A DNA stretch of 64,000 nucleotides from Tubulanus polymorphus (Eukaryota > Animalia > Nemertea): positions 7,138,655 through 7,202,654 of the forward strand of contig NC_134033.1 in the NCBI RefSeq assembly GCF_964204645.1, written 5' to 3'. The position numbers and the translations under genes were made by a program. A model generated the notes under the pieces. That model worked only from the letters and a program-made list of their open reading frames with translations. It had not been told where the DNA came from and made no database searches. This document shows positions 1-64,000 of this stretch, in pieces (the stretch's first letter is position 1; each line of letters opens with the position of its first letter).

Positions 1-64
1 CAAGAAAACATAAACCGGAAAATCAATATTGAAATCTTTATTTCTGTAATTCACGACAACATTT

Positions 65-870
65 TAGCCATGAGAGCAATATTATGTTCAACTAAGAAGT
101 ATGTGAACAATACTTCTGTACGAATCACTGACAAATCATCATCTTCTTTCTGGCTAGGACGCAAGAAGTGGGAAATTTTCCTAAACTTAGCTTTATCTTT
201 GTGGCCAGTAGTACCAAAGTGCTTTACAAGGTCACTACTCCCACCATGGGATACTGATACATCAATCCCGCAAATGTTACAATAAGCAAAATACCGAGAC
301 GATTTTGACCTTGTGATGCAAGGGAATTTCTACGTCTAGACATTTAAGAACGTTTGTTTACGTATCTCCGGTCCGGTTCCACTACGTTTCGTTTTTTTGC
401 CGAAGATCTTTCGTTACCAGCATCAGCTGCCGCCGCATGATCAGCACGCTCCTCTCCGTCATTTGAATCGGACATATTGTTCACTTTTATTGTTAAAATA
501 ACAAAGAACGAGCCGGCACACGCCGCGAACAGGAAGCCGCCATCTTTGATACCGTCAATCGACAGACGTCCTAAGTAGCGAACACAATCGTCGCAATACT
601 GCGGCGTGAAATCAAAAGTCTAAGAAACGATAGAAAATACGTAATATTTATTTACTTTAACAACATATCTTGATATATTATCGTACTAAAAGACAATTCA
701 TTGTATTATCGTATGCATTAAACGACCGGGTCGTATTAGTTTGCCGTACAGCGTATCATCGTACAGTTACTAGCTCCCGGTCGTATTGATTTGTTGTTCA
801 GCGTATCGTCGTACGTTCAACGCACCAATCGTACGAAAATACGACGATATCGTACTGGTTGGCAGCCCTG
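65..870 (-). mobile_element. 5' end of a hAT-type DNA transposon with decayed transposase N-terminus
   Basis: Terminus CAGGGCTGCCAACC at 870-857 (minus) with CGTAC/ATCGTA subterminal repeats at ~680-856. From ATG 475 the minus strand reads, across a frameshift and stops, FAYCNICGIDVSVSHGGSSDLVKHFGTTGH...VIRTEVLFTYFLVEHNI, a zinc finger plus the motif typical of hAT transposase N-termini. Truncated near 65. Confidence 0.7.
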
Positions 871-1119
871 GATAGAATATGATAGAAATGTAAAAATAAT
901 CATGATGTGAATGTTATAATGATAAGAAAACAATTTTCGTTATTGATGAGAATGTATAGAAATAATATTAATAATGATATGAATAATATTATTATGATAA
1001 GAAAATAATTTTGAACTTGAAAAAAAATTAAAAGTTTCATCGTCATGTATAGAAATAATATTAATAAAAGGATTATGTTATTGATGAACATTATTGTCTT
1101 CATTTATTTTCGATTGGAG

Positions 1120-1206
1120 CTCCAGTCGGTTTCCAGTCGGCTCCAGTCGGTTTTCAGTCGGCTCCGGTCGGTTCCAGTCGGCTCCAGTCGGTATTTAGTA
1201 GGAGCC
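1120..1206 (+). repeat. 10-11 bp tandem repeat (CTCCAGTCGG)n
   Basis: About 7 imperfect copies of ctccagtcgg/ttccagtcgg ending in gtatttagtaggagcc; probably a transposon subterminal repeat. Confidence 0.75.
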
Positions 1207-1490
1207 AAACTATCCACAGGTAAGCAAAGGTCAAGCAATTAGAAAAACAAAACTATAGGTCTAACTGCAGTTTGGGTCATCTTTCCACTGGGAGGTGCCA
1301 CTAGTGTTATTAAAGAATAGTGTTATGGTAAGGTTAGGTACATAACCATTAGGGACACTTAACTGCAGTCCTAAATCAGTCTAATCATTCGTTTGTGATC
1401 GTCCTCTAAAGCGTTCTACTGTTGTGTTAACCCAATGCTGTGATTTTTTGCATCTTTTGTAATTCACGGTGTTTCGGATGTTTTTTTTAG

Positions 1491-1912
1491 TTGGGCCGCT
1501 ATCCTTGATGGTAGATACAGTGCAGATGAAGTAACGCAACAGCTGATGACGGGGGATGGGAAAAAAGAAGAAAGAAATTATATGCACCTGTGATCTCTTG
1601 TTTATTGATGAAATATCAATGATCTCATCTCGAATATTTACGTTATTAGAGAAAACAATAAGACAAGTCCGAGGAAACAAACGCCCGTTTGGGGGTATAC
1701 AGATTATTGTTTCAGGTACTAACATGAATTTTTGGTACAAAGCATAATGAAATGGCTCATGAAATCATGAATAATATCATTTGCATTTATTTCATCCACG
1801 TAGGTGATTTCCTTCAACTACCGCCTGTTATAAATATGCTTTACGATGATCCAGGCAACATGGCATTTACATCAAAAACCTGGCAGTTAACCTTTAAACA
1901 CAGGATTGTAAT
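1491..1912 (+). pseudogene. PIF1: PIF1-family helicase fragment (two exons, 1491-1715 and 1804-~1912)
   Basis: WAAILDGRY..(frameshift)..DLLFIDEISMIS...RPFGGIQIIVSG|DFLQLPPV. A GT-AG intron at 1716-1803 splits the Gly codon in frame. Walker B DEISM and FGG..GDFxQLPPV are PIF1 signatures. Both ends are missing. Confidence 0.85.
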
Positions 1913-1923
1913 TTGGGTTTTCG

Positions 1924-2013
1924 TATCTTCCCATCGAAAATGTATGGATCTGCTTGACGTTTTCCGTTTATCTTCCCATCGAAAATGTATGGATCTGCTT
2001 GACGTTTTCCGTT
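1924..2013. repeat. 45-bp tandem duplication at the PIF1/transposase junction
   Basis: tatcttcccatcgaaaatgtatggatctgcttgacgttttccgtt occurs at 1924 and 1969. Confidence 0.95.
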
Positions 2014-3750
2014 TGATGCATTTGCCTTTTTTGATATGGTATGTTGACACAGAATTAATGTATTCTCTGATTTCTGGTAAACGGCATATGTCGGGTTAGT
2101 CTTGTTACCATTGAAGCTCCGTTGCTGGCAAAAATGATTCTCTATACTCTCGCTGTTAAGTCGTCCTGGATTTATAGGGTTGTATTGTAATCTAAAAAGT
2201 GAAGGAAAAGTAATGATTGTTTGATTTAATGAGAAAAATGTAGTTACGTAAATTGCTAAACCTATACCTGTCCTTGCATAGTGATATGAATCCCAAAATG
2301 GCTGATTTCAGATCATCTCTGCACTGGTAAGACAGATGTTTCTTCTTTTTTTCTCCGTCATTTATGTCACTCTCCAACACCGATTTTTCCCATGAAAGGA
2401 ACCAATTGTGAACCCCTTCTAGTTGCGTTAATCTCTCGTCGTTGGTGTCTTTAATGCATCTGGAATCGCGGAATATTTTCACCAGCAACGATGTCTGTCG
2501 GAGTATCTCGATGCACCCGTTCAGCTTACCGCCTTCTTCCCCGAGACTTCCCTGAAAAAATATTTTGAAAGGCAATAAGATATCAATTAAATTCGTATAT
2601 TTAGCAAATAGTAAGGCCGTTTTTTATAACTTAGAGTAATTTTTTATGTGCGTCTTGATTTTCTCTTCTTAATTTTCAATCTCGTGATTTGCAAAAAAGT
2701 TAGTTTTTTTTTCATTTCTCCCATCATTTGAATCAAGTTCATCACAATTTTTACTCCTTTTAAATTTTTTCCAGGATTCATTCCGAAGTTCTATGTGGAA
2801 AATATTCAAATGATTAAAAAAAATTTATTTTAATTTTTTTCCTGTTACCTTCCATTTTAAAACCCCTAAAAAGAGCTTTAAGTACACGTACCTGATACTC
2901 CATGAACAATTGTAGCATATCTACATCCAGTACTTGTTCGGCAAGATGATTCCGCATTTTACTGGCTCCGTTTAGATAGATATGTTCCCGTGACAGATGC
3001 CTATGGACCTGTACGGCGTTTCGACGGTCCCACTCGTAGGCGTCTTCAAACATTTTCAAACGGTTCACACAGAACGATATCACGGCATGGTTTGCACGAG
3101 ACGGTCAGTTTTCCGCTGTTAAAAGGTACAGCCCTCGCACAGTTTTTCGATCGAACGCAGACGATTGCGGACTGACCATTGCACATAACATTTTCAACAT
3201 ACATATTCCTTACGATTGAACGGTTCGGTTTTACCTTTCCAATGCACAATTTAATTTTCGTACATAGGTTCAAGATATTTGAAACAGATTTATCCATTTT
3301 GAATTTCGATGACATGTACAATTTTTTTAGATCGAGTTCACGAGTCCTGACGTATACGCGATAGACCATTTCATGAAAATCGAACACAATTTCTCGATTG
3401 ACGGGTATATCATTTACCGCCATTCCACTCGGCAAAATTACTTTAGTTGAAGTAAAAGACGTTTTCAAGAATATCGCGTTTGGAAACAAAGTCCCCAATT
3501 CGTTAAGATCCGATATAGTTTCATACATCTTCGGTCGCCAAGAGACATTCAGGTAACCGTTGCAGACTTTTCCTCCGACGTATAGTTTCTTGTGTTCCAC
3601 AAACGGATATATACATCTAATAAATTTTCCTATTTCGGCGTTGGATCGTGGAATAAAATTTCGACTGAAGCAACCCTCCGAATACGTCGCGTATATATCT
3701 GTAGAACGTAGTTCTCCACCGTTAACGACTTGGATATTAGATTCATTCCT
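2000..3750 (-). pseudogene. P-element/THAP9-type transposase gene, spliced, internally deleted
   Basis: Exons ~3748-2892, 2551-2268 and 2191-~2000, with GT-AG introns 2891-2552 and 2267-2192 in compatible phase. Motifs HLSREHIYLNGASKMRNHLAEQVL (P-element GTP-binding insertion) and GRLNSESIENHFCQQR..NG...NPT (C-terminal catalytic Glu). The N-terminal exon has a winged-helix-like segment. A junction at ~3065 removes the first part of the DDE core. Confidence 0.75.
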
Positions 3751-4074
3751 ACAACAATATAAAATGAATATGATGTGTCTGACCTGTGTGATGAAGAAAT
3801 TGCGACACGCTTTGCACGGACAAGCCTGGCTGTAGGCTTTCATTCCAGGCCTCCCCGGCCCCCCGTTTTGTCCGCGTGTGATACTGATACGATAGAGGCC
3901 TTTCAAAAATCTATTGAAAAATGATATTTTACCGCAATTGAACATATTATATGAAAGGCCTTGAGCTATGGTTATTTTATCCGAACGACGTAAAGCAAGA
4001 ATACGATAAACATAACGATAAACATAAACACAGCAGACGTGATAGCATGATTAATTTTCGCAATTGTTTCTACA

Positions 4075-5528
4075 ATTTCCCACAAATGTCCTAGTGCCTG
4101 GTCTTCTGACGACTTCTGAACAATTGGAGTAGACACTTCAATTGGACGTGCTAATGAATGTGTAATAGATTCCAAAACATCCTGACTGCTCCTCGTATCC
4201 GTTTGTGATTTGCGTTTATTTGGTCCAGCATTTTTCCGTTTAGTTTCCTGTGATGGCGTTGATGCTCGCGGTATACTAGACTCTGCATTACTAGTACATG
4301 GAGCGGGTGTACTACATCGACTAAAAGATCTTTCACTGGAGTCGTCGTTTTCAATGTCAATTTCATTGTCAGATATAGGTTCATCAAGCTGAAATATAAA
4401 GTAATTTATCAATTAAATTTTTCATTGCAGATGCCACAAACAGAAGATGAATGGAAGAAAATTCCTGATTAGTTCGATGAAAAGTGGAACTTTCCGAATA
4501 CCATTGGTGCAATTGATGGAAAGCACATTGCTGTTAATGCACCTAAAAACTCGGGATCGGTGTATTATAACTATAAAAAGATTTTAGCATTGTATTGATG
4601 GCCCTAGTCGATGCGGACTATAAATTCGTTTATGTTGATGTGGGTTGTAACGGTCGCATATCTGATGGCGGAGTGTTCAATACATGTTCACTAGCTGAAG
4701 CACTTGAACAGAGACTTCTCAATATTCCAAAGAAATCTCAATTGCCAGACAGTGAGAAAGAGCTATCGTATCATATACTTGCTGATGATGCCTTTCCTTT
4801 AAAGGACTACATAATGAAACCATATCCGTTCCGTAATATGACTATAGAGCAAAGGATATATAACTACAGGCTGTCACGAGCAAGACGTGTTGTCGAAAAC
4901 GCCTTTGGGATCTTGTGCCAGAAATTTCGTGTGTTCTTGAGCAGAATGTGCCTTCAACCTGACCGCGTTGAGACAATAGTACTCGCCGCATGTGTTCTCC
5001 ACAATTTCTTGAGAAATCTTGGGGACCCTGTCTACACGCACCAAGGACTCATAGATAGCGAAGACACGGAAAGTCGTATCTGGTCAGATGGCGAATGGAG
5101 AACTGATGACATATTGCAATCAGTTGGCTTACCACATAGTAACTTTAGTAGTGTGCAAGCAAAAGAAAAACGGCTTTCCTTAATTGAATATTTTATGAAT
5201 GAAGGTTCTGTGAGTTGGCAAGATAGCATGGTTTAAGAAATACATGTAGAACTCTATTTACTTTTCATATGACTTACGTAATGGAAACGTTTTTACTTAT
5301 AATATCGTGTGAAAATCATTTGTAATAAAATAATGGCATTTAAATTTTTTACCTCGAAATTTGACTGTGTATCTCTATGCTTCATATGAGGAGACAAGAA
5401 CGTTAATTGCTTTTCAATCCACTCTTGTCTTGGAGTTGGTGCTTTCCGTCCACTTCCAGATGCAGGGGTTTTCATAGCTCGGCCAAACTGTGTCCGCAAA
5501 GTTTTCATCCTTTTCTTCACGGAGTCGG
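4075..5528 (-). pseudogene. MADF/Myb-SANT DNA-binding partner gene of a PIF/Harbinger element (exons 5528-5353 and 4388-~4075)
   Basis: VKKRMKTLRTQFGR...SGSG...WIEKQLTFLSPH is the C-terminal half of a MADF domain. Donor GT at 5352 and acceptor AG at 4390-4389 join in phase 0 (NFE|LDE) to an acidic/Ser-rich exon. Confidence 0.7.
4431..5236 (+). pseudogene. PIF/Harbinger (HARBI1-like, DDE_Tnp_4) transposase, catalytic exon
   Basis: After acceptor ttgcag: [56 protein letters not shown]. One in-frame stop (~4470) and one frameshift (~4580). Confidence 0.92.
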
Positions 5529-5552
5529 CTGAAATTGAATTATGAGACCAGG

Positions 5553-6276
<724 letters not shown>

Positions 6277-6745
6277 CTAAAGCTTTAAGGTCGCGTAAAA
6301 CTCGATAAACACTTCAAGCGACACAGCGAACGATCTCCTTTCCCCCACTGCGAACGCTTACTCCGAATGTCAAGTGTGAGTCCAGCATACGGATAGGAGT
6401 GTGGTATATACTTGTATTCAGTAAATACCTTGTGGATTTGACAATGATCGGTATGTACTGTAGGAAATATAGAGTATTGATGGTATTGATATAGAGGGCC
6501 GCGGCCGAATAAAGTAATATATTCTTTTATTTTGATACCTCGTCGACATAACAGCTTTTCTCCGCTATATCTCTTCGGCGTGTTTAGTTAAGGCCTACGA
6601 CTCCCCGGTACACTTATGATTTATCTTAGTAAAAACACGGTAAATTTGGTAAAGAAAAATAGGTATTGCTAAATTAACTGCTTGACGCCCGCAGCCAAAT
6701 CACTGGTAGTAATAAATTAATTTGTACTCGATTTGATTCTCAGAA

Positions 6746-6950
6746 TGAGGAGAAACTCGCAGCTGATTCCCGGAACGACGATGTAGTGACACACGTCGAT
6801 TTGTCGATGTTTACGGCTCGACAGTGCTTTTAAAATCTAAAGTAGTAAATTTCCTGTGTACCAGTAATATAATTTGATGAGGAAAATGGGTTACTGTTAA
6901 AATTAGTTTTTAAAAACCGCGACAGAATGTGCAATCTTTCGGTAATAAAT
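6746..6950 (+). repeat. Fragment of the dispersed repeat also at 14741-15412 and 48318-48665
   Basis: tgaggagaaactcgcagctgat...gaggaaaatggg is near-identical to 14743-14900. Confidence 0.85.
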
Positions 6951-7107
6951 TTGTTAATTTTGTTAATATTTTGCTTGAACCAAAAATCTTCTTCATTCTG
7001 ACAAAAAATGTGTTCGAATGAAAAGCTATGTTATTGTTGAAATGAAAAAAAAATTTGGTTGAGCGAAAACAATTTTTTTCGAACGAATGTTTGAATGAAA
7101 ACAATTC

Positions 7108-7533
7108 TACGGAAGCGATAAGGAGCCTCGAGATGTCGCGTTCCAACTCGACAAGTCGTCATATTTATGTCGACATACCGCGATATATCGCGATATATCG
7201 CGTCAAGTCGACATGAATATATCGCCATATCGTGACGTTTTCACGACAAATTTCGCTTTTTCGCCCATTTTCCACGGGACAAACCGTCATTTGAAGACAT
7301 GTCTAAATGTAAGATGAGGACACCAGTAATATGACGACTGAGTTTCAAGTCGTCACGAATATGTCGACTTGTCGCGAGGAAAGTGGTTGAGAGAACGAAA
7401 TATGTCGTCAAAACGTCACGATATATCGACATATTCATGTCGACTTGACGCGATATATCGCGGTATGTCGACATAAATATGGCGACTTGTCGAGTTGGAA
7501 CGCGACATCTCGAGGTCCTTTATTGCTTCCGTA
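7108..7533. mobile_element. IS3EU-type MITE, copy 1
   Basis: Long TIRs, termini TACGGAAGC...GCTTCCGTA (TAYGG..CCRTA), 6-bp TSD CAATTC at 7102-7107 and 7534-7539. Confidence 0.85.
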
Positions 7534-8067
7534 CAATTCTGTTCGATTGAACGAAATACTTAATACTTTCGGTTCGGAGAAAAAACTTTTTTCAATATAC
7601 TTGTTCGAACGAAAAACTTAATGTTCTGACAAGAAAATTCTGTTCAAATTAAAACGATTCTGTTCAATTGAATGATTGTTGGAATGAAAAACCTTTCGTT
7701 TGGACAAAAAAAAAGTTTGTTCAACTTTGTTCTAACGATTTTTTCAAATTGGTTCAATTGTATAGAATATTATTGGTTCGAACGAAATAAATTTTGTTCC
7801 GACGAAAGAATTTTCAAACGAAAGGTCTTTTGAACGAAAAAAAAAGATATTTCTGGTGCTCCGCAGTAACTTAAAGCCAGACGTAGGTTGTTCTTGTGAC
7901 ACGATGCGATCCTCGCGTTGCATCGCAAGTTTCGATGCAAGTCGCTTGCAATACGATTGTGTGCGACTAGTTTCTGCCAGTCGCAAGAGCGCGTCGGTTG
8001 GTTGTGACAGTCGTGTCGCGTCGCAGAAAGTAGAACACGTACGACTCAATGTGACTGGCGTTGCTGA

Positions 8068-8225
8068 AAGATGAGGACGCCAGTGATATGACGACTGAGT
8101 TTCAAGTCGTCAAAACGTCCCGATATGTCGACATATTCATGTCGAATTGATGCGATATATCGACATAAATATGGCGACTTGTCGAGTTGTAACGCAACAA
8201 CTCGAGTCCCTTTATCGCTTCCGTA
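8068..8225. mobile_element. Partial copy of the same MITE (one end)
   Basis: Matches the 7313-7533 arm with deletions; ends in TTATCGCTTCCGTA. Confidence 0.75.
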
Positions 8226-8322
8226 GATCTTTCATTAAGTAGGATCACTTGAATGATCGCTTTAATATCACTTTAAAAAAAAAAGAATCTGCCAAAATGA
8301 CCTTAATATTCGACACTATATC

Positions 8323-8738
8323 TACGGAAGCGATAAGGGGCCTCGAGATGACGCGTTCCAACTCGACAAGTCGCCATATTATTGTCGACATACCGCGATA
8401 TATCGCGTCAAGTCGACATGAATATGTCGATATATCGTGACGTTTTGACGACATATTTCGTTTTCTCAACCATTTTCCTCAAGACAAGTCGACATATTCA
8501 TGACGACTTGAAACTCAGTCGTCATATTACTGGCGTCCTCATCTTACATTTAGACATGTCTTCAAATGACGGCTTGTCCCGTGGAAAATGAGCAAATAAG
8601 CGAAATTTGTCGTGAAAACGTGACGATATGTAGACATATTCATGTGAACTTGACACGATATATCGCGATATATCGACATAAATATGGCGACTTGTCGAGT
8701 TTGAACGCGACAACTCGAGGCCCTTTATCGCTTCCGTA
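8323..8738. mobile_element. IS3EU-type MITE, copy 2 (opposite orientation)
   Basis: Same TIRs; flanked by direct repeat CTATATC at 8316-8322 and 8739-8745. Confidence 0.85.
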
Positions 8739-9030
8739 CTATATCAGATTAATCGACTTCAAAATAGGCGAAAGCATGATTCTTTATTACGTTATTAATT
8801 GGCCTAATTATTCAAAAGCTAATAATGTGGGCGACAAAACCAAAAAAATTAATTGTCGCGGGCGATAAAACCAAAATAATCAATTGTCGCGGGCGATAAA
8901 ACCAAAATAATCAATTGTCGCTGGCGATAAAACCAAAATATTGAATTGTCGCGGGCGACAAAACCAAAAAAATGAATTGTCGCGGGCGACAAAACCAAAA
9001 TAATGAATTTTCGCGGGCGACAAAACCAAA

Positions 9031-10282
9031 CTAGGGGTCCAGGGACACCATGCTCACTTAAGAAGTGGTTTCAAATGCTCAACAATCTAACAATTTCAAT
9101 ACATAACGCCCTCTAGTGACCATATACAAAAACCAATGAACTTGAAACCCACCACAATCATAGAACATATGAGCAGCTATGATTTTGTAATCGATGGTGA
9201 TAACAAAATATGCCTCGTTACCAATTTAATATGGAAATACTAAGTTATTCTACTATTCAACGCCCCCTGGTGACCATATGCAAAACCCAATGACCTTAAA
9301 ACTCACCCCAATCGTAGTACATGTCATAAAATACAACTTTGCAATTGATCATAGTTACAAAATATGCCTAGGTACCAATCTAATAAGGAAATGCTAAGCC
9401 ATTCTACTATTCAACGCCCCCTGGTGACTATATGGAATAACTAATGTCCTTAAAAACTCACCACAATCATAGACGATGTAATGAACTACAACTTTGCAAT
9501 TGATCATGGTAACAAAATATGCCTTGGTACAAATATAGCAATACTAAGTTATTGTATTATTCAACGCCCCCTGATGGCCACATACAAAAACCAATGACCT
9601 TGAAACTCACCAAAATCATAGAACACGTTATGGGCTACAACTTTCCAATTGAATATAGTAACACAATATGCTTAGGTATCAATTTAATGTGGAAAAACTT
9701 TTTCCCACCTACGAATGAGTACTGATGACACCAAGATGGCCGCCAATTGCGTCATAATTGGCTGATCAAAGATACCTGTCCCAGGTATAAAACATCCCTC
9801 TCTAAAGAATACCCATCAGCAATTGCAATGAGAAATGGCAAACCAGTAGGAAGCTACGTAACCTAGAATTCTGGCCAAAATTGACATTTTTGGGCACTAA
9901 AAAGGTCATAGGACGGCCATCTTGAGTCAGATCGACCCAATTTTCTTATGCTGATGGGCCTTTGGTAGATTCAAATATAAACGAAAGATCAAGGTAATTG
10001 ATCAAAGCGTCTTCAAAATTTCCCACGAAAACTTCGAAAATGTTTAAAAAGTGCTGATTTTGGCAAACAACAATGGCTGCCAGTCGGCCATCTTGAATCT
10101 GACTGGGCCAGTTTTTGGGCTGACGATGTGTCTAGGGTAGATACATGTATAAACCAAATATCAAGACATTACCTTGAAGCGTCTTCAAAACTTCCCAAAA
10201 TAACTGGATTCCGTCTATGGACGGACGGACGGATGAAAAGTGAACGCAATAGCCCGCTGGGACTAAAGTCCCAAGTGGACTG
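9031..10282 (+). mobile_element. Helentron-associated non-autonomous element (HINE/pearl-like), family A
   Basis: About four ~153-bp internal tandem repeats, (GACG)n microsatellite at ~10219-10233, 3' hairpin GGGACTAAAGTCCC, insertion in an A-run with no TSD. Second copy at 59007-61190. Confidence 0.75.
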
Positions 10283-11069
10283 AAAAATAATTGTCGCGGG
10301 CGACAAAACCAAAATATTGAATTGTCGCGGGCGTCAAAACCAAACTAATGAATTGTCGCGGGCGATAAAACCAAACTAATGAATTGTCGCGGGATAAAAC
10401 AAAAATATTGAATTGTTGCGGGCAATAAAACCAAAATAATGAATCGTCTCGGGCGACAAAAACAAAATATTGAATCGTCGCGGGCGACAAAATCAAAATA
10501 ATGAATTGTCGCGGGCGACAAAACCAAAATAATGAATTGTCGCGGGCGATAAAACGAAAATAATGAATGGTCTCGGGCGACAAAACCAAAATAATGAATT
10601 GTCGCGGGCGATAAAACCAAAATATTGAATTGACGCGGGCGACAAAACCAAAAAAAAATTGGCACAGGCGATAAAAACAAAATATAAAACCAAAATAATG
10701 AATTATCGTGGGCGATAAAACCAAAATATTGAATTGTCGCGGGCGATAAAACCAAAATAATGAATTGTCGCGGGCGATAAAACCAAAATAATGAATTATC
10801 GCGGGCGATAAAACCAAAATATTGAATTGTCGCGGGCAATTAAACCAAAATAATGAATTGTCTCGGGCGACAAAACCAAAATAATGAATTGTCGCGGGCG
10901 ATAAAACCAAAATAATGAATTGTCGCGGGCGATAAAACCAAAATATTGAATTGTCGCGGGCGATAAAACAAAATTAATGAATTATATCGCGGGCGACAAA
11001 ACCAAAATATTGAATTGTCGCGGGCGACTAAACCAAAATATTGAATTGTTGCGGGCGACAAAACCAAAC

Positions 11070-13687
11070 CAAGAGCCCCAAGGGGCACAATGGCCAGCCT
11101 GTCAGATTTGCTTTTTATAAATGATGTAATCTGTGGGTTATATTTATCAATATACACTCCCTGCTCAATGTCATTTACATAGTACAATCGTGTGTTAACA
11201 CAGACAGCAGGAGCGAATGTAATATAGAAATGCTAAGTTATTGTATTGTTCAACGCCCCTGGTGGCCATATACAAAAACCAATGAGCTTGAAACTCACCA
11301 AGATCATAGACCATGTCATGAGCTACAACTTTCCAATTGATTATGGTAGCAAAATATGCATAGGTACGAATGTAATATAGAAATACTAAGTTATTGTATT
11401 GTTCAACGCCCCCTGGTGGCCATAAACAAAAACCACTGAGCTTGAAACTCACCTCAATCATAGAACATGTCATGAGCTACAACTTTCCAATTAATTATGG
11501 TAGCAAAATATGCTTAAGTATCAAAATGATGTGGCTAAACTTTTTTTCCACCTACGAATGAGTACTGATGACCCCAAGATGGCCGCCAATTGCGTCATAA
11601 TTGCCTGGTCAAAAATACCCTCTCGGATATAAAAGATCCTTTTCCAAAGAATACCCATTACAAATTGCAATGAAAAATGGCACACCATTAGAAAGCTACA
11701 GGACTCAGAATTCAGGCCAAAATTAACATTTTTGGGAACAAAAAAGGTCACAGGACGGCCATCTTGAGTCCGATCGACCCAATTTTTCTCATGCCGATGG
11801 CCGCCAATTGCGTCATAATTGCCTGGTCAAAAATACCCTCTCGGATATAAAAGATCCTTTTCCAAAGAATACCCATTACAAATTGCAATGAAAAATGGCA
11901 CACCATTAGAAAGCTACAGGACTCAGAATTCAGGCCAAAATTAACATTTTTGGGAACAAAAAAGGTCACAGGACGGCCATCTTGAGTCCGATCGACCCAA
12001 TTTTTCTCATGCCGATGGGCCCTTGGGGGATACAAATATATACGAATGATCAAGGTTATTGATAAAAGTGTCTTCAAAATTCCCCTCGAAAACTTCTAAA
12101 ATGTGTAAAAAGTGCTGATTTTGGCGAACAACAATGGCTGCCAGTCGGCCATCTTGAATCTGACAGGGCCAGTTTTTGGCCTGAAGATGTGTCTAGGGTA
12201 GATACACGTATAAACCAAATATCAAGACATTACCTTGAAGCGTCTTCAAAACTTTGGAACTCTCACGAACTATCTAGATGGTTATCTCTCGACTCAATAG
12301 CTTCAAGACCCATCTCAGAACAACTTTGTTCCATGCAGCATACCATTAACTCTCGGAAAGCGAATTGGATTTAACATTTTTTTGGCAGAATAAAATTTGA
12401 TTGAATTTGCAATTCGAGCACATGGCTAATTAGCATATCAAGTTCATACACTCGATTTGGGAAAAGCAATTTTTTGCGAACCTTGCGCAATTGTCAAGGA
12501 TGAATTTTCTGTAGAGCAAATAAAAATTCCTCCCAAACACCAAATCAACTAAAGACTAAAATAAAGAAATCGATCTTGAAATACGATTTTAAATCTTAAA
12601 ATAAAACCCGGAAGTAAAACAATAGACGATACCGCGGGTTCACGTGAGCACCTGATTTCTGTAAACGAAATGTTGGTTGTGACAAAATTGTTCAGACGGT
12701 TTTGGTGGTAATTCGAACGGAAACGTAACAACCATGGTCGACTTATTCGATGAAATCAGGCCAATGTGATATCCAAATTTTGACTTTTTTATTCTCCAGA
12801 CCTCCCTGATATAGAAATAAAAAATTTTGGTGGTACGAATGGTAATAATAGTAATAATCACAGCGCCGACGGCGACAGAGCCGTGTCAGAGATCGGCGGA
12901 GTGAAAATTGCGGAGGTGGACGAACACGAAGAAGTAGGCTATTGAGCTACTTGAATCGCGAAAACTCCTGGCGCGGTCCCGACGCTTTTCGTTGATTAAG
13001 TAGTACAAATATCAAGCAATGGGTTTTCACCACAATCTACCGCCGGTGTTTACCCGATTTCAATATCACTCCAAAAAAGAAACCTCGAAATATCGAACCG
13101 CAACACTTTCGGTAGATATCCGCAGCTGCCCAACCGGGAAACTTATTTGTTGATAGCATCGATTGGATCCATCATCTTCTCCCGTCAAGGGATTCGAACC
13201 CACTAAGCTAAAGCCGTGCCAGAATCAGGTCGGGCCAATCACAGCGCTTGTAACAAACCACATTAGGCTTCTGTGGAATTTCCCAGTAAATGGGCCAATC
13301 AGCGAACACGTAGCGAACAAGGAAGTATTGTCGCGTGTTGATACATGACGTCATGCGCAAAAGCGCCAGTAATGAAATCACGATAATTCACGTGAACAGC
13401 TGCTGATATTTTTAGATAAACCAATCACAGGGAAGACACAACTTCCTGATTGGCTGATAAAAATTGAAATTTTCCCGATTTTATTTTCGTGAAAAATGCA
13501 GAAAACATTTTTATGAAAGCCTATTTCAAAATTCTGCTCGCTACGATTCCGAGAATGGATTACGCTTAAATACGTGATTCGTTCGAATATGCCCTCACTT
13601 GGCAAGCAAAAGAGCCTTTTGTGTGGAAACCATGTCATTTAAATTCGCTCCATTTGTATAGTAATAGGCTCAGCCTACGGCTGGCCT
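11070..13687 (+). mobile_element. Helentron-like non-autonomous element, family B ends with family A internal repeats (composite)
   Basis: 5' CAAGAGCCCCAAGGGGCAC and 3' hairpin AGGCTCAGCCTACGGCTGGCCT-AAAA. Internal ~153-bp repeats and a ~218-bp duplication (11578-12015). Related copies at 46468, ~47690 and 52787. Confidence 0.7.
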
Positions 13688-14740
13688 AAAAAGAATTGTC
13701 GGGGCGACAAAACAAAAATAATGAATTGTCGCGGGCTATAAATCAAAATTAATGAATTGTCGCGGGCGATAAAACCAAAATAATGAATTGTCGCGGGCGA
13801 CAAAACCAAAATGGTGAATTGTCGCCGGCGACAAAACCTAAATGGTTAATTGTCGCGGGCGACAAAACCAAAAAGGTGAATTGTCGCGGGCGACAAAACC
13901 AAAATGGTGAATTGTCTCAGGCGACAAAACTAAAATAATGAATAATCGCGGGCGATAAAACAAAAATATTGAATTGTCGCAGGCGATAAAACCAAAAAAG
14001 AAAATTGTCGCGGGCGACAAAAACAAAATATAAAACCAAAATAATGAATTGTCGCGGGCGACAAAACCAAAATAATGAATTGTCGGTGGCGATAAAACCA
14101 AAGTAATGAATTGTCGCGGGCGATAAAACCAAAATATTGAATTTTCGTGGGCGACAAAACCAAAATATTGAATTGTCGCGGGCGACAAAACCAAACTAAT
14201 TAATTGTCGCGGGCGACAAAACCAAACTAATGAATTTTCGCGGGCGATAAAACCAAAATAATGAATTGTCGGTGGCGATAAAACCAAAGTAATGAATTGT
14301 CGCGGGCGATAAAACCAAACTAATGAATTGTCGCGGGCGATAAAACCAAAATAATGAATTGTCTCGGGCGACAAAAACAAGATATTGAATCGTCGCGGGC
14401 GATAAAAACAAAATATTGAATTGTCGCGGAATGATGCAATCGTGAGTTGAAATAATACCTGAACAAATCGATGCACAGACATTCACTATATATATCTACT
14501 TGAACAATCGAGCCTACTCAGTAATATACTCAGTTTTTACGAAACCTGGAGTTTTTGTTTCAGAGAAATTTGAGTATCAGTATCCGATGCTATATACTAA
14601 CGTTAACGTTAGTTATCATCGCTCCGTCATGCTAAGTTATACATTTCATGTCAACCAGTATCTACAGGCAGCTGTACAGTGTGTACACACTATATCTGAA
14701 TACGAGGCTGGAATAACAGGCTCACTTCACGTAGGTTCAT

Positions 14741-15412
14741 GATGAGGAGAAACTCGCAGCTGATCCCCGGAACGACGATGTAGTAACACACGTCGATTCG
14801 TCGATGTTTACGGCTCGACAGTGCTTTTAAAATCTTAAGTAGTAAATTTCCAGTGTATCGGTAATATGATTTGATGAGGAAAATGGGCTATTGTTAAAAT
14901 CACTGTCTGAAGACCGCGACTGAATGTGAAGTCTGCGGCAATAAATTAGTTCATTTATACTTGAATTGATAATCGAAGTGACAGTCGGCCTGCGGGTTGA
15001 TTTCGGGATGACGACTCGAAAAACATGTCGCCCCATTGAATGGGGCTAGATTTTCGATGTTTACGGCCCGACAGCGCTTTTGTAACGATGATTCGTGAAA
15101 AAACACGCGGGCTATTTGTAGATCTCAGTGAGCTGAACGATATTATATGGATTGTATATGAAACAGCGGTAAGGTAACAAAGCCTATGTTCTTTTGGTAA
15201 AAATAGTGTGGAAGAAAATAATAATAATAATAATCACGCGGATATCAATAGGGTTTTCTGTGAAATAACAGAAAACCCTAATAATAATAATAATAATAAT
15301 AATAAGAAACACGCGAATCTCAATAGGGTTTTCTGTGAAATAACAGAAAACCCTAATAATAATCACGCGGATATCAATAGGGTTTTCTGTGAAATAACTG
15401 AAAACCCTAATA
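14741..15412. mobile_element. Helentron-like non-autonomous element end with triplicated hairpin and (AAT)n
   Basis: AGGGTTTTCTGTGAAATAACAGAAAACCCT hairpin occurs three times (15250-15408) with AAT runs; an inverted copy lies at 48318-48665. Confidence 0.7.
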
Positions 15413-15429
15413 AGAAAATTAGTATTAAA

Positions 15430-18393
15430 ATGGAAGCAAATAAGAAGTACCACTGTTCAACATGTAAAATTGATATAGATAAATCTCAATAAGCAAGACA
15501 CAATAAAACTAAATCTCACTTAGAAAATAAATTAAAATTAGAATATAAAGATGATATATTAGAAACTAAATCAGATGAATTAAAGAATGAAAAAGAAATA
15601 TACAAATGTGATACATGTAATCAATCATTCAGTAACAAAAGATATTATAAAGAACATTTAAAATCTAAAATACATATTAGAAATATGAATAATGATATTT
15701 TAGGTGAAGATTATTTTGATAATGATGATGATAAGAAACAGAAGACAATTAAAAGAATAAAAAATAAAATAAACAATAAAAGGCCATACATGGAAGATGT
15801 AAGAAATTATATTAATTCATTAGATAATAAAAAAGAAACAGAAATAACCGAAGCATTTGAAAGCAATATTGGACCAGCTGCTATTGAATTTAAATTTCAT
15901 AAAAGTGAAACATTAGAAGAAAATAAAAAACATTTAGAAAATATGAAAAGTATTATAAAAATAATTACTGGTGTTGAATACCCTAAGATTGGTATATCAG
16001 TTAAAGTTAAATTTTTAAAATCTGAAGATGAACCAATATATAATATAAATTCTCATTCACAACATATTATGTCAAAACAACATGTAGATGATAAATTAGA
16101 TAAATGTTATAATGAAATAAAAAGTAAAATGGAAGAGAAATATTTTGAAGGATCTGGTTTAATATTCGATGAAATAATATTTATGAATTAACATGTTTAT
16201 AACACAAGATATAATAAATTAACTAAATCTAAACCAATTGATGAAAATAATTTATCATATTATAAAGATGATTATATTAATGGATCAAGTTATATCAAAT
16301 TACCATTTAAAACTAATGCTTTCTATGGTGAATAATTAGTTGCTTATATCCTGCAACTGATAATATTTGTAGAGTATCAAATTATAAACCATTTGAAAAT
16401 AATTATAAGATAGATAATTATCCTGTTAGAATTAAAGATATTCCAAAAATAGAAAGAGATAATAATATAAAGATAAATGTATTTGATTTAGTCAAATTAC
16501 CAAGAACAAAAGGTAATAATATTGAAAATTATACATCAGAACCTCTATACTTATCAAAAGATTATGATTCAAATGATGTTATAGATATATTACATTATGA
16601 GAATCATTATACGTGGATTAAAAGAATTGATTTATTTTTCAAATCAGAAAATGATTTTGATAATAAAATATATCTATGTAGAAAATGTTTACATAAATTC
16701 AGTAATGAAAGTGCATTATTGAATCATAAACAATTATGTGAAAATCATGATTATTGTAAAATAGTTTTACCAAATGAAAAGGATAAATTATTAGAATTTA
16801 AAAAATATGATTACAAGAATAAAGTACCATTTGTAATATATGGAGATTTTGAATCACTAAATAAAGAATTAACTGATCAAGATAGAAAAGAAATATATCA
16901 TAAAAGAAAGAAATTAAATTCTAATGAAAATGATATAATTGATTATTCAGATCCTCTAATAACAAATACTATTAAAAAGATCTATCAAAGTGCTGCAGCT
17001 TTGGGATTATATATTAAATCTGATTATGCAGAACTAATTGAAATTGAATATTATCATTATAGAAATGAAAATGTTATCAATCATTTTTGTGACTTATTAA
17101 TTGAATATGAAATAAAATTTAATGAAAAGTTAAATGAAAATAAAGAAATTATAATGACAGAAGAAGATAAACAAGAATTTGATTTAGCAGATAAATGTTG
17201 GTTACTTCTTTGTTGTAGATTCAGAATATCCTCCTGAAGTTAGAAAATTTAAATCTAGAAATCTAGCTTACTGCCCCGAATATAAAACTGTAACACATGA
17301 AGAATTATCAAATTACCAAAAAAGAATTAAACCCGAAAATCATATTCATACAGAAAGGTTAATGGTAACTCAGGAAGATAAATATAATCATGTAGTGCAT
17401 TATAGAACGTTAAAATTATATTTGAATCAAGGAATGAGTCTAAAAAAAGTACGTAGATATATTTCATTCAGTCAATCTAAATGGTTAGAAAAATATATAG
17501 TTTTTAACACCAAACAGAGAACTAAAGCTAATACTGATTTTTAGAAAGATTTCTTCAAGTTAATGAATAATGCATTCTATGGTAAGACTTGTGAAAATGT
17601 TAGAAATAGAAATGATATTGAGTTAGTTAGTAATGGTAAAAGGTTAAGGCATTTACAAACATATCCTAAGTTCATAGGTAACAGAATATTTGATGAAAAT
17701 TTAGCTGCAGTTAAAATGAGAAGAACTTCTATAAAATTTAATAAACCAATTTATATTGGTGCTACAGTTTTAGAAATATCAAAATTATTAATGTATGAAT
17801 TCTATTATAACGTATTACAACCTCATTTTGGAGAAAAGCATATAGAAATCTTATATTTTGATACCGACAGTTACATATTAAAGATAAAAACTAATAACAT
17901 AACAGATGATTTAAAAACATTAAAACATCATTTCGACTTAAGTAATTATCCAAAAGATCATGAATTGTTTTACAATGATAATAAAAATGTGTTCGGTAAA
18001 TTCAAAGATGAATTAGGAGGTGAAGAAATGATTGAATTCATTGGAATTCGATCTAAAATGTATTCATATAAAACCAAAACTCATGAATCTAAAAAGTTAA
18101 AAGGAATTACCAAAAGCGTTGTTGAAAAGAATATTCATTTTAAAGATTACATCAATTGTATATTTAATGAAGAAGTTAGAAAACACAGGATGAAATGTTT
18201 AAGATCTGAGTACCACGAGATGTTTATTGAAGAAATTGAAAAGGTTAGTCTAAATCCATTTGACGATAAAAGATATATTTTAGATGATGGAATTCATACA
18301 GTCGCGTATGGTTGCAATTTAGAAGAATACTTAAAATTTAGAAGGGAAGAAACAAAAGAGAATGAGATTATGAAAAGAATTCTAGCGTGTTAA
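15430..18393 (+). pseudogene. pPolB: Protein-primed family B DNA polymerase with N-terminal C2H2 zinc fingers
   Basis: Two CxxC..H..H fingers (15430-15680); GSSYIKLP, KDIPKIE..N.INVF and HYTWIK; ExoI YGDFES; motif B KLMNNAFYGKTCENVR; motif C YFDTDS; KLKGI. Stops at 15490, 16189 and 17542. A deletion at ~17200 (KCW|GYFFVVD) removes ExoII/III and polymerase motif A. Confidence 0.93.
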
Positions 18394-18424
18394 TCAAATT
18401 TTAGTAAAAAAACATGTTTAATAA

Positions 18425-18701
18425 ATGGAGCCGGAACAATCACAAACTATTAATATTACAAATAGTGTTGTTAATATTTATCATAAGAAATGTTCAAAAT
18501 GTGAATTGAATAAACAACTCTCGGAATATTATACTTATAAAACTCAGAAAGATGGTAAGCAAAGATCCTTTAGAAAAATTTGAAAATATTAGGAAAGGAA
18601 ACAAACTAGATATGAAATTATATTTAGATCAACTGGATAAAGCAAAGGCATTTGTTGAATTATCGAATTCAACACAGAATGAAAAACACGTTGAATCTTA
18701 A
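18425..18701 (+). pseudogene. Small zinc-ribbon ORF of the Polinton-like element
   Basis: MEPEQ...KKCSKCELNKQLSEYY..KDG then a frameshift; starts 32 nt after the pPolB stop with the same AAAATG/AAATG start context. Confidence 0.45.
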
Positions 18702-19989
18702 GCGTTTATGATAAGAACTCTACTCGAGTCACACGTGTATATATAAGCACTTAGTCGTTTTACGAACAACTATAACCATGTGTATATACCTAACATCTGC
18801 CACACGCTCAATCCACGGGAGTAATTAATTTGAAAATTGATCGATCAAACAGGTGTTGCCATTTGTTGTTATGTTATATTGGATAGCTAGCAGTTGGATT
18901 AAGCACGCAGTACATACAATACACACAGGATACATTCTCTCTCGTGATTAAAAGGAATTTCAGTTTTAAGGTAAGTTTTAGCAAAACCACCCGACCTGAC
19001 TCGCAGAGTTTCTAGGGGATAAGCATCCCGTTATAGAGAGGCGCCACAAGATACTTATCCCCAAGCATTTCTATTTACACCCCTGTGACCCACGCCTCAC
19101 CAATTCTCCTTCAATAGTTGACAGGAAACACATTATATTTAAGGCGCCTAATGCGTTTCCTATCAACCCTTAACCCCCGAAGGGAGGATCGAAAGTCGAA
19201 ACTGAAGGAGAACCACAGAGGGTGGACAAAGGTGCATTTTCGAAATGCCCCTGCAAGCCAGGCTCGGCGGCACTTCAGTGGTCGAATGAATTGCCTTATA
19301 TACTTAGCTAAAACACCGAAGTCAATATAAACGGTGTTTACGTTATTCGAAATTCTAAATTATTCCGAATGAAAAGAATATAAGAATGAAAACTGATGAA
19401 TGAATTATGGATTTTTAACTTAATTATGATCGAATTTTTAATCAAATCAGTAATCAATTATCCATGTTAATTGAATATTAAATTCAAATTCCAGTTCAAA
19501 TTTTCATTTCAGTATCTATTTCACTCAGTGCTGCCAACTTTCAACGTAATAATTAGAAACGACTGTAAAAATTAAAGCAAAGAATTTTGAATAATGAATA
19601 ATTAGAAACGGTTGTAAAACAATAATTAAACTAACTATTCTAATATTTCTGATTATTGACTAGGTTTAATATCAAGGATCCGAAATGACTTATCTGGACA
19701 CTTATATTAACTGCTCCTATAGATAGACAAAGGTAGTGAGATATTCTAAATCCTAATTTAAATAAAAAATATTTAAAAAAACAATAACTTCAAGTAGCTA
19801 GTGAATTTTATTATATTTTTATTCAAAATCTAACATTTCTTTTCAAAAAGGGAATACTTTGTATTTTGATAAGATTTGAATAGAAATTCTTTAACTTTAA
19901 CTAACCGAGTCAATTTAGTATTAACCCAAAGAGTTATTAGTATCATTTGAAGAATAAGTTTAATTTTTTCTACTTTTTCGCTAATATAA

Positions 19990-20550
19990 ATGTCAAAGAA
20001 ATCGAGTAAGAATAGTATTGATATTGAAAAAACCTTAGATGATTTGGGCATTAGTGATAATAAGGATATTCCAACCAAAATTGAAAATAATATTGATTAT
20101 GAATACTATTCAACATGTAAGCACCATCTAGAACTATTGATTGCTGGTGGGAAATCTAAGGAATTCTTAAATAGAATTATAACTTTTCAAGAATTAGATA
20201 ACATGAAACCAGATCAAGTAATAAAACATTTCAAAATATATGAAGAAGCTAGATTAGCTAGAATAAACGATTCTATAAGTGATGGTATTATAAAATGTTA
20301 CTCCAAATTATGTAACCGGATTATACCAATTGATGATGAAAATAAATTATACAGTGATTTAAAGAATGATTATTTAGTTATGAGAGAATTACAGAAATGG
20401 GTTGGATACGCTTCATTCCAATTAGGTGGAATAATGACATTGATTTTTTACTGTAGTTATAACATTTTCTAACATTAAACCTATAGTATGTAAAGATAAA
20501 AATAAATCAGAAGATATTGAATCAGAACAAAAATTAAGTAAAATAAATGA
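19990..20550 (+). CDS. Polinton-like hypothetical protein with hydrophobic C-terminus (frameshifted at ~20450)
   Basis: 160-aa ORF with LIAGGKSKEFL...YEEARL...DLKND, co-oriented and abutting downstream viral ORFs. Confidence 0.6.
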
Positions 20551-20907
20551 GTGATGATATTAAGAAGAAACCTAGATTCGAAAAAGAAATTAAATGGGAA
20601 AGGGAATTGGGTAGAAGATCTTCTTTAAAAAAAAGCAAAGAAAAAGAAATTAACTGATATAAATGAACCACAGAAATTATCTGTTATTGATTCGAATGAT
20701 AATCCATCTGATTCATCTAATGCTGGAAGTAATAATAAATTATATATTACAATTGGATTAGTAACAGTTATTATATTTTCTGGCGTAATATATAAATATA
20801 AATTCAAATCTAATAATAATGATTCCGATAATAAACCTATTATACCAGAAAATAAGTCAAATGATAAAGTCATTGAAAATAAACCAAGATTATTCTTAAT
20901 GGATTAA
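20547..20907 (+). pseudogene. Small basic protein with one predicted transmembrane helix
   Basis: MSDDIKKKPRF..(frameshift)..KLYITIGLVTVIIFSGVIYKYK..RLFLMD*; ends 6 nt before the integrase ATG. Confidence 0.55.
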
Positions 20908-20913
20908 AATAAG

Positions 20914-21999
20914 ATGAAAAAAGAACAATATTTAAGAGATTTATATTATATTCCAGAGAGTGAAGTATCATATTCTAGTGTTTCAGAATTATGGGATAGA
21001 ATTAAATCTGATAAAGAAAATATAAAATATAGTGAACTAAGAGTATGGTTACAAAATCAACCAACATATCAAATCCATAAGAAAATGGATAAAAATTATT
21101 TAACGAGAAAAGTTATGGTTTCATACATTGATCAACAATGGCAAGCAGATTTGATTGACATGAAGAACTTAGAAGAATACAACAAAGGATATTTCTGGAT
21201 ATTAAATGTTATAGATATATTCAGTAGATACGCATGGTCAATTCCAATCAAAAATAAAACTGGTATAGAAGTAACAAATGCATTTAGAAATATATTTAAA
21301 GAAGCTATTCCAGGTAAGATACAATTTGATGAAGGTAAGGAATTTTATAATAAACATTTTAAAAAACTATTATCTGATAACGATGAAGAGTATTTTTCAA
21401 CACACTCAGATAAAAAAGCATCTATCATAGAAAGATTTAATAAAACATTGAAAACTAGAATGTGGAAATATTTTACTGCCAATGAAACATATAAATATAT
21501 CGATGTATTAGATGATTTAGTGAAAGGTTAAAATAATTCTAAACATAGTGCTATAAATATGAAACCGATACAAGCTAGAAAAGAAGATAATTCAGAAATA
21601 GTTTGGAATAATTATTATGGAGCCATTGTTACACATGATTTCGGAGAACCTAAATTTAAAATTGGACAATACGTTAGAATATATAAATATAGAAAAACCT
21701 TTTATAAAGGTTATACTCCAAATTTTACCGAAAAAATATTCAAGATTAAAAAGATAATACTTACTAAACCATTTGTTTATAAATTAGAAGATTTAAAAAA
21801 TGAAGAAATATTAGGTTATTTCTATGAACAAGAATTATCACTTGTACCAAATCCAGATGAAATAGAATACAAAATAGAAAAAGTATTGAAAACAAAAAAC
21901 TCTTAAAGGAAAAAGTATTCTCTGGTGAAATATAAAGGGTATGATGATAAATTCAATGAATGGATTTTATCTAGTAAAATTATAAGAATAAATGAATAA
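20914..21999 (+). pseudogene. Polinton-type retroviral-like (rve) integrase with C-terminal chromodomain
   Basis: DDE residues in QWQADL, IQFDEGKEF and IIERFNKTLK; YKGYTPNFTEKIF; chromodomain EYKIEKVL..YSLVKYKGYDDKFNEWI. One stop (21529) and one frameshift (~21900). Confidence 0.95.
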
Positions 22000-23732
22000 A
22001 GATTTATTTATATTTGAACCGCATAATAATGTTAGTTACTGGGGTAACCAACTGTGGTAAAACACATTACATATTAGACTTGTTAGAAACTATTTATGAG
22101 AATCCTTTTGATAATATTATATTATTCTGCCCCACTTATGAAATGAATAAAACATATAATAGAGATATAGTTAAGATAAACAAGAAAATTAACTTTAATA
22201 AATTATTTGACGCCTGCGAAAAAATGTAGAATTTCTGGGATAAGCTAATGTGGAATTGCAAATTTGAAATCGAAGTTTTAAGAAATTTGGGGAATTATGA
22301 GATTTGGCGATGATACAGTCTTCGACTGGTCTAATTTAAAAAAAAATGTCAACTTGTGACCGACTTCGATTCACTTTTGCTCTAAGCTGGTCTGCAACTT
22401 CATTGCCTCCATGGTTGAAGAAAGAGCTCTTCTGATGTCTGCTTCATCATGACTTCGAGCATATCGTGTAGCCAGCCGGCCCGGTCCCGGGGCCCGGTTT
22501 GGCTGTCACTCGATATCCTAGACTTGAGTCTGGGTTGACATCGTCATTTAAATAACTTATTCATGTTATTCTGTATGAATTACCCATGTGTCTTGTATTT
22601 TGTATTTTCTTATTCTAAAATTTGTAACTTTATTGAATTTGGGAATTTCATCCCGGAATTTCAATGTAATAAGGATCAATAAAGTATTGAATTGAATTGT
22701 CACCTTATACACATGCCATCAGCGGACGCGGAGCCGTATATGACAGCTATGCTATTATAGATTGCTAATCTCATGAAACCTGCATACCCCTAATATCGAA
22801 CATATTTTCTAAAACATTTGAATATTGAAATTATTTGTTTACACGTTTTTATATAGACCGCTTGTAGCCACCGATGAAATTCACGCCGGCCCTACTCAGA
22901 TCGTAGATAGCTTCGTCATTCCACTAGCATCCCCATGTCAGGGTCTGACTTTTATATCAGACTTCCAAATCGTGTATACATCCGCCATTTAACCGAATAA
23001 TCCGATTTACTTATCATTTCTATTTATGCCTGCCGCTCCTGATATAATCATACATCCTTTACTATTACAATACCTCTTATCATGATATTCAATGCAATAT
23101 AACATTTCGACGTTCAAATAGAGGTCATTATATAATCACAGGGAGCCATTCTACATCTTTATCAATAATATTTTGCCAAATAGCTTGTATGTGTACACAT
23201 AAACCTGTGACGTTTTGCACATCGATTTACGGTTGTCGTTTGTAAAATGACGCTGAATGGTTAACAATGTTTAAGTTTCATAATGGTAACGTTTTATAAG
23301 GCGTCAAAAAAGTTTATTATATTAGATCCTAAAACAGTTAAAGAAAATTTAGATAATTGTATAAAAATAGCATTAGATTTTTATAAAGGATCAAATACAT
23401 TATTCATTATAGATGATTGTGCAAATTTACATGATTCAAAACTTAGAGAAAGTGAACTATGCTATTAAGCTTTCTCTGGGAGACATTTTGGAATTACAAC
23501 ATGGGTTTTGAATCAAAAATATAGTTCAATTGTTAAGGATTTTAGAGAAAACATTAGATTTTTAGTATTATTCTACAATAAAGATAGAAAATCTATTTAA
23601 CAATCATTGGAAGAAAATAAAATAATACCTACTGAATTACATGATAAATATATGAATAAATTAAAAAGTAATAAAGTTTCAAAATTAATACTGAGACTAC
23701 AATTTCCCTATGAATATAAATTTATAAAATAA
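21992..23732 (+). pseudogene. A32/FtsK-HerA-type genome packaging ATPase, split by an insertion
   Basis: Walker A GVTNCGKT (~22040); after the insertion, Walker B LFIIDD, arginine finger SGRH, and LNQKY..I.KDFREN. Stop at 23730-23732. Confidence 0.9.
22177..23309 (+). mobile_element. Helentron-like non-autonomous insertion in the ATPase gene
   Basis: Higher-GC block with subterminal inverted repeat TTTGACGCCT (22206) / AGGCGTCAAA (23299), inserted in an A-run; ATPase homology resumes right after it. Confidence 0.65.
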
Positions 23733-23747
23733 GGTATTTCAAATAAT

Positions 23748-25640
<1,893 letters not shown>

Positions 25641-26589
25641 ATTTTTTGCATCATTTTTAATTTTATTTATAAAATCTTCAGCAACTTTTTTCAATTCTGT
25701 TAAAAAATCTCTCCCTTAAATTTGATGAGATTAAGTATACCTGAACAATCATCTGGAAATTCATTTATATTTGTCCAACGATTTTTTACATCTGATAATA
25801 CTTTTTTTTATTATTTCTTACATAATCGATGAATATTGATCTATATAATTTCCTATGATTATTATTTTCGATATCAAAAAATCCAGTTGGTATTCTATAA
25901 AGGTGTTTTGGATCAGCAGTTTTTAATGAATGCTCAAAAGAATTATCATGTTTAATTTTATCTTTAGGTAATACAACAACATTACACTTTTCACATATAT
26001 TTCTTTCTACATTATCCAAATGTATTTGAGTTAATTTGTGTTTTGAAAAATTACTACGACTTAAATATCACATTCTTCACAATATTTATCATTATTATTA
26101 TCTTCTTCAGTTTTATCATTATCAATTTCACTATTATTATTCAATTCATTTATATTCTTATTCTTAATTTTATTATTCTTGATTGAATTAAGATGAGTTG
26201 CCCAACTCTTATAACTTTAATATTCTTTACATACATCACAATATTTTTCATTTGTCTTTTTGGTTTTGTTATTTTAGGTTCAATCTTATCATTATTCGAT
26301 GTAGAAGGTATAACATTATCTTCTATTTTTGTTTCAAAATTATCTTCTATTTTAGTTTCAATATTCTTATATCCTATTTTTGTTTCAATATTATCTTCTT
26401 TTTTGTTTCAATATTCTTTTCTATTTTACTTATTCTATAATTGAATTCATTAAAGTATTCTCCAAAATACTTACTATATTCATCATAAGGTATTATATAA
26501 TATATATCCGATATCATTTCACTTGGACTTTGTATTTCATATATTCCTCCTTCCATTTATTATAGAATTTTTTTATGAAAACTAAAATT

Positions 26590-27543
26590 TTAATACATAA
26601 CACTATTCAATTGAGAATTTATGATATTTGATTGCGCGTCAGATATAATATAAATGTGCATTTTGAAATTTTAGTCTCCTTTTTTCTTTTTCATGAATAA
26701 TTGTATTCCATCTTTAGTGTTCGGTAATTTCTTCCCAGAACCATGTAATAAGTTATCCTCTGTCGTTCTAAAATCTAACCATAATGCATATTTATTGCCG
26801 GTATAATAATCAATTTGATTAATATTACAATTTTCAGATGATTTAATTTTTTCATTCATAAAATATTTTCTAATTTCTGGCCATTGTTCTATCATTCTCA
26901 TTCCTTGACAGAATATTTCATTTCCTATACCTTCGATAGTTATTTCTACTTTTGATATTTCAGGATTATAATAATTATCAACCTGTATTGCGCCATTAGA
27001 ATATGTAGCAATTGTAAAAAATATTAATATACCTTTAATAGATCTTCTTGAGAAGTTGATATTCTCATTGATTATTTCATCACTTGCATTAATAGTTACA
27101 GTTTTAAATGCATCAATATAATCATATAATAATGAAAATCCTTGATTGTATTGAGTTTGAATTATACTTGAAATATTTTCATCAGTTACTGTGTCATATT
27201 CTAAACATATATTCGATAATTTATAACCCATATCTTTAACAACGCTAGATAATACAATTTCATTAACAGGAGCAAATGTTATTTCGAATATAATATCTTC
27301 TTGAATTGCATATTTATATAAAGGCGCATTATTATTTATCAATTCAAAGTCTAATGGAATTTTATATTTGCTTCCATAAATCTTTTTAATCAAATTATCT
27401 GCGGTACGAGTTACTATTGCGTCATTAGCTCTTGATCTTAATTTATTAGGGTTTTCTGATTGGATGCCTTGAAATATCATATTATTTCTATTTTCTTTTG
27501 TTAACCATAAATCTTTATAATGCATAAATAAATTATAATCATC
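26590..27543 (-). pseudogene. Probable major capsid protein (double jelly-roll), N-terminus deleted
   Basis: 284-aa beta-strand-rich ORF (YKIPLDFEL, FEITF, NICLEYD, KGILIFF, YNPEISKVEITIEG, YALWLDFRT) continuing in frame past a stop at 26671 as MHIYIISDAQ..SVMY* to 26590. Size and context fit an MCP. I recognise the motifs from invertebrate Polinton-like elements, but the fold is inferred. Confidence 0.7.
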
Positions 27544-29510
27544 TCAGGAAAAAACTGTTTCTGGTCCAATCTTTATAGTTAATTTTTTTTTCAAAGCTAA
27601 CTTTGTGCATTCATATTCAACTTCATCAATTACTTGAAGATCTTTATTTAATTCTAATTGTTTTAATTCTTCATTTGCGTCAGTTAATTCTTTTTTTAAC
27701 ATGGTTATTTTAAAAAATCTCATCTTGATATTGGCAATTTCACCAGCTGATTCTTGCATACCTTTAATTTCTCTACGTGCTTGTTCAGGAAATATTTTTA
27801 ATTGTTCTTCATTTAAATCAAGTAATCCTTTTTTTAATAAAGATTGCATTTGATTTGTTCCAGTTTCAGTACCGGGTGTATCTAAAATACTATGCATCTC
27901 TTCTTCCAGGGATGAGAACGCCGACCTATAAAATCCGCGGGTTATTTTTTCTTGAGTGACATACGCGAACCAGCTGACGGCTACGCCGTCAGCACTAGCG
28001 AGCGCGGAAGGCGCGAAGCTATTTCGGGGGGGGGGGGGTTTGGGGGCCCTCCCCCAAGAAAATTTAAGAAATTAAATACGTTTTCCGAGCACTTAGAGCG
28101 ATCTCGAACCCATGAACGACTATTATATTTTGGAAGGTAATGGCTAGTTCCAATGTGGTACATCCTCATTTGATGACATTCAGCATCTCATGCATTACGG
28201 GTCGAGCCCTGAATTATTGCAGTAAAAATGCGCCGATGAATGCTCACTAAAAATCATCACCAAGTAGTGTATAATATCCGAAAGCGTTCGCCACACACAC
28301 GCAGCAACAGTAAGTAGACCTATATAAGTTACTACTGTTGCTGTGCGTGCGTGTCTGCAACCGATCGATAAAATACATACAAACTCATCGTAGTACAATG
28401 TACATACAAAATCACTGTGTTGCAATGAATATGCATTGAAATGCGATACGTTTACGTGACGATAAGTAAAACAGGCACTGAACGCTTTTACGGTTCACCT
28501 GATTACCGATCGCGCCGGACCAATTGAGTGAGATCATCACCCCCCCCCCCCATACTTTTACATCATTTTTGGACTATTTGGAAAATTGATATTTTTCAAT
28601 ACTGAAATCCGCGGGAAACCGCGGATCCGCGGGGAATTCTCATCTCTGTTCTTCAAATGAATTCATTGTATCCAGTAAGTTATCTTAATGTTTTCCTTAT
28701 TGTAATTGCTTGAATCATTATCAATTTGTTGAATATCTCTTCTCGATGTTTCTGGTGTTGCAGTTCTTAATTTATCTAATCGATCTCCATACTTTTCCAT
28801 TTCTGGATCAACATAAGTAGGATTTAAATTTTAAATGGGGAATATTTGTTAATATCAATACCAACATTTGGTTCTTCTTCATTCATTCTATCGAGTGCAT
28901 TCCATATAATTCTGAGAAATTCTGAACCACCTTTTGAACGTTCAATTGTAGATCCTGCTCGCACTCCAGGTTCAAAAATATTTTCTTGACCCATTCTAGA
29001 TAATTGTATTGATGCAGTTTTGTTATTTAATTCAACATTATAAAACCATACATCATTTTTAAATTCTAAATTATTCATGAAATGTGGATCATCTTTTAAA
29101 ATTTGCATTACAATTTCTTCTGTATCAACTTTATCTATTACATCTTTTGGTAATAATTCGTTAGCAATTGTATCTATTACTCTACTTTTCATTCCATATA
29201 ATTGCTCTTTCAAATAAGGATCAGTTGTATTTACTATTCTATTCATTAAATCTTTTCTAAATGTTACGGGTTTAATAACTTCCCTTTCGGGAGCTGTCAT
29301 ATATTCTTTAAATCTTTCACGCGTTTCGTAATTAATTACACCATCATCTTCATCAGCTAAACTAGAATTATATGATGGATCATCATCTTCATCATTATTT
29401 AAATTATTATTATATGCTGATCCATCATCATTACTGGTACTTGTATCAGGAAAATCAAGTTGTGGTTCATCACTTATACCAGGGGCGTCACCAAAAGTAT
29501 CCATTGGAAT
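27544..29510 (-). pseudogene. Acidic/coiled-coil hypothetical protein of the Polinton-like element, split by a MITE
   Basis: ORF 29504-28824, then a frameshifted continuation; removing 27907-28654 restores NSFEE|EMHSILD into ORF 27897-27544. Confidence 0.65.
27907..28648. mobile_element. hAT-like MITE with 6-bp TSD
   Basis: TIR CAGGGATGAGAA / TTCTCATCTCTG; TSD TTCTTC at 27901-27906 and 28649-28654. Confidence 0.85.
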
Positions 29511-29534
29511 ATCTATTTATATAATAAAAAATTA

Positions 29535-30030
29535 AAATTTAAAATATAATATTCCGCCTATTACAATTCCTATACAAGTTATAGCTAATTTAGTATTTTC
29601 ATGGGACTTTTTATCATTATTGGTTTTAATTATATCTTCTATGATCTATATCTATCTAAATAATTTTGATAACTATGTTTTCTGGAATCGATCTATTTTT
29701 ATCATTATGAATGGAATCTTCAAATAAAACTTTAAATTGTTTTTGTGTATCAAATGATGTATTTAAATTTCCAATTATTGGGGATCTTGTTTCAACTTGA
29801 GCACCTAGAATACATATCAAATAAGTTCTAATTGATTGATTTATTCTTTGTATACCAGCTTTACTAAATCTTTCACTATTATCTAAAATAAAATAAACCC
29901 AACCATTATTATTTTCTTGTTTTAAATTATCATAGAATTTCGGAAATTTATTAAAATTTAATGTTTCTAAATCCTTAGTTTCTATTTTACCATAACCTAA
30001 TTTATTATTAAAGATATAATAAAAACTATT
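29535..30030 (-). pseudogene. Polinton-like protein with C-terminal membrane anchor (fragment)
   Basis: FSKAGIQRINQSIRTY..CILGAQVETRSPIIG..SFDTQKQF...HENTKLAITCIGIVIGGIIYFKF*, across frameshifts; 5' end lost. Confidence 0.6.
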
Positions 30031-33000
30031 AGATTGTCGTTATCATCATTATTCAAAAATTTGCGAAAATCAACCGTTTCTCCGTATTCCGACGATAATT
30101 ACTAGGAAATAGAACTACCAATCAAAAAACTGTCATCAAACTGCGAAAATTTAAGGCATATACTACAGAAAAACCAAAAAATATTGACTGGGTTTGGAAA
30201 AAAATATTTTACTTTTTAGCTCTAAAAACACCATTTCGCAGATTTGACGAAAACCAGTAAAGTCAGAAGAAATTGGAAATTTACTCAAAGACCGCAGATT
30301 TTTTTAAACATCAGGTTCAAAGGTGACTATCGTAAGGTGCCGCCCTCTCTACCACCGCTGATTGTGCGCGGAGAGGACATAATACAGAGGACGTTTTGAC
30401 CGTAATTTAGTCTATCGATGCCATCAGGTTCGGATCCCTGTCGAGGGAATATGCCTGAAGCGCACTCCTGACGATGATTTCCTAGGGCGAACTCTTATCA
30501 GATCGGAGAATCCGTTTGCCTCCAATCGTACTCTTTTATTGGTCACGTGACTTTTTGGAGTCTCCGAAACCTCCTTTCTGTCGAGGTGGTGTGATTCGGA
30601 TTTTGTGTGGAGCCAACCGGAGATTTCGGACATAGACTTCGGAGGTCATAAAAGAGTACGCCCGTAGAGGTGCTTTCACACAAAAGAAACTTCAACAACA
30701 TCTAAAATACATTTCCATATACACTTAACTCCCTTTATTCTTTACTTCTCTAACAATCAGAACCATCCAATATTAATAATAATAATATGGTTGACCACTA
30801 AATAGTACACACTACATACATAGACAGATATAGATTATGAGGTGATCCCCAAAGCTGTAGGTCAGAGGATCTTCAGTAAATCAAGGTAATATAGAAATGC
30901 ACAATGAGTTAATCTTAACATGTATAACAATCATAACAAATTTTTATTAACTCTAACTCGTTTATTACAATGATTCACAGACGTCGTGACAATGGTTCAC
31001 AAGATCGAATCTTTTTAGGCGCCATTGCCAGTCTTGCATTTGACTAGTAAAAGCTCAACTGGTTGTTAACTGAGTTGGATGGAGTCAGAACCTGTACCAA
31101 GGTTCAGTGAAAAATGATGCTTATTTCCACAATTCAGTAACTTCTCAATCTCGGATGGAAAATGGTTAACTCGACAATCTCAAGTTGAATATTAATTGAA
31201 TTAAACCGTTGAGCAGGGTCGAGTTAGCCCTATAGAACGATTCTAGGACAATTCTTCGGGTCAATCGCCCTAGACATACATACACCCCCTCAAAAATTGC
31301 CCCGGTGATATTACGCCCCAAACAACTAAGTACTCCCATAGAATTATCCAAGATATTCGTCCTATGAAGGGACTTTTGGGGACATTTTCCTCCTGGCACA
31401 AAGAATACTACTGCTATTGGGGTGCAGTTACCAATCAACTAAATCAATGCTCTAGTCCCATCAAATGACAACAGCTTATTGAACTAAGTCAAGCTCAGGT
31501 TGACGAAGATCCGACCAGATCGTTGGATCGTCGATTCCTCAATAAAACATCAACGAATTCTCGACGGATATAATAAAATTGGCTGCCGTCTAATGCCGGG
31601 CGGTTGCTATTTTTAAAGCCACCAAAGCTCTGTTGAAGCTTAATATACTTACGGAAGGTGGAACTCTGTCGAAGCCAAATTATTGGTTTAATATCTTTCT
31701 GATACACGTAGTGCCATTCAATGCAATTCAATATTAACTCATCAACTTATAATCAGAATGACTAATAGGCTCCCGTTCAGTTCCATCAACAAACTTAAGA
31801 GAGGATTATGATACATACAAAATATGTAAAAAAAACATGGCTCAATTCGCATACAAGGGGAGGGGTCATATGATTCGTACATCTAAATGAACAACCCCAA
31901 CGATAAACGATTGTAGAAATATGATTTTCTAGATTTTAATTTTCATACTGCAAATTAAAGTAGTATTTCATTTCCGTTTTAGTATGCTAAAACAAATTAC
32001 TCTCTTACTTTCAGATCTTGTGTATTCCGAGCGTTTCTCTTGAATTCTTGATCAAGACCTGTCGAGGGCCTGACAAGACAGCTCTGACTCAAAAGGGTGA
32101 AAATCTGAGTTAATTTTTGGGCTGGGTGTTTGTCTGTTGAATTTTGGGCAGTAAGATATACTAGAAATATCGAAAATAAGTGTCAATTATCTGAGGGGTA
32201 TACATTGATAACTGCAGTGATTATATAGGCCTACCAACCTTGAAGAAAATAGAAATATGGCAAAGCCACGCGGGGCCCAGCAAAAGACACAGTAAATAGG
32301 TGCGCTAGGAGGGTTGAGGCTATTTTGGGTAGGAAGTTTCCACTAGTCAAATAATCTCCATTAAAGGGTATACCCTGAAATGGCAGTTTTATGTAAGTAG
32401 CGTCCACTGGTGGCCACTTAATCAATATGTTGAACTAGAAATGTTGTTATCTCGAGGAACAATTTTGCAATATATGTCATTGTCAAATCTGCTTTGCTTA
32501 GCAGATATCCTGAAAATAACACTCTTTATGTATCTATTGCCCCTGGAGGCCACATGAAAATGCTTAGGTCATGTTATCATTATGTACACTGTACATGTAT
32601 ATCTGTTTAGTATCTGGAAAGTTTACTGGTACTTGAAATAGCAGTGTCCATTTCTAATGTTACGTGTCAGCAAATTGACGGATCCAGAATATAACATGCC
32701 AGTATTATTACACAGTGACAAAAATGTCTGTATATAACACTGATGATGCACTATGGCAACAGTCAAGAGCAAGTCCCAATGATTGAAGTAAAATTACACG
32801 AAAATTAAATAATGGGATCTTACTAATGCTACCTCATTAGTCAAGGATTCCATGTCTGGCAGGATAATGGTAATTCTTAATTCAGGACAATTGTGTTCAT
32901 AATAAACAGTTAAGATTCAAGATTGTATAGACCACAATTCAATCGTAATTTGAATGATTTTCTATTATACCCGTTGATCATACCATATTGTACAAAAACA

Positions 33001-35615
33001 CCTACAAACAATTCGTGATCATTTAAGAATAAGTATCTTTGAAGGGTTCCATAAGGTAAGAGATATCAATGGTATCATTATTACTTTAAATTTGCTTTTT
33101 GTCAAAAACATGTATTTAAATGGAAAACTATTTAGGAAGCCGGACGGTATTTAATTTTGATTAGCTTTCACCATAATGAAGCCTGATCAATGCCAACTGT
33201 GGCAATCACAGATTCCTCTCATGGTTAAGTTAACTTAAATCTATTTTTCTGAGATTCAACTAATGATTGACTACAAAGTGTAAAACAGAAAAAAAATCGA
33301 TGATTCATATTGCCTGGACAGTTCCAAGACCTTTCTTAGCATTAGAACACCTTTACAGAAATCATGAAATAGACTAGTAAGTACTTGATTATCCACAATC
33401 TCTTCTACATTTCATTAAATAAGTGAACTCTTCTTAAGTAAATCCATTAGAAACCTTAACTTTTGGTCAATTATACAATAGTTAAAGCGGGGTTGATGCA
33501 GGAATCAATCACTAGGCTGGACCAATCCCTAGCTAAAAACAGGTATGAAAACATTTATAGGGGCAAATAAAATTTCGTCAATCAGCGAGCAGGAGTTTAA
33601 ATATAGAAATATAGTAAGAAAACGATATAACAATGCAGTATTATAGGTGGTCACAGTCCCCAGTTAATAGAGCACACGATTTGCACTTACCACACCCACA
33701 GCATAAGTAATATATCTAAATCAGGGCACAGAGACAAAGCAAGTGTAGACCAATTGTCTATAGAATAGTGAAATGAGATTGTCAAGGGCAGTTATTTATT
33801 CCAAAAGGGCAGAATTTCATTTAAAAGGTACTTTTTTAGCAATTCTTAAGCGACCTCAACTTAACATCTTCCATTCAATTCACCTTTATAAAGCTACATT
33901 ATTTTCTTATTTCACAGAAACTTTCACTTAATAGGACAAATGACAAGTCTCATTTACCTGATGAAGCTGCTATGCATTAGTAGTGAAAGTTTGTAGCTCA
34001 AATAATTAGTTAATAAATAACAATTTAACCTACATAGTACTATATTCTTTACGTTTTACTGATTCAAAACCACGTTAACAAATCTTCAACAATTTCTAGG
34101 CAGCAGGATAATCCCTCTGCGCCATTTCATATTTTCAACCTCAACTATCATTGAAAGCACTACCTCGTGTGATTATCTTTAGTTATTCCAGGTGATGCCA
34201 CAATCAAGGCTAGTGACTACTTACGGCCGGCATAAGTTTATTGATGGAATCTGAACTATACATATATATAATATTCTTCGAGAGTAACAAATAGGTTCAA
34301 CCTCAACAGATAGTTTGCATTCTGAGCAGCACTTGATGTAACCTATAAAGACCAGTTTCAAACAGAGAGTTAAAAAGAAAGATTTTTGGATTTGAAAGTA
34401 TTAATTCAGTTTTTTCGGGTTTCTGTCTGTTTGCCTTATTCTTATTTCTGTGATTAGGAACATTTTCTAACAATTTTTTGTTCATAAAATATATCTTCTA
34501 TCAAATTAGACTACAAATTACTACATGCTTGGCTGACAATAGTATAAAAATCTATCTGGAAACACCCAGAAGCTCTGTATGTGTACGTACTAACTACCCT
34601 TCCCTATACTAGCTAAATTTCTGAAATAAAAAAAACTGACCCAAACGTGAATTTTATCACTTGAATTCAGTATGGCTTTGCTATGTTCTGCTCTATCGGT
34701 AGGACGTCTTCGATTTCCCACTGCATTATTAGTAGAGCTGTATTTAGGCTACAAGTATTGCTTAAGTTAGGCTTGTAATTTAACGGAGTGATGAAACAAA
34801 GCCAATTAAACCAGTTAAGTTCATTTTTTTGTATAAAGATGGGTGCCTCCATAAAATTCCCTTAGGCATAAATTATCTTGGCCCTGTTTAAGCTTTAACT
34901 TCGAGGTTACAATAAGGGTTTAAGCTTTCAGCTTTGAGGTTACAATAAGGAGAAACTTGGAACTCGGCTATTAAACCAAACCCTGACACCCAATATCACA
35001 GTTGTGAATTAGAATTAAATAAAAAAACCAGTATTTTATTTTCAATTATTTCAACTCTGTGGGTCTAGGCAGAGACAAAATGCTGATGTCATAGGCCAAT
35101 TCATGGAGGCTTTCATCATTGATCTAGAGCAATCATGAATATACTTTACAAAGTAGACTCTTCACAAAATATGCTGTTTTCTGAGACCGGAGAGTAGTGA
35201 GTGATATATCTACTATCTTAAATTTTACTCAAATTTGACTAAATTTTTGTCACATTTGCTCCAATTGAGTCCATTTATTAGCCCCAGTTGACTCATTTTC
35301 AAATTGAGTTGAAATATCACTTGTCCTCCAAGTTTATACTCCAAGTTGATCCTCCTCGTGGATAAATATATCCTACTCCAACAATTACTCTTATTAACAA
35401 TGTCAAAGATATATACTCCAAGCACTAGCTATTTAGAAATTCAGGTGACCTTGACATGATTCAACCAATCTGAGTGTTAGATATATAATTACAATTTACA
35501 GACATTAAGACATAAATAACTACAATATGGGCAGTTTTTTGTAGAGAGATAAAGACATATAGATGAACAACCATGATTTTATACGCTTCAAACCAAGACA
35601 TAATCTTGTGTTCTT

Positions 35616-35712
35616 TCAGGCCTCAGTGTCATCGCCATCGTGTCCCTTCAAACGCAGCCGGGCAAAATCTTCGAATATCAAATCATCGTCATGGTCAAAG
35701 AGCGCTTCACCA
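35616..35712 (-). CDS. ARRB: Beta-arrestin, last coding exon
   Basis: Acceptor tttcag; reads GEALFDHDDDLIFEDFARLRLKGHDGDDTEA*, containing the AP-2 beta-appendage-binding motif DxxFxxFxxxR. Confidence 0.96.
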
Positions 35713-36712
35713 CTGAAATTCAAGAAAGATAATAGGATGCATTTAGAATACAGCGTCACTATCTATATCTATTGCATCAGTGCTAACCAACTTTAAAAAC
35801 ACTCATAAATAAATTGCCCATGGGCAAAGTGTGGTTTACCTTGAAAGCCAGTGTTTGGTGTAAGGGCATTGCTTGAAAAATCTTTTTAATTTGTGACTTC
35901 AAAGTTCTAGAAGTTTATATTGTATTTTATCTTTCTTAAAGAATTATTTTGTAGCCAAATAAGACCATAGATGAACATTTGTTTATGGTCTTCGTCCAAA
36001 ATTTCGTAGCGTACAGGTAGACGCGGCAGGGAAATTATCTTATATTTTCAAAAAAATATTTTTCACAATATGAACAAATATTCAAATAAAATTCATATGA
36101 TGTCACATATCAGAGGGTGGGTGAATATTGAGTCTTGGAAACGAAACCTCTTCCAATATATGGCCGCGGAAGCTAAAACACCAGGCCGCGTTAGATCGTT
36201 TTATATCCTTGAATTTACCACTTCTACAATATTCAGACCTCATCTTATACGTATAGTTCACTGCTTAGTACTTTCCGGTCACTTACTCAAGAAATTATAA
36301 TTTATTACAAATTCTATCAAACAGAAAACACAGCGCTCATCTTCTGCTACGACGATTATTCAGCTTGTTATCATATCAAACGTGACGTGCCAAGCAACGT
36401 TACAGCATCACCATATTGTAGTCTGTATGAGCGTGTGTTTGTGTGTGCAACAGTCTAATGTTTAACACTCCGCGCACGTGGAGGCCTTGTGTAGTGAACG
36501 TTTGCTTCACTTCAATCGCAATCGACACAATCACCGGGTATTAAAATGAAACAATACCTATGGCGATATGTGAAATAATTATATTTTTCACCAGCAATGA
36601 GCATTTAAAATTTGCACATATACGGCACCTATTCCAATGAAATGTTCGCCATTAATGGCTTTCCCATGATTATTTTAGTAGCGCCGGAATTCCCTGTATA
36701 TCCCAAAAACAG

Positions 36713-36877
36713 CAGTGTTTTCAATAAGAAATTAACAAGCCAGGTCCCTTTGAAAAACAGGAGGGTCCCCCTATGTCACAGTCCCTGAAACAAAAGCTGG
36801 TTTGAAAAAGCAGGCGGGTCCTTTACAAACAACAGACGGGTCTGGGACCTGGGACCTGGCTCTTACTGAAAACACTG
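36713..36877. mobile_element. hAT-like MITE with 5-bp TSD
   Basis: TIR CAGTGTTTTCA(A/G)TAAG; TSD AACAG; empty site visible in the paralogous copy at ~38551-38568. Confidence 0.88.
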
Positions 36878-37359
36878 AACAGCCAATCACATTCGCTCAT
36901 AGAGACAACGCCCCCAATCGAGGTCATTGCAATTTTATAGCAAGAGCTTAGAATTTTCCCCACCAAAAACAGTTATTCGTCAAATTTAAACAAAGTTGAC
37001 CATGTCATCGATGGAGGTTCGTCATGTCTTCAATCGCATTGACTATACGTCGTTTAACCCGAGAACCAATGAAAATAAATTGCCCATGGGCAAAGTCAGG
37101 TTTACCTTGAAAACTTGTAGGTTGTTTGGAATAAGGGCATTGCTTCAAAAATCTTTTTAATTCGTGACTTCAAAGTTCCACAAGTTTATATTGTATTTAT
37201 CTTTCTTAAAGAATTATTTTGTAGTCAAATAAGACCAAAGATATACATTTGTTTACGGTCCACGTCCAAAATTTTGTAGAGTACAGGTAGGCGCGGCAGG
37301 GAAACTATTTTATAATTTCCAAAAAATGTGTTTCACAATATGAAAAAATATTCAAATAA

Positions 37360-37926
37360 GGCCATCCCAAAATAATTGTCTGTTTGCCGCAACACCGAAT
37401 CAACTTTTCAGGAGTCAGTAGGTAGGTAGAAATTTCTTTTGGAAAATTTTTGGGCAAAAAAAACCAAATTTTTCACCTTTGGGCTTTTTTACATGGAAAC
37501 AATATCGCAAAAAAAATCATCTACATTGTGCACGGGAAATTTGTCTAATAGCGTAGATTTCAAGAATTATTCTAAAATCATAACTTCGTCCAGAGCGTCA
37601 TCCCTGAAATGAAACAGTACATTGAATATGTGCGCGCTTTTACGTTACCAGCTTTAATATAGTCACTATTAGAATGAATGGCAGCTTATTGGAACACTGC
37701 CAGTTTCCTGGAAAACTTAAACTAGGCCACATCTCAAGGCATGTTTTCACACGATGCACACTTGAATTCAAACATACGTAGCTCATACGTCGGCAGTGGG
37801 TCGGTCGGTCGGCCGTTTTTATCAAACATAAAATTTATTTCAATCCCAGAAAAAAAGTTTTCACTCGGTACCTTTGATGTTGGGTCGGTCGGGTTACGGC
37901 AAACAGACCATTATTTTGGGATGGCC
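37360..37926. mobile_element. MITE with TAA TSD (Zator or PIF/Harbinger type)
   Basis: TIR GGCCATCCCAAAATAAT..TCTGTTTGCCG; TSD TAA; empty site ttcaaataaaattcat at ~36081. Confidence 0.88.
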
Positions 37927-38243
37927 TAAAATTCATATGATGTCACATATCAGAGGGTGTTGCTAAATATTGGGTCTTGGAAACCTCTTCCAATGTTGGC
38001 CACGGAAGCTAAAATACCGGTACAGAAGAAATCGGCTATAAGATCGTTTTAAATCCTGGAATTTACCCCTACAATATTCAGACCTCGACCTATAGTTTGC
38101 TGCTTAGTATTTTCAGGTCACAAGAAATTAAAATTTATTACAAATTCTATCGACAGAAAACACAGCGCTCATCTTCTGCTACGATTATTCAGCCTATTTT
38201 CATGTCAAACGTGCACGCGTTACAGCATCACCCTTAGTAGTAG

Positions 38244-38270
38244 CATGGACGTATAAACTATACGTCCATG
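38244..38270. mobile_element. 27-bp hairpin insertion with 7-bp flanking direct repeat
   Basis: CATGGACGTATA-AAC-TATACGTCCATG flanked by GTAGTAG; absent from the paralog at ~36410-36430. Confidence 0.7.
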
Positions 38271-39191
38271 GTAGTAGCGTACTGTACGAGCTTGTGTGTG
38301 TGTGGTGGGACACTCCGCATGCATGGGAGGCCTCGTGTAAGTGAATATTCGCTTACACCTCAATGTCAATCGAAACAATCACCGGGTATTAAAATGAAAC
38401 AAATACCTATGGCAGATGAGTGAAATAATACATCCTCACCAGCAATGAGCATTTGAAATCGGCACGTATACGGCACCTAGTCCAATGAAACGTACGCCAA
38501 TTTATGGCTTTCCCATAATTATTTTAGTAGTGCCGGAATTCCCGGTATATTCCAAAAACAGCCAATCCCATTCGCTCGAAGAGACGACGCCCCCAATCGA
38601 GGTCATAGCAATTTTATACGCGAGAGCTAAGAATTTTCCCGCCAAAAACAGTTTTTCGTAGAATTTTAACTCAGTTGACTATGTCATCGACGGAGGTTCG
38701 CCTGTGTCTTCAATCGCATCGATTCTACGTCGTTTCAGCCGAGAACCAATGAAACAAATGCTCACATAAAAAAACGTACTGCGATTTTACATGAATTGGC
38801 TCAATGCCAACATCATATCGCTGACAAAGGTAAACCAAAAATGCTCACATAAAAAAACGTACCGCGATTTTACATGATTTGGCTCAATGCCAACCTCATA
38901 CTGCTGACAAAGGTAAACCAAAAAGTGTGGATGTATTTGGGTGGCTTGAGGAGTAATAGACAGGGCAGATACGGGCGGCTTGAGTGCTTATGGGCTGATC
39001 TATGTCGCTTCAACTCTTTTGATGTTGTTGGCAAACCGGTTTGCCGGGAATTGATGTGAAATAGGTTATCTTAGAACACTGTTGGCGAAAATATTCGCCC
39101 TCACTCTGGTGACTTTGTCGCTGATTGGCTAGTGGTCAAAGCCATTCTAAGCATTTTAGCCAATCACCCACATGTAGGCAGTTACTACTAG

Positions 39192-39562
39192 CAGGGATGA
39201 AAATGGCCCATATTGAAAAAGTCGGAAAATATTTTCAAAAAAAAAAGAATTTTTTTTGGGAACAAAAATCAGTAACTTTTAGCCAAAAAACTTACTTCCT
39301 TTTGGTCAAAATATTAATAGTTTGGGCCAGAATTAGAGCCGCTTTTTTAATGAGACGCCATATTGGTTTCTCCGACTGCACAGTTGTGCTAACAACTGCC
39401 AAAAACCGTCTTAAGGAGCACTCCTAACTAAGGAGCGCTCCGATGTGACGCCTGCGATTGAGGTGATTAAAGCGATTGAAGTGATTTACACTGTTCTCAG
39501 GAATAAAGAAAATGTTAGAAAAGGTCGGAAATCCGTCTATGGTCGGAAGATTTTCATCCCTG
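39192..39562. mobile_element. hAT-like MITE with 6-bp TSD
   Basis: TIR CAGGGATGAAAAT / ATTTTCATCCCTG; TSD TACTAG. Confidence 0.88.
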
Positions 39563-41013
39563 TACTAGCTGAGGTTCCAGTAATTTCAACATCACAACAC
39601 ATGTTTTGAATGATTAGATGTACTGACATACACTGACTGTGTTAGAAACTAGGCGCTTAGTGCATACGTGATATAAATTTATACGACCCCAAATAGAAAT
39701 TTTGAAAATAATCTTCTGGTAGCTGAGGTCATAAGCTCCAAGAAAATTATAACTTTTATTATGCTATCGCCATTAGAACGACTGCAATAAGGCTTTTAAA
39801 AAAATACTACAAAATTGTTCCAAAACAATGAAACTAATTCATCACAACGCATGTAAGCGGTTAGTGCTGAGGGTCTGCTAAATCATTTGCAAACACACGC
39901 GTCAGCGGTTAGTGCCGAGTGTCTGCCTATATAGGTAACACATATGGTTATGTGTATAGGTAATCGCCTGGGCAAGTCTATAGCCGCGTTCACGTGACAA
40001 CTAGTTAGACCAGTCTTAATGGGTCCGTACCTGGTACCAAATTTTTGTGAATGTTCACATGCCGTTTTGACACGCGTTGATAAAATCAAGATGTTGCCAT
40101 CTGCTAAATAATTAATTGGGCCTGGATGAAGTCTTGCTTCCAGTTTCTAAGTAGAGCTAGACATTCTTCATTTGACCAATCGATCCTCTGTCAGGTTTAG
40201 ACATTTTTGCGGTTTTGATTTTATTCTATATTGAAACTCGTTTTAACACGATTCAAAACACGAAAGTAAAACATATGATGATTGCGGCATACGAATATGA
40301 ATATTAGTTACGCTCCAAACATTCCATGGTATATTTCGGAAAAACCAGTACTTAGAAATACTTACGTAAGCGGTAATAAAGCATTTGAAACTTATTAACT
40401 GGACTCATACTCTACCGGAGAGGTCGTGACATCTACTGCAGAGATTCACAGTTACAATTTAAACCGAACCCGATTCGCTCTTTTGGACCATGCCAAATTT
40501 GAGTAGTCTAAACTAGATGGGTCTGATTTGGAACGGTATTTTTTCCCGTGTGAAAGCTTAGACCGGTCTTAATTTTGTCGTGCGACCGTGCCTTACATAT
40601 ATAGCAGTCACTTGGTGACAGCACTCTTCTGGCACGCGCGAATACGGTAACAATGAGATGTTGTGGCCGATTTATTTTTCATTTTTACCTTCTGCTTGCA
40701 ATACAATGGTAATTAACAGCGAGTACTGCAAATACATTGAGTCAAATGGCAGTACTGCAATTTGATACTGAGATCCTTAGCTGTAGTATAAGAAATTTTC
40801 TTAGTAGCACTGCGATACTTGTGATAGCGCTCAATCGACCCCTATGATTAACTTATCACACCAGGCAAATCGTCTAAACCCTTCATCTAATCTTTCTATA
40901 GTATCTGTCAATAATATCTATAGGCCTAATATTGATGGCAAATAGCTGGTAGCACTGTTTCATAATCAGTCCATTTGTGAGATTTCAAAATAGTTTAAAT
41001 TTCATACACTTAC

Positions 41014-41154
41014 TTTGTTTCAAGTTGTATAAGATTAGTATCTATAGGTGGTTCGTTTGAACCAGGAGCCACTGCGCTGATTGGTCGACTTGGAGGTGGA
41101 GATTCAAGAGGTTTTGGATGCGTGATAGTAAATGGTAACTCAACTGCCAATTCA
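41014..41154 (-). CDS. ARRB: Beta-arrestin exon with clathrin box
   Basis: tttcag|...|gtaagt, phase 2-2; ELAVELPFTITHPKP...PIDTNLIQLET. Confidence 0.96.
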
Positions 41155-41689
41155 CTGAAATAAATAGGAATCGATGAAGTTATAAATTGTATTGTTTGTT
41201 TAGGGCAGAGTGCATCTGTACTAATTGTACGAATTCTATGTAACTTTTATAGCAAGTGCATGTAAATATGCAATATACATCAGGGGTTTTTGAGGGGTAG
41301 ACCATTTCCCACCAAGAAATTTCTGAAATGAATTGCCCAGGGCAAAGTGGTTTACCTAGAAAGCCAGAGGTTGTGCGCCGAGCGCATTGCCTATGGAAAA
41401 ATTGTTTTAACTTTTAGCTTAAAGTTTCAAAGAATTATTTAGTAGTGAAGTAAGGCCAAAAATATACCTTTGTTTACCGTCCATGTCGAAAATTTGGTAG
41501 GGTACAGGTAGGTGGGGAAACTATTTATTTGGAACTTGAATTACGCCTTAAATAACCCCCCCCCCCCCCCCCGCAATACACTCTCACCCACTTTGTAAGA
41601 ATTTAAGTGGAACACAGATTAACCTGTCTTAACTCTCACATCAAGTTCCATGGATATCCATCAAATATTCCAAGCTGTATCGTGCAAAA

Positions 41690-42360
41690 CTAGAAATTCA
41701 AGATGGCTACCCTGGTGGCAATATTATAATATAATAGCTGATGACCTCCATTTTCGTAAGTAAAGAATATCTTACCTGCTCCAATCATCAAAACAAGTTT
41801 CATGTAAATCAATCAAGAATTTTAGGCTCTATTGTGCTAATAACATAATTCAAAATTGCCACCTAGGTGGCCATATTTGAAAGTCGATAACTTCTATTTA
41901 CAAAAGGGGCGCACATCTCACTTCCAAATGCAACTAAATAATGAAAGAATCGAGAATTATAGGCTGTTACCTGCTAACAAGAAATTAAAGATGGCTGTCA
42001 TTGCAATATTTGATGACTGATAACCTGTATTTTGAATAGGGGCCAGGCATCTCATCTACCCCAATCCTCACACTGATTTCATGAAAACCAATCAAGAATT
42101 GTAGGCTCTATTGTCCTAACAAGAAAATTCAAGATGGCAACCATGGATAGCCATATTTGATGGCCGATTACCTCAATTATCAATAGTAATAATATAATAA
42201 TCTTATCCGCCAAAACAAGACACTAAATTCTATGAAAATCCATTAAGAATAATAGGCTGTTTTGAGCAAACTAGAAATTCAAGATGGCTGCCCTGGCGGC
42301 CATATTTGATGGCACACAGCCTTAATTTTTGATAGGGGTGGAAATCTTGTGCTCCAATCC
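41690..42360 (+). repeat. Degenerate ~145-155 bp tandem repeat (about 5 units)
   Basis: Recurrent AGAAATTCAAGATGGC..GGCCATATTTGA at ~41692, 41848, 41980, 42122 and 42272. Confidence 0.75.
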
Positions 42361-42654
42361 CAATCAGCGAGACATAGTGAAACGTGTTTCGTTTACAACG
42401 TCATCTGAAGTCATCACTGATTCATGTTCTGAGCTCCTCTAGTGGCCAAATGGAATATCATGTGACCTTGAAACTTTTTGCACTGGGGCTTGCCATTCCA
42501 TCAACTATATATCCGCAACATATTTTCATTATCAAATCTGCTTCTTTAGATCTGACATCATCTTTTTCATGTATCATGCATAAAAAAAAAACGAAACAAA
42601 TATGGCCACCAGTTGGCCATCTTGGATCCAATTACAAAACAAGAAACAAAGTGA

Positions 42655-42870
42655 AGCATGAATATACGTGACAGCGCATGTATCCTTCCGAAACGAAATG
42701 TAGTTCCAACAACAGATAAATAACTGAATTAATAAATAAGAAACTCATCCTGATGAAATACAATAGGGTTAGAGATTTTATTACTGCATTGAATGTCCGA
42801 AGAGAAACTAAGCCTTGTTCGGAATTTAGTTTGAACCAAGGAAGAAAGTTTCAAATGCCAAAGTAAAATA
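42655..42870 (+). repeat. Dispersed repeat, second copy at 56163-56375
   Basis: aagcat(g/a)aatatacgt...gtagttccaacaaca...ccaaaggaagaaagttt shared between the two sites. Confidence 0.75.
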
Positions 42871-42997
42871 AACTTCACTAAAGCGAAAGTCCATGAAAAT
42901 AGGACCCATTTATTTATACGGAATAAGAGCTTAACTGGATAACCGAACACAAATTAACCGAAGTTGACTTAATCATTAAGGAAGTGGGTTGACTTAC

Positions 42998-43084
42998 CCT
43001 GCTACTAGTCCAAGAATAAGTCGAACTTTCACTTTGTACTGAACAACAATACCAAGATTTTCTTTCTGATTTTGGTCCGATAAT
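42998..43084 (-). CDS. ARRB: Beta-arrestin exon (C-domain)
   Basis: ttgcag|...|gtaagt, phase 2-2; LSDQNQKENLGIVVQYKVKVRLILGLVAG. Confidence 0.96.
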
Positions 43085-44729
43085 CTGCAACAAAAATCAA
43101 ATAATTAGAAAAGTTATTTGTTCCTCAGAAACAAAGTGTTTTGCTTAAGAGCTGATAATAGCAGTCACAATAGAATATGTTGAAACCATCTACAAGACTT
43201 AACACCCAACTTTAGTTATTTCAGATATTGACATGAAATTTTACTTGATATGCATTGTTGGACATACCAGCTCTTTATACAGCCATTTCTATAGCTGTTG
43301 ATCATTCATTCATATTAATCCATTAGCACTCAAGCCACCCGTGTTCCGCCCTGACTATTACTCCTCAAACAACCCGAATCTGCCCAGACACTTTTTTTCG
43401 TATGGTGTACAAAAACAGTTATGGTGGGATTCAAACCCAATAGCTTATGATAAACTACGCACCCAAGGCCTCGAAATACTGTCAAAAAATCAACATCCTC
43501 CTATTTTGATTCCTAGAGTATTTACAGTATGAACATGACAGATCTGGAATATAAGTCCCACAATCAGAGGAACAAAAAAGTTTTTTTTAACAAGAGGACT
43601 TCAAAGTCCTGGGGTTCGAAGAAGTCTGATGTACAAATTATAAATCACATAGAAGAAAGGCAAATTATGAAAAGAAATTGATATTCCATTAGAGAAGTTT
43701 GTTCAAAAAAATTCAATTTGTTTTCCGTTTGCATTGCGCACGTGGTAATGTTATTGTTTATATCTGACGTCATCGATAAAATGAGGCGCACAGCTGATAC
43801 TGCCTGTCAATCAACATAATTGGTTTACACTAAAAATGCGCTTACTTGAAAAACTATGTAGTGTATCAATCTAGAATTTTCGGCACAATATCCGATGCTA
43901 AATACCTTACTTTAAAGGTTTATTTGGTTTAAATCGGATCACAAATATTTCTAATATTTTGTTCTTAACTTTTGATGTGGAAGCCGGTGTCGGCACCAAC
44001 GTGTGTATGGCTGTACGTACGGGAACTGGCGCTTTAACAGGCTCAGCGTTGATGGTGTATTTATGCGCGAGTAGATGTAATGATTTGTTTTAACCAACCG
44101 CTAAATCGGCATTCATTACGCATGATTTTAGAAAATGATATTATTCAGAGTATTTGAATATATCTATCATGATAATTATAATATTCTTAAGACAAGCGAA
44201 TTACGTATGTGGACCTATTTCATTGAGGCGTATCACTCAATCTGAAAAAAAAAATCTTCCGATCCTGTCACGTGACTTCATGACTGCAACTTGACGATAG
44301 CTTAGGTTCTCATTCTTCGAACCAAAAATCGAAACTATTAAAATTTATTAATAATAATAACCCAAATTTTCGGTTTTATCCTAAAAACCATTTTCAAGAG
44401 TAACTGTTTCAGATCTTAGCGCTCACTTCAAATCCAAGTAAGTTTGAATGAATTTCGAGGGCCAAAAGGACACGATTTTGGTGGCCCACCTCATCAAATC
44501 TTATATCATATGAAAGCCTTGACTATCTACTAAAATAACACGATCTTGTAGTGCATGGAAATAAACAGCAAATGAGCTATTCAGTATCGTGATGAACTTG
44601 GATTTTCCCTAGAATTGTCTGAGGAGTAATTGACACTACATAGTGAAATTCCCGAGTGCTAATGGGTTAAGTAACTGACTAACATTAGACTACAGGAAAT
44701 ATTCTACACTTGTCAACATTCGAACATGA

Positions 44730-45800
44730 CGTGAGGGAGCTGAATTCTAATGAACAACTTGTCAGCCTGTACACAATATGGCCTTATCTAAACAGGATAT
44801 GTGTGGATATCATAAGGGGCCATGCAACCTAAGAACAGTAAGAATAGTCTTCTTTGACAAGCTTGCAAAAGACGCAGCCAAAGGAGGTTCAAACAGAGCC
44901 TCCTTTAACTTCTTTAAAATTATTGACAGATCCCATGGGAAACCTACTTTTGGTACTCAAGGGCCCCTAATTAAAACCCTGCAACAAGCTGGGAAATTCC
45001 ATGATCTTCTGTAACGTCCGCCCATCCGGAAGCCCACAAAGTATGGGCAATCGTGGAGCAGAGCAATGCATGCGAAGTGAATGGGAACCAGTCTACTTAT
45101 CGGCCTCAGATTGCACCAGAACGTGCCTGCTTGCATGAAATTTTGAAAATTTTCCCCAGACCCCCCCTTCCATTCCTAAAAACTAACTCCCCAAAAAAAA
45201 TCCTGAGGACGCCAATGGCCTCCTTGGATCCCATGATAAATGTGGCAGCCAACTCTAGAAAAAAGCCTGTAGCCGTTACCCTCGTTGGACAAGGTGAACA
45301 GATTTAACCACTGCCGGGTGCTGGGAAAAGCAATGGAAAGTTCGGGTTGAAATACAGGAGAAACCATTTCTGAGCTGGCTAACATGGAGCTATCAGAAAG
45401 ATATTGCAATTGACCTCTTTAGTTGCTTTAATACCCAGGGGAGGACTGATCCAGGGGAAGATTGGCAAATAGATCCAATAATGGATTGGCAAGCAAGTAT
45501 CCAATCTGTCCCCTCCTGGTGGAGTTCCAATTCTGTCTTCTGACGAAAGTGCACAAGCTATCATGGGAAATGCCCTCTGCCTGGCTGAAAAGAAGGACCA
45601 TCGCCAACAAATCTGTAAGGGTTTCTGAATGAGGGCCAGTGACACCCCTTGACGGAAACATCCTGTAAGTTGGACTGGACTAAACCCATGTGCCACAGGA
45701 ATCGGTGCAGAACGCCTCCTCTAAAGAGCTTGTGTGATGGACTGTCTGCCCCCATGAATTTTTCTCAACTCCACTGAAACTGGCATGCACCAACCTGAGA
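44730..45800 (-). pseudogene. Highly decayed DIRS-type retrotransposon remnant
   Basis: LLDLFA and IFLIAPC*PAQKWF (methyltransferase-like segment), followed by FPWDLSIILKKLKEALFEP..ASFASLSKKT (DIRS tyrosine recombinase N-terminal region), in the expected order. Confidence 0.55.
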
Positions 45801-46467
45801 AGAGACAAAGAGAGCCTATTGATTCAGAGATTTCGAAACCTAATCTGTCTAACAAACTTAGTACCCAGTATCCATGATCGACCGGCGGGATGCTAAAACG
45901 AGATTAGCCAGACCCCCAAATCGATAAAAGATTGGCATGCGAAACAAAACAAGCTAAGGATAGGATAACCCCGTCCATCACTTCTAACTTCTGAACTTCT
46001 TTAGTTGGAGCTCTATGAACGGCTGCAAGAATCACGCATTGCTCCCTTGTCAGGACTTAAACTTAATTACAAAATATGCATAGCTGCCAACATGAATAGA
46101 CATATTGTATATGATTCAATATTCAACTCCCCCTGGTGGCAATAACAAAACATTGGGTGATCCCATATTTCATTTAAGGTGATATATCCCAAGACAATAA
46201 GTTAAAGCCTGTTGATATTTATCTCAAAAAAAAACTTTTTTCATCTACGAATGAGGACTGATGACACTAAGATGGCCGTCAATTGTGTGATACTTGGCTG
46301 ATCGCAAAACCCCGTTGGTTTACTAAAGATCTCTTCTCAAAGAATATCCATCACAAATGTCAAAAGAAAATCACAAACCAATAGGAAGGTCTCGGAATTC
46401 AGGTCAAAATTTTCCTTTTGGGGCTCAAAAGAGGTGACAGGTTAGGGGATACAAATAAAATGAAAGA

Positions 46468-47345
46468 CAAGAGCCCCAAGGGGCACTATGGCCAGCCTGT
46501 CAGCTTTTCATAAAATGGCAAATGATGCATTCTGTGAGTTAAATTTGTCCAAATACACAGTCCTGCTCATAGACTAGTCAATCCCAGGCTTATAATTTAC
46601 ACAATTCAATCGTGTTTTCTTAAGTAGCACAGACAGCGACTGGAGCTGGCAGGACCAAATACCTCAGATAAATCTTTTCCCTTGGTCTTTTTGATTTGAA
46701 TGCGGAATAGAATTGAATTTCCTGAAATTTGCTCAATGAAACAAAATTGAATTGGATTTGCTGTTTTACCTTCCTCAATAAAGTAAAATTGAATTGATTT
46801 GATATCTTTTTTGCAGAACAAAATTTGATTGAATTTGCAGTCTGAGCACATGGCTAATTAGAGTATCAAGGTCATCCATCCGATTTGAGAAAAAGTGATT
46901 TTTCCCGGACTTTGCACAATTGTCAATGATATTTTCTGTAGTGCAAATGAAGATATTCCTCCCAAAAATTAAATCAACTAAAGATTTCACAGAAATCTAT
47001 ATTGAAATACAATTTTAGATCTTAAAATAAAACCCGGAAGTAAAACGCTAGACGATACTGCGATACCACGATACCTCATTATAGGAGTCTTTGCTTTCTG
47101 ATTGGCCTTTTAAAACAGATATTTTTGCGATCAGAATTTCGCAAAAAAGCTCATAAAATTTTTTTCGAGGCCCTCTTTCAAAATTCAGCTTCATTTGGGT
47201 TAGAGAATGGTTATTGCTCTAATGAATGATTTTTATGAATATATGCTCAGTTGCACAGTCAATGGGCCTTAGCTCTGGAAACCATGACATTTAAATTCGC
47301 TCCATTTGTATAGTAATAGGCTCAGCCTACGGCTGACCTAATAAA
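46468..47345 (+). mobile_element. Helentron-like element, family B
   Basis: Same 5' CAAGAGCCCCAAGGGGCAC and 3' GGCTCAGCCTACGGCTGACCT ends as 11070-13687; nested in family A sequence; a further partial copy at ~47690-48295. Confidence 0.75.
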
Positions 47346-48317
47346 AGTAATTGATTGAAACATCTTCAACATTTCCCATAAAAAATTCAAATGTGTGTAA
47401 GAAGTGCTGAGTCAAAGAGAATAGAACCATATGTGTAGTGTCTGCAGAACTGACAATGAATTCAAAGAAGTGGTTCGAAATGCTCAACAAACAAAAAATT
47501 TCAATATTCAAAGCCCCCTGGTGAATATTTTAAGGTTACAATGACCTTAAAACTCACCACAATCATAGACTAGAAAATTTCAAACATGTGGTCGGTTCTC
47601 CTGCTCCGTTAGGTTTGAATGACAAAGATTGTTTTTCATTAGACTGGCTATATTTTATAAGTAACGGTACTAACAGAGATACTGGGGCTGGCACGAACGA
47701 ATACCTCAGATCAATCTTTACTCATCGTCTAGTGAATACATTTGAATGTAGAGTAAAATAAAATGGAATTCGATGAATTTGAATTTTTTGCTCAATAAAG
47801 TTAAATTGACTTGGATTTGACATTTTGCGGAATAAGATTTTATTGAATTTGCAATTCGTGTACATGGCTAATTTGCATATCAAGGTCATATATCCGATTT
47901 GAGAAAAAGCTATTTTTCCCGAACAATTGTCAAGGATTCAGAAGTGCAAATAAAACTTCCTCTCAAAAACCAAATTGAGTAATCACAGGAATCGATCTTG
48001 AAATACAATTTTGAATCTTAAAATTAAACCTGCAAATAAAACAGTCATCGATACCGCGGAATCACGTGAACACCTGATGACTTCTGTGGCTAAGCCAATC
48101 ATAGTGGAGACAATGCTTTCTGATTGACTTTTTAAACCTGACAGCTTAGCATTCACGCTTGAATGCACGATTTGTATCATGAATATATGCCCAGGTTGCA
48201 CAATGAAAAAACCTTTCATTTGAAACCATATGGTCAATAAAATTTGCTGTATTTGTATAGTAATATATAGGCTCAGTGTACGGATGGCCTAAAAATCAAA
48301 ATCACTTCCCGTTATGT

Positions 48318-48665
48318 TATTAGGGTTTTCTGTTACTTCACAGAAAACCCTATTAAGATTTGCGTGTTTCTTATTATTATTATTTCATGTCACACTATTT
48401 TCAATAAAAGAACATAGGCTTTGTTACCTTGCCACTGTTGCCGATACAATCGGTACGATATCCTTCAGCTCACTTCGATCTACAAATACTCCATGCGTAT
48501 TTTGATAAATCAAAGTTACAAAAGCACTGTCGGGCCGTAAACATCGAAAATTGGGCCCCATTCAATGAGGCCACATGTTTTTCTGAGTCGTCATCCCGCA
48601 ATCCACCAGAGGCTGCTCGTCACTTCGATTATCAATTCAAGTGTAAATAAACAAATTTATTGCCG
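48318..48665 (-). repeat. Inverted copy of the 14940-15350 element end
   Basis: Reverse-complement match including the AGGGTTTTCTG..CAGAAAACCCT hairpin. Confidence 0.85.
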
Positions 48666-50625
48666 CTAGACGTCCTTGGTTTTCTTTGTACCCATATCAT
48701 GCCTTTCAGGTAGAAGCCCAACTTTCTGACCATGAACAGAACACTGCATCGCGTACACGCGATCGTGGTCGACACATTATCCAGACAAGATCAAGAATAC
48801 GAACAAGGTTGTGCAGAAAACCCGTTATTGCTGCTTTGCAGCTATATTTCTTACATTAGTCAACATACAGTGATGATAGTAAGAACAGCACCCTCATACA
48901 TCGGTGGCGCGCGTGTTAGCCTCTTCCATATCAAACAAACTAATCGGCAAAGTTTAATGTCAGGATAAAAAAAACTACCTTCTAGAAAGCGATTACCATA
49001 TATAAGTGCCTAAACTTGTCGAACGGATCACTTCAGCACTTTGACTAGTAACAACCAATCATAGCGTGGTTTCCCATAATCACGTCAGTGCGCTCGACAT
49101 AGCAGTGCAGTGCTGTCAATATGTGCCATAGTCTAGCCATAATCTTACAAGGAATTCTGTCAATTTTTACATCAAATGACGGAAATATTGGACAGCGCAA
49201 TAAACTTGATCTAACATTCAGTAGTACAAATGTGTAGAAAAGTGTAGACATTATGTGGTTACGGAGAAAACTGAACGGTAAGAATTTGACTGACCTAGGA
49301 GACAACATGACGTCATTTGAACAGGATAACGAAGTGGTCGTTCACTACGTGAACCGACCACAAAAATGTCACAAGCTACAATTTTGAAATTTATTGTGGT
49401 TACAAAAAATACAGTATGAAAAGTACTAAGTTATTCAGCTATTCAACGCCCCTTGGCGACCATATACATCAACTGGTGACCTAGAAACTCTTTACAATCA
49501 TAGAACATGTCATGAGCTACAAGTTATTCAGCTATTCAACATCCCCTGGTGACCATGTACAAAATCCAATGACCTTGAAACTTAAACACAATCATACAAC
49601 ATGTAATAAGCTACAACTTTGCAATCAGTTTTGGTTGCAAAGTATCCATAGGTTGCAAAGTATCCATCAATATTTTTTGGTAGGTATACTCCATGGACCA
49701 CACAAATCAAAGGTGCTAACTTTCAAGAATATCGCTGGTCCTTGAGGTGTCAAGAGCACTAACAAGGAATTCAAATGTACTTTGGGGTGGCCATATTGGA
49801 AGAATGAGAAATTTGATCTTGAAAAGGTGTTACCAGTGGACTTAACCCATTATACCTATCTAGTTGAGAAGAAATCTAGAAGAGAAACAAACTAGTAAGA
49901 CGTCTGCCTTGTTGGCTGCTTTGAAAGAGCGAAAAATTATAATAGAAGGTATGATCCATAGACGTAGCAAAGCATAACTAGTAACTTAAGGGAAAGAACA
50001 TCATTTGTAGTATCTACAGCACTAACAAGATAAAGGACCAATGGTCCAGTGGCTCCCCAAACTAGTGTGAAGTAAAGAATTTGCCATGCATAGGCTACTA
50101 GTACGCAAAAATTCATTTCATTGAAAGTTAGAAAAGAAAAAATATACATGTATCAGAAAGGACTTAATTTTGGTCAGTGATAACTGACTTTTTAACGAGA
50201 ATGAAATCTTCGAAAAATTGATTTTGGAAATTTTTGTCTCAACAAATTAATATTCATAATTTCAATACATTCATAGAATGACATATAAAACAACTAAAAC
50301 TATGAGTGACCCGGCAAAGTGAGAGCCTGGGTTTTCTTCAGAGGTTTTTCATTATCATACGGCCCAATAAGGACAGAAGCTCCCAAGTCTATGCAAATTT
50401 GAGGCCAGTGCCGGTTACTGACAAAATAAAGTTTATCGACTGACATGGTTGTTAATAATTTCACGATAGGATTGCTTTAAAGGGGAACTGCAGTCAAAAA
50501 ATTATAATTGGCCATTCATTTCTACTCTTGTTGTTGTTTAGCATAACACTAGTTGAAATTTCCTAATCAACTTGTATACAATAAGTAACGAGACGAGTAG
50601 TACTGTATAGGTTAACTATTTATTT

Positions 50626-50672
50626 GACGCACGAGCTTTCGCTTCTAATGAATAGAAGCTTCATCAGGTGAA
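50626..50672 (-). ncRNA. Minimal type I hammerhead ribozyme of the Penelope element
   Basis: Minus strand: CAC-CUGAUGA-A-GCUUCUA-uucau-UAGAAGC-GAAA-GCUC-GUG. Conserved core, 7-bp stem II, palindromic loopless stem III, 3-bp stem I; ~300 nt downstream of the GIY-YIG ORF. Confidence 0.75.
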
Positions 50673-50969
50673 TGAGTATAGTCAATAGAAAAACAACAGT
50701 ATTTATAGGTAGACTGACACTAATTACAGAGAACTGAAACTGAGTGAGAAGAGTAATTACAAATAAATGATGAGTGACATGATAATTAATAACTAAGTGA
50801 GTGAGTAGATAATCAATTAATTAAGGAACAACAAACTAAAACAAATCAAAGAGAAATAAATCAAAATGAAACTATATCAAAGTAAAATAAACAGATAGTA
50901 TCTAAGAGCAACGAATAACAAGAAATGGAAGTCCGAGATAAGTCCAGATACAATGAATAACAAACGAAA

Positions 50970-51492
50970 TAACGTTCTGTAGTGGGACATGAATCCTAGA
51001 TCGCCATTGAGGCCACGATTAACAGTATCACCGCGTTGAATAAGTTTTTTTTCCATGATTTCGCTCGAATGCTTATTAGAAGTGTTCATTTTATGTAACG
51101 CGGTCACTTTTAGGTTTCTGATTATGTGGTTCGGAAGATTGAAATGATAGGTTTATCCATTTTCTTGTGTCTGATCAAATTTGTGACCGTTCAAGCGTTG
51201 ACGTAATGTTTGTCCAGTTTCTCCGATGTAGATGGTTCCAGGGCACATATCGCATGTGATGGCATAAACAACGTTGGTGGAGTCGCATGTGTAGGGTCCA
51301 GTGACTTTGAGTTGTTGGTTGTTGGCTGCGGTGACGGTCGGTGATGAGTTGATGAGAGGGCAGAGTTGACATCTAGATTAGTTGCAGGGGCGCGTGTATT
51401 TGTTATCTGAGTCTTCTTCAGTGGATAGTTTGCTGCTGATGAGATGCTATGACGAAAAGCGTCTGCTACGTGGAGAAAATGGCGGCGGCCAA
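50970..51492 (-). pseudogene. Penelope-like element 3' end, GIY-YIG endonuclease
   Basis: RPCN*SRCQLCP..GPYTCDSTNVVYAITCDMCPGTIYIGETGQTLRQRLNGH..HFNLPNH..GLNGDLGFMSHY. Confidence 0.9.
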
Positions 51493-52786
51493 GCATTCTA
51501 CAAAACCCTCTTTTTTGGATAAAGTATTAGATGAAATGTTTTTTCTGCTGTTGTGAAAATGTATCTATAAAGGTTTCTAACATATATAGATACAAACATT
51601 TTTTCACTGCAGTTCCCCTTTAAGTAGGCAGGCAAGCTTACATCTTCACTCATAATCGTTGATACGCGCAACCTGCGCCTTGGCACGTGTTATCTATAAC
51701 AGATACATACACGCAGTGAACATGAGTATAAGGCGATATTGCCTACGCCACTGTTCACGACTGTTTTCAACGCGAACGTCCATCACTGTGCAGCGATTTA
51801 CAAACTAATACAAATAATCAGGCTCCAAAACAGATCGTTAATGCGAACGTCAATTAAATGACTTAAATCAATGATGATTAAACAAGTATTCCAGTCGTGT
51901 AAATATCAGACTAATCTCTAAAAATTCAATGCTACCATCTGTAAATCAGCCGTGTGGCAAACACAGAAGTAAATTTCCGCAATTTGAAACCAGAATTTCG
52001 TCAGATATCTTGATGCAATGTTACCTTATGCACGGGATTTCAAAACTAGATGAATTGTTGAACACATCGCACACAATAAATCATTATATCATACGCCTTG
52101 AGTATCAGTATTTTCGCGCTAGAAATGATGAATATGAACCTCTTCAATTGTGCCTCCATTTTGTTTAGCGCCTGCTGATCCACCTCATTTACATATTCAA
52201 CGAATGCTATGACGTCATGATGTAGTTCAAACCGGGTCAACACAAATTATATATAACCGAGATTTTGGGCGTTTCGTCTTTGAAAGCCCATAAATAACGA
52301 ACAAAGCGTCAGATCTCGACGAGATAAATTTCTTCCCACGCAAATAGCATTGAATTTTCACATGTGTAATTCTTGACACTTAAAGATGCTGCATAAAAAA
52401 TGTGCTCCGATAAATCGAATTTTTGACACTTTTGGTTAATTTCTCAAATAAATTGCCCATGTGTGGTGTACCTTGAAAAGTGTGGTTTACCTTGAAAGCT
52501 AGAGGTTGTTTGGAGAAAGGGCATTGCTTCAAAAATCTGAACAATTTGTGACGTCAAAATGCTAGAAGTTTATATTGTATTTCATCGTTCTTAAAGAATT
52601 ATTTTGTAGTCAACTAAGACCAAAGATAAACATTTGTTTATGGTCTACGTCCAAAATATCGTAGCGTACAAATTATTCAGCCTGTTATCATATCAAACGT
52701 GCACGCGCCAAGCAACATTACAGCATCACCATATAGTCATCACCAAATGACAATATCTTGAATAATGTCTGACAAATGAAAACAAA

Positions 52787-53487
52787 CAAGAGCCCTAAGG
52801 GGCACAACCGCTGTTGATTTTTCATGAATGGCAAAAAGTGCAATCTGTCGGTTATATTTCTCAAAATACACTTCCCGCTCAATATAAATTAAATGGTACA
52901 ATCATGTTTTCATAAGTAGCACAGACGGGGAAATGGCAGGAACAAAAACCTCAGATCAATCTTTTTCCTTGGTCTTATTGATTTGAATGAAATAAAATTG
53001 AAATGGATTTGATGTTATATTTGTTCAATTAAGTAAAACTGAATTGGATTTTTAAAATTTTTTTGCAAAATAAAAATTTGATTGAATTTGTAATTCGAGC
53101 AATGGCTAATTAGCATTACAAGGTCATCCAAATAAAATAAATAGCAAATAAAAATATTTCCCAAAAACCTCTATCTTAAAATAAAACCCAGCAGTAAAAC
53201 AATAGACGATACCATAGGTTCAAGTTCTGATTTCTGCGCTAAGCCAACCATAGAGGAGACTTTCCTTTCTGATTGAAACTGATATTTTTGCGTTCAGATT
53301 TTCGCAAAAAACCTCCCATATATTTTAACGAGGCCCTTTTTCAAAATTTAGCTCCCTAGGATTTGGAGAATGAATAATGCTTTAATGAATGATTTGTATG
53401 AATATATGCTCAGTTGCACAGTCTAAGCACTGGCAACTATATCATCTAAATTCGCTCCATTAGTATAGTAATAGGATGGCCTAAAAA
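52787..53487 (+). mobile_element. Helentron-like element, family B
   Basis: 5' CAAGAGCCCTAAGGGGCAC; 3' GTATAGTAATAGGATGGCCTAAAAA. Confidence 0.75.
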
Positions 53488-53610
53488 TGTTGTGAAAGTA
53501 TTTCGTGGTTAAAAGAACGCGAATGAAGGTTTTAATTCTACGTTTATAAGTAAAGGATTATGCTTCCTTTTTATTGAATTTTAGGGGGACACGATTTATG
53601 AGTCTAATTA

Positions 53611-54151
53611 CAGGGATGATAACAGGGCATCATTAAAAAGGCAGAAAATTTTAAATCTCGTAATAAAGAAAGCTGAGGCGTGAAGTTACTGGCGGCGTCA
53701 GGGGTCCTCCCCCAGAAAATTTTGATTTTTCACATTGTCTCATCATTTTTCAGCAGTTTTAAGATTGAAATTTCACTCAGAGAATCAAACAACATCGTCC
53801 AATGTTTTACCATTAACACACTGCTAGTTCCAAGACAAGTCCAGATGCTCATCATCTATTCATTTGCATAAGAAAAACACAAGACAAGTCCAGATGCTCA
53901 TCATCTATTCATTTGCATAAGAAAAACAATGTAGGCGGTGCTACGTTACGGGCCGCAAAAGCTGTTTTTCAGCACTACACGCGAGCACACGCATAAAAAC
54001 GCTTTTATGGTCATACCAATTTATCCTTAAGATGCCATTATCCCCACCACCCCCTCCCCATTTTTTTAAAGGATTTGCATCGATCTGAGAAATGATAAAA
54101 ATTGATTGAAAAGGCGGAAATCCGCCGAACGGTGGAATATCATCATCCCTG
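53611..54151. mobile_element. hAT-like MITE with 6-bp TSD
   Basis: TIR CAGGGATGAT / ATCATCCCTG; TSD TAATTA; internal 50-bp tandem duplication 53830-53928. Confidence 0.85.
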
Positions 54152-54271
54152 TAATTAGTAGCTAAAATGGAAAATTTTCACTGGTGGTATGAACAATTCC
54201 GCAATAGGTTATTTTATTAATTGGAATGTCAATTCTGGAATAGTTTGTCAGTCGCATGAGTTGCTGCTTAC

Positions 54272-54418
54272 ATAGTTGATGATGCTAAATTAGTGTCTTC
54301 ATGTTTCAACTTTCCATCGAGCGCGAGGCCACGTTTGTCTCTATTATTCAACAGCAGTGGAGTCAAATAGTAGACTTTACAGAAACCTTGAGTGCTCGGC
54401 TGTATTGGAAATCCTTCC
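54272..54418 (-). CDS. ARRB: Beta-arrestin exon (lariat/gate loop)
   Basis: ttctag|...|gtaagc, phase 2-2; [48 protein letters not shown]. Confidence 0.97.
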
Positions 54419-56395
54419 CTAGAAAAACAAAAACATTCATGGACATGAGATATCAAACAAACAGCCAATCACATTGCCTAATTTACAGATTTTTCAGTGC
54501 TTACAATATCATTGCATTCTAATTCATAGATCCTGTCCCATGTGATTAATGTGTGTTGTGATTAATGTATATCATGATATATCTAATTCCATTGAACGTT
54601 CTCAGGTTAACACATACTTACTCTTAAGATAAATCTAAACTGATAGAAAACAAGAATACATTGGATGATAAAACTTTGAGCAACTCAGCGATCGTGCTTA
54701 AAATTGCAAACTGGTGTACAAATTTTAATTTTAAAACTGAGAATTTATTCATTAAAAAAACATAAATATAAAATACATGACGTTTTGATTCAAATTTTAT
54801 AATTTGTACATAGTGGGTTTTTATCTTATCATCTGTTCACCACGTTTGAGTGTGGTTATTGTAGTATACAGTGAGTGTTAAGAACGCTTTACGATGCACC
54901 AGCAATTGTGTACTGCACCACTTCGCAAACAAGCCTGTTTTGTTATAATACTACCAATTAGGCCTGTGCCTAATCCTATTAAGTAGTCGTTGGAACTACC
55001 CGCCTCAGCATAATTGAAGAAACTCACGCCAGTTACGGTACCTTTTCTAAGCCTACAGCGAGGAGTTTGGCCTTTTTAACGAAGTTGAAAAAGATGGACC
55101 ACAAATTATTTGTTTTGACCTGCGACTTTAAGGTATGATTTAATTGATATGAGTATCAAATCTTAATTAGTTTCTGAAACTCAAGCTGTACGTACTATGG
55201 CGTACTTGACTACAACTAAAACTTCAGTGGGATATGGCTTCATTGAGTCACAATGATGGTTTGAACAGATCAACGCTGACACGGTGCCCATTCATAGATA
55301 AACTGCATCAATTTTTAGACCAAGAATCACGGAAATCCATCTAGAATTACAGGCTAAATCTATTTGATAGCCAATGACATAAATTTCAATAGGGTTTGAC
55401 ATTTCATCTCACTCAATCCTCACACCAAGTTTTATGGTAATTTATAAACAAGAAACGAAATTCTTAGTATGGACTTACCTAAATTGACATGAGTGTATGT
55501 TTAATCAGCATCAAAATTTAACATTGGTGCTGTAGAGATTTAAGAAGAACAAATGAAAAAGAGTGATAACTATTGGATTGAATTCAAATGATGGGAGAAA
55601 ATTGACTTTTTACGGACAATTACATCGACAATAATGACGGAAAATATCAAGAAAAAATGTCTTTTCTCAAATTATAAATGGAAACGCATGAAGTTTTGGC
55701 AGAATTTCAGAGAATCCGTGCTCCAAGTAATCAAAAATGCCTAAGTTGTCCCCCTTGATTGAATACAGAAGTTTTCATGAAAATCTGTCTATTGATACGA
55801 TCTCCATCACATACAACAGCATGACGATTCATCATGAATATAAATGGTAGCTAGTTCCCCACTCACTCAAATAGATACTCTCCACATTCATGGTGTGAAT
55901 ATTTCTATACACTGTGTACAAAGTTTGTTAGACAATTTATTTTCGTAAATTGAACAATTTCCAAGTTCCCAATTTTACTGCCCTTCTATTAAATTCACTG
56001 CTTTTCACGGCCAGCCGCGACGAACCCTGGCAGTTGAATAATTTGCAGTTTCCAGGAAAACTTAAGCGCATGGCCTTGTTAATAACTAGGCCACGAGCTT
56101 TTCATATACATGCGCAGATCAATACACCACATAGCAGCGAGTCTGTAACGAGCACTTGTTTGAAGCATAAATATACGTAAAAATGCATGTGTTCTCCTGA
56201 GACGAAAAGTAGTTCCAACAACAAATAAATAACTAAATTGATGAATAAGCAACCGATTCCGATGAAATTCAATAGGGTTAGAGCTTTTATTACTGCATTG
56301 AATGTTTTAAAGGTTATGAAGAGAAACTTAGCCTCGTTTGGACGTTATTTTGTACCAAAGGAAGAAAGTTTTATGCACCACCATAGTATATACAT

Positions 56396-57210
56396 GAAGA
56401 TGTCACTTTTTCGTACCGTAGCTATTTTGTAACTCTGTAGCTTATTTGCGCATAGGTTCCAATATTTGCTGTTAGGTGTCGTCTTAAGCACTTTTCCCCA
56501 CCCTTGCAATTAGTTTTTGTTGCATATTTTTCAATTGCAAAATACCAGGATTTTCACATAATTTTTCCAGATTTTTTCTCGTCAAACTCACTCTGACAAG
56601 TACAATAACAAAAGCAGTGGCAATTTACTGATCACTATCTGGAAAATTTGAAATGTGAAATAAGACTTTTTAGATTTTAACAGAGCTTGTATAAATCTAG
56701 CTCCAGTTTATGCATAGAATAGATCAAAATATTTTTACCAACACGTTATTGGATTTTTCAAACTTCTTCATAATTTTTCAATTAGACATGTATTTTGAAT
56801 CTGACCCCTGAAATATATTAAGGCCATTGAATTTTTTTCATGGATGAATGGATGTCTAAGAATTTCTCACAGATAGGAAGAAAGTATTTCGTGATTTCAA
56901 AGGTATCGTTGGACTCATACGTGTGATAAGTAATTGTGATGAAGTACTGTCGTCGATCAGACTGTATGGGCCATTTACATTTGGCAACATTAATTTAATG
57001 CGGCATAAAATTGAAATCAATCTACAGAACAAAAAAAAATATATATATATCAAAGTTTTCTCTCCTATCATTTATATAAAACTCTTGCACTAAGAATGAA
57101 AGATACAGCCAAAACGTTTCCATGGCGATACCTAACGGTGAACTCTGGAAGAAGCAACCAAATTAGCTACAATGTTACAGAATAGCTACCTAGCTTTAAA
57201 GATACACCTT
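56396..57210. mobile_element. Degenerate inverted-repeat element
   Basis: GTAGCTATTTTGTAAC (56418) versus GTTACAGAATAGCTAC (57174); ends not resolved. Confidence 0.5.
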
Positions 57211-59006
57211 TGGGAATATACTACAGTGAAACAATTATCCTACTTCCGATCAATGGTCTTGTTTTTTGCATGAATCGCTTCCCATAGTATATCAAGAATC
57301 ATCGAAATCAACTATAACAATAAAATGGCAAAATTCCTACATTTCAACATGTTTTTATCTAATAAGGGAAACTAGCAGAAAACACTAATAATCAACTCAA
57401 ATGGGCCAGTCGCTCAAAAGGTAGGATACAACATGCCTGATGTGTCTGTACATGTATATCTAATTTCATCGAAAACACCAATAACAATCATTATTGATAC
57501 ATATTAATATGTTTTACGTATATAAAATGGGAAACTAGCAGAAACGGGAAACTGGCAGAAACAAGAATAGTCACCTCGAATGGGCTAGTTGCTCAAAAGT
57601 TAACCGCTAGTTGCTATACCTTTCAATATAATTCTTTAGTGGATCCATTTAACCATTGGTTAACCATTGGCTCAATTTAGCTTATTTTTGAGCAACCGGC
57701 TCCTGATTAATCAATCATTTTCGAGTAAGACATTCTATTTTAGTCACATTCATTGAACATGCTTTGAATTATAATAACATTCAAAATTGGTTATGATATG
57801 AACAACAATGTTATGATATGTACATATTTTCAATAGACATAATGAAATCACTCTAAATATAAAAGCTTAACTTAAATCATCATGTAATAAAAGTTAGAAG
57901 ATTAAGCTAGCATTGCTCGAGAGGATTGGCAGTTCATACACCACAAGGATGGCCAAGGAAAGTCCCAGTATAAGGGCCAGTCAAACCCGCATATGCTAAA
58001 TTACCAATGAGAGGTATTTGTAGAAATCTGCTCAGTGACTTTTTCATATCTGAGAAATTATGAAAAATCTTTAACAGCTTTCAATCTGGAAATAAGCTTT
58101 TTCTAATTGTTAGATTAATAAAGGGGCAGAAAGAAGTTCCATACAGCCTTGTACTGGATCCTCCTCACAAGAGAAATTGCCTCTACCGATTTGGCAACAA
58201 AGATGCTAGGATTATACTAAAAGATATGTAAATGACTGGAAAGTAAATCTTTATGTGACTGATCCAAATACATAAGCAAATCACCAGATTATCTTGTGTT
58301 GAGATATATTCAATAATTAAGCCTAACAAGTCCTACACCCTATTTAGCCAATTAATTAATTGTCACAATTTGTTGAAAATTATTTGGGTTTCAACATGAA
58401 TCTCTTATTGGTGTCAGATTTAACACAGGAAATTGACAAACGCCTCACTGAGCCAGAAATTCTTAGCATGTGCGCAGGATTGGCTTGGTTAGGTAGGGGC
58501 AGGATCATGATGCTAAGTGTGAAGAATGATATGGTTAAAAAAGAAAAACAAGAACAAACAGACGAGTAAATGAATGATAAAGAGAACTTGCCTGTTGCTG
58601 CTACTGATAGTGAGAAAAAAACAGATACAAATACATCAAAACAATATAGCATCATCATATTATAGCACAGATACACAGAGGAAAACTGTTCACACGTCAA
58701 TTGACATCTAGATCAGATGCCCATTTCATATCGAACATATCCCAGTTTTCTCCTCAAACAATAAACAATAAACAATTTATTTTTATTTTTTAGATATCAG
58801 GGTTTCCTTTAAGGATTCTTAAACACATACCAGGAAAATGTTTTGATGAATATCAACTTAGAAATTCAGGTTTAATATATGTCAATTGAGTAAACCCCAA
58901 GGTTAAATTCAACAATAACCTCAATTTGGACAATAATCTCCAGTGTCACAGGTCAACGGCAAAGATTTTTCACATACAATTCCATCACAGATTGCCCGAG
59001 ATTAAT

Positions 59007-61190
59007 ACCAGGGGTCCAGGGACACCATGCCCCCTTGGAAGGTGGTTTCAAATACCACAATCTAACAATTTCAAATGCCCCCAGGTGATCATAAAAAAAC
59101 CAATGACCTTGAAACTCGCCAAAATCATAGAGCATGCCACGAGCTATAAGCAATTGACTGTGATAAAAAAAATATACCTAGGTACCAATAAGATATGGAA
59201 ATACTAAACCATTCTACTATTGAACGCCCCTGGTGACCATATGTAAAACCTAATGACCTTGAAACTCACCACAATCATAGAAAATGTCATGAGCTACAAC
59301 TTTGCAATTGATTGTGGTAACAAAATATGCATAGGTACCAATATGATGTAGAAATATGTAGTTATTATATTATTCAATGCCCCTGCCGGCCATATGCAAA
59401 AACCAATCACCTTGAAACTCACCACAATCATGAACATGTTATGAGCCACAAATTTGCAATTAATGGTGGTAACAAAATTTGTTTAGGTACTAACATAATG
59501 TGGAAATACTAAGTAATTCTATCATTCAACGCCCCCTGGTGATAATATGCCAAAATCAATGACATTGAAACTCACAACAATAATAAAACATGTCATGAGC
59601 TAAAACTTTGCAATTGATTGTGGTTACAAAATCTGCTTAGGTACCAATATAAATAGACAAATTATATATCATTCGATATTTAACTTCCCCTAGTGGCAAG
59701 AACAAAGAATTAGGTGATTCCAATTCCATGTGAGGAGATGTATCTCATGACAGTGCTAATAACAGCCTATCAGTCAAAACCTCTTGATATTTTCCTAAAA
59801 AAAAAAACGTTTTACCACCTATAGATGAATACTGATGACACTAAGATGACCGCCAATTGCTGATCAAAAATACCTGTCTGATGTATTAAAAATCCCTTTC
59901 CATAGAATACCCATCACAAATTTAAATGAAAAATAGCAATCCATTAAGAAGCTACAGGACTCAAAATTCGGACCAAAATTGACATTTTCGGGCAAAAAAC
60001 AGGTCACAGGACAGCCATCTTGTGTACAATCGCCCAAATTTTTCACATGCTAATGGGCCCTAGGGGGATGCAATTATATACAAAAGATTTAGGAAATTGA
60101 TCCAAGCGTCTTCAGAATTTCCCTCGAAAAATGTTTGAAAAGTGCTGATTTCGGCGAACAACAATGGCTGCCAGGCGGCCATCTTGATTCTGACCAGTTT
60201 TAGGGCTGAGGTGTGTCTAGGATAGATTACGTGTGCAAACCAAATATCAAGGCATTACATTGAAGCTTCTTAAAACTTCCCAAAATAACTGGATTCCGTC
60301 TATGGACGGACAACGGACGAAAAGTGAACGCAATACGGGATATCGACAAATTCAAGTTCTGGAATTTCTGGTTTGATGGCGCTAGTCAGAACCGGAAATT
60401 GGACCCTAAATCCACCATGTTTTAGTTCATTTGCAATAAAGATCTCTCGCTTCAGGTTTTTGATGAGCGTTTTTTTACTTACTATGTATCGTCATGATAA
60501 ATCCTTCCAATGTGATATTTTACCGTTATGTTGGATTCGATAAAACCTCACTACAAAGGCTAGAAATCACTATAAATGTCCTAAAATCATCGAAAACATT
60601 TTGTGACAGCTGACGATGTAAAGACTGGTTGCCAGGTATCACATGGTGGCAGCACATGACGACCCAATTTTTGATTGTCGGTTCGAGTCCTGATACTTTT
60701 CATATTTTTATTATGGATCTACGATTGCATTCCTTCAAAAATCAATTTTATTTCTTAATATTATTTCGTATTTATCAGTGTAGTCAGCAATAAATTCACC
60801 TTAGAGTCTTGAAGTGAACAACGAAGTGATGACACCCGGCACCAGTCTTTACTTTCGTTTGCTGCTTCGAACGTCATCGCTAAATTTGTGATTATTGGTA
60901 ATTTTTTGACATTTTAAGCAATCTTTAGCGTTTGAAGTTTTCTTTTATCGAACCCAATACATTGCCAGGATATCATACTTAAAGGATTACGTGTGACGAT
61001 GTATAGTAAGTAAAATATCTCTAACTAAAAGCTTGATCCGCGAGATTTTTATTGCAAATGAACTAGAAAATGCCAGATTTAGGTTACAATTTCCGGTTCT
61101 GACTAGCGCCATCAAACGAGAAATTCCAGAACTTGAATTTGTCGATATCCAGTATTGCCTGCTGGGACTAAAGTCCCAAGTGGGCTAAAA
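59007..61190 (+). mobile_element. Helentron-associated element, family A, second copy
   Basis: 5' AGGGGTCCAGGGACACCATGC, ~150-bp tandem repeats, GGACGGAC, and 3' GGGACTAAAGTCCCAAGTGGGCTAAAAA, as in 9031-10282. Confidence 0.8.
60336..61152. mobile_element. Fold-back MITE with long TIRs, flanked by TA
   Basis: GGATATCGACAAATTCAAGTTCTGGAATTTC..GATGGCGCTAGTCAGAACCGGAAATT mirrored at 61089-61150; absent from the 10240-10260 paralogous site. Confidence 0.88.
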
Positions 61191-62198
61191 ATGGCACAAT
61201 TAAAAAGCCAGAAGACATTGATCTGAAGATAATAATTCAAACAAATATTTCAACAACTGTATCTAAAAAATTTACTTATTTGAAATGTTCTAATTCAAAA
61301 TAATACAAGTGTCATGCAATTTCACCACACTTTAAGGGATATTTTTTTGAAACAACAAAATACAACACTAAAATTATTTTGATTGATACATATATCACAG
61401 AAAGGAAAAAAATGACTTAAAAGGTGGAAATTATGGCCCACTTGATAAATGAATAAAAATATGATGAAGGACCCAAACCTTTATGGCAAAGCTTTCCGAG
61501 TTGGACTTTGTAAGGGTAAAAGGTTTCAATCAAGAAAGTGGACTCAGCTGCACAGAGTGCACTGAGTGCATTTCTCTTTCTAAAGCAAGTAAAGCAAGTC
61601 TCAGTTCAAAGATATCAAACTTAAATGAGAGAATTTGATTGAGGTCTACAGATACTTTCAATTTGTTAGCACCATAATGAATCTATGTCTACCAAAAAAT
61701 TCTCAGCTTAGAATATGTAACACAGCCTCCAAGCTCAGTGGTTTGTTTATAAAAGCATGCCCAGTCTTCTTTTTAGAATTAGTTTGTTTCTGATCTTAAA
61801 AAGTTATTGTTTTCAAATTTGCTCATGCAGGTAGTGGGCTTTTGTATCACGTATCCAGAATCCATTAGTAACTAAACCAATTTCTTAGTGATACTAGATT
61901 AGACCTGGATTAAATGAATATCTGGAATAAACCAATTTTGGCTAAGCAGGTTTGGCTGTACATAGACAGCAGATAGGCTACTTGTTTGCTAGATTAAACA
62001 TGAACGTTAAGATCAAAATCTAGGGCCTTAATTTGAGATGGCCCAAATAATTGCTGAATAACAGAACAGATAACAGAATAGATGACAAAATTCAATCTGT
62101 CTGAAGGGAATTTATTTTTGTGAAACTGAGTCCTGGGTAGTTGATCTGGAAAAGTGATCTGAAGTGGCAGATAGAGGGAACCCATCAAATAAACTTAC

Positions 62199-62271
62199 TC
62201 GCTTTCCAGTTCGGCAACAGTGCACTTGTATTGAGCAGTAGAAAACAAACAAATATCGGCGAATTGTCGAA
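62199..62271 (-). CDS. ARRB: Beta-arrestin C-loop exon, canonical variant (A)
   Basis: ttatttcacag|...|gtaagt, 73 nt, phase 1-2; (V)RQFADICLFSTAQYKCTVAELES(E). Confidence 0.96.
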
Positions 62272-63775
62272 CTGTGAAATAATGAAGGATGAACGAAAAC
62301 TAAACATAAAAAGCTTTTTGATGGGAAAAAAACATCAACATTGATTAAACAATTGTCTAACATACTCAATCTGCTGTACCTGCCAGTGGCATTTTTCGAT
62401 ACATGAGGTGAAATTGTGCGAAAACCAGTATATATGGTATAACGAAACTCCCTAGAGCTATGTCTATTGAGTTGGATCAGGTTTTGAGTAGGTGACGAGT
62501 TAAAATCAGTATATGTTTGATTATCTAAATCTAGAGTCAAATCCACAGACACAAAAGTGAAACAAGGAACTGGACAAGCCAGTCAATGTTGGGGGTTTAA
62601 GATTTCAAAATGCTCTCTAAATTGGGGCATTTAACGCTTTAGTTGTGTGATCAGCTTGGACTGGCTTTAAAGGCCTTAAATTAGAATCGCTATAGGCTAA
62701 TCTGGTCTAAACAACTTGACAGAAAGCTATGACAAAATAATGTCCTACAGCACACTAATGGCATCTGGTGGACGACTTGCTAGTAATATCACCAAACCAA
62801 AGGTAGATCATTGAACCTTACAACATCCCCCTTATAGACACAGCCCAGCATAACACCAAATTTTTTAACTAAAATTCAAAATTGAATTTCCAAAGTGTTG
62901 ACCATTTTATTACAAAGTTTTCATAATCCCATTAAAACCTTTTTGTCGTTCAATTTCACTTTCAAGGCAAAGCAGATTTTTTTCATAGCTAAAAAAGAGA
63001 TTTGAAAAACAGAGCTAAAAGAGAGTTGACAGGCGAAAAACATACATATTTCTAAACAACAGCAGTGAGAAAAATCAATGAATGAATACATAATTGACAT
63101 TGAGATAATAAAAATCATCAAACTCTGTGAAGCGTGATGTACCAGATGTGTGATGTCAGCCCTGGCAGGATAGTTAAAATATCTGTTGAAAGGATCTGTG
63201 ATGCGCAAGTAAAAAGTAAGACATTTTTCATTGAATTTTGATTGAAGCAACTATACCAAAGGCTGCAAATATTGATGTCAGAACATTTTTAAAAAATGCA
63301 TCCAAGAAGATGCAATCTTTAAGAGGATGATATTTAAATCTTCCCCTGCCATGGTCGAACTAAAAGTGGAATGAATGTGAAGAAACTATCATATCTAAAA
63401 TTACAGAAATCATCACAGCTGCCAAGGCATAACAAGCAACAACCAGAACCCTGTTACACAGATGTGAGTTAAAACTTGACCCTCTAGGTAAGGTTATCGA
63501 AAATAAAATAATTTCAACTTTCTAAACTCAAAACCATAGCATACTCGTCACACAAGTTATAAAGAATTCTTTGGAATTAAAACAATTGGAAATGAATTAA
63601 ATTTGCGTCAAACTTAACTCACATGTAATGCTAGGGCCAGAACAACAGTTTACACGTCTGGTACATCAATACTACGTAAAATTAAATACTGAAAATAAAA
63701 ACCAATAAAAATAATATTGACAAAAACGCAACATATACAAATAATGGGATAATCCTGGTAGGTGGCACCACTTAC

Positions 63776-63848
63776 TCCGTCTCCAGTTCGGCAACTGTAC
63801 ATTTATAGTTAGCTTTACTGAACAGCATAATGTCAGCGATTTGAACAA
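63776..63848 (-). CDS. ARRB: Beta-arrestin C-loop exon, alternative variant (B)
   Basis: ttttccttcctcatcgctgcag|...|gtaagt, 73 nt, phase 1-2; (V)VQIADIMLFSKANYKCTVAELET(E). Confidence 0.88.
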
Positions 63849-64000
63849 CTGCAGCGATGAGGAAGGAAAAAGAGAAGCAAGTATTAATGAATGTTTATTA
63901 TCATTGAGCATAAATATAATGCATGAGCTCAGTGTATAAAGCACACATGAGCAAGCAATGTTCAAGTTCATACCCAAATTAACCTATTCACATAACCCCT

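What the first reader, a model, noticed from the sequence alone, without database searches (positions are those of the whole stretch)
62199..63848. Duplicated, probably mutually exclusive exons swap the receptor/phosphoinositide-binding segment of beta-arrestin
Seen: two homologous 73-nt exons 1.5 kb apart, each with a pyrimidine tract, CAG acceptor and GTAAGT donor, both phase 1-2 and open. Either one splices in frame to 54418; including both or neither shifts the frame. A encodes VRQFADICLFSTAQYKCTVAELESE and B encodes VVQIADIMLFSKANYKCTVAELETE. Shared residues often use different synonymous codons (gcc gat/gct gac, tac aag tgc act/tat aaa tgt aca), which points to an old duplication kept under protein-level selection. 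Known: this segment matches mammalian beta-arrestin-1 residues ~235-258, containing the C-loop that contacts receptors and R236/K250 of the K232-R236-K250 phosphoinositide site. Inference: B loses the R236 equivalent (to Val), changes C242 to Met and adds a Lys in the loop. One gene could therefore make two arrestins with different GPCR or lipid preference, a splicing alternative to arrestin gene duplication. I do not know of this being described.
Basis: partly seen in the sequence, partly recalled or inferred. Interest (0 to 1): 0.92.

Follow-up and report, generated by a model that had tools for sequence, protein, structure and literature searches.

The report
Ancient alternative exon pair in beta-arrestin
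The only beta-arrestin gene of the ribbon worm Tubulanus polymorphus carries two interchangeable 73-base exons that swap a receptor- and lipid-contacting segment, and the same pair occurs in annelids, brachiopods and molluscs, so it is real and old but its functional effect is untested.

Summary
On the minus strand, exon B (63848-63776) and exon A (62271-62199) are both 73 nt, share the same phase, and have CAG acceptors and GTAAGT donors. They are 49/73 identical in DNA and 17/23 in protein. Either one alone keeps the frame; both together or neither gives an early stop.

The genome is Tubulanus polymorphus (Nemertea). An NCBI model, "arrestin red cell-like isoform X2", contains exon B exactly. 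No RNA reads were available, so usage in this worm rests on that model.

Comparative evidence is strong:
- The same order (upstream exon, B-type, A-type, next exon) occurs in the annelid Dimorphilus and four unnamed invertebrate genomes. Every copy is 73 nt with AG/GT sites, inside introns that no longer align.
- B-type proteins exist for Lineus, Lingula, Terebratalia, Peronia and Argopecten.
- The scallop cDNA equals the A-type protein of the same species except in this segment.
- Worm-host contigs in metagenomes carry two genes, one of each type.

All 13 B-type copies lack Arg236, 12 have a basic residue at 246, and 9 also lack Lys250.

I found no paper describing this. It is a new member of a known kind (tandem mutually exclusive exons). 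The scan noted the same stretch twice before.

The parts
63776..63848 (-). Exon B, the variant 73-nt exon. It encodes residues 255-279 of P0332 and has Val at the R236 position, Met at C242, Lys at T246 and Lys250 retained.
   Evidence: Sequence and frame. Identical to NCBI isoform X2 of Tubulanus polymorphus. Present on the haplotig and in an independent DNA run.
62199..62271 (-). Exon A, the canonical 73-nt exon, with R236, C242, T246 and K250 as in vertebrate beta-arrestins.
   Evidence: Aligns to beta-arrestin-1 residues 236-255 and beta-arrestin-2 residues 237-258. The protein is identical in several other species.
62272..63775 (-). The 1,504-nt intron between B and A. It is too long for steric exclusion, and no convincing pairing elements were found.
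   Evidence: The inverted repeats found are at chance level for this length.
58592..58603 (-). A 12-nt microexon with a CAG acceptor and a GC donor. It replaces one Glu by Asp-Ser-Ser-Asn-Arg at the junction with the next exon, and it is used together with exon B in the NCBI isoform X2 model.
   Evidence: Found by pattern. It explains the extra residues in P0332.
54272..54418 (-). The next constitutive exon (147 nt), to which A, B or the microexon splice.
   Evidence: Matches beta-arrestin residues 264-305. 100% identical to P0332.
42997..43083 (-). Downstream coding exon. Limits are from the protein match and are approximate.
   Evidence: tblastn of P0332, 100% over residues 333-361.
41016..41153 (-). 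Downstream coding exon. Limits are approximate.
   Evidence: tblastn of P0332, 100% over residues 362-407.
35619..35723 (-). Last coding exon, carrying the adaptor-binding tail typical of non-visual arrestins. Limits are approximate.
   Evidence: tblastn of P0332 residues 405-439.

Best explanation
This is a genuine pair of tandem-duplicated, mutually exclusive exons in the single beta-arrestin gene of Tubulanus polymorphus.

The upstream exon (outside the window) splices to either B or A. The chosen exon then splices to the exon at 54418, sometimes through a 12-nt microexon. Because each exon is 73 nt, only messages with exactly one of them encode a full arrestin. Messages with both or neither hit an early stop and should be degraded or give a truncated protein.

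The swapped 25 residues form two beta-strands of the C-domain and the loop between them. These are the C-loop of the receptor interface and two of the three basic residues of the phosphoinositide site. Form A is the canonical one. Form B removes Arg236 and puts a basic residue on the loop tip.

The pair is old. It is shared by nemerteans, annelids, brachiopods and molluscs. In some worms it appears to have been resolved into two separate genes, one of each type.

Shown: the anatomy, the frame logic, the conservation, purifying selection on B, and the use of B in database transcripts or models.

Inferred: strict exclusivity in this worm, and that B changes lipid or receptor preference.
For: Anatomy and frame.

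Identity of the gene and organism: P0332 (NCBI, Tubulanus polymorphus isoform X2) lies on a contig of 16,481,795 bases, the length of the window's contig. It matches the window's exons at 100% and contains exon B. It carries Arrestin_N and Arrestin_C.

One locus only.

Same arrangement elsewhere, every copy 73 nt with AG/GT:
- L015 and L017.
- L034 and L039.
- Dimorphilus gyrociliatus, L105.
- Introns do not align between these species, while exon A does.

Selection on B:
- L034 against L039: pS 0.55, pN 0.05.
- Lineus B differs from Tubulanus B at one residue.
- The B-type exon of the worm paralogue has pN at most 0.055 with pS 0.27-0.52.

Transcript-level evidence:
- The Argopecten cDNA protein P0349 equals RefSeq P0316 except in this segment.
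- The protein entries for Terebratalia (P0347) and Peronia (P0353) are B-type.

Family trait:
- 0 of 13 B-type copies have Arg or Lys at 236, against 17 of 17 A-type copies with Arg.
- 12 of 13 B-type copies have K, R or H at 246.
- 9 of 13 B-type copies lack Lys250.

Origin of B: B-type copies cluster on a tree, needing 2 label changes against 9.6 in shuffles. One origin is not rejected (AU p 0.41).

Fold: the AlphaFold model of P0332 puts the segment in two strands (248-261, 267-277) with a loop at 262-266.

Role of the residues: the K232Q/R236Q/K250Q mutant is the standard phosphoinositide-binding-deficient beta-arrestin (PMC10030194). The C-loop is part of the receptor interface (PMC7913897).
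Against: - No RNA reads of this species could be laid. The only run found is genomic DNA.
- Use of A, absence of B-plus-A messages, and tissue pattern in Tubulanus are therefore not shown here.
- The NCBI model is an automatic prediction, and I could not see its read support or the other three cluster members.
- No pairing elements that would enforce exclusivity were found.
- B-type copies are very divergent in molluscs and Dimorphilus. With only 25 columns the tree cannot prove one origin.
- One related genome (L016) and the A-type worm gene lack B.
- The structure model is only moderately confident (mean pLDDT 67).
Confidence: 0.85

Rival explanations
1. The exon pairs arose by separate duplications in each lineage and converged on similar changes. 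They would not descend from one duplication in an early lophotrochozoan.
For: - Tubulanus B is closer to its own A (49/73 nt) than to the B exons of L015 or L017 (40 and 38 of 73).
- The tree of 25 columns is mostly unresolved.
- This gene does duplicate exons repeatedly. The upstream exon is doubled in L016 and the next exon is doubled in arthropods.
Against: - B always lies upstream of A.
- Synonymous sites between A and B are saturated within every species tested, so none of the duplications is recent.
- All B copies share loss of Arg236, and nearly all share a basic residue at 246.
- B copies cluster far better than shuffled labels, and one clade is not rejected.
Confidence: 0.15
2. Exon B is transcribed and modelled, but in Tubulanus it is a minor or regulatory exon with no distinct protein role. 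For example, its inclusion might serve only to tune arrestin levels.
For: - No read-level data were available here.
- The only direct support in this species is an automatic gene model.
Against: - B alone keeps the frame, so it is not a poison exon.
- Its protein sequence is almost unchanged between Tubulanus and Lineus.
- It is under purifying selection in other pairs.
- In some worms a whole gene carries only the B type.
Confidence: 0.07
3. Exon B is a decaying leftover of a duplication (a pseudo-exon), an assembly artefact, or part of a separate partial gene copy.
For: An open frame of 24 codons alone is weak evidence, since it arises by chance in roughly a third of random sequences.
Against: - Splice sites, length and frame are intact in six genomes whose introns are randomised.
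- Both haplotypes and an independent DNA run carry it.
- No other arrestin exons lie near it, and the genome has one locus.
- It is present in a database protein.
Confidence: 0.02

Closest known systems
Classical tandem mutually exclusive exons (for example pyruvate kinase M exons 9/10, SNAP25 exons 5a/5b, tropomyosin)
   Same: Adjacent homologous exons of equal length and phase. One is chosen per message, a structural segment is swapped without changing the fold, and the pair is conserved over long times.
   Different: The gene family is different: I found no report of such a pair in an arrestin. Here exclusivity at the protein level follows from the 73-nt length alone. No pairing or splice-site incompatibility was seen.
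Vertebrate arrestin paralogues (beta-arrestin-1, beta-arrestin-2, rod and cone arrestins)
   Same: They diversify receptor and lipid handling within one fold. The worm-host contigs and flatworms with one A-type and one B-type gene show the same outcome reached by gene duplication.
   Different: In Tubulanus the variation is confined to 25 residues and is produced from one gene by splicing. The vertebrate beta-arrestins all have Arg236 and Lys250.
Known arrestin splice variants in mammals (beta-arrestin-1 isoforms 1A/1B, beta-arrestin-2 long form, rod arrestin p44; the last two from my own knowledge)
   Same: One arrestin gene gives more than one protein. 'Isoform 1B of beta-arrestin-1' appears among the solved structures.
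   Different: Those are cassette or terminal-exon events in loops or the tail. They are not a swap of core strands and the C-loop, and not duplicated exons.
K232Q/R236Q/K250Q ('3Q') beta-arrestin mutant
   Same: Like the mutant, B-type forms lack Arg236, and in 9 of 13 cases also Lys250.
   Different: The mutant is man-made and changes only three side chains. B-type exons also change the loop and usually add a basic residue at 246. In Tubulanus Lys250 is kept, so any loss of lipid binding may be partial.
Duplicated 147-nt exon in arthropod beta-arrestin (kurtz)
   Same: A tandem exon duplication in the same gene family, one exon further downstream. It is seen in Cyprideis and many insect models.
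   Different: It is a different exon whose length is a multiple of three. Models therefore include both copies in frame, and it is not the segment studied here.

Membership tests
Beta-arrestin (non-visual arrestin clade) | Arrestin_N and Arrestin_C domains | tested here: met
   P0332, the product of this gene, carries PF00339 and PF02752. Single exons alone gave no Pfam hit.
Beta-arrestin (non-visual arrestin clade) | Close sequence match to solved beta-arrestins across the C-domain | tested here: met
   The next exon matches beta-arrestin-1/2 at E about 1e-16. Exon A matches residues 236-255.
Beta-arrestin (non-visual arrestin clade) | C-terminal clathrin- and adaptor-binding tail, absent from visual arrestins | tested here: met
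   The P0332 tail holds the conserved acidic Phe-Glu-Asp-Phe-Ala-Arg stretch and a Leu-Ile-Gln-Leu-Glu box. That these are the binding motifs is from my own knowledge.
Tandem mutually exclusive exons | Neighbouring exons are homologous, with equal length and phase and their own splice sites | tested here: met
Tandem mutually exclusive exons | Exactly one copy gives an open frame; both or none do not | tested here: met
Tandem mutually exclusive exons | Transcripts carry one copy and never both | tested here: inconclusive
   - The B-only model exists in this species.
- A-only and B-only proteins exist for one scallop gene.
- Spliced metatranscriptome contigs of relatives carry A only.
- No RNA reads of Tubulanus were available.
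Tandem mutually exclusive exons | Both copies are kept by selection in other species | tested here: met
   Six genomes carry the pair. B has pN 0.05 against pS 0.55 in one pair.
Tandem mutually exclusive exons | A mechanism that enforces the choice (competing RNA pairing, steric block, incompatible splice sites) | tested here: not met
   Both exons use GT-AG sites, the intron between them is 1.5 kb, and the inverted repeats are at chance level. Frame loss followed by message decay remains the only supported filter, and that step is inferred.

The most novel reading that the evidence does not exclude
Lophotrochozoans have, for over half a billion years, used one beta-arrestin gene to make two functionally different arrestins. 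One is a canonical, phosphoinositide-dependent form. The other is a form with a dismantled lipid site and a recharged C-loop. The second form would serve a distinct receptor set, possibly opsins in photoreceptors, since the scallop arrestin cDNA is B-type and chiton photoreceptors express this gene. In clitellate-like worms and flatworms the same division of labour would later have been fixed as two genes.
Probability: 0.3. Interest if true: 0.8.

Novelty: new member of a known kind. Interest (0 to 1): 0.62.

Why it matters
How a few arrestins serve hundreds of receptors is an open question. The dependence of beta-arrestin on membrane phosphoinositides is a current topic (PMC10030194).

This gene offers a natural, conserved switch at exactly the residues that laboratories mutate: Arg236 and Lys250, plus the C-loop. 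That gives ready-made isoform pairs from several phyla for binding and recruitment assays.

It is also a clean example of alternative splicing and gene duplication as interchangeable routes to the same diversity. Some worms carry the two exon types in two separate genes.

In practice, the annotation of Dimorphilus misses exon A. Published 'arrestin' clones from scallop and brachiopod are the variant form, which matters when they are used in phylogenies or as probes.

Tried and rejected
- RNA evidence. The one search for sequencing runs, made with exon B, returned a single run. Laying it showed continuous genomic coverage across introns, so it is DNA. No junctions could be read.
- Pfam on single exons gave nothing.
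- A word-based protein search with the B-type region of the flatworm protein P0121 found only itself.
- The Lineus protein is not on record in the contig index, so its locus could not be inspected.
- Haplotype comparison (99.4% identity) and the DNA run's variants are too sparse to say anything about 146 exon bases.
- Inverted repeats around the exons are at chance level, so I reject them as docking or selector elements.
- The Gomez et al. 2011 paper on scallop arrestin is not held. Its link to entry F1D8X2 is from my memory only.
- Squid visual arrestin (6bk9) is not closer to B than to A, so I dropped the idea that B is simply 'visual-like' in sequence.
- I did not build or search a joined A-form protein for Tubulanus. 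Exons were searched one by one by reference, and frames were checked exon by exon. Only the single flanking G on each side was added in scripts, to read the split codons.

Full report
**What is in the window**

The gene runs on the minus strand. Exon B (63848-63776) and exon A (62271-62199) are each 73 nt. Each follows a pyrimidine tract and a CAG acceptor, and each is followed by GTAAGT. Both are open in the frame that starts at their third base. They share 49 of 73 bases and 17 of 23 whole codons.

The exon before them lies outside the window, at window-equivalent 84886-84802 (contig C9:7223540-7223456). It ends with one G, which together with the first two bases of either exon makes Val. 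The exon after them is 54418-54272.

Frame logic was checked exon by exon:
- After B, exon A would be read in a shifted but open frame, and the next exon then stops at its 14th codon.
- With neither exon, the next exon stops at codon 18.
- So only messages with exactly one of the two encode a full protein.

No third copy lies in the window, in the 20 kb upstream, or elsewhere in the genome. A second contig, C17, is a 99.4% identical haplotig that carries both exons.

**What the gene and organism are**

The next exon matches solved beta-arrestins at E about 1e-16. Exon A aligns to beta-arrestin-1 residues 236-255, and exon B aligns more weakly to the same place.

A search with a full-length relative returned P0332, named by NCBI "arrestin red cell-like isoform X2 [Tubulanus polymorphus]". 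It lies on a contig of 16,481,795 bases, exactly the length of the window's contig. P0332 matches the window's exons at 100%. The window is therefore from the palaeonemertean Tubulanus polymorphus.

Searches of the whole assembly with the upstream part, the next exon and exon B find only this locus and its haplotig. The animal seems to have one gene of this type.

**Exon B is used in a gene model**

P0332 residues 255-279 are exon B, letter for letter. Between B and the next exon the model has five residues where one Glu is expected. I traced these to a 12-nt microexon at 58603-58592, with a CAG acceptor and a GC donor.

**No read-level evidence was available**

The one run that holds exon B is genomic. 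Its contig covers 61170-64000 without a break. For Tubulanus itself, expression of B therefore rests on the NCBI model, and exclusivity rests on the frame argument.

**The pair in other animals**

By fetching contigs that encode the conserved next exon, I found the same order (upstream exon, B-type exon, A-type exon, next exon) in five further genomes:
- L015 and L017.
- L034 and L039.
- The annelid Dimorphilus gyrociliatus, L105. There the published protein uses the B-type exon, and an intact A-type exon 135 bases downstream is left out.

Every one of these exons is 73 nt with AG and GT. Synonymous sites between the species are saturated, and the introns do not align at all. An unselected exon would not have kept its length, frame and splice sites.

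In the closest pair, L034 and L039, B has pS 0.55 and pN 0.05. Exon A is almost frozen even at silent sites (pS 0.07), together with about 25 bases of intron on each side. This is a common mark of regulated exons.

Named proteins with a B-type segment are:
- Lineus longissimus isoform X2, which differs from Tubulanus B at one residue.
- Lingula anatina isoform X3.
- Terebratalia transversa.
- Peronia verruculata.
- Argopecten irradians.

The scallop case is the most direct. Entry F1D8X2 (P0349) and the RefSeq protein of the same species (P0316) are 354/378 identical, with nearly all differences inside these 25 residues.

**Two genes instead of two exons**

Metagenomes that contain host DNA of small worms each hold two arrestin loci. 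One has only an A-type exon and one has only a B-type exon. For example, two contigs of Ga0209363 show this. The B-type exon there is under strong purifying selection.

The monogenean Cichlidogyrus has a compact paralogue whose single exon is 20/25 identical to Tubulanus B.

One relative (L016) has only A, but a doubled upstream exon.

**What the swap changes**

In an AlphaFold model of P0332 (mean pLDDT 67), the segment forms strands 248-261 and 267-277 joined by a loop at 262-266. These correspond to the two C-domain strands and the C-loop of beta-arrestin.

The C-loop is part of the receptor interface (PMC7913897). Lys232, Arg236 and Lys250 are the residues changed in the standard phosphoinositide-binding-deficient mutant (PMC10030194).

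Tubulanus B has Val for Arg236, Met for Cys242 and Lys for Thr246, and it keeps Lys250. The table compares the two types across all copies:

| Position | B-type (13 copies) | A-type (17 copies) |
|---|---|---|
| 236 | none has Arg or Lys | all have Arg |
| 246 | 12 have Lys, Arg or His | 16 have Thr |
| 250 | 9 have lost Lys | all have Lys |

On a tree of the 25 columns, the B label needs two changes against 9.6 for shuffled labels. A single B clade is not rejected (AU p 0.41). Resolution is poor, however.

The consistent pattern fits a form with a weakened lipid site and a recharged loop. That this changes lipid or receptor preference is inference.

**What is known**

I found no paper that mentions duplicated or mutually exclusive exons in an arrestin. 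The chiton study PMC4689004 shows that this gene type is expressed in photoreceptors.

From memory, the scallop clone comes from a study of ciliary photoreceptors. That paper is cited in PMC5839723, but it is not held.

**Verdict**

- The pair is ancient and widespread in lophotrochozoans.
- It is a new member of a known kind, already present but unremarked in databases.
- The functional reading is plausible and directly testable.

Noticed in passing
window 58592-58603 (minus strand): A 12-nt microexon with a GC donor is used in the NCBI isoform X2. Short insertions at the same junction appear in proteins of Haliotis, Owenia, a shrimp and some unnamed transcripts, so this microexon may also be old.
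   Followed up: partly
window about 58900-61250: A repeat inside the intron between exon A and the next exon. In the DNA run its summed contig depth reaches hundreds of thousands, with many internal deletion joints. It is probably a very abundant mobile element.
   Followed up: no
G000 contig C17 (181 kb), about 25000-74200: A haplotig that repeats the whole arrestin locus at 99.4% identity. Any copy counts in this assembly should allow for such duplicates.
   Followed up: partly
P0001 (Cyprideis torosa), P0002, P0175-P0179 and other arthropod models: In arthropod beta-arrestin (kurtz) the 147-nt exon after the one studied here is tandemly duplicated. Many models include both copies in frame, which lengthens the protein by 49 residues.
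   Followed up: no
L016 7911-7991 and 8097-8177: In this relative the exon upstream of the pair is itself present twice, 186 bases apart, with one residue different. No B-type exon was found there.
   Followed up: no
L034 about 7970-8090 against L039 about 6195-6315: Exon A and about 25 bases of intron on each side are 92.6% identical between two species whose introns otherwise do not align. Silent sites of A are far more conserved than those of B, which suggests splicing signals inside and beside exon A.
   Followed up: partly
L090 5462-5530, L096 4208-4267, L098 5483-5551: The B-type-only worm gene carries a partial second copy of the next exon about 450 bases downstream of the first.
   Followed up: no
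L105 3278-3350 (Dimorphilus gyrociliatus, CAJFCJ010000006.1): An intact canonical A-type exon is missing from the published protein DgyrCDS5340, which uses the very divergent B-type exon instead.
   Followed up: yes
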